64,000 nucleotides of DNA from an uncultured bacterium (GCA_963801165.1 CAWDDT010000011.1:32001-96000), one strand, 5' to 3'; counted from the stretch's first letter, positions 1 to 64,000 are shown. Program-made: numbers and translations. The notes: a model not told the origin generated them from the sequence alone.

Positions 1-2311
1 CCCCGTATTGGTCCGGATCGCTCTTGGCGATGAGGAACGAGACCATATTGGGTCGGTCCTTCGGAGTGAACGGCTGCATGATGATGAACGACAGGTTGTC
101 CTCACCCGGGAGGCTCATCAGCAGGTAGTAGGGCAGCATCGGGCGGGCATCAGACGTACTCCGCAGCGTCGGGCGCTCCGCGTTCGACGGGTCCCGGGCG
201 ATCTCCCACAGATCTACTTTGGAGTAGAACTGGCGCGGGTCGGTGATGTGGTACAGCGTGTACTGATCCGACTGGACCCGGAACAGATCCTCGGGGTAAC
301 GCATGTGTGACCTGATGCCGGCGGGCATCTCGGATCCGTCGACAAAGACCCCCGGGAAGATCCTGCGCTGGGTTTCGATCAACGGATCGCTTGGGTCCAT
401 AACGTAGAGGGTCACCGTGCCGTCAAAGGCATCGACGGTCGCTTTCACCGAGTTGCGTATGTAGTTGAAGCCGTTCGGCAGGTTCGCCGTCAGGTTGAGA
501 CGGTCGGTCGGCGCCACCTCCGAGTACGGGTAGTTGCTGGTGACCGTGTACATGTCGGCCATCCATACGAGCCGCCCGTCATCGGTGAGTATCAGATACG
601 GGTCGGAATCGGCATATAGGAACGGTGCGATCCGCTTGATCCTGCTGATGATGTTCCGCTCCATCAGCACCTTGCTATCCGAGGTGAGCTGGCCCGAGAT
701 CAGCGTGTCGAGATCGGCGTAGCGAAGGGCAAAAGCCGCCCGACGGAAGATATTCCCAAGGGGCACACCGCCTGCGCCGTCATAGCTGTTGTAGACGACG
801 TCCGAACCTTCCTCGCTGACCGGGTAGTCGACTTCCTCCTGGCGGCTCCCCACGATACTGAAAGCCCCGGAAGCCGAGTCGGAGAAGTAGATCCGGTTCT
901 GCTCGGTCGCCAGATCCGGTGTCGAGCTGACCGGCGGGATGTCGCGCACCAGCAGCTGCGGCTGGCCCTCTGGCGTCACGCTGTTTGCAGGTGAGACAAC
1001 AGAGCCGAAACCGTGGGTGTATACGAGTTTCTCGTTCAACCAACCCCCTTGGGGGATATTCGCCTCGTCCAGCTCGCGCGCCGAGACCATGACCTGGGTC
1101 TGCTTGCCGTCGATGGTGTAGCGGTCGACATCGACGTCGGTGATGTCGTAGTAGGTCTTGATGTTCTGCAGCTGCTTGTACGTCGTTGCCAGCACCCCCG
1201 GGTCCCAAAGGCGAATGTTGTCGATGGTTGCCTGGTCGGCGTTGAGCTGATCTTTAGTGAGATCGCCTGACCCGGCAAAGGATGTGACTTGGACCCCGTC
1301 GAGCCCGTAGGCAGCCAGCGTCGATTCGATGTTGTACCCGAAGTACTCCGCTTCCTTGTTCTGCTCGTCGGGAATGACCGAGAAACGCTGCACCAGGGCC
1401 GGGTAGACGCCACCGACCAGGATCGACGTCCCCAGCCACAAGCTCACAGCCACGATCGGCAGCGTCCAACCCCGGAAGCGGAGGTTGAGCAAGAGGATGA
1501 TGGCGGCCACCAGTGAGATGGCTATCAACAGGTTGAGCGCAGGAAGCTGTGCGTTGACGTCGGTGTAGGAGGCGCCAAAGACGCGGCCTCGGTCGGAGAA
1601 CAGCAGTTCCCAGCGGTTCAGCATGTACCCGGCAGCCTTGAGTAGAGCCAGGCTGGCGAACAAGACCGATAGATGGACTTTGACTCCGGGCTCGACGCGA
1701 CGGTTGAAGGAGAACTCAACAGCACCGTTGAGGTAATGGATCGAGGCGCTGACCACAGCGATCACGAGAATCAGCTGGAAGAACCATCCAAAAAGGACGT
1801 TGTAGAACGGGAGCTTGAAGACATACAGCGACAGATCGTTGTGGAAGATCGGGTCCGAGGTGCCGAAGCTCGTGGCGTTGCGGAACTGCAGCCATTCCTT
1901 CCACCAGAACGAACCGCTCAGACCAAGCATGATCCCGAAGAAGGCGCTGATAGCCAGACGGACCCGGCCCACCCGCGGTTCGATCCACTCCTGGAAACGC
2001 GCCAGCAGCTCCTCTTCAGGTGTGCCCGATGGCAGACGGCGGCGCGGAGAAAGCCGGTCCACCAGCCATAGATTCCCCCAGAACAGCCCGAACGCGATCA
2101 ACGACGCGACCACCACCAAGCCGATCCGGGTGAACACGAGCGTACGCCACACACCGGCGTGACCGACCGATTGATACCAGAGGTAGTCTGTCCACAGCGT
2201 GGCGAGAAAGCGCCCGAATAGCAGAAAGGCGACGACGACGATGGCGATGATCGTCGGCCAGCGGCGGTCGGATCGAGAGCGGCGAATGGGGACTGGTTCT
2301 CTATTGATCAC
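1..2311 (-). CDS. UPF0182 family membrane protein (3' end runs off the window)
   Basis: Not in the ORF track because there is no stop in the window. Manual translation from GTG 2311 gives MINREPVPIRRSRSDRRWPTIIAIVVVAFLLFGRFLATLWTDYLWYQSVGH, later DPIFHNDLSLYVFKLPF, GASYTDVNAQLPA, NIRLWDP, YTHGFG and FNYIRNSVKATVDAFDGTVTLY, all typical of UPF0182. Confidence 0.9.
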   Translation of the reverse strand, partial: MINREPVPIRRSRSDRRWPTIIAIVVVAFLLFGRFLATLWTDYLWYQSVGHAGVWRTLVFTRIGLVVVASLIAFGLFWGNLWLVDRLSPRRRLPSGTPEEELLARFQEWIEPRVGRVRLAISAFFGIMLGLSGSFWWKEWLQFRNATSFGTSDPIFHNDLSLYVFKLPFYNVLFGWFFQLILVIAVVSASIHYLNGAVEFSFNRRVEPGVKVHLSVLFASLALLKAAGYMLNRWELLFSDRGRVFGASYTDVNAQLPALNLLIAISLVAAIILLLNLRFRGWTLPIVAVSLWLGTSILVGGVYPALVQRFSVIPDEQNKEAEYFGYNIESTLAAYGLDGVQVTSFAGSGDLTKDQLNADQATIDNIRLWDPGVLATTYKQLQNIKTYYDITDVDVDRYTIDGKQTQVMVSARELDEANIPQGGWLNEKLVYTHGFGSVVSPANSVTPEGQPQLLVRDIPPVSSTPDLATEQNRIYFSDSASGAFSIVGSRQEEVDYPVSEEGSDVVYNSYDGAGGVPLGNIFRRAAFALRYADLDTLISGQLTSDSKVLMERNIISRIKRIAPFLYADSDPYLILTDDGRLVWMADMYTVTSNYPYSEVAPTDRLNLTANLPNGFNYIRNSVKATVDAFDGTVTLYVMDPSDPLIETQRRIFPGVFVDGSEMPAGIRSHMRYPEDLFRVQSDQYTLYHITDPRQFYSKVDLWEIARDPSNAERPTLRSTSDARPMLPYYLLMSLPGEDNLSFIIMQPFTPKDRPNMVSFLIAKSDPDQYG

Positions 2312-2320
2312 GTGGTGATT

Positions 2321-4318
2321 CTATTGCTCGGACTCGGTATCGAAACCATCGGACCCTTTCGGGACCACCATGGCGGCACAATTGGGGCCCGCCGGTGGCA
2401 GTTCCACACCCGGTGGCAAGTCGCTTCCAGGAGGCCAGGATAACCCGGTGTCGGCGCCGCACCGGCCACACGGCCTGCCCGGGGCGACCAACTCGACCTC
2501 GGCGACGCCGAGACGGGCATACCCGGCCAGCAGACCGTCGTTGAACGCCCGACGCGCCGCGGTCCTCACGTTGCGTTCTGCCTCGTCCGTCCGCCAGCTC
2601 CGGAAGACACGGCTCACGTCGGAAGATAGCCGGCGCGCACCGATTTCGTCGCTACGACGGAGCACCTCTTGCACATCGGCATGCAGATCGCCCGCCATTA
2701 CTTCGGCAGCACCGCGATGGGGGCCACCGGTCAATTGCGGCTCGCCGGCACCCAGGGACTCGGCCGCGGCGATGTGCCCCGCGTGATAGCTGTCGGTTAG
2801 CAACACGTCGAGCTCATCGCCCATCAATTCGACGACCAACTCCCTGCCGAGACGGTACGCACCATCCGACATGCGTAGCTCCTCGAGAACCTGGTTCTGC
2901 AACTCGACGATCCGCCGTTTCAGGCCACGTAGCGCCGTGTTCTCTATGGGGAGAAGCAGCCGATCCCTGCGATCGAAGCCCCCACCGACGGCGAGATCGG
3001 GAACCGCCCGTAGCGGTGCGACCGGCTCCGGTTCCTGTTCATCATCCGGCTCGGGCTCGTCGCGACTCAACGGCTCGGCGCCCGCTCCGGGTGCAGGCCC
3101 GGAGCCGGGTGGCTGTCTGAGACGGGCGAACAGGGCGGCAATCGCCGGATCCTCATCGACGACGGTGACCTTGTCCCGGCCTGCCGGATCGGGTTCCGGC
3201 TCTGGTTGCGGTTCCGGCTCTGGTTCCGGTTCCGGCTCTGGTTCCGGTTCCGGCCCTGGTTCCGGTTCAGGCCCTGGTTCGGGCTCCGGCTCTGGCTCGG
3301 CCTCGGCATGAGGCTCGGGCTCAGAAGTCAACGCCGCCGCGGGCTGGGGGTCTGGTTTCAGCTCGGGCTCGAGCGGCGACTCCAGATCGAGAGCGAACTC
3401 GGGCGCGGGCTCACGAATCGACTCCGGTGCGGGCTCGGCGGGGCGCAGTGGCAGCGTGACGGCGGCGCGCATCTCCTCGACTTCGGCCGCCATCGCATCT
3501 GCATCGACGGTCGCCGCGGGTGAAGCGGCACGCCTCGCCGCCGGCAGGATCCGGATCGAGCCGTCGTCTTCGGGCCAATGGGCAGGCTTGTTGCCCTCGG
3601 AGCGCCGGGAGCCGCCGGAATTCTCACTCTTGGCCGCCTCGACCTCCCGGATTGCACTCTCGGCCGCGGCCAGCTCACTCATCAGCTCCGACCGCCTGTT
3701 CTCCAGCGCGCGGGCGCGCTCCTGCGCTTTCTCGGCGGATTGGCGGGCCGTCTCCAGCAGAGCCTCACTCTCGGCGCGAGCATGCACAACTATCCGCTCA
3801 CTCTGCTCTCGCGACGAGCGGACGACGTCATCGGCCTGCCGTCGGGCATCGGTCACCAGTCTCTTGGCGTCCTGCTCGGCTTCCGCTCGGACAAAGAGTG
3901 CATCGCTTCCGGCTTGCTCCAGCATCCCGTCTGCGGCCGCCTGCGCCTGCCTGAGCAACTCGGTACCAGACTCCCAGGCGTCGCCCCGCGCAGCGATACT
4001 CGCCTCGTCCGCACTCTGCAGGATCTCATCCGCATCGGCTCGAGCTCTGGAGCGCATGCCGTCCGCAGCATCCATGGCGGCTACCAGCACCGCCTTGATC
4101 TCGTCTCCGAGTTGGTCGATCTCGTTCTTGAAATGTGGGATGTCACCGATGCCGAACTGATCGAGCCGTTCCTCGATCGCAACCAGATCCCCTTCCAGGG
4201 ACTCGACCCGGTCGGCGACGCGTTCGAGAAAGCGCGCCACCTCAGAACGGTCATAGCCACGGCGCGACAAACCGAATTTGTGTGCTCGAATCTCGCCCGG
4301 ACTGAGGTCGTCGGTCAT
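2321..4318 (-). CDS. DivIVA domain coiled-coil protein with Glu-Pro linker and MuF/gp7-like C-terminal domain
   Basis: N-terminus [35 protein letters not shown] is a DivIVA motif; Ala/Glu/Arg-rich coiled coil; (EP)n tract; C-terminus [15 protein letters not shown]...PPAGPNC. Start placed at ATG 4318 (ORF track starts at 4345). Confidence 0.8.
3191..3305 (-). repeat. Intragenic 6-bp-period repeat encoding a Glu-Pro linker
   Basis: ggttcc/ggctct hexamer array encoding [15 protein letters not shown]... Confidence 0.85.
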
Positions 4319-4516
4319 CAACGCACGATACCCCGCCGGTAACACCCAGAGGTGGATTCAATGGTCGGCGTAACAGGGGACTCCTCGTCCTGGCGCCTCA
4401 CGACGCAAATCCCCTCACCTGCCGTCGCCTGCGCTCGGCATCCTCGCCCGAGGGAAAGGCCATGTTTGGTCCCCTCCGCTCCAAAGGTCGGCCGGCCCGA
4501 GCCATTGGCTGGGTCG

Positions 4517-4615
4517 GCAGCCAAACTCAAACCTGAACCACGCCACCGCTGACGGGCTAGCTGAGTTTGGCGCAGCCAAACTCAAACCTAATTGAAGCCC
4601 TTTGGGCTTCAATTA
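4517..4615. repeat. Intergenic direct repeat plus two hairpins (REP-like or terminator)
   Basis: 18-bp direct repeat gcagccaaactcaaacct at 4517-4534 and 4572-4589; hairpin tgagtttggc-gca-gccaaactca at 4562-4584; perfect 12-bp inverted repeat taattgaagccc-ttt-gggcttcaatta at 4589-4615 overlapping the stop of the PDZ protease gene. Confidence 0.7.
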
Positions 4616-5719
4616 GGCGGCGCCCAGGGAATCGAGAAATGTCATCGCATCCTGGATGTTGGCCACCTCGATGACTTTGATGTCGTCGCCTGCGGCGTCG
4701 ACCGCCTCCAGGTAGTTCTCCGACGGGGCGAGCAGGTACTCGGCGCCTGCGGCGATGGCCCCAAATGTCTTCTGGCGCATCCCCCCGATGGGCCCTACCA
4801 CACCGTCGGCGTTGATCGTGCCGGTGCCGGCGATGCGGTGGCCATGGGTGATGTCCTCGGCGGTGAGCTCGTCGATGATCTCCAGGGTGAACATGAGGCC
4901 CGCCGAGGGACCACCGATGTTGCGGCTGTCGATGTTGACGTCGACGGGGAAATCGATCTGAACGTCGGCGTTTTGCAGCATCACGCCGACCATGCCCCGG
5001 TTGGGATCGTCGAGCACATTGCCTTTCTCATCGACAAACTTGTACGGCCCCAGCACCAGCGGGATATCAAGCGTGTCGACCTTGTCGGGCTCCGTGCGTT
5101 GGATCGTCAACACAAGCTGGTCGCCGGGAGCTCGCCCGCTGATCATGTCGACGGCATCCTTGGCGAACTCGACCTTCTTTCCATCGACCGCGATTATGAC
5201 GTCGCCGTCCTGGAGCACTCCGTCGGCAGCAGAGTCGGCGATGGTCGAGTTCACGAGCGCACCGGATCCATGATATGTCACGTCGTACCCGAGATAGGTG
5301 AGCGCGACGTACTTGGCGTCCTGCTTGGACTGGTCCATCAGGTTGATGTTCTGCTGGCGCAGCTCCTCCTCGCTCACTCCGGCGGGACGGATGTTCTCAC
5401 GCGGGGCGAGGTCGACATGGCTGTCCAACTTGGCGGCCACCCATTCGACGACGTTGACCTCTTGCAGTGACACCGTGAGGAACATCAACTCGCCCTTGGT
5501 GGTCGTAGACGGGTTGGCGACCTGCACGTAGTCGCTGACGTCGGCCACCGGTCCAGGCGAGAGCGCGTAGTAGGGCATTGATATCGGAATGGCAACGGCA
5601 GCGAAGATGAAAGCGCCGACGAGCATCATGACCCCGGCGAGAATGAACGGCCAAACCGGGATCCGCCGGCGCGGCGGAGTTGCCGGAAGTGGGGAGTCTG
5701 GGAGTTCGAGATCGTCCAT
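4613..5719 (-). CDS. PDZ domain Lon-like (S16) protease, YlbL family
   Basis: N-terminal TM helix, PYYALSPGP, PDZ segment (GVLQDGDVIIAVDG), Lon_C motifs IGGPSAGLMFTL and IAGTGTI...GPIGGMRQK. Confidence 0.92.
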   Translation of the reverse strand: MDDLELPDSPLPATPPRRRIPVWPFILAGVMMLVGAFIFAAVAIPISMPYYALSPGPVADVSDYVQVANPSTTTKGELMFLTVSLQEVNVVEWVAAKLDSHVDLAPRENIRPAGVSEEELRQQNINLMDQSKQDAKYVALTYLGYDVTYHGSGALVNSTIADSAADGVLQDGDVIIAVDGKKVEFAKDAVDMISGRAPGDQLVLTIQRTEPDKVDTLDIPLVLGPYKFVDEKGNVLDDPNRGMVGVMLQNADVQIDFPVDVNIDSRNIGGPSAGLMFTLEIIDELTAEDITHGHRIAGTGTINADGVVGPIGGMRQKTFGAIAAGAEYLLAPSENYLEAVDAAGDDIKVIEVANIQDAMTFLDSLGAA

Positions 5720-5746
5720 CGACGCGATGGTAATGCCCGGTCCCCT

Positions 5747-7462
5747 CTAAAGAGCCGGCATGGTATCCGGGATCGGTCGAATGACCACCGTCGTGGGTAG
5801 AGCGGGCAGAGTCAGCTCGAAGATGGTCCAACCGTCGGCGCGCCGGTAGGTGAGGTCACCGCTCATCCTGCGGGCAAGACGCCGGGAGACATACAGACCG
5901 ACGCCCATGGAGTCGGGCTGACCGGCCTCACCACGGCTTCCGTACAGGGCAAAGGCGTCTGCAACCCGGTCCGGAGAGATGCCGGGCCCGTTATCGCGCA
6001 CGGTGACACGGGCGACCAGCCCCTCCCGGGCGATCGCCACCTCGACCACACTGCCAAAGTCCGTGGCATTCGCCAGGAGGTTCCGCAGTATCTGTCGCAC
6101 CAGAGCCGAATCCCCCGCCGCCATCACACCGGATTCGGAGCTCACGGCACCCACCGCGGCCCGACGCACAGGTTCGGCCGTATCCAATACCGCACGGGTC
6201 TCTGCTGCCAGGTCGACGCGGGCCGCGATGAACGGCGCCCTCTCCGACTCCCGCGTCACCGTCAACAGATTGTCGAAGAGGTGCCCGAGCTCGATCGCCT
6301 GAATCGCGATCGTCGAGACCAGCTCACGCCGGTCCGCATCGCTCAAGGAAGGGTCGATGTCGCGCAGCACCTCGCTGAACCCAACGACCGAGGTGAGCGG
6401 TGTCCGCAGCCTGTGACTGACGGCAGCCAGAAATTCGTCCTTCCCGGAGCTGATCGACTCGAGGACCTGCACCTCGCTGCGCGCTTCGATCGCTCCGACG
6501 ACCAGGTAGACGACCAGCCCGAGCAACCCGGTGATCGCCAGCCCGGCCGCCAGGCTGAGTATCGCCGGTGTCTGCAGCCACCGACTGCCGGCTCCTTGGT
6601 CTCGGACCGAGAGCAGCCAGGACCGCCCTCCGAAGTCCACCGTCCCCTCCCACACATCCCCGTCGTGCCGTGTCGGTACGGTCACACCCGTGGTGTCCGC
6701 GACGGACAGGTCGAGGCCGGCCGTCAACTCGGGGGCCGCGTTGCCCCCGATGAGCTCGGCTAGATCGACCGCCGCAACGACGAGCTCCTGAACCGCGCCA
6801 CTATCCGGATCCGCGATCGCCCTCGCCACCAGCACGTGGCCGACACCGCCGAGTGGATCCGGCAGAGCGTCGCCGACGAAACCGGTCATCGTGAAGCTCT
6901 GCGCCGGTAGACCGTCGATGAGCTGCCGGCGCAGGTCGGGGTCGGCGCCCAGGTCGAGGCCGATCACCTCCGCATCACCTGGCTCGAAGTAGACGATCGG
7001 GAAATACAGCTCCCGGGTGCCCGCGGGCACCACGTCGCCGCCGCCATCCATCTCTGTGAGGGTCAGGCCGGCCACGTCACTCTGCACGTAGGCGAGCCAG
7101 TCGTCGAGCCGCGCCCCCGATACGATCGGAACATATCCCATGCCGGCGAGACCGGGTATCACGCCGACTCCCTCGACAAAGGACCGGAACTCGGTCGGAG
7201 ACACCGACTCGTCGGCGCGAAAGAGACCCGCGGAGGCACTGAGCTGCGTCGACACCTTCTCGAGCATGTCACTCGTCTCGAACAGCAGAAGCTCACCCTT
7301 CTGGGTGAGATCGGCGCGATCGGTCCGTGACCCACCGTTGCCAGTCCACCAGGTCAGCATCCCCGTCACCGCCAATCCGACCAACACCGTGACAACGGCA
7401 GCAACAAGCGCGCGAACTCGGCGCGAACGCCTCCGGGGCGCGGGTAACCGATCGGGTGTCAT
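5747..7462 (-). CDS. CHASE-domain sensor histidine kinase
   Basis: Two TM segments flank a CHASE-like region (YFPIVYFEP, IGLDL); H-box SHRLRTPLT, N-box QILRNLLANA, DNGPG, GVGL. Confidence 0.85.
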   Translation of the reverse strand: MTPDRLPAPRRRSRRVRALVAAVVTVLVGLAVTGMLTWWTGNGGSRTDRADLTQKGELLLFETSDMLEKVSTQLSASAGLFRADESVSPTEFRSFVEGVGVIPGLAGMGYVPIVSGARLDDWLAYVQSDVAGLTLTEMDGGGDVVPAGTRELYFPIVYFEPGDAEVIGLDLGADPDLRRQLIDGLPAQSFTMTGFVGDALPDPLGGVGHVLVARAIADPDSGAVQELVVAAVDLAELIGGNAAPELTAGLDLSVADTTGVTVPTRHDGDVWEGTVDFGGRSWLLSVRDQGAGSRWLQTPAILSLAAGLAITGLLGLVVYLVVGAIEARSEVQVLESISSGKDEFLAAVSHRLRTPLTSVVGFSEVLRDIDPSLSDADRRELVSTIAIQAIELGHLFDNLLTVTRESERAPFIAARVDLAAETRAVLDTAEPVRRAAVGAVSSESGVMAAGDSALVRQILRNLLANATDFGSVVEVAIAREGLVARVTVRDNGPGISPDRVADAFALYGSRGEAGQPDSMGVGLYVSRRLARRMSGDLTYRRADGWTIFELTLPALPTTVVIRPIPDTMPAL

Positions 7463-7553
7463 GAATGTCTATATCGGCACCGACCGTCGATTGCTTAGCC
7501 TCCTAGCCCGCCTCGGGTAGTGTCGGGGTCACATCCGGGAAGGGAGAGCCTGT

Positions 7554-8138
7554 ATGCAAACCGTTGTACCCACACGAGTGCTTGCCGGCGCCGTACTGCC
7601 GCAGCGACGTTTGGTCACCCTTGTTCTCGTTGGTGGATTCGCCCTACTCACCGCGCTCGCCGCTCAAATCCGCATCCCGCTTCCGTTCACCCCGGTGCCG
7701 ATAACCGGTCAGACGTTTGCGGTGCTACTGGCGGGGGCATCACTGGGATCAGGGGCCGGCGCAGCGAGCCAGGCTCTCTACGTCGCACTGGGTTTGGTCT
7801 TTCCTGTCTATGCCGGCGGCACCAGCGGGTGGGCACACGCGTCGGGCAGCACGGGAGGCTTCCTCATCGGGTTCGTCGCGGCCGCATGGATCGTCGGCAA
7901 ACTGGCGGAGAATCGGCAAGACCGTGCCGTGTCGACTGCAGTGCCCGCGTTTCTGACCGGCACCATCGTGATCTACCTATTCGGCCTCCCCTGGCTCGCC
8001 CACACCGTCGGCGTCTCCTGGGTCAGGGCCGCCGAGCTTGGTCTGGCGCCGTTCGTCCTGGGCGATCTGCTCAAGGCCGTACTAGCCGGTCTCGCCCTTC
8101 CCGCGGTGTGGCGCATCACATCCGACGCTCATAGCTAA
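7554..8138 (+). CDS. bioY: Biotin transporter BioY
   Basis: IPLPFTPVPITGQTFAVLL, TGGFLIGF and PFVLGDLLK motifs. Confidence 0.93.
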   Translation: MQTVVPTRVLAGAVLPQRRLVTLVLVGGFALLTALAAQIRIPLPFTPVPITGQTFAVLLAGASLGSGAGAASQALYVALGLVFPVYAGGTSGWAHASGSTGGFLIGFVAAAWIVGKLAENRQDRAVSTAVPAFLTGTIVIYLFGLPWLAHTVGVSWVRAAELGLAPFVLGDLLKAVLAGLALPAVWRITSDAHS

Positions 8139-8194
8139 CACACTTCTTACAAACCGCTCTCATCAACCGAACACGCCCGTCGCATCGTGTCGGT

Positions 8195-8524
8195 ATGAAG
8201 AGCAGAACCGCAATCGGAACCGCGCTGGTCGGGCTGTTGTTATCCGCATGTAGCCCCGCCGGATCGAACCAGGGCACGCCATCGTCGGCACCCGTCCCGG
8301 TGTCGTCTCCGGTAACCACATCGAGACCTGTCACAACGGACGAGCAGGACGCACCGTCCGGCGAGTCCGCGACAACGTCGACCACCACCGCAACGGCCTC
8401 GCAGCCGGTGGCGGCCGACCTCGATCCGGACGAGCTCTCCAATGTGCTGGACGAGCTCGATCGGTCGCTCAACGACCTGCACCAGAGCCTCGACGACGAA
8501 GAAGGAGATCCACTCAATGAGTAG
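8195..8524 (+). CDS. Small lipoprotein, hypothetical
   Basis: Signal peptide with lipobox LSAC, Ser/Thr-rich linker, acidic amphipathic C-terminal helix. Confidence 0.7.
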   Translation: MKSRTAIGTALVGLLLSACSPAGSNQGTPSSAPVPVSSPVTTSRPVTTDEQDAPSGESATTSTTTATASQPVAADLDPDELSNVLDELDRSLNDLHQSLDDEEGDPLNE

Positions 8525-9281
8525 AACCAGACGAACCCTGATCGGATTGCTGGCCGCCGCCCTCATGGTCGGCGCCTTCCCGCTGACCGCCTCGGCCCAA
8601 TCCACAGATAACCCCACAACCAGCGCCACCGTCCGGGTCTCCGACGAAAACGTTGCCCGCGCTCTCGAGGCGGCCAAGGATCAGGTCCGGACCGCCGTAG
8701 ACAACCGGCTCGACGCTCTGGCACGGCTGGGCACCCGGGTCGGCAATGCCGACTACGTCAGCGGCGACCACGCAGCAGCGCTTCAGGCCGAATACAACGC
8801 GGCCACCGCGGTGCTGACCGACGGTCTCGACAGTGTCGATGCTGCGACCACGTTCGAGGAGTTGCGTGATGTCAGCCCCGCCATCTTCGAGGACACACTC
8901 GTATTTGCGCTGCTCGGCCCCAAGACACACACGGTGATCGCCGCCGACACCGTCGGCGGGGCGACGACCCGGTTCGACGAGTATGCGACCAGGTTGAAGG
9001 CAGCCCTCGACCAGTTGTCGGCGTCCGGTGTGGACACCACGGGTGCGCAGAACGACCTCGACACTGCCACCGGGCTGGTCGCCGATGCCGCGGCTGCCGC
9101 CGCCCCCGTCGCCGATTCGGTCATCGGCCTACAGCCGGCCGACGACATCAGAGGACCGCTCGAAAACGCCCTGGGCGTCCTCGGGATGAGCCGCCGCCAG
9201 CTCGACGATGCCCGCAAGCTGATGGTCGGTGTGACCGGGTTCATCCTCGACAACATCGCTTCCGGAACTTCCGGGGCCTGA
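8517..9281 (+). CDS. Secreted alpha-helical hypothetical protein
   Basis: RBS gaaggag before ATG 8517; signal peptide MSRTRRTLIGLLAAALMVGAFPLTASA; Ala-rich helical body; overlaps the upstream lipoprotein stop. Confidence 0.75.
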   Translation: MSRTRRTLIGLLAAALMVGAFPLTASAQSTDNPTTSATVRVSDENVARALEAAKDQVRTAVDNRLDALARLGTRVGNADYVSGDHAAALQAEYNAATAVLTDGLDSVDAATTFEELRDVSPAIFEDTLVFALLGPKTHTVIAADTVGGATTRFDEYATRLKAALDQLSASGVDTTGAQNDLDTATGLVADAAAAAAPVADSVIGLQPADDIRGPLENALGVLGMSRRQLDDARKLMVGVTGFILDNIASGTSGA

Positions 9282-9302
9282 CCCTTCCGCGTCGATCAGG
9301 CT

Positions 9303-9336
9303 GAGTTCGGACTCGAATCTGCTCGGGTCCGAACTC
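9303..9336. terminator. Hairpin between convergent genes
   Basis: gagttcggactcga ... tcgggtccgaactc inverted repeat. Confidence 0.6.
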
Positions 9337-9340
9337 GCTC

Positions 9341-10996
9341 CTATGCCGAGATCCTGACACCGATCACACGGAAACGTCCGGCGATGAAGGCCGGATCCGT
9401 GAGCGACGCGTTGCCAGCGGGGTTGGCACCGGTGACGTGGAAGTCGCTGAACGCTGCAGACAGGTTGACGTAGAGCCCGCCCGTGAGGTTGAACGCAACC
9501 GACACTCCGGCCTCCGTGGCGGCATCGACCGCACGCTCGATCACCTCTTCGTCGGTGCTATAGACGAGCCAGGTGATAGCCCCGTTGCTGAGGGCCGAGT
9601 CCGTGGCCAGCGCCAGGCTCTCCGCGGTGTCCGCGGTGGCGATGACGTAGATCACCGGACCAAACATTTCCCGCATGTAAACGTCCCGATCGGCCGCTTC
9701 AACGGCCACGATCACCGGTGTGCGAACATCCGCGTCCGGGAATGTTGGGTGCCCGATCTTGCGCGACTCGAGCACCACTGTGCCGGCGGAGGCAGCGGCG
9801 CTGATCCTTTCCACCGTTGCCGGGCTCTTGATCGATCCGAGGATGTCGCCGGCGCGTTGATCGTCCGCCAGCAAACCCTCGATGGCGCCGGCGAGACCGG
9901 CGGCAATCGTGTCAAACGGCACGCGCTCCCCACCGACCTCGATCCCGTCGCGGGGTATGTACACGTTCTGCGGCGTCGTGCACATCTGACCCGAGTACAT
10001 GCTCAGTGACACAGACAGATTGCGGTACACGCCCTTCAGATCATCGGCTGAATCGATGATGACGGAGTTGACCCCTGCCTTCTCGGTAAACACCAGAGCA
10101 TGTGTGGCGTTGCGCTCGAGCCATTCGCCAAAGACGGAACCGCCGGTGTAGTCGACGATGGCCACCGCCGGGTCCATGACCAGATCCTTCGTGATCGGGG
10201 CGGAGAGAGTGTCAACGGCGAGCAGCACGGTGTTCGGGTCGAACCCGGCCTCGGCCAGCACGCCGCGCGCCGTCTCGACGAAGATCGCCAGGGGCAAGAT
10301 CGTTGCCGGGTGTGGCTTGACGATCACAGGGTTGCCGGTCGCAAGGCTGGCGAAGATCCCGGGGTAGCCGTTCCAGGTGGGGAAGGTCGAGACTCCGACA
10401 GTCACCGCCACGCCGCGAGGTCGGATCCGCCATTGCTTGTCGATCAGGAGAGGATCCCGCTTCCCCTGCGGCTTCTCCCAACGAATCTGCTTGCTAGGGA
10501 GCTTGTGCATCTCCGCGTAGGCGTACGCCACGGCCTCCAGGCCACGGTCGAGCGCGTGGGGACCACCCGCCTGGAAAGCCATGAGGAACGCCTGCCCGGT
10601 GGTGTGCATGACGGCATATGCCATCTCGAACACGTTCTCTTTGAGCCTGTCGAGGATCTCGAGACATACGCCTACTCGATCCTCAACGGTTGCCTTGCCC
10701 CAGGTCTTCATCGCCGTGGCGGCGGCCGCCGTCAAAGTGCCAACGTCGGCTACCGGGTAGGACACGCCAAGGTCGATCCCGTACGGGGACGATTCGCCTC
10801 CCGCTGAGTAGCCACCTACAGGTTGGTCAATCTCAAAGGTCCTACCGAGACGTTCCTGGAAAGCCTGCTCCCCAGCGTGTTGCGCCTCTTCTCCGTATGC
10901 GGTGGGACTCTCGGGAAACGGGCTCCAGTACTCGCGGCTGGCGATCACCGCCAGCGCCTGCTTCAACGTTCCTTCGTGTTTGGCGAACATCTCCAT
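9341..10996 (-). CDS. paaN: Phenylacetate degradation aldehyde dehydrogenase PaaN
   Basis: HTTGQAFLMAFQAGGPHALDRGLEAVAY, WEKPQGK, TFPTWNGYPG, YSGQMCTTPQN, AFSDFHVTGANPAGNAS. Confidence 0.92.
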   Translation of the reverse strand: MEMFAKHEGTLKQALAVIASREYWSPFPESPTAYGEEAQHAGEQAFQERLGRTFEIDQPVGGYSAGGESSPYGIDLGVSYPVADVGTLTAAAATAMKTWGKATVEDRVGVCLEILDRLKENVFEMAYAVMHTTGQAFLMAFQAGGPHALDRGLEAVAYAYAEMHKLPSKQIRWEKPQGKRDPLLIDKQWRIRPRGVAVTVGVSTFPTWNGYPGIFASLATGNPVIVKPHPATILPLAIFVETARGVLAEAGFDPNTVLLAVDTLSAPITKDLVMDPAVAIVDYTGGSVFGEWLERNATHALVFTEKAGVNSVIIDSADDLKGVYRNLSVSLSMYSGQMCTTPQNVYIPRDGIEVGGERVPFDTIAAGLAGAIEGLLADDQRAGDILGSIKSPATVERISAAASAGTVVLESRKIGHPTFPDADVRTPVIVAVEAADRDVYMREMFGPVIYVIATADTAESLALATDSALSNGAITWLVYSTDEEVIERAVDAATEAGVSVAFNLTGGLYVNLSAAFSDFHVTGANPAGNASLTDPAFIAGRFRVIGVRISA

Positions 10997-11006
10997 CTCA
11001 ATCCCC

Positions 11007-12209
11007 TCAGACCCGTTCCAGGAGCATGCTGATTCCCTGGCCTACCCCGATGCACATCGTGGTCAGAGCGTATCGCTCCCCGGTTCGTACCAGCCGGCGT
11101 GTCGCCGTGGCGACCAGCCGGGCTCCTGTCATGCCGAGGGGGTGGCCGATGGCGATTGCTCCCCCGTTGGCGTTGACATGTTCGGCGTCGTCCGGCAAGC
11201 CCAGCCGGCGAAGACATGCCAGCGACTGCGAGGCGAATGCCTCGTTCAACTCGATCACCCCGATGTCACCGAGATCGACTCCGAGCCTGCCCAGAAGCTT
11301 CTCGGTGGCGGGCACCGGACCGATTCCCATGATGCGGGGCGGGACCCCTGCTGTGGCCATCCCGACTATCCGGGCTTGTGGTGTCAGACCGTAGCGGTGC
11401 GCCGCCCGCTCCGAGGCGACCAGCACGGTGGCCGCACCGTCGTTGATCCCGGAGGCATTGCCTGGGGTGACGGTGCCGTCCGGAAACAGCGGCCGAAGCT
11501 TGGCCAGTTTCTCAACGGTCGCGTCCGGGCGCGCCTGCTCGTCGACGGACACATCGACCGGCTCGCCGCGCCGCTGGGCAACCGGCACGGGCACGATCTC
11601 GTCGGCAAGCTGGCCCGACGCGACGGCAGCGGCGGTACGCTGCTGGCTGCGCGCCGCAAACGCATCCTGGTCCTCACGCGAGATGCCGAACTCGCGGGCA
11701 ACGTTCTCGGCGGTTCCCGTCATCTCGTCCTTGCCGAACCGCTCCTCGAGTCGGGGATTGGTGAACCGCCAACCGATCGTCGTGTCGTACATCTCGGCCG
11801 TCCTGCTGAAGGGTGTTTCGGCTTTTGCGATGACCTTCGGAGCCCGACTCATCGACTCGACACCGCCTGCGAGGATCAGATCGGCTTCCCCGCTCTTGAT
11901 CGCCCGGGCGGCATACCCCACGGCCTCCATCCCCGACCCGCACAGGCGGTTGATGGTCGTCCCGGATATCGCCACGTCCAGCCCGGCCAGTAACACGGCC
12001 ATACGCCCGACGTTGCGATTGTCCTCCCCGGCCTGGTTGGCCGCACCAAGCACGACGTCGTCGGTTGCGGCCCAATCCACACCACCATTTCTCTCGATCA
12101 CCGTTCTCATGGTCAGCGCGACGAGGTCGTCGGGGCGCACCGTCGCCAGCGCCCCACCGAAGCGCCCCACCGGTGTTCGTATGGAATCGCAGACGAAGGC
12201 TTCAGCCAT
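11007..12209 (-). CDS. paaJ: 3-oxoadipyl-CoA thiolase (PaaJ/PcaF)
   Basis: ANQAGEDNRNV, NRLCGSG, YDTTIGWRF, NEAFA, GHPLG, MCIGVGQG; within the paa operon. Confidence 0.9.
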   Translation of the reverse strand: MAEAFVCDSIRTPVGRFGGALATVRPDDLVALTMRTVIERNGGVDWAATDDVVLGAANQAGEDNRNVGRMAVLLAGLDVAISGTTINRLCGSGMEAVGYAARAIKSGEADLILAGGVESMSRAPKVIAKAETPFSRTAEMYDTTIGWRFTNPRLEERFGKDEMTGTAENVAREFGISREDQDAFAARSQQRTAAAVASGQLADEIVPVPVAQRRGEPVDVSVDEQARPDATVEKLAKLRPLFPDGTVTPGNASGINDGAATVLVASERAAHRYGLTPQARIVGMATAGVPPRIMGIGPVPATEKLLGRLGVDLGDIGVIELNEAFASQSLACLRRLGLPDDAEHVNANGGAIAIGHPLGMTGARLVATATRRLVRTGERYALTTMCIGVGQGISMLLERV

Positions 12210-13752
12210 TACCGCTCTGGTCCCGCAGCGGGAGCCCGGTCACCGCCCGGCGGTCGAGCCAGGGCGGCACGCGGTAGCGGTCTTCACCAAAACCCGCGTG
12301 CAGGTTCTGCAAAGCCGTCACCACACGCACCACCCCGATGCGGTCCGCCCATTCGAGCGGACCTGACGGATAGCTGGTGCCCAGCCTCATCGCGGTGTCG
12401 ACATCCTCAGCGGTGGCAATGCCCGCGGCAACCGTGTCCGACGCCATGGCGGCAAGCTGGGCGACTGTGCGCATGACCACCAGCCCGTGGCTGTCATCGA
12501 GCAGGCTGACCGCACATCCGATCGCCTGAAACAGCCCCGCGGCCCGCTCCGCCTTCCCGGGGGCAGCCTGATCGGCGACGGCGATCCCGATGTGACTCAC
12601 ATGGTCCCAATCGTGAACCAGGTCAAAGACAACGACGTCGTCCGTTCCGAACACGCCGGCGGCGGCGAGCTCGGTGGCGGTGCGCCCGTCGGTGGGCACC
12701 AGCCGTACACCGTCGAAGATGAGGTGCCCCGGTCCGCCGGCGGCAACACCGTCGACCTCGATGCCAGCATCGAGGAGCCGGTTGACGAGCCCGGCCGCCC
12801 AGCCGAGATCGCCGTGAGCCTCGACATTGACCGGGGCCGGTTGCGGATTCACCGTCACCGCAACAGCTTTGGGGGCATCCTCGCCGTATACGTAGAAACC
12901 CGACCCCGACTTGCGTCCCAGCCTGCCTGCGTCGACCAGGCTCTGCTGGAGCACGTGCGGGGCGAATCTCGCGTCATTGAATGACTGGGCGAACACGGAC
13001 TTGGAGACGGCCAGGTTGACGTCGAGGCCGATGAGGTCCATCAGCGTGAACGGGCCCATCCGGAAGCCGCCCGATCCGGTCATCACCGCATCGATCGTGG
13101 CATAGTCCGCGGCGCCCTCGGCAGCGAGTCGCAAGGCCTCACCGTAGAACGGCCGGGCCACCCGGTTGACGATGGACCCCGGAGCGGACACACAATGGAC
13201 GGGAACCTTCCCCCACCCGGCGACGGTGTCGGAGGCAAACCGGGCGGCTTCCTCTGCCGTCTCGGTCCCCGAGATGATCTCGACAAGCGGCATGACCGGG
13301 GCCGGGTTGAAGAAATGCATCCCGACGAACCGTTGCGGCCTCACCAGCGCGGCCCCGATCGCCGTTACCGAAAGAGACGACGTGTTGGTGCATATGACCG
13401 CATCGTCGGCAGCCAGCTTCTCCATCTCGGCGAGAACCGTGCGTTTGACCGCGAGATCCTCGGCAACAGCCTCGATGACGAGCGCGGCAGGGGCGCACTG
13501 GGCAAGCCATCCACATCCGTTGATATTGGCCATGATCTGGTCGACCTCGGTGGCAGTACGGCGACCCCGTTCGACCGAGCCATCCAGCCGTGCTCGCAGA
13601 TCGCCGAGTGCCCGGTCGACGGCTCCGTCGGCAGAGTCAAACAGGTACACCTCGTGGCCGGCTGCTGCGGCGAGTTGTGCAATACCCGTTCCCATGGTCC
13701 CCGCCCCGACCACAGCTACGGACGCTTCTGCTGGGATTCCGTTCGTCATCAT
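12202..13752 (-). CDS. paaH: 3-hydroxyadipyl-CoA dehydrogenase PaaH
   Basis: GAGTMG Rossmann motif, TNTSS, GMHFFNPAP, GFRMGPF, duplicated 3HCDH C-terminal domain. Confidence 0.9.
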   Translation of the reverse strand: MMTNGIPAEASVAVVGAGTMGTGIAQLAAAAGHEVYLFDSADGAVDRALGDLRARLDGSVERGRRTATEVDQIMANINGCGWLAQCAPAALVIEAVAEDLAVKRTVLAEMEKLAADDAVICTNTSSLSVTAIGAALVRPQRFVGMHFFNPAPVMPLVEIISGTETAEEAARFASDTVAGWGKVPVHCVSAPGSIVNRVARPFYGEALRLAAEGAADYATIDAVMTGSGGFRMGPFTLMDLIGLDVNLAVSKSVFAQSFNDARFAPHVLQQSLVDAGRLGRKSGSGFYVYGEDAPKAVAVTVNPQPAPVNVEAHGDLGWAAGLVNRLLDAGIEVDGVAAGGPGHLIFDGVRLVPTDGRTATELAAAGVFGTDDVVVFDLVHDWDHVSHIGIAVADQAAPGKAERAAGLFQAIGCAVSLLDDSHGLVVMRTVAQLAAMASDTVAAGIATAEDVDTAMRLGTSYPSGPLEWADRIGVVRVVTALQNLHAGFGEDRYRVPPWLDRRAVTGLPLRDQSGNG

Positions 13753-14537
13753 CGTCCTTTGTACTCTGGGGATCGCTTGGCAAGGAAAGCCGCGACCCCC
13801 TCCGCGTAATCGTCTGAAAGACCGCCGGCTCGCTGCAGATCGCGTTCGAGATCGAGCTGCGCGTCGAGATCGTTGTCACCCGAGGCGTTCATCGCTTGCT
13901 TGATCCTGGCAAAACCCGACGTCGGACCTGCGGCAAGACCGCGGGCGACCGAGGTGGTGACAGTGACCAACTCGTCGTCGTCGACGGCCTCCCAGATCAG
14001 ACCCCACCGGGCCGCGTCCTCGGCCGGAAGGGGCTCACCGAGCAGTGCCAGCCCAAACGCCCGTGCGGTCCCTACCAGCCGCGGCAGGAAGTAGGTTCCT
14101 CCGGAGTCGGGGATGAGCCCGATCCTGGCGAACGACTGGATGAACCGTGCCGAACGAGCCGCATAAACAAGATCCCCTGCTAGCGCCAGGTTGGCTCCCG
14201 CCCCGGCTGCCACTCCATTGACCGCCACCACGACCGGCTTGGGCATCGCCCGCATCGCCCGCACCACCGGGTTGTAGCGGTTTTCGAGCGACTCACCGAG
14301 ATCGGGCCGATCGGCGCCGGGGGCAACCGAGCGGTCGTTGAGATCCTGCCCGGCGCAGAATCCACGGCCTGCGCCGGTGAGCAAGACAGCGCGCACCTGA
14401 TCGTCGCTTGCCGCGGCGGCCAGTATCTCGTTCAGACTCTCCAGCATCGGCGTGGTGAGGGCGTTGAGCCGATCAGGCCGGTTCAGCGTGATGCTGAGCA
14501 ATCCGCCGTCACAGTCGGTCAGGATGGAATCAGCCAT
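13749..14537 (-). CDS. paaG: 2-(1,2-epoxy-1,2-dihydrophenyl)acetyl-CoA isomerase PaaG
   Basis: Crotonase fold GRGFCAGQDL, NGVAAGAGANLALAGD, GLIPDSGG; paa context. Confidence 0.9.
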   Translation of the reverse strand: MADSILTDCDGGLLSITLNRPDRLNALTTPMLESLNEILAAAASDDQVRAVLLTGAGRGFCAGQDLNDRSVAPGADRPDLGESLENRYNPVVRAMRAMPKPVVVAVNGVAAGAGANLALAGDLVYAARSARFIQSFARIGLIPDSGGTYFLPRLVGTARAFGLALLGEPLPAEDAARWGLIWEAVDDDELVTVTTSVARGLAAGPTSGFARIKQAMNASGDNDLDAQLDLERDLQRAGGLSDDYAEGVAAFLAKRSPEYKGR

Positions 14538-15159
14538 TCACCCGCTCCGCGAGGATCCCGTGCGACACGAACGCCCACATCTCGGAAGCGATGGCACCTG
14601 CGGTGCGCTCCCCCGTAGGACGGTACCAACGGATCAGCGCATTCAGCACCGAGAGGATGAAGATGGCGGTCATCCCTGGATTGAGATCCGATGCCAGCGA
14701 TCCTTCGTCGATTCCTGCCCGTATCGTCTCCCGATAGGCCTGCTCATATTCGTCACGCATGGCGACGATCTGCCGCCGATCTGTCTCTGGCAGGAACCTC
14801 GACTCGAACAGGAAGGTCCTCGCCTCGTCGATGTTCCCAACTACAACATTCACGTGGCCGTGGACCATCTGCCGCAGCCGCTCGACCGCAGAATCGCGGC
14901 TGGCAGCGGCCTCGGCGGTGACGGAGTCGAACAGCGCCGCCCCTCGCCCGACGATCTCGATAAGGAGCTCATTCTTGCCGCTGACGTGGGAGTAGATGGA
15001 GGATCCGAGCATGCCAAGCTCCTCTCCGAGGTCGCGCATCGAGGTGCCGTGATAGCCGCGCCGGGCGAAAAGACGGCTGGCGGCGCGCACCACGTCCTCA
15101 CGGCTGCGGTTGCCACCTTCGCCGGCAGCCGGGGGCGCGGCGGTACCGATCGATTCCAA
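14530..15159 (-). CDS. TetR family regulator, PaaR-like
   Basis: TetR HTH (FARRGYHGTSMRDLG...SIYSH), C-terminal WYRPTG; first gene of the paa operon. Confidence 0.88.
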   Translation of the reverse strand: MESIGTAAPPAAGEGGNRSREDVVRAASRLFARRGYHGTSMRDLGEELGMLGSSIYSHVSGKNELLIEIVGRGAALFDSVTAEAAASRDSAVERLRQMVHGHVNVVVGNIDEARTFLFESRFLPETDRRQIVAMRDEYEQAYRETIRAGIDEGSLASDLNPGMTAIFILSVLNALIRWYRPTGERTAGAIASEMWAFVSHGILAERVNG

Positions 15160-15181
15160 GATCCTCCTCCGAACGAACCAG

Positions 15182-15203
15182 CGAACGAACGATCGTTTGT
15201 TCG
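15182..15203. promoter_or_regulatory. Probable PaaR operator
   Basis: Near-perfect palindrome cgaacgaacgatcgtttgttcg just upstream of the TetR gene; core CGAACGATCGTTTG fits the CNAACGNNCGTTNG consensus recalled for Thermus PaaR. Confidence 0.72.
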
Positions 15204-15245
15204 GTGCGCCCGAGCGTATCCAGGGGACAGTTCGGTGTCAACGGA

Positions 15246-15971
15246 TTATGCATCCGGCGACTGCTCCTCGCCCGGGTGAGCAACCACGTGCGGGAACTCG
15301 GAGGTCACGATGTAGGTGGTGTGGTCGCCCACGTTGACACCGTGGTCGGCGATTCGCTCGAGAAACCGTCCCATCCGGGTGAGCGCGATGCCGGCCTCCA
15401 GCCCGATGACCTCGCTCTCCAGGCCTATTTGTCGATAGAACTCGGCGACGATGCTATCGACCATGTCGTCCTCGTGATCGAGCTGCTCCCCGCCAACTGC
15501 GTCCATCGCACCAAAAACCTCCATGGACCGGGCGAACAGGGAGGTGCTCTCGTATACCAACCTCTCCAGCAGACCCCTCAGTTGCGGGGAATCCGGGAAA
15601 GCGTGGATTCTGTCGAGGGCGTATGCCAGGTTGACAACGAGATCACCCGACCGCTCCAGTTCGTAGAGAATCCGCGTAGCTGAGACCAGGAACCTCAGGT
15701 CGCCGGCGACGGGCTGTTGCCGGGCCATCGTCTCGAATGTCAGCCTCTCCAGTGACGCGCAACGCCCGTCGATCTCGTCGTCGGCGCCGATGACAACCGG
15801 TACCAGGTCGAGACGATTCTCGGTGATGGCCAATCCGGCACGCCGGGCGTTCTCAACAATCAACGCCCCGGTCTCGACGATACCGGACCGGATCTCGGCG
15901 AGCACGTCGACGAAATGATGCCTGGTCTCTTCGTGGTGTCCAGTGGCTGCGCTGTGCGCCTGTGACTCCAT
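15246..15971 (-). CDS. phoU: Phosphate signalling protein PhoU
   Basis: ARQQPVAGDLR, ELERSGDL, RFLERIADHGVN; divergent from senX3. Confidence 0.93.
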   Translation of the reverse strand: MESQAHSAATGHHEETRHHFVDVLAEIRSGIVETGALIVENARRAGLAITENRLDLVPVVIGADDEIDGRCASLERLTFETMARQQPVAGDLRFLVSATRILYELERSGDLVVNLAYALDRIHAFPDSPQLRGLLERLVYESTSLFARSMEVFGAMDAVGGEQLDHEDDMVDSIVAEFYRQIGLESEVIGLEAGIALTRMGRFLERIADHGVNVGDHTTYIVTSEFPHVVAHPGEEQSPDA

Positions 15972-16251
15972 GTGGCTCCCGATTCTCTGTGATCCAGCTT
16001 ACGACGTGGCACCAGCTCCTGTTGGCAATACCGCGGCCCTGGTGCGCTCCAACCCGTCGTTGCAACCAACTCACCATCCGGGCGGAGGAGCGCCGGCCGG
16101 GTCAAGGGAGGAGCCCCGACCCGGCCGGCTTGCGGTAAGACGGGGACGGCGAAAATCGACGTCCCGACAAAGCGCCAGGAACGGGCAGCTTCCGCAGCAA
16201 CAGCGTGCGGCCGAAGATATCCGGTGCACATTGCGCCAAAGCGACTCCTGG

Positions 16252-16268
16252 GTGAACTTGCTGTGAAT
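16252..16268. promoter_or_regulatory. PHO-box-like direct repeat (RegX3/PhoP site)
   Basis: GTGAAC (16252) and GTGAAT (16263) 11 bp apart, i.e. GTTCAC-type units on the minus strand, in the phoU/senX3 divergent region. Confidence 0.65.
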
Positions 16269-16329
16269 TGTCCGGCGTTGGCGGGTGCGGTGCGGCCTCC
16301 ACCTCCGCACCGCTCCTATAGTCGCGGAC

Positions 16330-17523
16330 ATGCAATTGGATCAGCTGTTCCTGGGGCTCATTGCTGCCGGTCTAGCCGTGGTCATCTGGCGCACCCGCCG
16401 ACGCCACCAGGCGTTCCGAGCCGAGCTCGGAAAGGCGCTCGATGCCGCCGACGATGCTGAGACGGCTCTGATCGGCAGCGCCAACGCCCTCGGTGCCGAT
16501 ATGCGCGGCGCACGAGAGAGCTCGACGCGTCTCGAGCGGGTCCTCGAAGCGTCGACGGTGGGCGTCGTGATCGTCGACGAGGACGGCAGGCAGGTGTTCA
16601 CAAACCCGGCGGCGGCGGGCTTCACTGCCGGGAGGGGTGGCGATGCCGTGGTAGGGATCCGGATCAAGGAGATGCTGGAGGCTGTCGCCGATAGCGGAGA
16701 GCCACAGGACCAGGAGATCGAGGTGTTCACACCGTCGGAGCGGACGATCATGCTGAAAGCGATGCCGCTCTTCGATGGTGATAGACGACGTGGCGTTGCC
16801 GTGTTCACCGACGATCTCACCCCGAGGTCCCGTATTGACGAGATCCGGCGCGACTTCGTGGCCAACGCCAGCCACGAGCTGAAGACACCACTCGGGGCGT
16901 TGCGGTTGCTTGCCGAGGCCCTGGCGACGACCCGCGATCCGGCGGTGCAAAGCTCGTTGAACGAACGGATCCAATCCGAGGCATCCCGGATGACCCGTCT
17001 TGTTGAGGACATTCTCGACCTCTCGCTCATCGAGGCGCATCAGACCGTGCGAGGGGTCGTCGATATCAGCGACGTAGTCGCCGCAGCCGTCGAGCAGGTG
17101 AGCCTCGCCTCCGAGGCTCTCGCCGTGCCTATCGAGGTGAAATGCGAGTCGGTAGAGGTTCTCGGCGATCGTCGCCGGCTCGTCTCGGCCGTAGCCAACC
17201 TCGTCGAGAACGCAGTCGCCTACACGAGCGCCAAGGGAATCGATGGCATCGAGCCGGTGGAGGTACGCGGGTTCCGCAGCGGTGACCACGCCCACATCGA
17301 GGTCGAGGATCGTGGCATCGGGATACCGCAGCGCCACCTGGGCAGGATCTTCGAGCGCTTCTACCGTGTCGACAAGGGCAGGAGTCGCGTCCGGGGCGGG
17401 ACCGGGCTCGGGCTCGCCATCGTCCGCCACGTCGTCCAGAATCACTGGGGCGAAGTCACCGTCGAGTCGGTTCCGGGGCAAGGCAGCATATTCCGCATCG
17501 TGCTCCCGGCTCGGGAGAGTTAG
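16330..17523 (+). CDS. senX3: Sensor histidine kinase SenX3/PhoR-like
   Basis: RRDFVANASHELKTP, NLVENA, RIFERFYRVDK, GGTGLGLAIV; TATAGT 7 nt before ATG 16330. Confidence 0.85.
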   Translation: MQLDQLFLGLIAAGLAVVIWRTRRRHQAFRAELGKALDAADDAETALIGSANALGADMRGARESSTRLERVLEASTVGVVIVDEDGRQVFTNPAAAGFTAGRGGDAVVGIRIKEMLEAVADSGEPQDQEIEVFTPSERTIMLKAMPLFDGDRRRGVAVFTDDLTPRSRIDEIRRDFVANASHELKTPLGALRLLAEALATTRDPAVQSSLNERIQSEASRMTRLVEDILDLSLIEAHQTVRGVVDISDVVAAAVEQVSLASEALAVPIEVKCESVEVLGDRRRLVSAVANLVENAVAYTSAKGIDGIEPVEVRGFRSGDHAHIEVEDRGIGIPQRHLGRIFERFYRVDKGRSRVRGGTGLGLAIVRHVVQNHWGEVTVESVPGQGSIFRIVLPARES

Positions 17524-17686
17524 TGCCCTGGCCGGTATCGTTGGCGATGTTCAGAGCGAGGCAGGAGCGTTGATGGCAAGGACGCAGGACGAAGGCACAT
17601 TGGGGAAATGTGTCGAGGACGAGGACGCAGCAAGCGGCGCTCCTGGCCGCTGTGAACGCGGCGAACGTCGCCGGTCGGGGTACTAG
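17521..17686. mobile_element. MITE-like palindromic insertion between senX3 and regX3
   Basis: Begins with TAG (senX3 stop) and ends with TAG directly before the regX3 GTG; imperfect 15-bp terminal inverted repeats TAGTGCCCTGGCCGG / CCGGTCGGGGTACTA; nested internal complementarity. Confidence 0.55.
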
Positions 17687-18352
17687 GTGCTCAACGTTTT
17701 GATTGTCGAAGACGAGGTCAGCTATCTCGAGGCGCTCAAGATCACGCTGGAGCCCGAGGGTTTCTCGATTGCCACAGCAACAGACGGACGGACCGGCATC
17801 GGGTCGTTCGAGACCAACCATCCCGACATCGTGCTCCTCGATCTAATGCTTCCGGATCTCAGCGGCCTCGACGTGCTGCGCCGGATACGCCAGAAATCGG
17901 ACGTTCCTGTGATCGTGGTTTCTGCCAAAAGCGCAGAGGCCGACATCGTCACCGCACTCGAGCTCGGTGCCGACGACTACTTGACCAAGCCGTACTCCAC
18001 CCGCGAGCTGATAGCGCGGATCCGTGCCAACACCCGCCGTATCCCGGACCCAGAGCGCGATGTGCTCACCGCGGGAAACGCGGTGCTCGACCCGGGTCGG
18101 TACGAGATCCGAGTCGGCGATACGACTTTCGCCCTTGCCCGCAAGGAGTTCGAGCTCGCCGAGCTGCTGATGGAGCGGCAGGGCCGGATCGTCACCAGGG
18201 AGACCCTGCTCGAGCAGATCTGGGGTATCGACTGGGGCGACTCGAAGAGCCTCGATCAACACATCAGACGGCTGCGCCGCAAGCTGGAGCAGGTCGACGC
18301 CGCTCCCCGGATCACAACCGTGCGCGGGGTCGGCTACCGTCTCGAGCCATGA
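17687..18352 (+). CDS. regX3: OmpR-family response regulator RegX3-like
   Basis: REC domain (VEDE, LLDLMLP, GADDYLTKP) plus winged helix (TTVRGVGYR); downstream of senX3. Confidence 0.85.
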   Translation: MLNVLIVEDEVSYLEALKITLEPEGFSIATATDGRTGIGSFETNHPDIVLLDLMLPDLSGLDVLRRIRQKSDVPVIVVSAKSAEADIVTALELGADDYLTKPYSTRELIARIRANTRRIPDPERDVLTAGNAVLDPGRYEIRVGDTTFALARKEFELAELLMERQGRIVTRETLLEQIWGIDWGDSKSLDQHIRRLRRKLEQVDAAPRITTVRGVGYRLEP

Positions 18353-18936
18353 CCCGTGACGAGCTCGCAGATCTAGCGGTCGACCCGGGACCGCACCTGG
18401 CCAGTACGGACCCACTCATTCGCAGAATTGCGGTCGGAGCGACCCGGAATCACCCCGACCTCCACCCGCGGCTGGTCGAGCTTCTGTCCACCGATTCCGA
18501 GGCTGCGGTACGCAGGGGGTGCGCCGAGATACTCGGCCGAAGCGACCTGAAACCGGTTGCCGCCCTCGAGGAGGCCTGCTCCGACCCTTCCCCCGAGGTC
18601 CGCGAGGCGGCGGTGAATGCTCTAGGAGAGATCGCGTCCACGGGATCGGTCGAGCTGCTGCTCGCCAGGGCGGCCGACGTGGCGGAGGACAAGCTGGTGC
18701 GCGAGTCTGCGGTAGCGGCACTCGGCGCCATCGGTGACCAGCGGGCTCTTTCGACCCTTCTCGATCTCATAGTGACAGGCCCGCCCCAGGTCCGGCGTCG
18801 TTGTGTGCCTGCCCTCACCGTCTTCGACGGCGAGGAGGTGGAAACGGCGCTGCGGCAAGCCGCCCGCGACCGCAACCCGATGGTGAGAGAAGCCGCCGAA
18901 ATGGTCGTAGGACGCCGCGCTGGTCCGGCCTCGTAG
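18349..18936 (+). CDS. HEAT repeat protein
   Basis: Repeated VR.AA..ALG.I motifs; coupled to regX3 by ATGA overlap. Confidence 0.85.
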   Translation: MTRDELADLAVDPGPHLASTDPLIRRIAVGATRNHPDLHPRLVELLSTDSEAAVRRGCAEILGRSDLKPVAALEEACSDPSPEVREAAVNALGEIASTGSVELLLARAADVAEDKLVRESAVAALGAIGDQRALSTLLDLIVTGPPQVRRRCVPALTVFDGEEVETALRQAARDRNPMVREAAEMVVGRRAGPAS

Positions 18937-18989
18937 TATCGAGCCAGGGAACAGCAACACCACGGCGACCGCCGCCCGTCCTTCCCCCC

Positions 18990-19034
18990 TCGGACGGCCC
19001 GGAGGGCCGTCCGATCCCCCCGAGATGGGGGGAT
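18990..19034. terminator. Double hairpin between convergent genes
   Basis: tcggacggccc-gga-gggccgtccga and atcccccc-gagat-ggggggat. Confidence 0.6.
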
Positions 19035-19045
19035 TGCTGGATTTC

Positions 19046-19495
19046 TCAGCTCCCTTCCCGCACCCACTCGGCACCGCCCGGCCAGTGCTCCTTCTTCCAG
19101 ATCGGCACCCTGGCCTTGAGCTCGTCTATCACGTACCGGGCGGCGGCGAACGCCTCGGAGCGGTGTCCGGAGCCGACGGCTACCGCGACGCTGGCCTCTC
19201 CGACGTCGAGGGACCCGACCCTGTGCACCACGGCGATCCGGACCACGTCCCAGCGCTCACGTGCCTCGGCGACGATCTCGGCGATCTTCCGGTCGGCAAC
19301 GTCGTCGTATGCCTCGTACTCCAGGTGAGTGACGCCCTCTTTGCCCTCGGAGTGGGCCCGGACAGTCCCGAGGAACAACGCGACGGCGCCGCACTGCGGA
19401 TCGCCGACCAGTTCGATGAGTTGCGACGCGTCGATTTGCTCGCGGCCAACGACGATTACATCACCGTCCCGTCGGGCTTGCTCTGCTGAGGTCAT
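19046..19495 (-). CDS. moaE: Molybdopterin synthase catalytic subunit MoaE
   Basis: C-terminal part of ORF 19046..20506: GAVALFLGTVR, LEYEAY, HRVG, IDELKARVPIWKKE; start ATG 19495. Confidence 0.92.
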   Translation of the reverse strand: MTSAEQARRDGDVIVVGREQIDASQLIELVGDPQCGAVALFLGTVRAHSEGKEGVTHLEYEAYDDVADRKIAEIVAEARERWDVVRIAVVHRVGSLDVGEASVAVAVGSGHRSEAFAAARYVIDELKARVPIWKKEHWPGGAEWVREGS

Positions 19496-19507
19496 ACAAT
19501 CATCTCC

Positions 19508-20746
19508 GTGGGCAACGATACCGCAGACAACGCCGAGTTCCACCGGCCTCCGCCGCCGCCCGTCGACGACGAAGTGCGCGTGCGCCCCATCGAGCCTCCG
19601 GCCACGCCCCCTCTCTTTCCCTACGCACCATTCCGACCGGAGCCGGGCACTACGCCGGAACCGGGGCGGAACCGCTGGCTGGGACCGGTGCTCGGAGCGA
19701 TCGCCGGGGCGGCGATCCTCGCATCGATCCTGTGGGGGACGGGCCGGCTCGACCGCCCGACGACCACAACCGCGGAAGCCGGTGTGATCCGCGAGGTGGT
19801 CACCGAGGGTGACCGGGCCAGCGCAACGGCGGTTGCCCGCAAGGTGGTGCCCTCCATCGTCACCGTGGACGTCGGAACGGGCGCCGACGACAGCTTCGAG
19901 CTGCTCGGGTCGGGATCCGGAGTCGTTCTCACCAACGACGGCCTGATCGTCACCAACCACCACGTCGTCGTCGATATGGACACCTACCGTGTGATCTTCA
20001 GCGACGGCCGCATCTACGGCGCCACCCTGGTGGGCTCTGATCGCCGCACGGATCTCGCCGTGCTCCGCATCAGCGCCACCGACCTCACCCCCATCGAGAT
20101 CGGCTCCACCAAGACCGCCAGCATAGGTGACACCGCGATCGCCGTCGGCAGCCCGCTCGGTCTTGAAGGCGGCCCCTCGGTGACCGTGGGAGTCGTCTCG
20201 GCGTTCGGGCGCCAGGTCAGGACGGGATCGACTTCGGTGGACGTGCTTTTCGACATGCTGCAGACCGACGCACCTATCACCCAGGGATCGAGCGGTGGAG
20301 CCCTGGTTGACGCCAACGGCAAGCTGTTGGGAATCACCTCGGCCATCGGTGTCAGCGCCGCAGGGGCCGAGGGGGTCGGTTTCGCAATCCCGGTCGAGCT
20401 GATGTCGCGGATCACCGGCGAGATAATCGAGACCGGCACGGTGCAGCACCCGTTCATCGGCGTGTCGCTGGGAACCGCGTTCAGCGAGAACCCGGACGGA
20501 TCGCAAAGGCCGGCGGGCGCCTACGTGACGGACTTCCCCGTAGAGCCGGCGGCGGCCCGTGATGCGGGCGTGGAGATCGACGACATCATCGTGGCCTACG
20601 ACGGAACCCCGGTCCGTATCCCGGACGACCTCATCAGCGGGCTGCGCGGCTACCGGGTCGGAGACACCGTTACCCTCTCAGTGGAGCGAGGCTCGGACCA
20701 CCTCGAGATACCAGTCGTCCTCGGCATCCGACCGGATGACATCTAG
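19508..20746 (+). CDS. HtrA-like S1C serine protease with PDZ domain
   Basis: TM helix, GSGSG, TNHHVV, DLAVL, QTDAPITQGSSGG, C-terminal PDZ. Confidence 0.92.
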   Translation: MGNDTADNAEFHRPPPPPVDDEVRVRPIEPPATPPLFPYAPFRPEPGTTPEPGRNRWLGPVLGAIAGAAILASILWGTGRLDRPTTTTAEAGVIREVVTEGDRASATAVARKVVPSIVTVDVGTGADDSFELLGSGSGVVLTNDGLIVTNHHVVVDMDTYRVIFSDGRIYGATLVGSDRRTDLAVLRISATDLTPIEIGSTKTASIGDTAIAVGSPLGLEGGPSVTVGVVSAFGRQVRTGSTSVDVLFDMLQTDAPITQGSSGGALVDANGKLLGITSAIGVSAAGAEGVGFAIPVELMSRITGEIIETGTVQHPFIGVSLGTAFSENPDGSQRPAGAYVTDFPVEPAAARDAGVEIDDIIVAYDGTPVRIPDDLISGLRGYRVGDTVTLSVERGSDHLEIPVVLGIRPDDI

Positions 20747-20757
20747 GAGGCAGCGAA

Positions 20758-21858
20758 GTGAGCGACAACCTATTCGACAGACTCTTCGAGCTCCTCCAGA
20801 CACCGGGACCGGTCAATTGGCGTCTCGGCAAGGAGATCACCCAATCCCTGGCGGGAGCATCGGAACCGATAGAACCCAAGATCGCCGAGGAGTACGAGGA
20901 ACTGACGCTGGCGGCCCAGCTGCGGCTCGCCGACCGGCTGAGCCTCGACGTGTCGACCACCAAGCCCGTCCACCCCGTTGACCGGCGCATGTGGGCAGAC
21001 CGCAACGAGCAGAGCTTCCGCTATCTCATAGAACCTCTGTCCGGCAAGCTCGGAGGCAGCGGCGGGAGTGCCATCCCCGGCCCGTTCCTCGCACCCATGG
21101 CGCCTCTGATCCTCGGGGTGCAGGCGGGGACGATGATCGGTTTCATGAGCCATCGTGTGCTCGGCCAATTCGACACCGGTCTTCCTGCCCTCGACCACGA
21201 CGAACTGTCGCTCGTCGTCCCCAACGTCGAGGCATTTGCAAGAGATCACGGCATCGAGTCACAACAGGTCCGCATGTGGGCGGTACTGCGCGAGGTGACC
21301 AACCACGCCATCCTCAGCGTCGGTTGGGTTCGTGACTACTTCATCAAGACCATCGCGGCGTTCTACGACACCGTGCAGTTCGATCCCTCCGGTCTTCTGG
21401 ACATGCTCGGCGGTCTGCAGGATCCGTCGGCTCTCACCGACCCGAGCGCCCTGGAAGGGCTCGTCGACGAGCCGGGCGGTCTTGCTCACCTGCTGGGCAG
21501 CTCACACGACCCGAGAACGCTGGCACCCATTCAGGCATTCCTGGCGTTCGTCGAGGGCTTTGGCGACTACGCGGTTCGTGCGGCTGCCGGCGATCTGATG
21601 CCACAGCTGAGCGAGATAGAGTCGGCAATGAGGTTGCGGCGCAGCGAGCCAAACGAGGCAGAGCAGTTCCTGCAACAGCTCCTCGGCCTGAGCATCGACC
21701 GTCATCGGGCAGACGAGGCTGCCGGGTTCTGTTCCGATGTGGAACGACGCTGGGGAGCCGAGACGCTGGAACGGCTCTGGGAGCAACCAGAGAAGATACC
21801 CAGGCTCGAGGAACTCACCGACGCCGTCGGCTGGGCCGCTCGCGTTTTGCTCGACTGA
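20758..21858 (+). CDS. Zincin-like putative metallopeptidase (DUF2342 type)
   Basis: GPVNW, VLGQFD, VVPNV, REVTNH, FVEGFGD, ERLW..PE..P..EEL. Confidence 0.8.
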   Translation: MSDNLFDRLFELLQTPGPVNWRLGKEITQSLAGASEPIEPKIAEEYEELTLAAQLRLADRLSLDVSTTKPVHPVDRRMWADRNEQSFRYLIEPLSGKLGGSGGSAIPGPFLAPMAPLILGVQAGTMIGFMSHRVLGQFDTGLPALDHDELSLVVPNVEAFARDHGIESQQVRMWAVLREVTNHAILSVGWVRDYFIKTIAAFYDTVQFDPSGLLDMLGGLQDPSALTDPSALEGLVDEPGGLAHLLGSSHDPRTLAPIQAFLAFVEGFGDYAVRAAAGDLMPQLSEIESAMRLRRSEPNEAEQFLQQLLGLSIDRHRADEAAGFCSDVERRWGAETLERLWEQPEKIPRLEELTDAVGWAARVLLD

Positions 21859-21896
21859 GCACCGTCGTCGTTCATCTCCGGGTCCGCTACCTTGCT

Positions 21897-21991
21897 CGCA
21901 TATCTGGAGATGAAACGCGTATCTGGAGATGAAACGCGTATCTGGAGATGAAACGCGTATCTGGAGATGAAACGCGTATCTGGAGATGAAA
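21897..21991 (+). repeat. 19-bp tandem repeat, 5 copies
   Basis: Unit cgcgtatctggagatgaaa; the first copy has one substitution; no spacers. Confidence 0.95.
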
Positions 21992-22000
21992 GGACACATA

Positions 22001-22453
22001 GTGCAGATCGGAACCCCCGCTCCATCCTTCGAGCTGGAAGACCAGGACCGAAACCTCGTGAAGCTCGAGTCGTTCCGCGGAGCCAACACACTCATTGTCT
22101 TCATTCCGTTCCCGTTCACGGGTATCTGTGACGGCGAGGCATGCGCCATCAGGGACAACCTCGTCGAGCTGGAAAGCCTCAACGCCAACGTCGCGGTGGT
22201 GACGACGCATGCCCGTCCCGTCAACAAGAGGTGGGCGGACGAGAACGAATTCCGCTTCCCCGTGCTCTCGGACTACTGGCCGCACGGTGAAGTTGCCACG
22301 GCCTACGGGGCGTTCAACGACGAGCGCGGCGTAGCCAACCGCTACACGTTCGTGTTGGATGCGGACGGTGTCGTGCGCGAGGTCATCAACACGGACCAGC
22401 TCGCCAGAGGCCGTGAGTTCACCTCGTATGTCGAAGCGCTGAAGAACCTCTAG
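22001..22453 (+). CDS. Peroxiredoxin, AhpE-like
   Basis: PFPFTGICDGE (PxxxTxxC), VLSDYWPHGEVA..YG, ANRYTFV; GTG 22001 after aagga (alternative ATG 21986 lies in the repeat). Confidence 0.88.
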   Translation: MQIGTPAPSFELEDQDRNLVKLESFRGANTLIVFIPFPFTGICDGEACAIRDNLVELESLNANVAVVTTHARPVNKRWADENEFRFPVLSDYWPHGEVATAYGAFNDERGVANRYTFVLDADGVVREVINTDQLARGREFTSYVEALKNL

Positions 22454-22464
22454 CCGAATGGCAC

Positions 22465-22494
22465 TGGAGGGGCGACCCGAGGGTCGCCACTCCA
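22465..22494. terminator. Hairpin between convergent genes
   Basis: tggag-g-ggcgaccc-ga-gggtcgcc-a-ctcca. Confidence 0.55.
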
Positions 22495-22535
22495 CCAGCC
22501 CCTACTCGGAACGTTGCGCCACCACAGCCCTGCGT

Positions 22536-23465
22536 TCAACCGAATATGCCGCTCCATATGCGGCTCAACAGGTTGCCGCTCTCCGCACGTGGAAGCTCCG
22601 CCAGAACCGCTTTGAGATGATCAGGGGGGAGATCGCCCACAAGCACATACGTCTTGCCCGAACCGCTCCATTGCACCCACAGCTCGGACGCGGTGAGGAA
22701 CCAGCGGTAGGTGCCGGAATCCAGCTTCATGGTGTCGGCGCCGACGAATGGCCCGGCGGCACCCTCGCCTTCGATCTGGAACACGGAGTAGGAGAACAGG
22801 CCATCCGAGTAGAAGGAGTGGATCGAGTCGTTCGGTCCGCCGTACGTATCGACCCGCTCATACCCGGCGACCGACTGGGGAAGCTGACCGGAATCCGTGG
22901 TCGTGACGACGTCGTAGCTGGAGGCGCCGAGAACGGTATAGATGCGGCGCGGATTGGAGTCGAAGTTGCGCATCCAGCTCAGCCGGAACAGGTCACCCTT
23001 GTTGTCGTAGACCTCTGAGCCCAACGACGCCCCGGTCTGGTCATCAAACCAGAGCCGGGCTCGCGCTTGCCCGTTCTCTTCCACCGTGACGACGACAACG
23101 TCGCGTCCCAGCCGCTCCTCCGGCTCGATCGACGAGGTGACGTACCGGTCTGCGAGCGGGACCGACGACCAGTGAGAGAGGGCGACGCCGCTGCTCGCGT
23201 CGACGTTGGAGACCCGGCCGTCACCGAGTACCTGCGACGTCCCACCCGACTCGACCATGAGCTTCGAGCCGGCGTGCTCGACCAAGACCACATTGAACTC
23301 GGTTTTCCCGTTGAAGCTGCACCATGTCGCCTGCTCCCCTGCGTAGTCCGCCTTGGTCGCTTTGACCAGGTAATCCTCGAGCCCGGACGCCGTCGCGACG
23401 GGAACCGACAGCAGCATGAGCGCCAGAGCCGCCAGCATCACAACAAGGACCCTGCGTACGCTCAT
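22536..23465 (-). CDS. Secreted RseB/MucB-like sigma factor regulatory protein
   Basis: Signal peptide from ATG 23465; LolA/RseB-like LGRDVVVV...RLWFDDQTG..L..EVYD; C-terminal YSDGLFSYSVF and YVLVGDLP as in MucB/RseB; last gene of the ECF locus. Confidence 0.72.
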   Translation of the reverse strand: MSVRRVLVVMLAALALMLLSVPVATASGLEDYLVKATKADYAGEQATWCSFNGKTEFNVVLVEHAGSKLMVESGGTSQVLGDGRVSNVDASSGVALSHWSSVPLADRYVTSSIEPEERLGRDVVVVTVEENGQARARLWFDDQTGASLGSEVYDNKGDLFRLSWMRNFDSNPRRIYTVLGASSYDVVTTTDSGQLPQSVAGYERVDTYGGPNDSIHSFYSDGLFSYSVFQIEGEGAAGPFVGADTMKLDSGTYRWFLTASELWVQWSGSGKTYVLVGDLPPDHLKAVLAELPRAESGNLLSRIWSGIFG

Positions 23466-24082
23466 GGCGCCGTGTCCGCTAGAGAGAACGCCGGGACGAC
23501 GTTGAACCCGTACTCGACGGACACGCGCGCCTGGTGCTGGTCGAACAGCGGCGTCATGTCCAGATCCGTCGTCCGATGAGATGGGTACAGCAGCGAGAAC
23601 GCCAGTGCCGCCACCGCAGAAATGCCGACCGCGGCCGCAACCACGCGGCGCCGCGACCACCGCTCGCGCGCAACGCGCTCTTGGTGTACCGCGATGAACT
23701 CGGGCGGTTCGAGACCGGGCAATGACCGAATCGCGGTGCGTGCCGAATCGAGCTCGTGGAGTTCCAGCCGGCAGTCGGTGCAGAAATCGAGATGTGAGAT
23801 GACGAACTCGTGCTCGATGGTCGACAACTGCCCATCGAGATAGGCCGACAACTCCTCTCCGGGATGGGTGTCGGGCAGAAGTCGCTCCGGAATCTCCAGG
23901 AACGGCAGCGTACGCAGCGCGGCCCGCATCTCCTTGAGGCGATGGAACTCGACGATGCAACCCCGGCACTCACCGAGATGGGCAACAATGATGTCGAGCT
24001 CGCCCGGCTGGAGCTCGGCGTCGAGGTACGCGGTGATCAGTTCGGCAACTGCGCAGCCGCCTGCCGCCTTCACAACGGCCAT
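23462..24082 (-). CDS. Anti-sigma factor with two tandem zf-HC2 (ZAS) domains and a TM helix
   Basis: AYLDAEL...HLGECRGC and SAYLDGQL...HLDFCTDC, then a TM segment. Confidence 0.88.
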   Translation of the reverse strand: MAVVKAAGGCAVAELITAYLDAELQPGELDIIVAHLGECRGCIVEFHRLKEMRAALRTLPFLEIPERLLPDTHPGEELSAYLDGQLSTIEHEFVISHLDFCTDCRLELHELDSARTAIRSLPGLEPPEFIAVHQERVARERWSRRRVVAAAVGISAVAALAFSLLYPSHRTTDLDMTPLFDQHQARVSVEYGFNVVPAFSLADTAP

Positions 24083-24579
24083 GTCAACAGCTCCCTGAGC
24101 ATCTTGCGACCGCGGTGGATGCGGCTGCGAACCGTGCCCACGGGGGATGCGATGGCTTCGGCAATCTCCTCGTAGGTGAGGCCGACGACATCACAGAGGA
24201 CAACGCATTCCCGGAAGTCGAGGGGAAGCTTGAGCAGCGCGCTCTGGATGTCCTCGGAGAGCCGCACCGACGCCAGCACTTCGTCCGGGGACGGGCTGGA
24301 GAATGCGAGATGGCGGTCGTCGTCGGGAAGTGGGCTGGTGGGACGGCGTTTCTGCTTGCGCACACCGTCGAGGAAGGCGTTTCTGGTGATCCGCCACAGC
24401 CAGCCGTCGAACGAGCCTGGTGTGTAGGAAGAAAGCCCGCGACGCACCCGGAGGAGAACTTCCTGAACGAGATCAGCAGCGTCATCGGGATTGCCGGTGA
24501 GGCGATATGCAAAGTTGTAGATCTTGCGCCCATAGACTCGCGCTACGTCTTCCCAGGTTGGGGTTCTCTCGTCGGCCAT
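24070..24579 (-). CDS. sigE: ECF sigma factor, SigE-like
   Basis: AYRLTGNPDDAADLVQEV, SYTPGSFDGWLWRITRNAFLD, GTVRSRIHRGR, close to actinobacterial SigE. Confidence 0.8.
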   Translation of the reverse strand: MADERTPTWEDVARVYGRKIYNFAYRLTGNPDDAADLVQEVLLRVRRGLSSYTPGSFDGWLWRITRNAFLDGVRKQKRRPTSPLPDDDRHLAFSSPSPDEVLASVRLSEDIQSALLKLPLDFRECVVLCDVVGLTYEEIAEAIASPVGTVRSRIHRGRKMLRELLTWPL

Positions 24580-24607
24580 TAGCCTTCCCCGGACTCCTAG
24601 AGCAGAC

Positions 24608-24639
24608 AACGCTCGGGAACCTGATCGAGTTCCCGAGCG
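24608..24639 (-). promoter_or_regulatory. SigE/SigH-type promoter GGAAC-N17-CGTT inside an 11-bp inverted repeat
   Basis: Minus strand gGGAAC tcgatcaggttcccgag CGTT, about 30 bp before the sigE ATG; inverted repeat cgctcgggaac / gttcccgagcg. Confidence 0.72.
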
Positions 24640-24693
24640 GTCAATACGGGCGAGCGACGGCGGTACCGGGACTAGCTCCTGTGGAGCGCCCCG

Positions 24694-24873
24694 TCAACCT
24701 TCGTGCGAATCCTTGTCCTCGTCGTCGTCCATGCCTTCGTCCAGACCCTTGCGAAACTCCTTCGCAGAAGCACCAATGGAACGCGCCAGATCCGGCAGCT
24801 TCCTGGCACCGAACAGCAACAGGACGATCAACAGAATCACGATGATTTCCCAGCCGTCGAGGTTACTAAGCAC
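24694..24873 (-). CDS. tatA: Twin-arginine translocase subunit TatA
   Basis: Below the ORF-track cutoff; manual translation MLSNLDGWEIIVILLIVLLLFGARKLPDLARSIGASAKEFRKGLDEGMDDDEDKDSHEG; RBS aggag. Confidence 0.93.
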   Translation of the reverse strand: MLSNLDGWEIIVILLIVLLLFGARKLPDLARSIGASAKEFRKGLDEGMDDDEDKDSHEG

Positions 24874-24993
24874 AGTTGACTCCTAGTTCCGCAGGAACCG
24901 GGCGCCGGCATATTCCGCCGGTTCGGCTCCTGCCGGTCCGATTGTACTCCGTGGCGCCCGTTAAAACCCCGCCACCCGTCTCTGTCGGCGCCG

Positions 24994-25788
24994 TCAGCCT
25001 CGCAGCGCGATGGTGTCGACGAACATCTGCAACCGCTCCCGGGTGACAAAACGGCATCGGGGATTGGCCCGTTCCTTGTCGAATATCTCGTAGGGTCGGT
25101 ACTTGTCGGTCAAGAGAAGCCCCCGGTCGGTGTGCGAGCGGGCAAAAGCAATGAGAAACGAGGTGATCCGGCTCTCATCGAGTTCCGGGTAATCGCCCTG
25201 CTCGTGGGCGACTACCTCGACGTAGGTGGAATTCCCCCCGCCGATCGCCACATAGATCCCCTCGTCCCGCTTGGTGAGCTGATATCCGGCGAGTCTGAGG
25301 AGACCGGGACCGAGCTCAGCCATCGTCATGTGCTCGGGGTCGATTCCCTGAACTCGTAGCCCGGCAGCGAGGCGTGCCGTGACCCTGATCTCGCTTCGGA
25401 TCGGTGCGAGGCGATCCCCTCGCCGGGTCGGGTTCAGCGGTAACACATCGCCCTCGTCGGCATCCCCGAACTTGGCCATCACGTCGTATCCACCGGCCTT
25501 CAGGGCAGACAGCAGGTCCGGGAACTCGAGGTCGGGCAAGCCATCCTCCGTCTCGAGGTCGAGCTCGGCAACCTGGACCAGCTCGCTACCTCGCCGTGCC
25601 CGAATCAGGGCTCGGGGGATACCGTCGAGCGGCTGCCCACGGCGTTTCCGGTCTCTGATGATCTCGGCTGCTTGATGAATCAACAACTCGGTGAGCACAT
25701 CGTCCTCGCCACGCGACGGCAGGGGCACGGCGAAATCGATGACGATCTCGTTGCCGACAACGTGGAAATCGTGGTCCGGTCGATCCAT
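24994..25788 (-). CDS. Hypothetical protein; C-terminus resembles a degenerate restriction-endonuclease (Mrr-like) fold
   Basis: RBS ggagg; 264 aa; LL..AGY....D.G.Y.A......TYVEV......GLLLT pattern. Confidence 0.7.
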   Translation of the reverse strand: MDRPDHDFHVVGNEIVIDFAVPLPSRGEDDVLTELLIHQAAEIIRDRKRRGQPLDGIPRALIRARRGSELVQVAELDLETEDGLPDLEFPDLLSALKAGGYDVMAKFGDADEGDVLPLNPTRRGDRLAPIRSEIRVTARLAAGLRVQGIDPEHMTMAELGPGLLRLAGYQLTKRDEGIYVAIGGGNSTYVEVVAHEQGDYPELDESRITSFLIAFARSHTDRGLLLTDKYRPYEIFDKERANPRCRFVTRERLQMFVDTIALRG

Positions 25789-25850
25789 GATGGCCTCCTA
25801 GAAGGCTGGTCCGAAGATCGGCGTCACGGAAACGGGCAAACGGCCGGATG

Positions 25851-26132
25851 TCAGGACACCCTACGACGCTTGGCGGTCTCGGCACGCTCGCGCCGGATCT
25901 TGCGGCGCTCCCGTTCCGACATGGCTCCCCAGATCCCGAACTTCTCGCTCGAGACGATGGCGAATTCCAGACACTGCTCCCTAACGACGCACTGACGACA
26001 GATCGACTTGGCGGTGCGGGTCGAGGCGCCCCGCTCCGGAAAGAAGAGATCAGGATCGGCACCGCGGCAGTTGGCGAGGTCGTGCCACGAGAGGTCTTCG
26101 GATTCGAGCACCTCGAGCAAACTGGCGAACAA
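25851..26132 (-). CDS. whiB: WhiB family transcription factor (WhiB/WhiB2-like)
   Basis: Four Cys; C...DPDLFFPERG, C..C.VR..CLEFA, GIWGAMSERERR. Confidence 0.9.
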   Translation of the reverse strand: MFASLLEVLESEDLSWHDLANCRGADPDLFFPERGASTRTAKSICRQCVVREQCLEFAIVSSEKFGIWGAMSERERRKIRRERAETAKRRRVS

Positions 26133-26357
26133 ACTCTTCTCCCTACACGTTTGTAATTACGTTAGTGTGATTCAACCAAGGCCGCGCGCGCCTGTCAACC
26201 CCGAAATCCGTTGTGGCACTTGGGTAGGTGGACACATCGACCCGACGGCAAGGGGATGCGAGCACCGTTACCGACGCGACTCCGAGAGCCGGACGCGATG
26301 TTTCGCATGGCCCGGTAGGGTCGGCAATAATGGCTTAACGCGTGGAGAAGGAGGTTC

Positions 26358-27089
26358 ATGGTGACCACGACCGGCCGCCTGGATGAGGCCAAGCCGACGA
26401 GACGGCTGCCCTGGATCATCGAGTTCTACCGATCGGATGTAGCCAAGAAGTGGACCATGGCGCTGAGCGGCATCATCCTCCTCGGGTACATCGCCGCCCA
26501 CATGCTCGGGAACATGAAGGTGTATCTCGGTCCAACGGCCATCAACGATTATGGGGAGTCACTACGCGATCTCGGCGGGCATCTGGTCCCCCGGACGCAC
26601 CTCTTATGGATCATGCGAGCAGGGCTCACCGCCGCATTCGCCATCCATATTCATGCCGCATACTCGTTGACACGCAAGAACATGCGAGCACGCGGCAAGA
26701 TCCGTTACGACGTGCCACGCGAGTACCTGGCAGCCAACTACGCCTCACGCACCATGCGGTACTCGGGCGTCATCGTGCTCCTCTTCCTGGCGTTCCATCT
26801 CATGGATCTCACCTGGGGCACGGCTAACCCCGACTTCATCCGGGGAGACGTCTACCACAACATGATCTCCAGCTTCGACCGTCTCCCGGTGGCCATCGTT
26901 TACATCGTTGCCAACCTGGCATTGGGACTCCACATCCTCCACGGCGTGTGGAGTCTGTTCCAGAGCATCGGCGCCAACAACCCCACGTACAACCGATGGC
27001 GCCGCTTTCTTGCCTGGGGATTCACGGCCGTGATCGTTCTCGGCAACCTCAGCTTCCCCATCGCCGTACAACTCGGAATCATCTCTTAA
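26358..27089 (+). CDS. sdhC: Succinate dehydrogenase cytochrome b subunit
   Basis: KKWTMALSG, HMLGN, ASRTM, HILHGVWS; multiple TM helices; first gene of the sdh operon. Confidence 0.92.
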   Translation: MVTTTGRLDEAKPTRRLPWIIEFYRSDVAKKWTMALSGIILLGYIAAHMLGNMKVYLGPTAINDYGESLRDLGGHLVPRTHLLWIMRAGLTAAFAIHIHAAYSLTRKNMRARGKIRYDVPREYLAANYASRTMRYSGVIVLLFLAFHLMDLTWGTANPDFIRGDVYHNMISSFDRLPVAIVYIVANLALGLHILHGVWSLFQSIGANNPTYNRWRRFLAWGFTAVIVLGNLSFPIAVQLGIIS

Positions 27090-27098
27090 GGAGGCTTC

Positions 27099-29018
27099 GT
27101 GACAACACTCGATGCGAAGGTCCCCGAGGGACCGATTCAGGAGAAGTGGACCAACCACCAGTTCGATATCAACCTGGTGAACCCGGCCAACAAGCGCAAG
27201 TACGAGATCATCATCGTAGGAACCGGTCTCGCCGGAGCCTCGGCGGCGGCAACGCTCGGCGAGCTCGGGTACAAGGTGACCGTTTTCACCTACCACGACA
27301 GCCCGCGGCGCGCCCACTCCATCGCCGCCCAGGGTGGAATCAACGCCGCCAAGAACTATCCCAACGACGGCGACTCGGTGTACCGGCTGTTCTACGACAC
27401 CGTCAAGGGTGGTGACTACCGGTCCCGCGAGGCAAACGTGTACCGGCTCGCCGAGGTCTCCAACGAGATCATCGACCAGTGCACCGCCCAGGGTGTGCCG
27501 TTCGCCAGGGAGTACGGGGGTCTTCTCGACAACCGGTCCTTCGGCGGAGCTCAGGTGTCCCGCACGTTCTATGCCAGGGGCCAAACCGGCCAGCAACTGC
27601 TGCTCGGCGCCTATCAAGCGCTCGCCCGCCAGATCGCACTCGGCAACGTCACGCTCTACAACCGCACCGAGATGCTCGACGTCGTCATCGACGAGGGCCG
27701 GGCCGTCGGCATCGTCGTCCGCGATATGGTGAACGGGAAGATCAGCTCGCATTCGGCTCACGCCGTTGTGCTGGCGACCGGCGGATACAGCAACGTGTTC
27801 TTCCTGTCGACGAACGCCATGGCGTGCAACGCCACTGCGATCTGGCGTGCCCACCGCAAAGGTGCCTTCTTCGCCAACCCGTGCTTCACCCAGATCCACC
27901 CGACATGCATCCCCGTGCACGACGAGTTCCAGTCGAAGCTGACACTGATGTCCGAGTCGCTGCGCAACGACGGGCGCATCTGGGTGCCCTCCGACGCGGA
28001 CGACACCAGACCGCCCAACACGATCCCGGAGGCCGAGCGCGACTACTACCTGGAGCGCATCTACCCGGCTTTCGGCAACCTCGTCCCTCGCGACGTCGCC
28101 TCCCGGGCGGCGATGCGGATGATCGACCAGAATCGGGGGGTCGGGCCTCTCAAGAACGGGGTCTATCTCGACTTCGCCGATGCCATCAGCCGTCTCGGCA
28201 AAGACGTCATAGAGGCTCGCTACGGCAACTTGTTCGAGATGTACGAGCGCATCACCGACGACAACCCGTACCAGGTACCGATGCGGATCTACCCCGCCCC
28301 CCATTACACGATGGGTGGTCTCTGGGTCGACTACAACCTGATGACCTCAGTGCCCGGGCTCTACGCCATCGGGGAAGCGAACTTCTCCGACCACGGCGCC
28401 AACCGGCTCGGGGCCAGCGCCCTGATGCAGGGTCTCGCCGACGGCTACTTCGTGCTCCCCTACACGATCGCCGACTACCTGGCCGACTGGCTCAACACGA
28501 CCCCGGTGCCCACCGACCACGAGGTCTTCCGACAAGCGGAGCAGGATGTCGACGAGCGGCTCTCCCGGCTCCTCTCGATCAGCGGGACCCGTACCGTCGA
28601 CTCGTTCCACCGCGAGTTGGGCAAGATCATGATCGAGTACTGCGGATTGGCGAGGAGCCGCCCCGGCCTCGAGAAGGCGCTCAGCGAGATCCCGGCCCTG
28701 CGCGAGGAATTCTGGGCCAATGTCAAGGTGCCCGGCACCGGAGACAGCTACAACAGCGAGCTCGCCAGGGCATCCCGGGTCGGCGACTTCTTCGAGCTCG
28801 CCGAGTTGATGTGCCGCGACGCTCTCGAGCGTGAGGAATCATGCGGAGGCCACTTCCGGCTCGAGCACCAGACCGAGGAAGGGGAGGCGAAGCGAGACGA
28901 CGTCAACCAGGCGCACTCCTCAGCGTGGGAGTGGACCGGGTACGGGCAACCGGAGACGCATCACAAGGAGACTCTCGACTTCGAGTATGTCCACCTGGCG
29001 CAAAGGAGCTACAAATAA
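27099..29018 (+). CDS. sdhA: Succinate dehydrogenase/fumarate reductase flavoprotein
   Basis: [38 protein letters not shown]. Confidence 0.96.
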
Positions 29019-29779
29019 TGGATCTCGCCCTCAAGGTGTGGCGCCAGGACGGCCCCGACAAACCGGGAGAGTTCCGGGAGTACGAAGCCAAGGGCATCAG
29101 CCCCGAAGCGTCGTTCTTGGAGATGCTCGACCTGGTCAACGAACGACTCGTCATGGCCGGCGAGATACCCATCGAGTTCGATCATGATTGCCGGGAAGGG
29201 ATCTGCGGAACCTGCGGCGTCATGATCAACGGTCATCCGCACGGTGATCAGAAGGGCACCGCCACCTGCCAGCTCCATATGCGCAAGTTCAACGACGGCG
29301 ATCGCATCGTCATCGAGCCATGGCGGGCGCAGGGCATGCCGATCGTACGGGACCTCGTCGTCGACCGCTCGGCGCTCGATCGCATCGTTGAGGCGGGCGG
29401 CTACATCAGCGTCAACACGGGTGGGGCGCCCGACGCCAACCTGATCCCGGTGCCCAAGGAAGCATCTGAAGCGGCCATGGACGCGGCCGCGTGCATTGGT
29501 TGTGCCGCCTGCATCGCCGCATGCCCCAACAGTGCCGGGCAGCTGTTCACGGCGGCGAAGCTGGCTCACCTGAACCTGCTCCCCCAGGGCCAGCCCGAGC
29601 GGTACCAGCGCACGGTCGCGATGGTGGAGAAGATGGAGGAGTTCTTCGGCTCCTGCACCAACCACGCCGAGTGTGAGCAAGCCTGCCCCAAGAGCATCAG
29701 CATCGACAACATCGCACTCATGAACCGCGATTACATGATCGCCAAGTTCAAAGACCGCAGAAAGGCCGGCCAGGCCTGA
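29018..29779 (+). CDS. sdhB: Succinate dehydrogenase iron-sulfur subunit
   Basis: TAATG overlap; [29 protein letters not shown]. Confidence 0.95.
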
Positions 29780-30028
29780 GCTTCGCTCAGCCTCGAGCCA
29801 CGCCCTCCAGCCGGACTCCGCCGATGGCTCGAGGGGATTGTGGTGAATGGCGTGGGGCGTGTTCCGGTGATCTCGTCCCTGCTGCGGATGCCCTTTCGAG
29901 GAAGGTTCAGTCGGAGCAGGTCGGGCGATACCGTTCGGGTGGCGCCTCGAGCATCTTTTGGACCGAACGCTCAAATTTTGCCGTCGCCGCTACAATCCCG
30001 AACGACGGCAAACAGAAGGATTCCCAGA

Positions 30029-30415
30029 ATGGGCGTGAAGTTCCTGAGCGACGACCACCTTACGGCAGCGACCACTGCCCTCGGCGCCAACGGCGCCTTC
30101 TCCAACTCAATCGCCAACATCGACATGGGCATCCAATTCCATGTCACCGAGGCACCCGAAGGCGAGATCGATTTCTACCTCAATGTGAGCGACGGGTCCG
30201 CCACGATGGCAGCCGGCGAGTTGGACGGCGCCGACGTAACCATCACCAGCAGCCATGAAACGGCACTCGCTCTCTTCAACGGCGACCTCAACACCCAGAT
30301 GGCATTCATGACCGGCAAGATCAAGGTCGCCGGCAACCTGGCCGTCCTCATGATGAACCAGGGTGTCATCAACCAGTGGGCCGCCACCATGGCAGAGGTC
30401 GACGTCGAGGCTTGA
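30029..30415 (+). CDS. SCP2 sterol-binding domain protein
   Basis: ADVTI, AFMTGKIKVAGN; RBS gaagga before ATG 30029. Confidence 0.88.
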   Translation: MGVKFLSDDHLTAATTALGANGAFSNSIANIDMGIQFHVTEAPEGEIDFYLNVSDGSATMAAGELDGADVTITSSHETALALFNGDLNTQMAFMTGKIKVAGNLAVLMMNQGVINQWAATMAEVDVEA

Positions 30416-30508
30416 GCCGGCTCAGCCGGGCCCGGCGGAAACCCGGTATCAACCCGACCAGATACGCATCTCTTCTATAGGCTTGTCCAAAGCCGGGAGG
30501 AGTGTCCG

Positions 30509-32293
30509 ATGTGGGATCAGTATCTGGCCGATCGTGGTGATCCGTGGGACTACGACCCGGGCCCGCCCCGTAATCGCAGCTGGCCACGGTTGTTTGCCGA
30601 CACACCCAACTACCGGGCCATCGGCGTCGACCTGACCGGGAGGGAATCGTTTCGGTGGCATTTCGGCCCGATGTTCTATCGAGGCCGGCTCGGAGACAAC
30701 GAGGTCAAGGTCCTCGTCGTCGGGCAGGAGGGGGCACAGGACGAGTCGCTCTCGCACCGCTCGTTCACCGGCGGCACCGGCGCCCGCATGCAATATCTGC
30801 TCGAGCACATCGGCCTCACCCACTCGTATCTCTTTCTCAACACGTTCGTGTACCCGATCTTCGGCCAATACCACGACTCCTTGCGACCGCTTGCCCAGGA
30901 CCCGGCATCACCAATAGTCGCCCACCGTCACGAAATTCTCGACTACCTCGTGGCACGGAACGATCTGAGGCTGGTGATTGCGGTTGGCCGCGCCGCCAAG
31001 GAGACGATCGCCACGTGGATCAAGTCGCACGGCGGGACGGCGCAACCCGAGAGCCTGCACACCGCACACGCCAATGTGATCGACCCTCACCTCAAGGCAC
31101 TCGGCGTTCTCCATCCCGGAGGAGCTACCAAAGGTGGCTCGGTGAGCGCAATCATCGCCGACTTCAAGACGGCAATCCGGCGCATCGAGCGTTGGAACCG
31201 CGACGACGCCTCCTGGCTGCCGCCCGATCCGGGAGCAGAGCGGCGCCCGGCGGACGACTATGCGTACAGGTCGGCGCCGATTCCGTTCCGCGACCTGCCC
31301 TACGGTGTCGCCTGGCGCCTGGGCCGGGGTGCCACCTCGAGCAACAGGAGCAGCGACCAGCGCTCCATCCAGATCTTCTCGGCCGACGGCAAGTACAACA
31401 ACCGGGGAGACAGTCTCTCCTATCTCTCGAATGCCGACGGTTCTGCAGACGGATACAGCCAGGACGCCGGCGACCTCCCGTACGAGCCTCCCAAACACGA
31501 CTACCGCGACTTCGATCGGGGCCCGAGCCGGTCGCTCGCTCAGCTTCTCGCCGGCGGATCGCCCGGTCTTCCCTGGCCCGATTTCTCGTCGCTCGGGCTG
31601 CACTGCCACCCATCCTTCGGGCTGGGACCGATCTATCGCGGCAAGCTACACCGGCCCTCTGTCGTGGTCCTGGCCGACCAACAGTCGTACGACGACCTGT
31701 TCACGTGCCGGGCACTTACCGGCGACGGAGGTCAGCATCTGCAGGCATTCCTGCGCGCAGCAGGGTTGACCGAGAACTACGCCATCTTGCGGGTGCTCCC
31801 GGTCGACACGCTCGCCGAGAGCTCCACAACGGTCCGGTCCGCGGTTGACCACCCCACGACGAGAGCTCTCCACGCGGCCATCGTGGCGCGGCTCGCTCCC
31901 ACGGTCGTCGTCGTCGCCGGCCCCCAGGCACGGCGCCTCGCCGGTCACCTGTCGCTTGCGGCGCCGATCGTCGAGATGAAGGCGTCCGGCCAGAGTGGGT
32001 ATACCGCCGACTGGAGACGGGCGCTGCACGAGCTGGAATCGCTCAGCTACCCCAGGGACCTCGCCCACCCGGCCTTCGACTATCAGGGCGAGCGGGAGCA
32101 GATCCCACGCCGGGACCTCCCGTTCGGGACGCTCCGCTGGCAAGGCACATCGGGGGACCGGGCGTTGCAGGCACAGCACGGAGGCAAGCCGTCGTACGAC
32201 TATTACAAGCTCGTTATGCCCAAATGGGCCTACCAGCTCGTTCCCGAGCCGCTCACGGCCCGGGAACGCCACGCTCTCGACCCGCTGCGGTGA
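30509..32293 (+). CDS. Protein with two tandem uracil-DNA glycosylase-like domains
   Basis: Domain 1: GPMFYRGRL..VLVVGQEGAQDE...SFTGGTGARMQ..L...G....YLFLNTF ... VIAVG ... LHPG. Domain 2: GPIYRGKL..VVVLADQQSYDD...ALTGDGGQHLQAFL..AG...Y..L. Confidence 0.75.
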   Translation: MWDQYLADRGDPWDYDPGPPRNRSWPRLFADTPNYRAIGVDLTGRESFRWHFGPMFYRGRLGDNEVKVLVVGQEGAQDESLSHRSFTGGTGARMQYLLEHIGLTHSYLFLNTFVYPIFGQYHDSLRPLAQDPASPIVAHRHEILDYLVARNDLRLVIAVGRAAKETIATWIKSHGGTAQPESLHTAHANVIDPHLKALGVLHPGGATKGGSVSAIIADFKTAIRRIERWNRDDASWLPPDPGAERRPADDYAYRSAPIPFRDLPYGVAWRLGRGATSSNRSSDQRSIQIFSADGKYNNRGDSLSYLSNADGSADGYSQDAGDLPYEPPKHDYRDFDRGPSRSLAQLLAGGSPGLPWPDFSSLGLHCHPSFGLGPIYRGKLHRPSVVVLADQQSYDDLFTCRALTGDGGQHLQAFLRAAGLTENYAILRVLPVDTLAESSTTVRSAVDHPTTRALHAAIVARLAPTVVVVAGPQARRLAGHLSLAAPIVEMKASGQSGYTADWRRALHELESLSYPRDLAHPAFDYQGEREQIPRRDLPFGTLRWQGTSGDRALQAQHGGKPSYDYYKLVMPKWAYQLVPEPLTARERHALDPLR

Positions 32294-32297
32294 CGAC

Positions 32298-35200
32298 ATG
32301 GCACCAACCCCGATCGACCAACCGCTGAGCCCCACCTACGTCCTGGACGGCAGGGTGGTGACGATGAACGCCACGTTCGACGTGATCGACCGGGGCCGGG
32401 TCTATGTCGCTGCGGGAGCGATCGTGGCGGTGACCCCGGACGACGCTCCCCCGCCCGACGGCTTCGCAGGCGCGCCGCTCATCCGCACCGGAGCAACGAT
32501 CTACCCGGGGATGATCGAGCTGCACAACCACCTCAGCTACGACGTGCTCCCGCTCTGGCAGGTGCCCCGCCGCTATGGAAACCGCGGCAACTGGCGCGAC
32601 AGTCCGGATAAGAAGAGGCTCATCAGCGGGCCGATGAAGGTGTTGGGCAGCACCGCCGGCGTCATCGAGGCGATCGTCCGCTACGTCGAAGCGAAGGCGC
32701 TGTTGGCCGGGGCCACGACATCGCAGGGAATCACGCTGATCAACACGGCGATACCCCACCACTACCGGGGGATCGTCCGCAACGTCGAACAGACCGAGGA
32801 CCCCGAGCTGCCCAACGCCAGCACCCGGGTAGGCGACGTGACGGACGCGGTCGCCTTCAAGAAGCGACTGGAGAAGTCGTCCACACTGCTTCTGCACCTG
32901 GCCGAGGGTGTTGACAACACCGCCCGGGAGCAATTCAAGGCGCTCAAGATCAAGGCCAGAGACTGGGCAATCACCGATGCTCTCGCCGGCATCCATTGCG
33001 CCGGGCTGGTGGGTCGTGACTACGCCACCCTGCGCAGCCGCGGCGGGACAATGGTGTGGTCGCCGCTGTCCAACCTGCTGCTATACGGCGGCACTGCTGA
33101 CATCCAGCGTGCCGTCGACGAAGGCGTTCTGATCGCCCTTGGCTCAGATTGGTCACCGAGCGGGAGCAAAAACCTTCTCGGCGAGCTGAAGGTCGCCAAA
33201 CTCGTCAACCATCTGGCCGGCGACCCCCTATCCGCCCGCGACATCGTCGCCATGGCAACCATCAATCCTGCCCGTATTGTCAAGTGGGACAAGGCGCTCG
33301 GGTCGATCGAGCCGGGCAAGCGAGCGGACCTGATCGTGATCGATGACCGGGGCGGCGATCCCTACGACCACATCATCGAGGCCCGCGAGAGCACGGTAAC
33401 TCTTGCGGTCATCAACGGGGTGCCCCGGTACGGCCAGCAGCGTTTGATGAAGAGGTTCCCGGGGACAACCGAGTCATTCGACCTCGACGGCTCGAAGCGC
33501 GCCTTCAACTTCGCACAGGAGACCGCAGACCCCGTCGTCGCAGCCATGTCACTCGAGGAGGCGGCAGGACGACTCGAGGAGGCGATGAGCCGGGTCCCAG
33601 ATCTCGCCCGCGCCCTCGCCGACCCGATAGCGGCGCGCACCGCGTTCGGCATCACGGCCGCCGGTCAACCCGGCCGGTGGGTTCTCGACCTCGACAACGA
33701 GGGATCCGACCACCTGGCGCTCGCCCCCGACTCTTTCGCCGAGCGGCTGATCGCCGGGGAGAGCGATGTTCTCGACCAAACCCTCGGGGGTATCCGGCTC
33801 GACCCGCTTTCGATCGTCCAGGACGGCGAGTTCTTCCAGCGCATCTCCAACCAGACGAACCTACCGCCTCTCCTGGTCGAGGAGCTGCCGAAGTACTACG
33901 GGCGGACGGCACCCGCCCCCGATCCAAGCGTGGTGGGGATGACGACGGCCGACACCATACCGGTCCCCGAGCGCGGGCCGGCAACGGTGGCCGAGCTGAA
34001 CCGGGCCACCGGACTGTTGTCGCTCGAAGATCGCAAGCTGCTCGTCGACCAGGCGCGGGTGCTGCTGGAGGATGCTTACGTGCACCTGCAGTTGAAGCGG
34101 TCGATGCATGCGGTCGAGCCGATCCAGCGCCTCCGGCTCCTCCGCCACGAGCTGGAGCGGAACACAGAGAGCAGCGTCGAGCCGGAAGCCCAGTTTCACC
34201 GCAAGCTCACCGAGATCTTCACCGACCTACGCGACCTACACACCAACTACCTGCTTCCCTCACCATTCAAGGAACACACCGCCTTTCTCCCCTTCCTCGC
34301 CGAGGAATGCTTCGACCCCGATGGCACGGCGCACTACCTGGTGACGAAGCTGGCTCCCGACTTCAACCATCCGACGTTCACACCCGGCGCCGAGCTGCTC
34401 TACTGGAACGGGACCCCGATCCGGGCCGCAATCCAGGCCAATGCCGACCGCCAGGCAGGTAGCAACCCGGCCGCTAGTTTCAGCCGTGGCCTCGATGCCC
34501 TCACCATCCGACCCCTCATTCGCTCCCTCCCACCCGACGAGGAATGGGTGGTAATCACCTACCGCGCCGCCGACGGCAGGGAGCTCGAGCTACGACTCGA
34601 CTGGAAGGTCTGGGCGCCGGGGGATGCTCCGGGTGTCGATCCCGACGGCGGGGCTTCGATGGACACCGCGGCCACCCTCGGATACGACATCCAGACGGAC
34701 GCGGTCAACCAGGCGCGCAAGATGCTCTACGCCCCGGCGTCCATCAGGGCGGAAACCTCCATCGGTGCGCGTATGGTCGACATGGGCGCCGATGTCCTGG
34801 CAACGACGATGCCGACCATCTTCCGCGCCAGGGAAGTCACCACACCTGCCGGTACCTTTGGCTATGTCCGGATATTCAGCTTCAACGTTCCCGACGCCGA
34901 CGGGTTTGTCGCCGAGTTCGTCCGCCTCGCCGAGCAGCTGCCCGGCTCCGGGCTGATCATCGACGTCCGCAACAACGGGGGCGGGCTGATCACCGCCGCC
35001 GAGCGGCTGCTCCAGGTGCTCACCCCGCAAAGGATCGAGCCCTCGCCCGCGCAATTCGCGACGACGCCGCTCATGCGCAGGTTGGTCGAAGGACATTCTC
35101 CGTCGCCGCTCGACGCCACATTCGACCTGAGCGCCTGGGAACCGTCGATCGATCTCGCCGTGCAGACCGGGGCGGCCTATTCGACCGCCCACCCGATCAC

Positions 35201-35855
35201 CGAGCCCTCCTCTGCGAACACCATCGGCCAGCGCTACCACGGCCCCGTCGTGCTGATCACAGATGCCCTGTGCTACTCGGCAACCGACATGTTCGCAGCC
35301 GGATTCCAGGATCACGACATCGGCTCGGTCGTAGGCGTTGCCGACGCCACGGGAGCCGGTGGCGCCAACGTGTGGACCCACGAGCTGTTGCGGGCGCTTC
35401 TCGCCGCCACCGGTGACAACCCCCTCGCGCCGCTCCCGCACGGCGCCGGGATGCGGGTGGCGGTGCGGAGGACGCTCCGGGTGGGCGCACAGTCGGGAAC
35501 ACCGGTCGAGGACCTCGGTGTGGTGCCGAATGTGCGGCACAGGATGACCGCACGTGACGTCCTCGAAGACAACCAGGATCTGATAGCCACCGCCGCCGGC
35601 CGGCTGGCAGGGCAACCGGCATATGTGCTGCAAGGGGACCTTGCAGTGGAAAGTGGTCGCACAACCCTGCGGGTGACGACGGGCAACGTCGACCGCGTCG
35701 ACGTTGCATTCGACGACCGCGTGGTCGCCACCTACGACGTAGCAGATGGCACCAAGACCTGGCGACCCACCGGCCATTCACCGAAACGGATCATACGTCT
35801 GACGGGATACGCGGGGGACAGGCTCGTCGCCGCCCGGGTTCTCGAGGTCCCGTAA
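32298..35855 (+). CDS. Amidohydrolase (deaminase-like)-S41 peptidase fusion, no signal peptide
   Basis: ATG 32298, 4 nt after the upstream stop. PGMIELHNH, LHLAEG, IHC, WSPLSN, LGSDW, GSIEPGKRADL (amidohydrolase); FGYVRIFSF, IIDVRNNGGG, CYSATDMFAAG, TGAGG (S41). Confidence 0.85.
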   Translation: MAPTPIDQPLSPTYVLDGRVVTMNATFDVIDRGRVYVAAGAIVAVTPDDAPPPDGFAGAPLIRTGATIYPGMIELHNHLSYDVLPLWQVPRRYGNRGNWRDSPDKKRLISGPMKVLGSTAGVIEAIVRYVEAKALLAGATTSQGITLINTAIPHHYRGIVRNVEQTEDPELPNASTRVGDVTDAVAFKKRLEKSSTLLLHLAEGVDNTAREQFKALKIKARDWAITDALAGIHCAGLVGRDYATLRSRGGTMVWSPLSNLLLYGGTADIQRAVDEGVLIALGSDWSPSGSKNLLGELKVAKLVNHLAGDPLSARDIVAMATINPARIVKWDKALGSIEPGKRADLIVIDDRGGDPYDHIIEARESTVTLAVINGVPRYGQQRLMKRFPGTTESFDLDGSKRAFNFAQETADPVVAAMSLEEAAGRLEEAMSRVPDLARALADPIAARTAFGITAAGQPGRWVLDLDNEGSDHLALAPDSFAERLIAGESDVLDQTLGGIRLDPLSIVQDGEFFQRISNQTNLPPLLVEELPKYYGRTAPAPDPSVVGMTTADTIPVPERGPATVAELNRATGLLSLEDRKLLVDQARVLLEDAYVHLQLKRSMHAVEPIQRLRLLRHELERNTESSVEPEAQFHRKLTEIFTDLRDLHTNYLLPSPFKEHTAFLPFLAEECFDPDGTAHYLVTKLAPDFNHPTFTPGAELLYWNGTPIRAAIQANADRQAGSNPAASFSRGLDALTIRPLIRSLPPDEEWVVITYRAADGRELELRLDWKVWAPGDAPGVDPDGGASMDTAATLGYDIQTDAVNQARKMLYAPASIRAETSIGARMVDMGADVLATTMPTIFRAREVTTPAGTFGYVRIFSFNVPDADGFVAEFVRLAEQLPGSGLIIDVRNNGGGLITAAERLLQVLTPQRIEPSPAQFATTPLMRRLVEGHSPSPLDATFDLSAWEPSIDLAVQTGAAYSTAHPITEPSSANTIGQRYHGPVVLITDALCYSATDMFAAGFQDHDIGSVVGVADATGAGGANVWTHELLRALLAATGDNPLAPLPHGAGMRVAVRRTLRVGAQSGTPVEDLGVVPNVRHRMTARDVLEDNQDLIATAAGRLAGQPAYVLQGDLAVESGRTTLRVTTGNVDRVDVAFDDRVVATYDVADGTKTWRPTGHSPKRIIRLTGYAGDRLVAARVLEVP

Positions 35856-35904
35856 AGACAGACCCGTAAAGACAGACCCGTAAAGACAGACCCGTAAAGA
35901 CAGA
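35849..35904 (+). repeat. 14-bp tandem repeat, 4 copies
   Basis: Perfect unit cccgtaaagacaga; the first copy contains the TAA stop of the fusion gene. Confidence 0.95.
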
Positions 35905-35933
35905 TCGGCAAGCGACTGAGTAGTCGCGAGCGC

Positions 35934-36212
35934 CTATCCCGCCCCGACTGAATCCTTGAACGCGTTTCCCGGGCGAAAGACGGGCACGGTCCTGGGTGGT
36001 ATCGGCACGGCGACACCGGTACGTGGATTGCGACCGGTGCGGGCTTGCCGGGCCTTCGGCTCAAACGTGCCAAACCCGCTGAGTGTCACCGAGCCATCGG
36101 CCGCCACCGCGTCGATGATGGCTTCCATCATGGCCTCGATCGTGGCCGAGACCGCAACCTTGGTCTGGCCGGTCCGGGCTGCTACCTCGTCGATGAGATC
36201 CGCCTTGTTCAC
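35934..36212 (-). CDS. hup: HU family DNA-binding protein
   Basis: (M)NKADLI...GFGTF...ARTGRNPRTG...PVFRPG; RBS aggag before GTG 36212. Confidence 0.95.
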   Translation of the reverse strand: MNKADLIDEVAARTGQTKVAVSATIEAMMEAIIDAVAADGSVTLSGFGTFEPKARQARTGRNPRTGVAVPIPPRTVPVFRPGNAFKDSVGAG

Positions 36213-36313
36213 GCACCCGCTCCTGTATGTCTGCCTCGGCAAGACCATACCCAGGCGAACGCCGCCACCCAAGGATGTCGCGACCCACCAACCAGGGCTT
36301 GCCAGCTATGTGA

Positions 36314-37075
36314 TCAGCCGAGGCTGAAGTAGCGAGGCTCGTCTCCCGGGGCGTTCAGGTACAGCTCGAGGCCGGCGGCGACGTCCGCGCTGGCCACCGG
36401 CATACAGATGTGCGCCGTGAAACTCTCTCCCGGCAGGGCCTCGAGAACGTCGTAGAGCGAATCGGGCACCACGCCGCAGCCGGGAATCGACGGGAGATAC
36501 TGCTTGTCACCGGCGACCACCGCCCACTCGAACACCGGCTCGGCAACGTTGTTGCCGAGGTACGTTCCCTCGATTGTCACCAGCACGTCCTGGTAGCCGG
36601 GCTCCGGCTTGGGGTTGATATCGGCGAAGCCGAGGACGGTGTCGGTCGCATCGAGCTCCACGTTGGTCAGAGCTATGTCCCACACGCCGGGATCGGCCTC
36701 GATCACCTCGCCGACCGGAACCGGATCGGTCTCCGTCGCCTCCGCTGTGGTACGGGGCAAACGCTCGTCTATTGGAGGGGGCGGAATCGTGGTGGTGGTA
36801 GTAGTAGTGGTGGTAGTGACTTCGATCGTCGTCCCGGTCTCAGGCTGGGCGGCGGTCGTAGTGGTCGTCGCCGCTCCCGCCACGGCCGCGCTGGTGGTGG
36901 CAACAGTCGACGTGGTGGCACCAGTCGACGGGTTGTCGGCGGTCTCAGCTGCGCCGGCCGCTACCGTCGTGGCAGTCGGCTCCGAACTCGTCGTCGATCC
37001 CCCGCCCACGGCTATCCAGACACCAACAACCGCGACGAGAGCCGCAACAGCGGCCAGAATCCACCCTCGTCTCAC
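36314..37075 (-). CDS. Membrane-anchored/secreted Thr-rich protein with C-terminal Ig-like (DUF4352-like) domain
   Basis: N-terminal hydrophobic helix, poly-Thr linker, DPVPVG...NPKPEPG...VLV..EGTY.G; coupled to the upstream large gene. Confidence 0.7.
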   Translation of the reverse strand: MRRGWILAAVAALVAVVGVWIAVGGGSTTSSEPTATTVAAGAAETADNPSTGATTSTVATTSAAVAGAATTTTTAAQPETGTTIEVTTTTTTTTTTIPPPPIDERLPRTTAEATETDPVPVGEVIEADPGVWDIALTNVELDATDTVLGFADINPKPEPGYQDVLVTIEGTYLGNNVAEPVFEWAVVAGDKQYLPSIPGCGVVPDSLYDVLEALPGESFTAHICMPVASADVAAGLELYLNAPGDEPRYFSLG

Positions 37076-40000
37076 TGACAGCCGCCGGCGGCATATCCAA
37101 CAGAGGCGTCGAAGATCGACCAGATATCAGCATTCCAGTTGAGGACAGACGTGTTGTAGGCAGAAACATGGAGCCGGCACCCTGCCGCCGTTGAACCATC
37201 GGCGAGTAGGGCTCCACTCTGATAGACGAAGCTGGTCGGCAGATCATTGGCAGTGACAACTACGGTCGACTCTCCGCCGGGGACGCCAAAAGACCACGTC
37301 TTGTTGGAGGTCCCCGCAACCACGTTACCGGTGAAGCCGCCGGCGAGCGGATGGTTGTCGTCGACGATCGCCAACACGCTCGCCGTCGTCGAGCCATAGT
37401 CCGTCCCCGAGACCGGCCCGGTCATGCCCATGTCGTCGAGCAACCACGGCTTGGCCACCCAGACGGGCACCGAGACTCCGGCATACATGTCCCGCACCAG
37501 ATTCGCATTCACAGACGATGAAATCAGCACAAACGACGCACCGACCGCGTCGGCAGCCGTTGCGTTGTTGTCGTCGACAACAACAACGGTGTATCCGTCA
37601 CTCGTCATGCGATCCCGTACCGCGACGTCCCCGGTGGCGAGATTGGTGGCATCGCCGACGATCATCTTGATGATTCCGCTTGCTGTGTTGTCGACGGTAA
37701 TCGCCACCGAGTCGGATGCGGTGCGGCTCATGGTGTCTGTAGCCGTCGCCGAGACCGTCACCGGCCCGTCGGCGGCCGTGGTCGTGTCCCAATCCCACGA
37801 CCAGCCGTCGGTGCCGTCACTGTCAACGCCGAGAGATGCACCGTCTGCGAAGAACTCGACCTGGGTAACCGTCGGATCGGAACCGGTATCGGCGACAACC
37901 GCCACCGTATCGTGGAGAGTTGCGCCGGCGGGTGGCGATGTGATCGTCACCTGCGGGCCCTGGTTGTCGACAGTCACAGTCACAGATCCGCTTCGAGTAT
38001 GAGACGCGGTATCGGTGGCGACCGCGGTGACGGTGATCTGCCCGTCTGCACCGCCGGTGGTATCCCAGTCGGCCGACCAGCCGTCACCGCCGTTAGTGTC
38101 GACACCAATCGACGCACCGTCTGCCAGGAACTCGACCTGAGTCACGGCGACGTCGTCTGTGGCGTCGGCGGTCACCGTGACAACACCGGACACGGTTGCT
38201 CCGTCGGCCGGTGCCGTCACCGCTGCGGTGGGAGGATTGTCGACCGGTGGCGCCACGCAGCCGTTGGCCGCGTAGGCCACCGTGTTATCGAACAACGCCC
38301 AACCGTCCGTCGAGAACCTCACGGGAGCATCGGCGAATATCGAATAGTGGAGCCGGCATCCCGCCGCGGTGGACCCGTCGGCGAGCGTGGCTCCCGCGGA
38401 GTAGACGAACAACGTGGGCTTGCCGGCGGTGGTCCCCACCACATCGGCACCCGGGCCGGGTACGCCAAAGGACATGGTCCGGTTCCAGGTGGTCACCGTC
38501 ACATCTCCCGTAAGGCCTGCCGCAAGGGGGTGACCGGGTTCGGTGATCGTCACAGTATCGTGGAGAAGCGTTCCGTAGTCGGTGCCGGCAGCTGTGCCGG
38601 TCATTCCCATGTCGTCGAGCAGGTACGGCTTGGCGACCCATACCGGTTCGGGCACGTCGGCCAGTTTGTCCTTGATGAGGTTGGCATTGACTGTGGACGA
38701 CAGGATGACAAGCGCGGACCCCGTAACCGAGCCCGCCGTCACAACACCGTCATCGACCTCGCTCACGGTGTAGCCGAGACCTTCGAGCTCCGTCACCATG
38801 GCGTTTTCCCCGGCCTGGAGCGAAGTCGGGTCGGCGACGACAACGACGATCACGCCGGCAGAGTTGTTGCTAACGGTCACGGCCGCTTGATCCGACGACG
38901 TCCTACCGAACGAGTCGGTGCCAACGACACTCACCGTTGCAGGCCCGTCCGATGCCGATGTGGTATCCCACGTGATCGACCAGCCGTCGCCTCCATTGTT
39001 ATCAACGCCGATAGAAGCGCCGTCGACGAAGAACTCGGCCTGCGCCACCCCGACATCGTCGGTGACGGTTGCGGAAACGGACAAGGACCCCGAGATCGTC
39101 GCCCCGTCCACCGGGACGGTGAGAGTCGTCGTCGGCCCGAGGTTGTCGACAGTGATCGAAACGGAGTCCGTAGCTTGCTGACCGCCCCCGTCGAATGCAG
39201 TGGCCGCGACCGTGGCATTGCCGTCGGCGGCCGTCGTGCTGTCCCAGTCAACGGACCAGCCGTCACTCCCGTCGTTGTCCACACCGACCTGGGCGCCATC
39301 GACGGTGAACTCGACACGGTCCACAGCGATGTCATCCGAAGCATCGGCGCTGAACGTCACGTTTCCTGCGACCGCGTCGCCGTCACCCGGTGTCGTCAGG
39401 GAAACGGTCGGCTGTGAGTCGATCGACAGGAGGAAGATGTCCGTGTTCGCCCAGTCCCGGCCGTCGCCCGCCGCAGGGCCGCTGATCAGGGTCTGCGTGC
39501 CCGACACCGGGATGTCACCGGAAAGATCGATCGAGTACATATTGCCGCTAGATGTCGTGTAGTAGAGCTTTCCGTCGGCTGCGGTCATACCACGCGTGCT
39601 GGACCAGTCGAGACCGTCGCCGTCGCCGCTCACCACGTACTCCCTGTTGCCGACGATGCCGGACTCCAGAGAGAAGTACCGGTAGCGCAGCCGGGAGCTC
39701 CCGCTCAAGGTGTAGTACAGCTTGCCCTGCGACCAGGCGGCCGACGTTGCGCCGCTCCAGTCGAACCAGGACGGCTCGGTGCGTGCCGTCCCCATCGTGA
39801 CACCATCGAACGGCCTCGACTGAAGGGCACCGCTGGTGTCCGTCCAGTACAGCCTGCCCGCCTGATAGAACGCCCCGTTGACCTGGGCCCAGTCGATTAC
39901 GTTGCCGGGGACCGTGGCGGGAGTGCCCGCCGAAATGCCATCAAACGTCTCGACGGTGAGCGTGCTCCCGTCGCCGGCAAACAGGTCTGTCGGCAATGTC

Positions 40001-41313
40001 GGCGCCGTAGGCACAGGTACAGAGGAGCCTCCGGTGAGGGGGAACTGAGCCAGCTTGGGGTGGTACTCGCCCGCGGTGAAGTCGGTGTCGGAGCCAACGT
40101 AGAGCCCGCGGTTGGAGAGGTGCAGATCCCAGACCGCAACCCCGCGGTCCTTGCCGGGGTTCCACGACAGCGGCACGCCGTTGATGGGATCGAGCGCGCC
40201 GATCCCGGGGCGGGACACCGCCCCGGCCGCGGCGCTGTCGAACCCCAGGTAGTTGTTCAGCCACCGCTGGTGGCCCCCGACGTAAACGCTGACGTCGGAA
40301 ATGGCAACGGCTGTGAGAGTGTCGCCCCCGGTCCAATCGACCCAGGTCTCGGCGACGGCCGCACCTCGCTGACCGCTCTCCCACCTGGACGCTGAATCAC
40401 ACAACGACGGGTAGTGGGGACCACCGGTCGTGACGATCACGAAATAGGCACTGTCGGGTGAGTACTCGACATCACGAACGTAGGTCCAGAAACTCGACGA
40501 GCAGGCGGCACCGAACGCGTCAGTCGACCAATTGGCGAGCTGGGCCGTCGGCCCGCTCAGATCGATCACCGCCACCTGGGAACGAGGTTGGTTGTCCACC
40601 TCGGAGAAATTGCCGACGATGGTCATCTCGGAGCCGTCCGGGCTGACCGCCAGCTCCGCCACCCAGTCGACGCTCACCCTGGGGGCGGTCGTACCGATCG
40701 TGAACGAGGGGTCAACGACGCCTGTAGTCGCATCGACGGCGGCGAGCCGGGCCCGGGGCACGCCGTTTACAGACCAGATGTCACCGCCCATGTACAGGGT
40801 GTTGCCACTGACCTCGATATCACGAACCCTGCCCGCGGTGGTGGCGTTGAACCCGGCCACCCGCTGGCCCGTGCCGACGCTCAGCTTGGTCAGACCGAAA
40901 TTCGACACCCCGTTCACGTTTGCGAACACGCCACCGACAAACACCGAGGTCCCGTCCGGAGCTGGTGCGAGCGTCTCGACCTCGCCGTCGAGCTGGGGAA
41001 CGAAGTTGGTATCGATCTGACCGGTCACCGGGTCGTAGGCGAAGATGTAGTTGCGGGTCAGGTCTGCCGGGACACCGACGTTGCGTACGGTGTGGAAGGT
41101 GCCACCGACGATGACCCGGTCGCCGACGGTCACGATGGCGGTGACGTGGCCATCCATCACGTAAGGAGTGTTGTCGACCGGGTCGGCGGATACGACGATC
41201 CCCTGGTTCAGATGACTGGCCTCGACCGGGGCGACACCGATAACGCCGAATACCGTCAACGCCGTCAGCAACGCCGTAGCGAGCGCGACTGCCCTACCGC
41301 CTCTGGATGTCAT
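37072..41313 (-). CDS. Large secreted surface protein: beta-propeller-like N-terminus, four bacterial Ig-like domains and two copies of an unknown module
   Basis: Signal peptide from ATG 41313; VGG.F repeats; four P...T.P..GA...VEF.VDG...DGWS..WD.T..ADG units; duplicated ~200-aa module (PVWVAKP.LLDDMGMTG...HPLA.G...AAGCRLH). Confidence 0.85.
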   Translation of the reverse strand: MTSRGGRAVALATALLTALTVFGVIGVAPVEASHLNQGIVVSADPVDNTPYVMDGHVTAIVTVGDRVIVGGTFHTVRNVGVPADLTRNYIFAYDPVTGQIDTNFVPQLDGEVETLAPAPDGTSVFVGGVFANVNGVSNFGLTKLSVGTGQRVAGFNATTAGRVRDIEVSGNTLYMGGDIWSVNGVPRARLAAVDATTGVVDPSFTIGTTAPRVSVDWVAELAVSPDGSEMTIVGNFSEVDNQPRSQVAVIDLSGPTAQLANWSTDAFGAACSSSFWTYVRDVEYSPDSAYFVIVTTGGPHYPSLCDSASRWESGQRGAAVAETWVDWTGGDTLTAVAISDVSVYVGGHQRWLNNYLGFDSAAAGAVSRPGIGALDPINGVPLSWNPGKDRGVAVWDLHLSNRGLYVGSDTDFTAGEYHPKLAQFPLTGGSSVPVPTAPTLPTDLFAGDGSTLTVETFDGISAGTPATVPGNVIDWAQVNGAFYQAGRLYWTDTSGALQSRPFDGVTMGTARTEPSWFDWSGATSAAWSQGKLYYTLSGSSRLRYRYFSLESGIVGNREYVVSGDGDGLDWSSTRGMTAADGKLYYTTSSGNMYSIDLSGDIPVSGTQTLISGPAAGDGRDWANTDIFLLSIDSQPTVSLTTPGDGDAVAGNVTFSADASDDIAVDRVEFTVDGAQVGVDNDGSDGWSVDWDSTTAADGNATVAATAFDGGGQQATDSVSITVDNLGPTTTLTVPVDGATISGSLSVSATVTDDVGVAQAEFFVDGASIGVDNNGGDGWSITWDTTSASDGPATVSVVGTDSFGRTSSDQAAVTVSNNSAGVIVVVVADPTSLQAGENAMVTELEGLGYTVSEVDDGVVTAGSVTGSALVILSSTVNANLIKDKLADVPEPVWVAKPYLLDDMGMTGTAAGTDYGTLLHDTVTITEPGHPLAAGLTGDVTVTTWNRTMSFGVPGPGADVVGTTAGKPTLFVYSAGATLADGSTAAGCRLHYSIFADAPVRFSTDGWALFDNTVAYAANGCVAPPVDNPPTAAVTAPADGATVSGVVTVTADATDDVAVTQVEFLADGASIGVDTNGGDGWSADWDTTGGADGQITVTAVATDTASHTRSGSVTVTVDNQGPQVTITSPPAGATLHDTVAVVADTGSDPTVTQVEFFADGASLGVDSDGTDGWSWDWDTTTAADGPVTVSATATDTMSRTASDSVAITVDNTASGIIKMIVGDATNLATGDVAVRDRMTSDGYTVVVVDDNNATAADAVGASFVLISSSVNANLVRDMYAGVSVPVWVAKPWLLDDMGMTGPVSGTDYGSTTASVLAIVDDNHPLAGGFTGNVVAGTSNKTWSFGVPGGESTVVVTANDLPTSFVYQSGALLADGSTAAGCRLHVSAYNTSVLNWNADIWSIFDASVGYAAGGCQ

Positions 41314-41610
41314 AGAAATCTCCGTACCCCTTCTACCCCAACAAGCCTGGACCGACCGTAGCACCGGGCGCAACGAGCGTCACACGTCTACCCCAAAACG
41401 GGTGATACTGCTGGTCAAACCAAACACACCAGCTTATGGTGCCGACGCCAACGAGTGTTGAGCTGGCTCGGAGCGGGCTATGGAATGGCATTCCGAAACC
41501 TGCTCCGACGGCTTTTCAGGGGGTCGGGAACCCGTGGGCACGGGTTTCTGGTCGTGGTTGGGGGTAGCGCCTTGCGCTCAGGTAGGAACACGTAACCAGG
41601 AGAAGCTGAA

Positions 41611-42378
41611 ATGACGACAGCCCGACACGTCCGCGTCGACCGTCGGATCGAGGCACCGACCCGGTGGGCAGACATCATGCCGACGGTCAGCCTGATCATC
41701 CCGACGATCAACGAGGAACGAAACGTCGCAAACGTGCTGGCCCGCATCCCCGATTGGGTTCATGAGGTGATCCTCGTCGACGGTCTCTCCACCGACCGCA
41801 CGGTGCCACTTGCCCGGGCGTTGCGTCCGGACGTCAAGGTCGTCATGGAGTCCAACCCCGGCAAGGGCTCAGCGCTGATCGCAGGGTTCGCGGCAGCCAC
41901 CGGTGACATCATTGCCGCAATCGACGCCGACGGCTCGATGGATCCGGCCGAACTGCATAGCTTCATAGGACAGTTGGTTTCCGGTGCCGATTACGTGAAA
42001 GGCTCCCGGTTCGTCCAGGGAGGCGGAACCGTCGACATGGAGTGGCACCGCAGGCTCGGCAACTGGGGTCTGATGATGGCGGCGAAGATGCTGTTCGGCG
42101 GCAACTACTCCGACCTCTGCTACGGCTATTTCGCCTTCTGGCGCGATGCCTTGCCGCTGCTCGACCCCGATGTGCCTGGTTTCGAGATCGAGACGCAGAT
42201 CAACGTGCGAGCGCTTCGGGCAAACCTCAAGATCGCTGAGGTGCCCAGCTTCGAAGAGCGCCGCCTTCACGGCGTCAGCAATCTTCACGCATGGCGCGAT
42301 GGGCTCCGTATCCTGCGCACCATCATCAGGGAGCGATTCTCCCGTCGTAAGCTTCCGCCCGTCATCGACCTGCGGTAA
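41611..42378 (+). CDS. Glycosyltransferase family 2 (DPM1-like)
   Basis: SLIIPTINEE, VDGLSTD, GKG, IDADGS, KGSRF, FEIETQ. Confidence 0.92.
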   Translation: MTTARHVRVDRRIEAPTRWADIMPTVSLIIPTINEERNVANVLARIPDWVHEVILVDGLSTDRTVPLARALRPDVKVVMESNPGKGSALIAGFAAATGDIIAAIDADGSMDPAELHSFIGQLVSGADYVKGSRFVQGGGTVDMEWHRRLGNWGLMMAAKMLFGGNYSDLCYGYFAFWRDALPLLDPDVPGFEIETQINVRALRANLKIAEVPSFEERRLHGVSNLHAWRDGLRILRTIIRERFSRRKLPPVIDLR

Positions 42379-42397
42379 CCGTCTCCCGAGGACAACC

Positions 42398-43351
42398 ATG
42401 GACAGGCCAACCGTGGCACACGGTCGCTCTATCGTGGTCTGCTGCTACACCAGCGACCGCTGGGATCGGCTTTCGGCCGCTATCGGAGCGACTGCCGATC
42501 AGATTTCTCCACCGGACGAGCTGATTGTCGTAGTCGACTACAACGAGGAGTTGCTGGCGCGCGTTCGCGCCGAGTTCGACGACCTCGCGATTGTGGCGGC
42601 CAACCGCCATGAATCGGGCTTGTCCGGAGCTCGGAACACCGGTGTCGAGCTTGCCTCCCAACCGATCGTGCTGTTTCTCGACGACGACGCGACACCCGCA
42701 CCCGACTGGGTCGACGCGCTCGCCGCTTCGTTCTCCGATCCCACGGTCGTCGGCGTCGGGGGTAGCGCCCGGCCCGACTGGGCGGGCGGTGAGCCGCCGT
42801 GGTGGTTTCCCGAGGAGTTCTTCTGGGTGGTTGGATGCAGCTACCGCGGTTTGCCCGAGCGCCGCGCCCCGATCCGGAACCCGATCGGGTGCAACATGGC
42901 ATTTCGCAAGGAAGCCATCTCACATGTGGGCGGGTTCTCGGCCGAACTAGGCCGTGTCAAGAACAAGCCGGCCGGCGCCGAAGAAACCGACCTCGCGATA
43001 AGGGTACGATCAGCGACCGGAGGAACCATCCTCTACGAACCCGATGCGGTCGTGCGGCATGCCGTCGGAGAATCACGGATGACACTGAGCTACTTCACCA
43101 AGAGATGCTACGGCGAGGGTCGCTCCAAGGCGGTTCTGGCCCGCCGGGTCGGTGCAGGCGACGCCACGTCTTCAGAGCGCTCCTACCTGAAGACTCTGGC
43201 CACGGGAGCGGCCTCGCGCCTCGGCCGGGTCGTCAGGACACGCCGGCTCCGGCCACTTGGCCAGGTGCTCGTGCTCGCGCTCGGTCTCGCGGCCACCGGG
43301 CTTGGGTTCACCGCCGGCACGATCGCCGACTTCGTAGGCAGCCGGCGATGA
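42398..43351 (+). CDS. Glycosyltransferase family 2
   Basis: GLSGARNTG, FLDDD, IGCNMAFR, EETDL; ATG 42398 after gagga. Confidence 0.9.
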   Translation: MDRPTVAHGRSIVVCCYTSDRWDRLSAAIGATADQISPPDELIVVVDYNEELLARVRAEFDDLAIVAANRHESGLSGARNTGVELASQPIVLFLDDDATPAPDWVDALAASFSDPTVVGVGGSARPDWAGGEPPWWFPEEFFWVVGCSYRGLPERRAPIRNPIGCNMAFRKEAISHVGGFSAELGRVKNKPAGAEETDLAIRVRSATGGTILYEPDAVVRHAVGESRMTLSYFTKRCYGEGRSKAVLARRVGAGDATSSERSYLKTLATGAASRLGRVVRTRRLRPLGQVLVLALGLAATGLGFTAGTIADFVGSRR

Positions 43352-45135
43352 CCACGGCAACGACGCAACTACCCGCCGCAGGCGACACCGACGCCGTCGA
43401 TCGCTACGTGGTCACTGTTATCAGGCACTCACTCGTCCTGCTGGCGATCGTGGTGCTCTGGATCTGGTCGGTCAACCGTGTCGACGAGAGTGCGCTTGGT
43501 GACTACGGGCTGATCGCCATCCTTCCCATCTCGGCCTTCGTGGCGCTGGTGGCTGCGCTCGTCGGGTTCGTCGTGGCCACTCAGAGGAAACGCCCCGGCC
43601 CCCTGCTCGCCGCCCACACGATTGCCCTGGCCGTGATGCTGCACGGCATCCCCACGTTCGCCTACGACCATCTCCGCGCCTCGTGGGCGTGGAAACACAT
43701 CGGCATGGTCGATTTCATCCAACGGTTCGGTGATGTCAACCCGGGTGATGGTGCGCTTGCGGTATATCACAACTGGCCGGGCTTCTTCGGGATCAACGCC
43801 TGGATCACCAACACCAGCGGGCTGAGCTCGGCTCTGTCGTACGCCGCATGGGCACCAATCGTCTTCAACCTCCTCTACATCGGCGCCCTCTACATCATGT
43901 TCCGGGCCTTCACCGCAAACCAGAGCCTCATCTGGACGGCGATCCTCATCTTCATACTCGGTTCGTGGATCGGGCAGGACTATTTCGCTCCCCAGGCCCT
44001 CGCCTTCTTCATGTACCTGCTGCTGATGGCGATCCTGCTCCGGTGGTACTCCCGTGCTACGAGCGACGACGCCCACCTCGAGAACGACGATTTTGCGCCG
44101 GGGTCGGTGACCTCGCGCCTCATCGCCGCGGTGATGATCATGGCAATGGTGATGATCGCCTCGTCGCATCAGCTCACACCGATCGTCACGATCGCGGCCA
44201 TCGCCGCTCTCGTCATCACCCGGCAGCTCCGGGTGAAGTGGCCGCTGTGGGCGATGATCGGGATAACAATCGCCTGGTTCCTGGGACCCGCCAGGGGTTT
44301 CGTGCTCGACAACGCCAGGAACGTACTGCATGAGTTCGGGGGCGTTTCCAACAACCTCGACAGCACCGTCGTCGACTACGGGCTCACCACCAGCGCACAG
44401 CGCAACATCTCCCTTGTCAGCCGGTTGCTCAGCGCATCCATTTTCGCTCTCGCCGGTCTCGGCTTGATTCGACGGCGGGCGATGCGGCATCGCTCCGCAC
44501 AGCTGGTCGTACTGGCAGCCGTGCCCGCCGTGATGGTCTTTGCCAGCTCGTACGGCGGCGAGATCATTCTGCGCGCCTACCTGTTCGCTCTTCCCTTTGC
44601 GGCATTCCTGGCCGCGTCTCTCTGGTTCCCGCGCCGCTCCCAACACGGTCGCCTGATCTCCCCGATCGTTCTCTGTGTCGTTCTGGTGACCATCCTGCCC
44701 GCCTTCCTTCTCGCCGACTTCGGTTCCGACCGCCGCGAGGTGTTTTCCGACACTGAGATCGCGGCCTCGGACTACGTGCTCTCGAACGCCGCACCCGGCG
44801 CCCTGATCATCGAAGGAACCCGCGACTACCCCAGGCTGTACCGCAACAACGAGCAGTACACCTACCTGACCCTTTCGATGCTCCCCCAACAGGCGCTAGA
44901 GCACGTCATGTCGGATCCGGCCAATGTGCTCCACCGTTGGCTCACGGACGCGACCTCGTACAACGGCGGCTACATCATCTTCACCGATTCGCAACGTGCT
45001 TCGGTCACCGATCTGGGAACGTCTCTCGATCCCACGCTCGCCACGATCCAACAGGCGCTGCGAGCGTCGAGTGACTTCAAGATTGGTTACGAGTCAACCG
45101 ATGCCGTCGTCTTCCAACCGGCGGGGCAGCCATGA
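43348..45135 (+). CDS. Polytopic membrane protein, GT-C/polymerase-like
   Basis: About 12 TM segments; WAWKHIG, YHNWPGFF, WIGQDYFAPQ, SHQLTP, YGGE...R; ATGA-coupled. Confidence 0.8.
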   Translation: MTTATTQLPAAGDTDAVDRYVVTVIRHSLVLLAIVVLWIWSVNRVDESALGDYGLIAILPISAFVALVAALVGFVVATQRKRPGPLLAAHTIALAVMLHGIPTFAYDHLRASWAWKHIGMVDFIQRFGDVNPGDGALAVYHNWPGFFGINAWITNTSGLSSALSYAAWAPIVFNLLYIGALYIMFRAFTANQSLIWTAILIFILGSWIGQDYFAPQALAFFMYLLLMAILLRWYSRATSDDAHLENDDFAPGSVTSRLIAAVMIMAMVMIASSHQLTPIVTIAAIAALVITRQLRVKWPLWAMIGITIAWFLGPARGFVLDNARNVLHEFGGVSNNLDSTVVDYGLTTSAQRNISLVSRLLSASIFALAGLGLIRRRAMRHRSAQLVVLAAVPAVMVFASSYGGEIILRAYLFALPFAAFLAASLWFPRRSQHGRLISPIVLCVVLVTILPAFLLADFGSDRREVFSDTEIAASDYVLSNAAPGALIIEGTRDYPRLYRNNEQYTYLTLSMLPQQALEHVMSDPANVLHRWLTDATSYNGGYIIFTDSQRASVTDLGTSLDPTLATIQQALRASSDFKIGYESTDAVVFQPAGQP

Positions 45136-45827
45136 TCGGCCGCTTCACCGGAGACAAGCCCGGCCTCACCTGGGTCATCGTGCTCAGCGCTGTTGAGTTG
45201 CTCACTATCCTCTTCCACGCGGGTCCCCCGCTGCAACCTGCACTCGGGGTGTTGTTCGTGCTCACCTGCCCCGGTTTCCTGCTCCTAGACCTCGAGCGCC
45301 CGGCCGATCCGGCCGCTCGGATCATGATCGGAATCGGCGGATCGATCGCTGCCAACATCATCATCGTGACCCTGGTGCTCATCACCGACGCCGGGCCCGT
45401 CGCCCCGTTCATCGCTCTCGCTCTCGTGGCCGCGGCTCTGATGCCACGCAGACGTTTCGACACCACGATCCGCTGGGCCGGGTCATTGCGAAGAAGATCT
45501 ACGCCGGCGCCACAACCCGTTGCGGCTCCCGAACCGATCCAGGAGAACCGGCCGCAGCCGGAACCGCAACCGGTGCCCGAGACGGAGCCGGGCCCAATGC
45601 CGCACCAGGACGTGCGGCCCGATCCGGGCCCGCCGCCGGTGATCGTGCTCGGCGTAGACATCAACCGTGCCGGCGTTGGACCGTTCACCGGACTTCCCGG
45701 GATCGGGCCGGATTTGGCCACCCGGATCGTCGCCCATCGTGAGCAGCACGGTCCCTTCGCCGACGTGAACGCCCTGCTCGACGTGCTCCGTGGCATGGCC
45801 ATCGAGGAGGAGGCGAGAAAAATATGA
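45132..45827 (+). CDS. Membrane protein with C-terminal ComEA-like helix-hairpin-helix domain
   Basis: About four TM segments, Pro-rich linker, VDINRA.....LPGIGPDLATRIVAHREQHGPF. Confidence 0.78.
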   Translation: MIGRFTGDKPGLTWVIVLSAVELLTILFHAGPPLQPALGVLFVLTCPGFLLLDLERPADPAARIMIGIGGSIAANIIIVTLVLITDAGPVAPFIALALVAAALMPRRRFDTTIRWAGSLRRRSTPAPQPVAAPEPIQENRPQPEPQPVPETEPGPMPHQDVRPDPGPPPVIVLGVDINRAGVGPFTGLPGIGPDLATRIVAHREQHGPFADVNALLDVLRGMAIEEEARKI

Positions 45828-46738
45828 CCGAGACGATCTCCGTTTCGGCGGTCATCCCGACCCGCAACCGCCCCGAGCTGCTGCGAAGGGCAATCGAGGC
45901 GATCCTGCACCAGGAAGGGGACAACGTTCACGAGGTCGTCGTTGTCTTCGATCAGTCGGATCCCGACGAGTCGCTGCAGGATCTGTCGCCGAACATCCCG
46001 ATCCGGGCAGTACCGAACACCAACACCCCCGGTCTCGCCGGTGCCCGCAATACGGGAATCGACACCGCCACCGGAGAGTGGATCGCGTTCTGCGACGACG
46101 ATGACGTCTGGCTACCCGACAAGCTGGTTCGGCAATGTCGGGCCTTAGCGATCCATCAGGAAACCCTGTTTGCGGTCGGCAGCGTGATCATCACATATGG
46201 CGACAAGCGCGTCCATCGCCAGTCGGAGCTGCAGACCATCGAGGTCGGCGATCTGCTGCGCGACCGGATCATGGAGGCGCATCCCTCGACGTATCTGACG
46301 CGTCGTGCCGCTATCGAGCAGTGGGGGCCCGTAGACGAGGCGCTCCCCGGCGGATATGCCGAAGACTACGACTGGCTCCTGCGCGCCGCCCGGGTGCGGC
46401 CCGTCCTGGTCGTTCCGGAAGCCGTTACCGAGGTGGAATGGCACCCTGACTCCTACTTCGGCAACCGTTGGGCAACGATCGACTCTGCCCTCGAGTTCTT
46501 CGTGGACAAAACACCGGAGTTCGCCAACGAGCCGCGCGGGCTCGCCCGTATTGTGGGGCAACGGGCATTTGCCCAAGCTGCCATGGGCCAGACCCGGCGT
46601 GCCCTCAGCAGCGCCTGGCAGACCTTCCGGCTCGACTGGCGCCAGCCCCGGGCGTACATCGTTCCCGTCGTCGCCAGCCGAATCGTCAGCGCCGACCGGC
46701 TCGTCAAGTGGGCGAACGCAACCGGGCGCGGCTTCTAG
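45824..46738 (+). CDS. Glycosyltransferase family 2
   Basis: VIPTRNRP, GARNTG, AFCDDDD.W.P.KL, EDYDWLLR. Confidence 0.92.
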   Translation: MTETISVSAVIPTRNRPELLRRAIEAILHQEGDNVHEVVVVFDQSDPDESLQDLSPNIPIRAVPNTNTPGLAGARNTGIDTATGEWIAFCDDDDVWLPDKLVRQCRALAIHQETLFAVGSVIITYGDKRVHRQSELQTIEVGDLLRDRIMEAHPSTYLTRRAAIEQWGPVDEALPGGYAEDYDWLLRAARVRPVLVVPEAVTEVEWHPDSYFGNRWATIDSALEFFVDKTPEFANEPRGLARIVGQRAFAQAAMGQTRRALSSAWQTFRLDWRQPRAYIVPVVASRIVSADRLVKWANATGRGF

Positions 46739-46754
46739 TGCTGCTGCTGCACCC

Positions 46755-48308
46755 ATGATCGCCGAGGAGTCGCGCAAAGAGAACAGCGCCGATGCGGCCC
46801 ACCTGGCCAGAGGGAGCTCCCTCAGCCTCTTCGGAGGCGTAGCCGGGGCGGTGCTGGCGACTGCGATGATCCTCGTCGTGACCTGGGGTTTGGGCGCCGA
46901 TGAGGGGGGTGCCTTCTTCGAGGTGATCGCCCTGTTCAACATCGCCATCGTTGCCGTTGCCATCGGTTCCGACACAGGTCTGGTGCGTTTCACGGCTCGC
47001 TCGCTCGCTCTCGACGACGGGGCCAAACAAAACCGGCTTCTCCTGGTGGGGCTGGTGCCGGTCCTAACCATCGGGGTGATGGTGACCGTGGCCGGGCTGC
47101 TTCTCGCCCCCGCACTGGGACGATCGCTCGGCGGCGAGAGCCACGTAGCCGAGGTCACAAGCATGATCCGGGCCCTCGCCGTGTTCATCCCCATCGGCGC
47201 ACTGAACCTGGCGGTGCTCGGTACTACCCGCGGCTACGGAACGATGTTGCCCACCGTCGCTGCGGAACGGGCCGGTCGTCCTGCGGTGCAGCTTGCTCTT
47301 GTCGGTGCGGCGGTTGTCCTGGGAGTGTCGGCGACCTGGCTGGCGACAGCCTGGGCCGTCGGATTCGTGCTGTCGTTGCTGACCGCGGTGCTCTGGCTGG
47401 GACGGCTCAGGAGACGTCACGAGACAGGTCGACCCGCGACAAACCAACCGCTACGGGAAACCATTCGGGAGTTCTGGTCATTCACGCTGCCCCGTGCCCT
47501 CGCTTCGATCTTCCGGGTGGGTGTGCTCTGGCTGGACGTGGTGCTCGTGGGGGCTCTGATGTCGACCCGTGACGTCGCCATCTACACCGTCGCCACCAGG
47601 ATCGTGCAGGCGGGCTATCTGGCATCAGATGCGATCGGCCAGGCCGTGGAACCGATGTTCTCTTCGCTGCTCGCCCGCGGACACGCCGACCGCACCCACA
47701 ACGTGTATCAGGTCGCCACCGCATGGCTGATATCTCTGACCTGGCCCCTCTTCCTGGCTGCGCTAATCTTCGCTCCGACCATTCTCGGGCTGTTTGGTTC
47801 CGATTTCGCGACCTCCACCTCCGTGGTCACGATCCTGTCGCTCTCCGCTCTGATTGGTTGCGGGTTCGGCTCGATCGACATCCTCCTCGTCATGGCGGGC
47901 AAGAGCGTGTGGAGCTTGTGGAATTCGGCGGCGTCGCTGGCAACGAATCTCGGCCTCAATCTGATCCTGATCCCGACGATGGGGCTGAACGGGGCGGCAT
48001 TGGCGTGGGCGATAAGCCGCATCATCTCCAACTTCCTCCCCTTCATAGAGATGCATCGGCTGCTGGGGATCAACCCGCTTGGCCGTCGTTGGGCCGCGGC
48101 CGCGGGTGCTTCGGTACTGGCCTTTGCGGTGGTCGGCATCACCATGCGTCTCACCCTCGGCGACGGCCTCGGCGTCTTTCTCTCATACACAGTGATTGCC
48201 CTGGCCGTATATGGCGGCACGATCTGGAAGCTGCGCGACCACCTGGAGTTGGCTGCATTCACGGGGCTGGTGGGGACACGGTTCAAGAGGACCAGGAGCC
48301 CGGCGTGA
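46755..48308 (+). CDS. Oligosaccharide flippase (Wzx-like, MOP superfamily)
   Basis: About 12-14 TM segments; LARGS, D..LVG, LNLILIP..GLNGAALAW. Confidence 0.85.
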   Translation: MIAEESRKENSADAAHLARGSSLSLFGGVAGAVLATAMILVVTWGLGADEGGAFFEVIALFNIAIVAVAIGSDTGLVRFTARSLALDDGAKQNRLLLVGLVPVLTIGVMVTVAGLLLAPALGRSLGGESHVAEVTSMIRALAVFIPIGALNLAVLGTTRGYGTMLPTVAAERAGRPAVQLALVGAAVVLGVSATWLATAWAVGFVLSLLTAVLWLGRLRRRHETGRPATNQPLRETIREFWSFTLPRALASIFRVGVLWLDVVLVGALMSTRDVAIYTVATRIVQAGYLASDAIGQAVEPMFSSLLARGHADRTHNVYQVATAWLISLTWPLFLAALIFAPTILGLFGSDFATSTSVVTILSLSALIGCGFGSIDILLVMAGKSVWSLWNSAASLATNLGLNLILIPTMGLNGAALAWAISRIISNFLPFIEMHRLLGINPLGRRWAAAAGASVLAFAVVGITMRLTLGDGLGVFLSYTVIALAVYGGTIWKLRDHLELAAFTGLVGTRFKRTRSPA

Positions 48309-49174
48309 ACAAGAACTCCCGGATCCGCCGGACCCTTCGCCCGATCGCCTGGGATACCCTGTCTGCATTGCTGCGACCAACCACGAGTTGGCGGGTCCTG
48401 CCCGATTACCTGATCGTCGGCACCCAGCGGGGCGGGACGACCTCACTCCAGAACGCGCTCGTGGCCCATCCGAACATTGCCTCGGCGCGCCTCAGGAAGG
48501 GCGTCCACTATTTCGACACGGCATACGACCGCGGGCCGGGCTGGTACCGGTTGCAGTTCCCCACCCGGGCATACACCCGGCTGGTGGAGAAACGAACCGG
48601 TGACCCTCTCCTGATCGGCGAGGCCAGCCCCTACTACATGTTCCACCCGCTCGCACCAGAGCGTATCGCCCGCGATGTGCCCGGCGTCAAGCTGATCGTC
48701 ATGCTGCGCGATCCGGTGGAGCGCGCAATCTCGCACCACAAACACGAGGTGCGGCGGGGCAACGAGCCGCTCGATCTCGAAATGGCTATCGAAGCGGAAC
48801 CGGCTCGCCTGGCGGGGGAGAAGGAACGCATCAAGCGGGACCAGCCCGGCTACAACAGCTTCGCTCACCAGACCTTCTCCTATGTCGAGCGCGGGCTCTA
48901 TGCCGACCAGGTCGCCAATCTGTTCAACAGGTTCGGCCGCGACCGGGTCCTTGTTCTCTCGAGTGAGCATGTTTTTGCCGAACCGGAGGATGCACTGCGC
49001 ACTGTCCTCGCGTTCCTCGACGTCCCCGGCGCTGCTCCCGGCGAGTTTCCCCACATGAACCCAACACCCGACACGACGGTCCCGGAAACCACCCGCCTGC
49101 ACCTCCGCGACGTTTTCGCCGACAGCAACGAGCGCCTGTTCTCACTGCTCGGGGAGAGATTCCCGTGGCAATGA
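48305..49174 (+). CDS. Sulfotransferase (heparan-sulfate sulfotransferase-like motifs)
   Basis: 5'PSB PDYLIVGTQRGGTTSL, GEASPYY, 3'PB LRDPVERAISH, RGLY; GTG 48305. Confidence 0.9.
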   Translation: MNKNSRIRRTLRPIAWDTLSALLRPTTSWRVLPDYLIVGTQRGGTTSLQNALVAHPNIASARLRKGVHYFDTAYDRGPGWYRLQFPTRAYTRLVEKRTGDPLLIGEASPYYMFHPLAPERIARDVPGVKLIVMLRDPVERAISHHKHEVRRGNEPLDLEMAIEAEPARLAGEKERIKRDQPGYNSFAHQTFSYVERGLYADQVANLFNRFGRDRVLVLSSEHVFAEPEDALRTVLAFLDVPGAAPGEFPHMNPTPDTTVPETTRLHLRDVFADSNERLFSLLGERFPWQ

Positions 49175-50313
49175 GAGCGGACTTCGAGCTCCACCTCGCA
49201 GCCGGGCTGTGGGACACCGGGGACATCGTCTCATCACGAGAACTACCCGAGGGTTTCGCCGACCACGTGGCGCTGACCCGCGACGACTCGCTCGTGCTCA
49301 TCCCTATGCACCCGCGCCGGGCACGGGCGGCGTCACCACAACGATGGACCGATCACATGTCGACCCCCACGGTCCTGGCTCGTCTTGCACTTGGGTTCGC
49401 CCTGCGTACCGGTGTCGCCCGGGCCTTCTTCCACAACCGGGTCGGCATCCGGACCACGGACGGTGACGGTCCCACACTCCACGAGCATCTCGCCGCGGTG
49501 TTCGATGTGCCCCGGGTCGCCGTGGCCGGCGCGTGGGGTCCGCCCCGGCCCAATCAGAAGCCGGTGCTCCAGGTATTCGACGAATCGGGCGAAACTCTCG
49601 GGTTCGCCAAGATCGGCTGGAACGCCCTGACCAGGGAACTCGTCGACACCGAAGCGGCCTTCCTCGGCACCGAACCCCGTCTTCGCTACATGCGGGTGCC
49701 CCGGCTTGTTCACCACGGCACCTGGCGGGACAACTCGATTTCGATATCCGCGCCCGAGCTGGGCCCCATCGGGTGGCATCGGGCATCCCGGCCGGGGCCC
49801 GAGATCCTCGCCGAGCTGGCGGGCCTGAGCCCTCGCTACCGGGCACGGCTCGACACGAGCCCCTACCGGGCTGTGTTAGAGACCCGCACCGCTGGATGGC
49901 GATCAGACGAGGTCGCCACCGCCCTCACCGCTGTCGACCACCGCTGGGGCGAATCGGAGGTGGAGTTCGGCCATTGGCACGGCGACTGGGCACCATGGAA
50001 TATGAACAGCAAGGGGCCGCGATGCATCGTGTGGGACTGGGAGCGAACCGGACCCGGCACGCCCGTTGGCTTCGACGCGATCCACTACGGCTTTCATACC
50101 GCGGTGGCCAAGGGGGTGTCGCCGGTGGTGGCGCTCAGCGATGCGGCCGCATACGCAGCCAGGGATTTGGCGGCGTTGGGGATCCTCTCGCCCGATACCG
50201 GGGCGTTGGCAGTGTTGTACGCGATCGAGATGCGGACCCGCTTCCGAGCAGACGATGTCGCCTGGCTGAACGGATTGCTACCGGCCGCGGTCGACCTCTT
50301 CGCCCGCAAGTGA
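49171..50313 (+). CDS. APH/choline-kinase-like phosphotransferase
   Basis: FAKIG lysine, HGDWAPWN catalytic loop, WDWE. Confidence 0.75.
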   Translation: MRADFELHLAAGLWDTGDIVSSRELPEGFADHVALTRDDSLVLIPMHPRRARAASPQRWTDHMSTPTVLARLALGFALRTGVARAFFHNRVGIRTTDGDGPTLHEHLAAVFDVPRVAVAGAWGPPRPNQKPVLQVFDESGETLGFAKIGWNALTRELVDTEAAFLGTEPRLRYMRVPRLVHHGTWRDNSISISAPELGPIGWHRASRPGPEILAELAGLSPRYRARLDTSPYRAVLETRTAGWRSDEVATALTAVDHRWGESEVEFGHWHGDWAPWNMNSKGPRCIVWDWERTGPGTPVGFDAIHYGFHTAVAKGVSPVVALSDAAAYAARDLAALGILSPDTGALAVLYAIEMRTRFRADDVAWLNGLLPAAVDLFARK

Positions 50314-51117
50314 AACGCCGTCGGGCTCCCACCGTCCCCGGATCAGCCAGAAGTAGACAGAAATGACGAATGCCGCAATGAAAGCCTCAGTCGTCGTCTC
50401 CAACCACGCGAACACCGACCGTGGTGCCAGCCCCCAGTGGAGCCAGGCCTGTGTGACAAGCGGCGTAGCAGCCAGACACGCCAGCCACACCCACATCCTC
50501 TGCCTACCAGCCACCAGATCGAAGTAGGCGGGAATCAACAGCATCGCCATATATGCCTCGGTGTTGACTTGGAGCCAAGCCGCAAGATCGGGAGAAATGT
50601 GATCGGACACAAACGACTGCTGGGCCAGGACCGCGACCAGGACCACTGCCCCGTAGTAAACGGCACGCTGCCAGCCGGGAACAATCGCGGCGCCGGTCAC
50701 GAGACGGCGCCGCCGGTGCGCAATGCCGCGCGACCAACCGAGGTATACGGAAACAACCGCAATGCCGAGAAACCCCTCGCCAAGCGTGATGATCGACTGT
50801 GGCAGCATGTCTCTCATCGGGGCTGCAGCCCGTGCCTGGAGGATGAAGGTGGTGACGACCATCGCTCCCACCCAGACAACCTGGTACGACAGTTGCACTG
50901 CGCCGCCTACAGACGCGACCGCGCCCCTGCCGTCCGGATCGCATCGATATGCGAACATGTCCCAGTATGCCGGGAGCCACATGAGCACGTACGCCTCGCT
51001 GTTGCGACGCAGGAAGGCGGCCATGCCCACCCCGAGGAATCTGGCAACCACGGTCTGGTGCACACAGACCCCGACGATCAACACGACGACGTAGTAGCCG
51101 ACTCGGCGGAGAATCAT
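50278..51117 (-). CDS. Internally duplicated membrane protein, hypothetical
   Basis: About eight TM segments; NSEAYVLMWLPAYWD vs NTEAYMAMLLIPAYFD, and GEGFLGIAVVSVY vs TEAFIAAFVISVY. Confidence 0.65.
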   Translation of the reverse strand: MILRRVGYYVVVLIVGVCVHQTVVARFLGVGMAAFLRRNSEAYVLMWLPAYWDMFAYRCDPDGRGAVASVGGAVQLSYQVVWVGAMVVTTFILQARAAAPMRDMLPQSIITLGEGFLGIAVVSVYLGWSRGIAHRRRRLVTGAAIVPGWQRAVYYGAVVLVAVLAQQSFVSDHISPDLAAWLQVNTEAYMAMLLIPAYFDLVAGRQRMWVWLACLAATPLVTQAWLHWGLAPRSVFAWLETTTEAFIAAFVISVYFWLIRGRWEPDGVSLAGEEVDRGR

Positions 51118-52093
51118 GACTGACATCGTTCGAACCGAGCGTAGCGACAGAGACTCGCAAACGCGCCCCGCCGACCCCTCCTCCCCCCGTGTTCTGGTGA
51201 TCGCCGGTTGGGGCAGAAGCGGCTCGACGATCCTGGCCAACGTGCTCGGTAGCGCACCGGGGGTCGTCACTCTCGGCGAGATCAACAACATCTGGCAGCG
51301 CGGATTTGGTGACGACCTTCTCTGCTCATGTGGGGAGCCGTTTAGTCGCTGTCCCATGTGGAGGCCGGTAGCCGGGCGCGCCTTCGGCAACGACGTGAAA
51401 AAGGTCGCCCTCAGGGCGGCACAGGCGTCCACAGGTCTCGGCAACACTTGGTTGATCAAGAGACGACTCCCCGGGCTGGCGCCGCGCGTCGCCCACCGCG
51501 CCGACGATTATGCCGAGCTGCTCGGCACGCTGTATACGGCAGCGGCAGCAGAGACCGGAGCCCGACTTCTCGTCGATTCGTCCAAGTCGCCATGGCACTG
51601 CGCCGTGGCCGCGTCACTTCCGGGCGTCGAGGTCTCGGTTCTTCTTCTGATCCGGGACCCGCGGGGCGTTGCCTACAGCCTGCGCAAGAAGGTCGGCTAC
51701 CAGACCGGCGGATCCCAGATCTACATGGACCAGCACAGCGCAACCGCCTCATCGCTCGCCTGGGTATACCGAAACCGCCTCGTAGAGTGGGAATGGCGCG
51801 ACGATCCGGCATATCTGCAAATGCGCTACGAGGACTTTACTGCAGACCCCCGCGGACAGCTGGCCAGGATCCAAGAGCTGGTCGGGATCGGCGACGCATC
51901 ACCCGTGTTCGCCGGCCCGAACGAAGTGAACGTCACACCGTCGCACAATATCTCCGGAAACCCGGTTCGATTCCAGAACGGAACCGTCACCCTACGTGCC
52001 GACGACACGTGGCGCGGCGCACTCCCCAAGTCCATCCAGACATACGTGCGTGCGATCACATGGCCCCACATGAGCCACTTCGGCTACCGATGA
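51116..52093 (+). CDS. Sulfotransferase
   Basis: IAGWGRSGSTIL, CSCG...CP.W, VDSSK, LIRDPRGVAYS, RYEDF. Confidence 0.9.
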   Translation: MTDIVRTERSDRDSQTRPADPSSPRVLVIAGWGRSGSTILANVLGSAPGVVTLGEINNIWQRGFGDDLLCSCGEPFSRCPMWRPVAGRAFGNDVKKVALRAAQASTGLGNTWLIKRRLPGLAPRVAHRADDYAELLGTLYTAAAAETGARLLVDSSKSPWHCAVAASLPGVEVSVLLLIRDPRGVAYSLRKKVGYQTGGSQIYMDQHSATASSLAWVYRNRLVEWEWRDDPAYLQMRYEDFTADPRGQLARIQELVGIGDASPVFAGPNEVNVTPSHNISGNPVRFQNGTVTLRADDTWRGALPKSIQTYVRAITWPHMSHFGYR

Positions 52094-52130
52094 GCCTGCA
52101 CGCCGGAACCGTTGTTATCCTCCCGTGAGG

Positions 52131-52241
52131 ATGGAAGAGCAACAGAACGAACCCAGCGGATTCTGGTCCCCGGCCCGTTTTGCCCTAGCGCTGGCCCTCT
52201 GGCTGGCGGCGCTGGTCGTCGGGTTCCATCTGGTGGGATGA
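52131..52241 (+). CDS. Small single-TM protein (36 aa), hypothetical
   Basis: MEEQQNEPSGFWSPARFALALALWLAALVVGFHLVG; TGnTATCCT extended -10-like motif just upstream. Confidence 0.45.
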   Translation: MEEQQNEPSGFWSPARFALALALWLAALVVGFHLVG

Positions 52242-52345
52242 GCACAACAGGGCCGGCTATGGCACTACCCGACCCCCGGCGGCCGTGACGAGACGGTCAC
52301 ATCCGGGGCCGGTAAACTAGCTGGACCCGGAGGAAAGGCACCCAG

Positions 52346-53263
52346 TTGAAACGTTACCGGCCGCAGATTCTGCTCCTCATCGGAGCGGCGATCACGATGA
52401 TGTCGATCCTCTGGGAGCTCGTCCGGATGAACCCCCAGACCTCGTACCTCGTTGACCCCTGGTCCCGGCGCGGTTACCAGTCGGTGCACGGTTCTCTGAT
52501 CTTCACGATCGGTGGCCTCATCCTCATCTTCGGTTTGCTCACGTTCTTCAACTCCTCCCTCAAACCACTGTGGAGCCGCCTCATCGCCCTGGTCATGGCG
52601 CTCGGTGCCGTCGTAGTGGCGATGCTCTACGGTGGCAGCGAGAGCGCCATGGGCGGCGGGATGGTGGGCTCGGTTGTCGCCCTGCTCGGCGCCTTTGTCG
52701 TCATGAACCTCGTCGACACCTTGCTGCCCGAGCTGAGCTCGAGCATCCGGCTCCTGATTGGTTCCGTAACGTTCATCGTGGCTTTTTTCGTGCTGGAACT
52801 CGTGCTGGGAACCTCTCACAGTGCCAAACCCTGGGTATGGATCGCCGTTGCCTCTGTCATCGCCTTTGGTATCGCCGCTACGGGGAAACACCCCCAGCTC
52901 TCGGCGAACCGGATGCTGATGCTCATGACCATGTTTGGGTGGGTGGCCATCGCCGTTTCTGCCGCGGTTGCGCGTACGAGCCTCGTCACCGCCCAGGTAG
53001 AACGGTCGATTGCCGAGACCGGCGCTCCGCTCTTCGGGGACTACAAGGACGTGCAGGTCACATCGGGTTACTTCCTGGCCTTGTTCGGCATGATGGTCGC
53101 GTTCGTCGCCTCCGTGTCGCTATGGGCCAAACGGCGCGACATCATCATCAATCAGGAGCGGGCCGAGCGCCAGCGCGCAGCCGCCGAGGCCAGCGCCGCC
53201 GAGATCAAAACAGCCCTGGAAATCGCCCAGCGGCATCAGCGGGAAGCGCGGGCGGCTCAATAG
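52346..53263 (+). CDS. Polytopic membrane protein with C-terminal coiled coil, hypothetical
   Basis: About 8-9 TM segments; RBS ggaggaaagg before TTG. Confidence 0.75.
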   Translation: MKRYRPQILLLIGAAITMMSILWELVRMNPQTSYLVDPWSRRGYQSVHGSLIFTIGGLILIFGLLTFFNSSLKPLWSRLIALVMALGAVVVAMLYGGSESAMGGGMVGSVVALLGAFVVMNLVDTLLPELSSSIRLLIGSVTFIVAFFVLELVLGTSHSAKPWVWIAVASVIAFGIAATGKHPQLSANRMLMLMTMFGWVAIAVSAAVARTSLVTAQVERSIAETGAPLFGDYKDVQVTSGYFLALFGMMVAFVASVSLWAKRRDIIINQERAERQRAAAEASAAEIKTALEIAQRHQREARAAQ

Positions 53264-53275
53264 CAGTCGGGATCC

Positions 53276-54211
53276 TCAGAGACCCAGATCCTCCAGGTCG
53301 GTTACCTTGGCACGAACGGCATCAGCCGCGGCCACCAGAGCCTGTCTTTCCTCGTCGGTGATCGGCTCCTCGACGATGCGACGGACGCCGACCGCCCCGA
53401 TCTCGGCCATGACTCCGAGATAAACGTCCTCGATGCCGTATTCACCGGTCATCCACGCACTTACCGGAATGTGCTTACCCGAGTCCTCGATGACGGCCCG
53501 TGCCATACACGCCGCCGCGGCCGACGGGGCGAAGTAGGCGCTGCCGGTCTTGAGCAGACCCACGATCTCGGCACCACCGTTCCTGGTGCGCTCGACGAGC
53601 TCTTCGATTGTCTCAGGGGACAGCACCTCGGTGAGCGGCTTGCCTTCGATGCGACAAAGCGATGGGACCGGAACCATCGTCGCACCGTGGCTGCCAAAGG
53701 TGAAAGCCTCGATGCTCTGGATGTCGACACCGGTCTCCTCCGAGATGAAGTGGGCGAAACGCGAGCTGTCGAGGACCCCTGCCTGGCCAAACACGCGTTG
53801 GTGCGGGAAACCTGACACCTGGGCGGTGAGGGTCGTCATCTGGTCGAGCGGGTTAGTGACCACTATCAGCGACGCATCCGGTGAGTATTGGCTGACCTGC
53901 TGGGCAACGCCTTTGACGATCTTGGCGTTCACCTCGAGTAGATCCATCCGGGACATCCCCGGCTTGCGAGGTAGCCCTGCGGTGATGATCACGACATCGC
54001 TGTCGGCCGTATCCGCATAATCGTTGGTACCCACGACCCGGGTGTGATGCCCCATGACCGGCCGACTCTGGTTCATGTCGAGCGCAAGCCCCTGAGGAAG
54101 ACCCTCGACGATATCGGTCATCACAACCGTCTCGACGATGTCCCATTCCGAGAGGCGGTTGACGGTGGCCGAGCCGTACTTGCCGGCTCCAATTACAGTG
54201 ATTTTGCTCAT
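53276..54211 (-). CDS. mdh: Malate dehydrogenase (LDH-like)
   Basis: GAGKYG, TAGLPRKPGMSRMDL, VTNPLD, LDSSRF, GSAYFAP. Confidence 0.95.
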   Translation of the reverse strand: MSKITVIGAGKYGSATVNRLSEWDIVETVVMTDIVEGLPQGLALDMNQSRPVMGHHTRVVGTNDYADTADSDVVIITAGLPRKPGMSRMDLLEVNAKIVKGVAQQVSQYSPDASLIVVTNPLDQMTTLTAQVSGFPHQRVFGQAGVLDSSRFAHFISEETGVDIQSIEAFTFGSHGATMVPVPSLCRIEGKPLTEVLSPETIEELVERTRNGGAEIVGLLKTGSAYFAPSAAAACMARAVIEDSGKHIPVSAWMTGEYGIEDVYLGVMAEIGAVGVRRIVEEPITDEERQALVAAADAVRAKVTDLEDLGL

Positions 54212-54227
54212 ACCTGTTTACCTCCAG

Positions 54228-55430
<1,203 letters not shown>

Positions 55431-55540
55431 CGGGCAAGTCCTCCAAGATGTCGACTCCTACCGAGGCTAGTGTCCTGACGTACCGCCTGCTGACTGATCC
55501 TGCCGCGGTTGAGAGCCCACCGATCCGAGAACGCTGATCG

Positions 55541-56395
55541 CTAGGCGATCGAGAGCTCCGCTGCGGTGACCGCGTTCTCCATCAGCGCGGCCACGGTCAT
55601 CAGACCGACACCGCCGGGCACCGGGGTGATGGCACCGGCCACCTCGACCGCCGATTCGAAGTCGACGTCTCCCACAAGTCCGTCATCGGTCCGGTTGATG
55701 CCGACGTCGATGACCACCGCCCCCGGTTTCAGCTGCGAGCCATGAACGAAGTTGGGGCGACCGATGGCGGCCACGATGATGTCCGCTTGCCTGGTCAGCT
55801 CAGCGAGGTTGCGGGTACGGGAATGCGCCTGGACGACCGTTGCGTCCACTCCCTTGGCTCCCAGGAGCAGCGCCATCGGCTTCCCGACGAGGAAGGAACG
55901 CCCGATGATGACCGCGAGCTTGCCCTGGGTGGGTATCTCGTAATGCTCGAAAATGCGCATGATCCCGCTCGGCGTCGCCGGCTGCAGCCGAGCACGCTCC
56001 AGTACCACCAAACCAAGGTTGAACGGGTGGAGTCCATCGGCGTCCTTGGCGGGGTCGATGGTCTCGACCGCCTTGTTCCCGTCGAGGTCCCCCGGCAGGG
56101 GAAGCTGCACGATCATCCCGTCGACCTCGGGGTCGGCGTTCAGCGACCGAACCATGTCCTCGACCTCCTGCTGTGTCGAATCAGCAGGCAGGTGATGATC
56201 GAACGAGAGCATGCCGGCCTTCTCGGCGGCGCGGTGCTTGCTGCGCACGTACACCTCCGAAGCGGGATCCTCGCCAACGAGCACTGTGGCGAGACCAACG
56301 GACTTGCCTCGCTCCTTGAGCGCCGCAACCCGGTCGGCGACCCGGCTGCGGACGACCGCGGCAACCTCTTTGCCCGAGAGTATTTGCGCACTCAA
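55541..56395 (-). CDS. folD: Methylenetetrahydrofolate dehydrogenase/cyclohydrolase
   Basis: VQLPLP, KDADG, GRS.LVGKP, TPVPGGVG. Confidence 0.96.
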   Translation of the reverse strand: MSAQILSGKEVAAVVRSRVADRVAALKERGKSVGLATVLVGEDPASEVYVRSKHRAAEKAGMLSFDHHLPADSTQQEVEDMVRSLNADPEVDGMIVQLPLPGDLDGNKAVETIDPAKDADGLHPFNLGLVVLERARLQPATPSGIMRIFEHYEIPTQGKLAVIIGRSFLVGKPMALLLGAKGVDATVVQAHSRTRNLAELTRQADIIVAAIGRPNFVHGSQLKPGAVVIDVGINRTDDGLVGDVDFESAVEVAGAITPVPGGVGLMTVAALMENAVTAAELSIA

Positions 56396-57942
56396 TGTTT
56401 GAAATGCCTTCTGCTTGTGAAAACGATCGCCATGTTGTGCTCGTTGGCGGCCGTGACAACATCCTCGTCGCGAACGGAGCCTCCCGGCTCAACAACTGCG
56501 ATGACGCCCGCAGCCGCGAGCCGGTCGATGGAATCGCGAAATGGGAAGAACGCGTCGGACGCAACGACGCCGCCGTAGGCCCGATCACCTGCCTGATCAA
56601 GCGCTCGAGTTGCCGCACCGACCCGTGATTGATCGCCCGCACCAACACCTACCGCAGCACGGTCTTTGGCGATCACGATGGCGTTCGACTTGGTATGGGC
56701 AACCACGGTCCAAGCAAACTGGAGGTCGAGCAGTATGTCGGTGTTGACGGGCCGCTCCCCTACCGACTCCCAGTTGTCGGGCATCCTCCCCGGTGTGGGC
56801 ATACCGACCTCGTCACGATGCTGGGCAACGAAGCCGTCCTCGATCCTCCTCAGATCGAGATCGTTGTTCCGCGGCACGGGAGCGGTCAACACGCGCAAAT
56901 TCGTCCTTCTGGCGAGGATCTCCCGCGCACCCGCCGTGACGATTGGGGCGATGACGACCTCGACGAAGTTCTCGATGATCAACCGGGCCGCCGGCTCGTC
57001 GAGAGGAGCGTTGACGGCGACAACGCTGCCGTATGCAGCGGCCGGGTCACACTCCCATGCCGTGATGAAGGCCTCCTGGACCGTTGACCGGCTCGCAACA
57101 CCACAGGGGTTGGCGTGTTTGACTATGACCGCGGTCGGATCCCTGAATTCGTTGACCAGACGCCAACCGGCCTCGGTGTCGAGATAGTTGTTGAAGGACA
57201 TTTCCTTGCCCTGCGTCTGCTCCATCGACAGCCACCACCCGGAACCACCGCCTTCGGTGTAAACGGCCGCCGCCTGGTGCGGGTTCTCGCCATAGCGCAG
57301 CCCGGCGACTCGATCGAACGCCACGACCATCCGCTCCGGCAGCTCTCCTCCCAACCGCTCCAACCAGGAGACGATCGCAGCGTCATAGCTGGCCGTCCGG
57401 TAGAAGGCAGCACGAGCCAACTTGCGGCGCAGTTCATCGTCGAGACCACCATCCGCGATGGCCGCCCCCACCTCGGCGTATTGGTCGGGCGACGTGACGA
57501 TGCCCACCCACTTGTGGTTCTTCGCTGCTGCCCGGACCATGGTCGGCCCGCCGATGTCGATGAGCTCGATCATCTCGTCCTCGCTCAGGTCCCCCCTGGC
57601 GACGCCCGCCTCGAACGGGTAGAGGTTGACAACAACGAGTTGAATAGGGGCGAGACCCCGGTCGTATAGCTGTTGGCGGTGATCCGGATTGCCAAGATCG
57701 GCGAGGATCGCCCCATGGATCGCGGGATGCAGAGTCTTGACCCTGCCGTCGAGCATCTCTCCGGACTTGGTTATCTCCTCGACGGGGGTCACCGGGAGCC
57801 CGCCGGTGCGCAACTCGCGTGCCGTACCGCCCGATGCGACCAGCTCGACGCCCGACGTCACCAGCCGTGTCGCCAGGTCCAGCAGACCCGTCTTGTCGCT
57901 CACCGACAGCAGCGCGCGCCGGACCTTGGTTCGATTCATCAC
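56392..57942 (-). CDS. purH: AICAR transformylase/IMP cyclohydrolase
   Basis: ALLSVSDK, GRVKTLHP, IDIGGP, RYGENPHQ, ASDAFFPF. Confidence 0.96.
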   Translation of the reverse strand: MMNRTKVRRALLSVSDKTGLLDLATRLVTSGVELVASGGTARELRTGGLPVTPVEEITKSGEMLDGRVKTLHPAIHGAILADLGNPDHRQQLYDRGLAPIQLVVVNLYPFEAGVARGDLSEDEMIELIDIGGPTMVRAAAKNHKWVGIVTSPDQYAEVGAAIADGGLDDELRRKLARAAFYRTASYDAAIVSWLERLGGELPERMVVAFDRVAGLRYGENPHQAAAVYTEGGGSGWWLSMEQTQGKEMSFNNYLDTEAGWRLVNEFRDPTAVIVKHANPCGVASRSTVQEAFITAWECDPAAAYGSVVAVNAPLDEPAARLIIENFVEVVIAPIVTAGAREILARRTNLRVLTAPVPRNNDLDLRRIEDGFVAQHRDEVGMPTPGRMPDNWESVGERPVNTDILLDLQFAWTVVAHTKSNAIVIAKDRAAVGVGAGDQSRVGAATRALDQAGDRAYGGVVASDAFFPFRDSIDRLAAAGVIAVVEPGGSVRDEDVVTAANEHNMAIVFTSRRHFKH

Positions 57943-58008
57943 GACCCCTTGACTCGATCCGCTTCTCGAGTACCTGTTGTCGGCAGATTAGGCGTGCCGT
58001 CTGAAGCA

Positions 58009-58947
58009 TCAGTCTTCGGTGGCTTCTCCCAAAGCCTCCAGCATCGCCGCGCCCATGTCCGTTGGCGTCGGCGCCACGACCACCCCGGCGGCTTCGAGCG
58101 CGTCGATCTTGTCGGCAGCCGTTCCCTTACCGCCGGCGATGATGGCTCCTGCATGACCCATCCTCTTGCCACGCGGTGCGGTGGTCCCGGCGATGAAGCC
58201 GGCCACCGGCTTGGTCATGTTTGCGGTGATCCAGGCGGCTGCGTCCTCTTCGGCGGTACCGCCGATCTCGCCGATCATGATCACACCCTCAGTCGCCGGG
58301 TCATCATTGAACATCTGCAGACAATCGATGAAATCGGTGCCGTTGACGGGGTCACCGCCGATCCCGATGGCTGTTGTTTGCCCCAACCCGACCTGCGTGA
58401 GCTGATGGACGGCCTCATAGGTGAGCGTGCCCGATCTGCTGATGACACCGATCCGTCCTGCCTCATGTATATAGCCCGGCATGATGCCGATCTTGCATTG
58501 GCGAGGGGAGATCACGCCGGGGCAGTTCGGCCCGACGAGACGACTGCTTCTCGTCCTCAAATAGGACTTTGCCTCGACCATGTCGGTAACCGGGATGCCT
58601 TCGGTGATGCACACCACCAACTCAAGCCCTGCGCTCGCCGCCTCCATGATTGCGTCGGCAGCGAACGGCGGAGGAACGTAGACAACGCTCACCGTGGCTC
58701 CGGTGGCCGCTACCGCCTCGGAGACAGTGCGGAAGATCGGGAGCTCGGCGTGGTAGGCGTCGGGGCGACCCGGCACCCCGGAGTGGTCGGTCTCACCGTC
58801 GAAGACCTCCGTCTGCCCGGCCCGGGACGGGTGCACCGCCCCCACCATCCGCGTGCCGTAGGCAATTGCCTTGTCGGTATGGAACCGTCCCGTTTTGCCC
58901 ATGCCCTGGACGATCACCCTGGTGTCTGTGTCAACGAGAACGCTCAT
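58009..58947 (-). CDS. sucD: Succinyl-CoA synthetase alpha subunit
   Basis: [28 protein letters not shown]. Confidence 0.96.
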
Positions 58948-60170
58948 GACCGCGTTGCCTCCAGGATCTTCTGCGCACCATCCTTCATGTCGACGGCGCT
59001 GAGGATGTTCAATCCCGACTCGTCGAGGATCCGCTTGCCCAGGTCGACGTTGGTGCCTTCGAGACGGACGACTAGCGGCATGCTGAGCCCTACCTCGGAC
59101 ACGGCATCAACCACCCCCTGGGCGATTGTGTCACAACGCATGATCCCCCCGAAGATGTTGACAAAGATGCCTTTGACCCGGGGATCCCTGGTGATGATCT
59201 TGAAGGCCGCGGCGACCTGCTCCTTGTCGGCGCCGCCGCCAACGTCGAGAAAATTGGCGGGCTCGCCACCGACGTACTTGATTATGTCCATCGTCGCCAT
59301 CGCCAGCCCGGCACCGTTGACCATGCAGCCGATGGTGCCGTCGAGCTTGATGAAACTGAGACCGTAACCCGACGCTTCGATCTCGGCGGCGTCCTCCTCG
59401 CTGAGATCGCGCAGATCCTGCACCTCCGGGTGACGGTAGAGGGCGTTCCCCTCGAAGCTCATCTTCGCATCGAGCGCCATCACCTGCCCCTGTTTGGTGA
59501 CTACCAGCGGGTTGATCTCGACCAGATCGGTATCCAGCTCGACGGCCGCAGCCGCCAGCGCCTCGATGAATCGGACCCCATTCTTGATCGCCGAGCCTTC
59601 GAGACCGAGCCCGTAGGCGATCTCTCTCGCCTGGAAGTCGAGCAGCCCCAGCCCCGGGTCGATCTCGGCTCTCAGGATCTTCTCCGGGGTCTCTGCAGCA
59701 ACCTGCTCGATCTCCGTGCCCCCCTCGGTCGATGCCATCACGACGTTGCGGCTCACCGCCCGATCGAGCAACACGGAAACGTAGAGCTCGCGGTCGATAT
59801 CAACGCCCTGCTCGATGTACAGACGGCGCACCTGTTTGCCTACCGGCCCGGTCTGCACGGTGACGAGAGTGGATCCGAGCATCTTGCCGGCCAACTCCCC
59901 GACCCTGGTCCTAGCGGCCTCGACCCCGCCGGAGATGCCTGCGGTGACCACGTTCACCCCGGCGATGTCCGGGTACTCCTTGAACCGGCCCTTGCCACGA
60001 CCGCCCGCATGTATCTGCGACTTGACCACTACAACGGGGTTGCCCGTCGACTCGATCAGGGGTGCCACTGCGCTGATAGCATCGGCGACGGACGTCACCT
60101 CGTGGCCCTGCGGTACCGGAATCCCGCGCACCTTCATCAGTTCCTTGGCCTGGAACTCATGGATCTTCAA
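58944..60170 (-). CDS. sucC: Succinyl-CoA synthetase beta subunit
   Basis: [40 protein letters not shown]. Confidence 0.96.
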
Positions 60171-60206
60171 GTTGCTGCCTCCTTTGTGGCCGTCGCCGGC
60201 GTGGCA

Positions 60207-60596
60207 TCATTCCGAGAATCGATCCGCGACCCACGCGGTTATCTCGGATAGCGGGGTGCCGGGCGTGAAGAGCATTTCCAGCCCGGCGTCTCTTAGGCGC
60301 GATATGTCCTCGTCGGGGATGATGCCGCCGCCAAAGACGACAATGTCGTCAGCGTCACGCTGCCTGAGCAGCTCGACGACCTTCGGGAACAGCGTCATGT
60401 GCGCGCCCGACAGCACGGACAAACCAATGCCATCCACGTCTTCCTGGATCGCAGTCTCGACTATCTGCTCGGGCGTCTGATGCAATCCCGAATAGATGAC
60501 CTCACAGCCGGCGTCTCGCAGCGCACGAGCTACCACCTTGGCGCCGCGATCGTGCCCGTCGAGACCCGGTTTGGCGATGAGAATTCGAATCGGCAT
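60207..60596 (-). CDS. Methylmalonyl-CoA mutase-like cobalamin-binding subunit
   Basis: [32 protein letters not shown]. Confidence 0.92.
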
Positions 60597-60637
60597 ACAG
60601 GCGGGGACGATAGTCGCCCCGAACCGCCGGCGTCGTG

Positions 60638-62818
60638 CTACACCTTCTCGAGCGGTGCCAGTTCCAGGTGGAGATGCTTGGTGCCGAGTTCGGCGAACTC
60701 CACGATCGCTTCAACGCCTGCGACGCGGCGAATCGTCCCTTCGCCCCATTTGGCGTGACGCACGCGATCACCCTCAACCAACTCGCTCGCCTTGACGGTT
60801 GGTCGTGCCCGCAGATCGCCCCCCCGGTATGCGGTGCCCGTCGGCTTCGGGCGCTTTCTGGCGTCGACAACCAGGCTTTGCGGCACTTCCTTCAGAAAGC
60901 GGCTCGGCGGGTTGTAGTTGTTCGTTCCGAACATGTTCCTCGACCACGCCCGGCTCAGGAACAGACGCTCCATGGCCCGGGTGATGCCCACATAGCAAAG
61001 CCGCCGCTCCTCCTCGAGCTCGGCCGGGTCGCCAAGCGAGCGCATATGCGGGAACACCCCGTCCTCCATGCCGACAATAAACACAACGGGAAACTCGAGA
61101 CCCTTGGCGTTGTGCAGCGTCATCAGAGTGACGACGTCCGACTCTTCGAAGGAGTCGACGTCTGTGACGAGGCTGATCGACTCCAGGAAGAGCTCGGTTT
61201 TGCGCAGCCCGTCGAGCCCGGACCACTCCGCACGGCCGAACGACACAGGACCGTTCTCCTCGAAGTCCTCCGCAGCAGAGACCAGCTCCCGCAAGTTCTC
61301 CTCCCGGCCCATCGCTTCGACAGAGCGCTCACTCCTAATCATGTCGAGATACCCGGTCTCCGACAGGACGGCCTCGAGGGCCGCGGTGGGGCCCTGCTCG
61401 GCGAGGAAGGTGAGGTGATCGATCAGCGCTACAAAGTCGAGCATCGCCTTCTGTGCTCGCGTGGAGAGCCGGGCGTTGTCGCCTGCGGTGCGGAGCGCTT
61501 CGAAGAACGACACGCTCGTCGTCTCGGCGTGGCGATCCGCATGGGCGACGCTGGTAGATCCGATAGCGCGTTTTGGCACATTGACGATCCTCTTGGCGGC
61601 CACCGTGTCATCGGGATTGGCGACCACTCTGAGGTACGCAAGGACATCCTTGACTTCGCGTCTGTCGTAGTACTTGACCCCGCCCACCACCTGGTAGGGC
61701 TGGGCGTGGTTGACAAAGGTCTCCTCGAGGACACGGCTCTGGGCGTTGGTCCTGTAGAAGACGGCAACGTCCGAGGCCGGCCTCCCCTGTGCCCTGAGGT
61801 CGGCCACCGTCTCGGCGACGAACGCGGCCTCGTCGTGCTCATCCTCGGCCTCATAGGCAGTGATCTTCTCGCCGTGGCCAAACTCGGTCCACAGCCGTTT
61901 CGGCTTGCGGTTGGGGTTGTTGGCGATGACGGCGTTGGCGGCCTGCAGGATGGTCTCGGTGGAGCGGTAGTTCTGCTCGAGCATGACGATCTGGGCGTCG
62001 GGAAAGTCCTTCTCGAACTCGTTGATGTTGCGAATGTCGGCGCCCCGAAAGCGATAGATACTCTGGTCACCGTCGCCGACTACACAGAGGTTCTGGTGTT
62101 TCTGGGTGAGCAGGCGCACCAGCACGTATTGGGCGTGGTTGGTGTCCTGGTACTCGTCGACCAGCACGTACCGGAATCGCTCCTGGTAGCGCTCTAGAAC
62201 GTCCGGGAAGGCCCGGAAGAGATCCACGGTGAGCATCAGCAGATCGTCGAAATCCATCGCGGACGCCTCCACAAGACGTTGCTGATAGAGCCGGTAAACG
62301 TCGGCGGCCTTCTCGTGATAGAAGCCGGAGTCGGACGAGGCGAAGCTCTCGTAGTCGATCAGCTCGTTCTTGGCGTTCGAGATGGCGGCACGCAGACTGC
62401 GGGGCGGGAACCGCTTCGGATCGAGGTCGAGGTCTTTCACACACATGGTGACGAGACGCAACGAGTCGGCGGAATCGTAGATGGAGAACGAGCTGCGGTA
62501 CCCGAGCCGGTGCGCCTCGCGACGCAGAATCCTGCTGCAGGCACTATGAAAAGTCGAGACCCACATGTCACGAGCGACGCTGCCTACAAGAGCCTCTACC
62601 CGGTCCTTCATCTCGGCCGCGGCTTTGTTGGTGAAGGTTATGGCCAGGATCGCAAACGGCGAGACGTTGTGGTCACGGACCAGGTGGGCGACCCGCCGCG
62701 TCAGCACGCGGGTCTTACCCGACCCGGCACCTGCAACGACCAGCAACGGCCCGTCGACCGCGGCGACGGCATGGCGTTGCGCAGGGTTGAGGCCCTCGAG
62801 CAATGGAAAATCGGGCAT
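60638..62818 (-). CDS. pcrA: DNA helicase PcrA/UvrD
   Basis: [47 protein letters not shown]-terminal Tudor-like domain. Confidence 0.96.
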
Positions 62819-62881
62819 GGACGCCGAGTATACGAGGATCCGCCTCTCGCGCTTACAGCCATGTAATTAAACCCACTGAGC

Positions 62882-63397
62882 CTATGTCAGGTCGCTCCCC
62901 GCTACCAGCACCTGAGTGCCTGCTACCAGGTCATGAACACCACGTCGGCCCAGGAGACTCGGGCCCGCAGCGGCGACGAGCAGGACCAGAGAGACAACCG
63001 GAAACAGCACCGCAGGCAGGGATGGCTCCTGGTCGGCCGCGATCAGGATGGCACCCATGTGGCCGAACTGCCAAGGGAGAAGCTTGATCGTATTTCGAAG
63101 CACAACGGCAGATGGCCGCGGCGATGCATGGTCGAGATCGAACACCGCCAATTGCTCGCGTCGCTTTCCCCATGTGGCGTGGCCATGGCCCGCCTCGGTG
63201 GCCACGAGGTAGGCGAGAAAGGGAATCACGGTAACCAGAGCGATGACGATGTCGGACAAAACAACGTTCTCTTGCATCCAACCGAGATGAAGCCACCCCA
63301 ACAACGAAGGCAAACCGATTAGGAGAAACGACGCCCCAAGCAAACCCAGGACCACCAGGTAATCCCACAGCCATGAGCGAATCCGGCGCGCGATCAT
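62882..63397 (-). CDS. RDD family membrane protein
   Basis: RRIRSWLWD, ATWGKR, LRN, HDLVAGT. Confidence 0.85.
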   Translation of the reverse strand: MIARRIRSWLWDYLVVLGLLGASFLLIGLPSLLGWLHLGWMQENVVLSDIVIALVTVIPFLAYLVATEAGHGHATWGKRREQLAVFDLDHASPRPSAVVLRNTIKLLPWQFGHMGAILIAADQEPSLPAVLFPVVSLVLLVAAAGPSLLGRRGVHDLVAGTQVLVAGSDLT

Positions 63398-63430
63398 CGG
63401 TGCAGGCTAACCCGCAATCCACGGCGGCGT

Positions 63431-64000
63431 CTACGCCTCGAACTCAGAGCCGAGCAGCTCGCGCAGTTGGGCAGCAAGCGCCCCCTCGCGGAAGTCGGCT
63501 TTCTCGAAGAACGCGTTGACACCGGCTTCGAGAGCCCGCTGCTGATCCTCGACTTTGGCGACACCCGAGAGCATCACGATCGGGATCTGAATGCCCGCAT
63601 GCCTCACCTTGCGAACGAGCTCGACCCCGTCCTGGGCCGGCATCGAGAAATCCACCACGAGGGCATCGATGTGCTGCTCGTTGAGGATCTCCATCGCTTC
63701 GAAGGCGCTCTCTGCGACACTGGTGCTGAAACCGCTCGACGCCAGCGACCCGGCGATGACTGCGCGCGCACCGTGGGAATCGTCGACGACGAGAATCCGG
63801 GCCCGGGGGGCCACCGGCTGCGGTACGGCCTGGCACAGCTGCACGACGGCACCGGCATCGAGGACGAGCACGACGTCGCCTCCACCCATGAGTGCCGCTC
63901 CGGTTACGTGTGAGGGACCGGAAACCAGCGGGCCGAGCTCCTTGGCGGCGACCTCGCGGATACCGAGCACGTCGTTGAGGGTCAATGCGGCCACGCCCGC
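63431..64000 (-). CDS. 3' end of a CheA-type hybrid kinase (CheW-like plus receiver domain), partial
   Basis: Frame open to the window edge; REV..KEL....GAALMGGG.VVLVLD (CheW-like) followed by ILVVDDS...DFSMP..DG...K (REC). Confidence 0.75.
   Translation of the reverse strand, partial: AGVAALTLNDVLGIREVAAKELGPLVSGPSHVTGAALMGGGDVVLVLDAGAVVQLCQAVPQPVAPRARILVVDDSHGARAVIAGSLASSGFSTSVAESAFEAMEILNEQHIDALVVDFSMPAQDGVELVRKVRHAGIQIPIVMLSGVAKVEDQQRALEAGVNAFFEKADFREGALAAQLRELLGSEFEA

Follow-up and report, generated by a model that had tools for sequence, protein, structure and literature searches.

A tandem uracil-DNA glycosylase-fold protein linked to an amidohydrolase-S41 protease fusion: a horizontally mobile gene pair with a possible role in conflict over uracil-type DNA bases

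The locus examined here comprises two plus-strand genes near the middle of the window, by which we mean the whole 64,000-nucleotide stretch of DNA that was analyzed. The open reading frame of gene 1 (30509-32293, 594 aa) ends in a TGA stop codon, and the ATG of gene 2 follows at 32298 after a gap of 4 nt. Upstream neighbors of gene 1 are an SCP2 gene (29840-30415) and sdhC/A/B; downstream of gene 2 lies a minus-strand gene for HU (35934-36272; Pfam Bac_DNA_binding, E 6.9e-30), so that HU and gene 2 are convergent. In the window, the genes on either side have core housekeeping functions: sdh, HU, PhoU/R/B, beta-oxidation, Mdh, Icd, FolD, and UvrD. A reading of this DNA from the sequence alone had described a tight operon between SCP2 and HU, closed by a tandem repeat, and the open reading frames and TRF bear that description out. 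The features are as follows.

30416-35933, no strand assigned: inserted segment that holds the complete module and runs from the stop codon of SCP2 to that of HU.
30416-30508, plus strand: gene 1 leader, 93 nt, with GGGAGGAG 6 nt before the ATG (direct reading of the sequence).
30509-32293, plus strand: gene 1, tandem BdiUng-class UDG-fold protein, 594 aa.
30509-31408, plus strand: N module of gene 1, aa 1-300, predicted active glycosylase copy (BdiUng alignment).
31496-32236, plus strand: C module of gene 1, aa 330-576, complete UDG fold with a remodeled pocket (VIA, hhalign).
32298-35855, plus strand: gene 2, fusion of an amidohydrolase and a CPAF-like S41 protease, 1185 aa.
32328-33608, plus strand: amidohydrolase domain, aa 11-437, mononuclear deaminase type (VIA, ligand conservation).
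33609-33998, plus strand: linker, aa 438-567, helical in part and modeled with low confidence.
33999-35618, plus strand: CPAF-like S41 serine protease, aa 568-1107 (Foldseek, VIA).
35619-35852, plus strand: C-terminal beta-sandwich, aa 1108-1185, all-strand in the model.
35849-35904, plus strand: perfect tandem repeat of four 14-nt units, CCCGTAAAGACAGA, overlapping the gene 2 stop codon (TRF score 112).

Comparison with congeners revealed that the two genes form a 5.5-kb insertion separating SCP2 from HU. Genomes G002, G005, and G006 retain the sdh-SCP2-HU synteny with the module absent between SCP2 and HU, which are spaced by about 20, 540, and 13 nt, respectively; in G005 the module occupies another locus. 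No direct or inverted repeats were found flanking the inserted segment, and the G+C content of the module (0.645 to 0.664) is that of its surroundings. In the gene 1 leader, an Rfam search returned no match at E <= 1 and no sigma-70-like site was found. The tandem repeat occurs once in the genome, is absent from all fetched relatives, and is probably not part of the system.

Gene 1 belongs with BdiUng, a single-domain uracil-DNA glycosylase of Bradyrhizobium diazoefficiens that represents a rare class of these enzymes. Its N half matches Pfam UDG (PF03167, E 1.1e-9, residues 62-173), the family profile aligns to BdiUng residues 29-158 (PDB 5gn2, E 1.9e-25), and the best Foldseek match of the model is again 5gn2 (2.6e-10). 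The C half, which has no Pfam match, is a second copy of the N half (98% probability by hhalign, E 1.2e-13, 204 columns), and its model residues 330-576 superpose on the whole of BdiUng (VIA Z 19.9, rmsd 2.9 Å, 237 residues). Both halves thus take the UDG fold (alpha/beta/alpha) in the model; the internal duplication and the structure prediction (Foldseek, VIA) uphold the earlier claim of two such domains. How the two copies pack against each other is modeled with low confidence (pLDDT 69).

The N module carries motif A as G72-Q-E74-G-A76, together with F109, N111, and H202-P. Residues Q73, E74, A76, E79, F109, N111, and H202 are invariant in all 73 homologues from the loci described below, and Q73, A76, E79, and N111 align to the BdiUng pocket residues Q56, A59, E62, and N94, the last being the Asn of strand 4 that recognizes uracil. 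The motif reads GQEGA rather than GQDPA, with Glu74 at the catalytic-Asp position in 73/73 homologues. The invariant H202-P203 stands at the place expected of motif B, whose region begins with the catalytic His in BdiUng (H168), the profile alignment to 5gn2 stopping at residue 179. In the C module the pocket is A389-D-Q-Q-S...D-D with I426 and R428; hhalign pairs Q391 with E74, R428 with N111, and I426 with F109, and D390, Q391, D395, D396, and R428 are kept in 71 to 73 of the 73 homologues. Gene 1 ranges from neutral to basic (pI 9.0 for the N half) and is highly conserved, with 51-72% identity across phyla and a mean column identity of 68%; its homologues form over 1000 clusters, and identity in the top 120 of these is 59-96%.

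Gene 2 joins two enzymes (Amidohydro_1, 7.8e-22; Peptidase_S41, PF03572, 3.5e-18) through a linker whose pLDDT falls below 50 at 448-458, 466-493, and 543-559; neither this linker nor the C-terminal beta-sandwich has a Pfam match. The amidohydrolase is a (beta/alpha)8 barrel with the HxH, HxxE, H, D set (VIA Z 28.6). Its ligands are H76-N-H78, H200-L-A-E203, H233, and S283-D284, of which H76 and H78 are present in 69/70 homologues and H200, E203, H233, and D284 in 70/70. The closest structures (VIA Z 28.6 to 27) are MTA/SAH/adenosine-type deaminases (4dzh, 4gbd, 4f0r, TM0936) and AtzA, with isocytosine deaminase, TrzN, and guanine deaminase ranking lower (overall Z 25 to 28.6). Assignment to a named NCBIfam equivalog (guanine, 5'-deoxyadenosine, or 8-oxoguanine deaminase, or TRZ/ATZ) was rejected, since all scores fall far short of the respective cut-offs; the highest are 74, 70.7, 68.4, and 62.2 bits, where 540, 522, 375, and 532 would be required.

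The protease domain resembles CPAF by Foldseek (aa 573-1107 against 3dor, E 4.1e-24) and by VIA (Z 24.6 to 3dpn over 460 residues; Z 25.2 to 4ghn). Its serine, S994 in YSATD, is kept in 54/54 homologues, and G895-G896 is present. Candidate partners of S994 are H648 (51/54) and E1071 (53/54), with H634 and H596 also conserved. Identification as the CPAF equivalog, a secreted effector, was rejected, since the NCBIfam match (1e-16) scores 60.7 bits against a cut-off of 250 and there is no signal peptide. Neither protein has an N-terminal hydrophobic stretch: the maximal 19-residue hydropathy is 1.76 in gene 1, at an internal strand, and 1.26 in gene 2, which is acidic (pI 5.35). By sequence, both proteins look cytoplasmic, and the Pfam matches, ligands, and hydropathy agree with the original description of gene 2 as a complete amidohydrolase plus S41 with no signal peptide or transmembrane helix.

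To describe the linkage of these activities we use a set of 78 loci from at least nine phyla. An amidohydrolase adjoins gene 1 in 73 of the 78, so the two genes are linked elsewhere, and S41 is present in 58, both fused (23 loci) and as a separate gene (34 loci). In 12 loci the amidohydrolase occurs without S41, and another protease lies alongside in 5 of these: a caspase-like gene overlapping the start of gene 1 (L071), a subtilase just upstream (L090, with L091 syntenic), a metzincin (HEIGHxxGxxH) that separates gene 1 from the amidohydrolase (L068), and, at a distance of one gene, a CHAT protein (L087). The other 7 have no recognized operonic protease, and gene 1 stands alone in 3 loci. The protease is an interchangeable third activity, for which four unrelated families stand in for S41, and the three active sites appear, from their sequences, essentially invariant. 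No other flanking ORF cluster is common to more than 15 loci, and the conserved core holds no transporter, nuclease, helicase, AP endonuclease, or ligase. Among 41 relatives, gene 1 and a strong gene 2 match share one contig in 8 genomes. Where a BdiUng-like gene has a single domain, the cognate amidohydrolase lies beside it in 3/6 loci (E 1e-47 to 1e-51), and the UDG-amidohydrolase pairing also exists without any protease.

The module is horizontally mobile across many bacterial phyla. It is found in 7/15 genomes of the genus, 9/401 sampled genomes of the phylum, and 1/401 in a second phylum sample, and 251 relatives with 51-72% identity were found among 185,579 species genomes of at least nine phyla. 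Searches of 72,556 plasmids, 50,697 phages, and IMG/VR yielded no relative, and PADLOC-DB 2.0 gave 0 families for either protein at E <= 0.1. The flanks of 32 other loci are heterogeneous, mostly unrelated metabolism and regulation, with catabolic peptidases (S9, M19, M20) and NUDIX genes near some. Marks of mobility or conflict (a serine recombinase in L072, IS110 in L030, methylases in L090/L091, AAA_16 and patatin in L064, a baseplate and caspase in L095) lie near only about 6 of the 32 by raw count.

A wider and more diverse family surrounds these proteins. Many distant relatives look exported, with signal peptides or lipoboxes, in 45 of 53 long representatives when hydrophobic runs are used as a crude test; the exported relatives carry the same GQEGA motif. 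Some distant tandem homologues bear ComEA-type HHH_3 repeats or LTD domains, which suggests that the substrate is DNA. Atlas clusters of the exported forms are commonest in Bdellovibrionota and, as a lead only, point to predatory bacteria. Only one exported locus, L114, has flanks that could be used, and neither an amidohydrolase nor S41 adjoins it; 18 nt downstream of its exported tandem UDG is a homologue of SprT-like HExxH metalloproteases, whose Pfam match is weak (E 1.2e-5, exactly at the cut-off). The exported-looking relatives, the protease interchange, the insertion, and the BdiUng class were all absent from the sequence-only reading.

We propose that the trio may be a self-contained cytoplasmic module of three catalytically intact enzymes acting as one unit, and we tentatively favor the view, held at less than even confidence, that it is a mobile "deaminate, excise, proteolyse" conflict module directed at uracil-type DNA bases. 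Gene 1 would be a single-chain pseudo-dimer of the BdiUng class. Its N-module pocket appears to be uracil-type, with Q73, F109 for stacking, N111, and H202, while Ala76 would give room at C5 and Glu74 would substitute for the usual water-activating Asp. This module is predicted to flip and excise uracil, 5-substituted uracils, and possibly xanthine from DNA, probably single-stranded, and the C module may be a conserved noncatalytic copy replacing the second subunit of the BdiUng homodimer.

In which order would the enzymes act? The amidohydrolase is probably a small-molecule-type one-metal deaminase, and we infer that it acts before the glycosylase, because uracil, 5-hydroxymethyluracil, and xanthine are deamination products without an amino group. 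Bases that bear an amino group (of cytosine, adenine, or guanine type, whether in the nucleotide pool or in DNA) would become oxo bases, and the glycosylase would then remove the oxo bases to leave abasic sites. The reverse order, excision and then deamination, is chemically unlikely for uracil-type bases, which have no amino group to remove. The protease, here a CPAF-like S41 fused to the deaminase, may control or execute the response, and the likeliest role would be anti-phage or anti-mobile-DNA conflict, possibly abortive, against non-canonical DNA.

Several observations count against the conflict module. The earlier suggestion of a defense or nucleobase-signaling system came through the linkage and fold comparisons, but a PADLOC check matched neither protein to a defense model, and the location is no defense island, the flanks here being housekeeping genes and those elsewhere mostly metabolism and regulation. 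These flanks, the lack of phage or plasmid copies, and a G+C content like that of the surroundings all weigh against conflict, as do the 7 S41-less loci without a protease and the 3 with gene 1 alone. The cross-phylum identity of gene 1 is unusually high for a defense gene, the apparently exported location of many relatives does not fit anti-phage defense, and the acidity and small-molecule character of the deaminase speak against its acting directly on DNA.

A bolder version of the conflict module, which we consider unlikely, would accommodate the exported forms as well: a deaminate-and-excise DNA destroyer under protease control, used inside the cell (abortive or anti-phage) and by predators outside it against prey DNA. 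Deamination in the pool or directly in foreign or prey DNA would yield uracil-, xanthine-, or hypoxanthine-type bases; an obligate partner, the Glu-using pseudo-dimeric glycosylase, would remove the converted bases, and the interchangeable protease would be trigger or executioner. If true, it would bring an amidohydrolase-fold enzyme into the editing or destruction of DNA bases for the first time and add a new logic to immunity.

Nearly as likely as the conflict module, though somewhat improbable taken by itself, is the scavenging of nucleic acid and protein. Imported or damaged (single-stranded) DNA would lose its bases to the glycosylase, the deaminase would feed amino bases or nucleosides into salvage or free ammonia, and the protease would degrade accompanying protein, the whole being a cytoplasmic counterpart of enzymes that predators appear to export for prey digestion. 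The exported look of most long relatives, the HHH_3 and LTD domains of some, and the Bdellovibrionota lead are consistent with this, as are a deaminase whose nearest structures act on free nucleosides or bases, the acidity of gene 2, gene 1 conservation typical of metabolic enzymes, the housekeeping context, and the peptidases and NUDIX genes near some loci. An E. coli ung mutant, moreover, was not rescued by BdiUng, according to a section heading of PMC5449639. However, a strict uracil-type pocket (N111, H202, and F109 in all 73 homologues) would free little from ordinary DNA, nucleases and nucleosidases already perform such work, and caspase-like and CHAT proteases are atypical of catabolism. 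The lack of a transporter or nuclease in the conserved core, the rarity of the module in the two phylum samples, and the lack of an adjacent amidohydrolase or S41 at the exported locus also speak against scavenging.

Specialized repair or sanitation of DNA-protein or DNA-peptide crosslinks, or of bulky or base-analogue lesions, is a decidedly less probable alternative, in which the protease would trim protein, the glycosylase would take out the adducted uracil-type base, and the amidohydrolase would destroy the freed adduct or analogue and so block its re-salvage. Three hydrolases acting on one lesion class would explain why general proteases are interchangeable. SprT-like proteins are the family of the crosslink proteases, and the L114 homologue was counted in favor of repair, but that match lies at the cut-off and exported relatives cannot take part in repairing DNA of their own cell. 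Also counted in favor were repair glycosylases, known as accessory enzymes, that have spread horizontally and act against natural-product genotoxins. Among the structural matches is the UDG relative UdgX, which, as PDB titles state, forms a crosslink with DNA itself. Against these points, the conserved core is without helicase, nuclease, AP endonuclease, or ligase, and nothing ties the amidohydrolase to adduct hydrolysis. Least probable is the sensor model of the sequence-only reading, in which a base freed from foreign DNA binds or is converted by the amidohydrolase and switches on the fused protease as effector: the 23 fusions, the effector-like exchange of protease types, and the self-inhibited zymogen form in which CPAF-type proteases are produced (PMC4734761) are in its favor, but amidohydrolase and S41 are separate in 34 loci, S41 is missing from 12, the UDG-amidohydrolase pairing occurs also without a protease, the invariant catalytic set of the amidohydrolase fits an enzyme better than a receptor, and uracil-type bases offer that enzyme no amino group.

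The earlier statement that this is not a described system stands, as no description of the combination of UDG, amidohydrolase, and S41 was found in the literature. No function has been described for the trio, which might attack or process unusual DNA bases in a new manner. Each of its parts has a known relative. BdiUng (Blr0248, 5gn2; PMC5449639), to which gene 1 is closest both in sequence and in structure, excises U, 5hmU, and xanthine, prefers ssDNA, and has pocket and catalytic residues D57, H168, Q56, A59, E62, and N94, according to that paper. The two share a pocket design (Q, A where others have Tyr, E, N, and probably H), the lack of Fe-S cysteines, and, probably, a two-module assembly. 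BdiUng, however, is a 272-aa homodimer formed via its N and C termini, with GQDPA, a catalytic Asp, and Met92, whereas in gene 1 two diverged copies are joined in one chain of 594 aa, with the motif GQEGA (Glu74), Phe109 at the Met92 position, and the full catalytic set in the first copy only. PMC5449639 reports no partner genes, with 0 occurrences of "amidohydrolase" or "operon." COG0402-type deaminases (4dzh, 4gbd, 4f0r, TM0936, AtzA, the isocytosine deaminase Vcz, and guanine deaminase) have the same barrel and one-metal HxH/HxxE/H/D set as gene 2, which differs from them in a divergent N-terminal third (aa 85-190) that is conserved within its own family and in being always partnered with a BdiUng-type UDG. 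The protease shares the context of its Ser nucleophile with CPAF, its best Foldseek match, at 17-19% identity, but is without a secretion signal and fused behind an amidohydrolase; an uncharacterized Bacteroides protein (4ghn) resembles it equally well.

For the module as a whole, the nearest precedents are the UDG-superfamily defense glycosylases Brig1, Brig2, and Brig3, the last in an operon with BapA (10.64898/2026.02.25.707755; 10.1101/2025.10.29.685425). The Brig glycosylases are compared with gene 1 at the level of the shared superfamily fold. In both systems a UDG-superfamily glycosylase lies in an overlapping or tight operon with a base-altering hydrolase that enables it, or would enable it here, and both have spread horizontally. 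The partner of Brig3 is a glucosyl hydrolase, whereas the partner here is a metal-dependent, deaminase-type amidohydrolase; the present module also adds a protease activity and sits outside a defense island. It would be analogous to a defense glycosylase working with a base-modifying partner.

The module of the UBA5794 genome consists of two forward-strand genes that follow sdhC, sdhA, sdhB, and an SCP2 gene and precede an HU gene (Bac_DNA_binding, E 6.9e-30). The sequence-only reading had described a two-gene operon between SCP2 and HU genes, closed by a tandem repeat and encoding a tandem uracil-DNA glycosylase (UDG)-fold protein and a cytoplasmic amidohydrolase-S41 protease fusion. Every element of that description was borne out on the sequence with the exception of the HU strand, which is corrected here: HU lies on the minus strand, convergent with gene 2. 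The features, in window coordinates, are as follows.

30509-32293, + strand, gene 1: 594 aa, ATG start 6 nt past GGGAGGAG, TGA stop
32298-35855, + strand, gene 2: ATG at 32298 after a 4-nt gap from gene 1, 1185-aa frame
35849-35904, perfect 14-nt x 4 tandem repeat (CCCGTAAAGACAGA): starts within the last codons of gene 2 and overlaps its stop codon

The tandem repeat has a single site in the 4.55-Mb genome and is absent from all fetched relatives; given this restriction to one genome, it was rejected as a functional component of the system. The G+C content is ~64% across the whole window and the same in the module as in its surroundings, and the remaining window genes are core housekeeping genes. 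Beyond HU lies the gene for a 253-aa Thr-rich protein whose N terminus contains a membrane or signal segment (36314-37075, minus strand). It is directly downstream of the gene for a 1433-aa secreted protein (37072-41373, minus strand) that has four Big_7 Ig-like domains and whose two C-terminal halves are nearly identical; glycosyltransferase genes come next (41611-43351). A promoter scan returned 0 promoter-like sites, terminator-like sites were no more frequent than expected by chance, and positions 29500 to 36500 held no Rfam match at E <= 1. Riboswitch control of gene 1 was rejected: no riboswitch precedes the gene in 19 scanned loci, in which the SAM and Moco riboswitches are on the opposite strand and are elements of other genes. 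In two close relatives, SAM riboswitches lie just upstream of gene 1 on the opposite strand (locus L022, 1217-1307, and locus L023, 867-957, both minus strand); these belong to the divergent neighbor gene, not to the module.

Pfam recognizes a single UDG domain in gene 1 (residues 62-173, E 1.1e-9), and a 15-member family profile searched against PDB sequences had as its sole match BdiUng (Blr0248 of Bradyrhizobium diazoefficiens, PDB 5gn2; E 1.9e-25, residues 45-179). BdiUng is described as a dimeric “new class” UDG with the motif A GQDPA, the catalytic residues D57 and H168, and a pocket formed by Q56, P58, A59, E62, L69, G71, A73, M92, and N94; its preference is for single-stranded DNA, and it removes U, 5hmU, and xanthine (PMC5449639). 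The gene 1 residues aligned to this set are Q73, E74, G75, A76, E79, F86, G88, F109, and N111, with E74 in place of D57 and F109 in place of M92, and H202-P203 sits at the expected position of motif B, the 5gn2 profile alignment itself ending at residue 179. All of these residues, H202-P203 included, are invariant in the 73 full-length homologues from the fetched loci. The AlphaFold2 model (mean pLDDT, 69) likewise matched 5gn2 best in Foldseek (E 2.6e-10), with UdgX and family 4 UDGs ranking next, and in a second structural alignment residues 330-576 aligned with BdiUng along its entire length (Z 19.9, rmsd 2.9 A, 237 residues). The C-terminal copy has no Pfam match, but hhalign identifies homology between the two halves (probability 98%, E 1.2e-13, 204 columns). 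Opposite E74, F109, and N111 of the N copy stand Q391, I426, and R428, and D390, Q391, D395, D396, and R428 are retained in 71 to 73 of the 73 homologues. With two homologous halves, an invariant residue set in the N copy, and changed yet retained residues in the C copy, gene 1 is thus a pseudo-dimer in a single chain, one of its pockets being predicted to be catalytic and the other remodeled but constrained. Its pI is 7.9, and that of the N half is 9.0. The linker between the modules (aa 260-337, window 31286-31519) is highly conserved, numerous aromatic, Gly, and Pro positions being invariant, and is modeled at a pLDDT of <50; partner binding or cleavage may take place there, or a shallow alignment may account for the low pLDDT.

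The gene 2 product (pI 5.35; AlphaFold2 mean pLDDT, 82.6) begins with a one-metal amidohydrolase barrel at residues 11-437. The nearest structures are deaminases of the MTA/SAH/adenosine type (4dzh, Z 28.6; 4gbd; 4f0r; TM0936) and AtzA, followed by isocytosine deaminase, TrzN, and guanine deaminase, and the sequence matches agree; no NCBIfam equivalog came near its cutoff, the best scoring 74 bits against 540. The ligands H76, H78, H200, E203, H233, and D284 are retained in 69 to 70 of 70 homologues. The S41 protease, residues 568-1107, resembles the chlamydial protease CPAF (Foldseek E 4.1e-24; Z 24.6 over 460 residues in VIA), which is made as a self-inhibited zymogen (PMC4734761), and also matches the uncharacterized Bacteroides protease 4ghn (Z 25.2). 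In this part S994 and G895-G896 are retained in 54/54, E1071 in 53/54, and H648 in 51/54. Pfam matched neither the linker (residues 438-567) nor the C-terminal beta-sandwich (residues 1108-1185), and a hydropathy scan found no signal peptide or membrane helix in either gene product.

A survey of 41 genomes of the same order located gene 1 in 8: the genus itself, with 15 genomes, accounts for 7, and the eighth, from a different genus, is a weaker match at the end of a contig. Strong gene 2 matches occurred in 10 of the 41, 8 of them adjoining gene 1 and the other 2, on contigs 3.5 and 1.9 kb long, being fragmentary; two unpublished genomes among the 41 (G027 and G038) gave weak paralogue matches only. 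Generic amidohydrolase paralogues in genomes lacking gene 1 matched at E 1e-16 or weaker over only ~120 residues and were not counted as the partner family. Gene 1 has >1000 homologous clusters, of which the best 120 are 574 to 630 aa long and 59 to 96% identical. A scan of one genome per species (185,579 species) yielded 251 relatives, and the 77 loci kept (gene 1 identity, 51 to 72%) came from several classes of Actinomycetota and from Chloroflexota, Acidobacteriota, Gemmatimonadota, Gammaproteobacteria, Planctomycetota, Bacteroidota, and Campylobacterales; the module occurs in at least 9 phyla.

Architectures at 78 loci (the 77 kept loci and the window)
Amidohydrolase and S41 fused: 23/78
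Split at another point: 1/78
Three-gene form, with separate amidohydrolase (~517 aa) and S41 (~616 aa), often with a 4-nt overlap: 34/78
Amidohydrolase without S41: 12/78
Locus cut by a contig end: 5/78, with the amidohydrolase still visible in 3
Gene 1 alone: 3/78

No other cluster of flanking open reading frames (ORFs) was common to more than 15 loci, and those 15 were all from Ilumatobacteraceae. Amidohydrolase identity over the same loci was 32 to 77%, against 51 to 72% for gene 1, which, judged by these values, is evolving more slowly than its partner. Two damaged copies were encountered: a gene 2 homologue that matches as three pieces in two frames, suggesting a frameshift (G014:C7:573445-576792), and a gene 1 homologue with an internal TAA (G132:C411:18332-20119). 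These lesions reflect either decay of the module in some genomes or assembly errors.

The flanks of the S41-less loci were scanned with Pfam (63 and 16 ORFs), and an alternative protease was found at 5 of the 12. In L071, gene 1 overlaps at its start with a caspase-like Peptidase_C14 gene (E 7.5e-15), a subtilase gene (E 4.8e-38) stops 40 nt short of gene 1 in L090, with which L091 is syntenic, a HEIGHMLGLPH protein with a weak Reprolysin_4 match is encoded between gene 1 and the amidohydrolase in L068, and a CHAT protein is encoded one gene away on the opposite strand in L087. The other seven had no recognized operonic protease, and M20, Rce1-like, and PD40/DPPIV genes lay near three of them. 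The protease slot can be filled by unrelated proteases. BLASTP among 17 neighbor proteins and genes 1 and 2 revealed no adaptor common to the alternative proteases and the S41 protein, the sole match being one weak caspase-caspase pair. Two loci that have S41 carry an additional protease gene just upstream: a subtilase in L064, in the midst of AAA_16, GDSL lipase, and patatin genes, and a caspase-like gene in L095 (1697-9261, a Campylobacterales MAG), where two HisKA_2 genes bracket the module and baseplate/VgrG-like genes also precede it.

In a sample of 401 Actinomycetota genomes, the full tandem protein was found in 9 and single-domain BdiUng-like genes were found in 6. At three of these six loci (L108, G403:C3; L109, G159:C253; L113, G146:C948), the single-domain gene is adjoined by an amidohydrolase from the gene 2 domain's own subfamily (33 to 35% identity over ~350 to 365 residues, E 1e-47 to 1e-51), without S41; the UDG-amidohydrolase pairing therefore predates both the tandem fusion and the protease. 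Many more distant relatives look exported. Three homologues of 1105 to 1148 aa with ~30% identity (P0124 to P0126), together with the product of L114 1324-4695, are lipoprotein tandem UDGs carrying five ComEA-type HHH_3 repeats or two LTD domains. A wider-family profile search of 1.84 billion representatives returned 670 proteins, 218 at E <= 1e-30; the motifs GQEGAQDE, NTF, and HPGG are kept in the long representatives, 45 of the 53 inspected scoring as hydrophobic at the N terminus in a crude test, and the cytoplasmic ~595-aa group contributed apparently one near-full-length match, P0129. Bdellovibrionota were the commonest source of exported-form Atlas clusters, which is a lead only. Metagenomes supplied three loci with exported relatives, among which L114 alone had usable flanks: no amidohydrolase or S41 gene lies near its UDG gene, and 18 nt downstream is a gene encoding SprT-like (HEMAH), DUF2786, and DUF7168 domains. 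A 401-genome Pseudomonadota sample provided no locus with an exported relative.

The sdh-SCP2-HU synteny is kept in three related genomes (G002, G005, and G006), with SCP2 about 20, 540, and 13 nt from HU, respectively, which shows the 5.5 kb at 30416-35933 to have been inserted in the window genome. The module and SCP2 are on different contigs in G005, G008, and G013. No direct or inverted repeats of the kind found at transposon ends flank the insertion, and the module had no match in plasmids, phages, or IMG/VR and none in PADLOC.

Our findings demonstrate that three enzymes, intact by their residues, form a conserved, mobile unit. From the pocket, the activities of BdiUng, and the DNA-binding domains on relatives, we infer that the glycosylase would act on uracil-type bases in DNA. 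Since such bases lack an amino group and the deaminase looks like a small-molecule type, the latter would most sensibly act first, producing, either in DNA or in the nucleotide pool, the base that the glycosylase attacks. A role in defense or conflict is our tentative preference, because the distribution is patchy, inserted, and multiphylum, proteases are swapped as effectors are, and Brig3-BapA offers an example. Housekeeping context, absence from mobile-element collections, very high conservation, and exported relatives speak against such a role and point with nearly equal force to scavenging, which we hold to be only somewhat less likely than conflict. Repair, of DNA-protein cross-links for instance, seems improbable, and the model of the sequence-only reading, in which a released base switches on the fused protease via the amidohydrolase, is more doubtful still.

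The module is widespread yet unstudied, with >1000 sequence clusters, at least 9 phyla, and invariant active sites in all three enzymes, and it unites a little-known class of DNA glycosylase with a deaminase-type enzyme and a protease. A full-text search of freely accessible literature found no description of this combination. Should it be a catabolic or repair module, it would represent a new route for DNA base handling; whichever its role, the orphan BdiUng class gains a genomic partner and testable substrates. If instead the module proves to be a device for defense or killing, the immune function newly discovered for glycosylases would extend to a three-enzyme design, and the module might furnish new base-specific DNA tools. 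A published parallel is Brig3-BapA, described as a UDG-family defense glycosylase with a base-modifying partner (10.64898/2026.02.25.707755; 10.1101/2025.10.29.685425), which the module resembles in joining a UDG-family glycosylase to a putative base-modifying enzyme.
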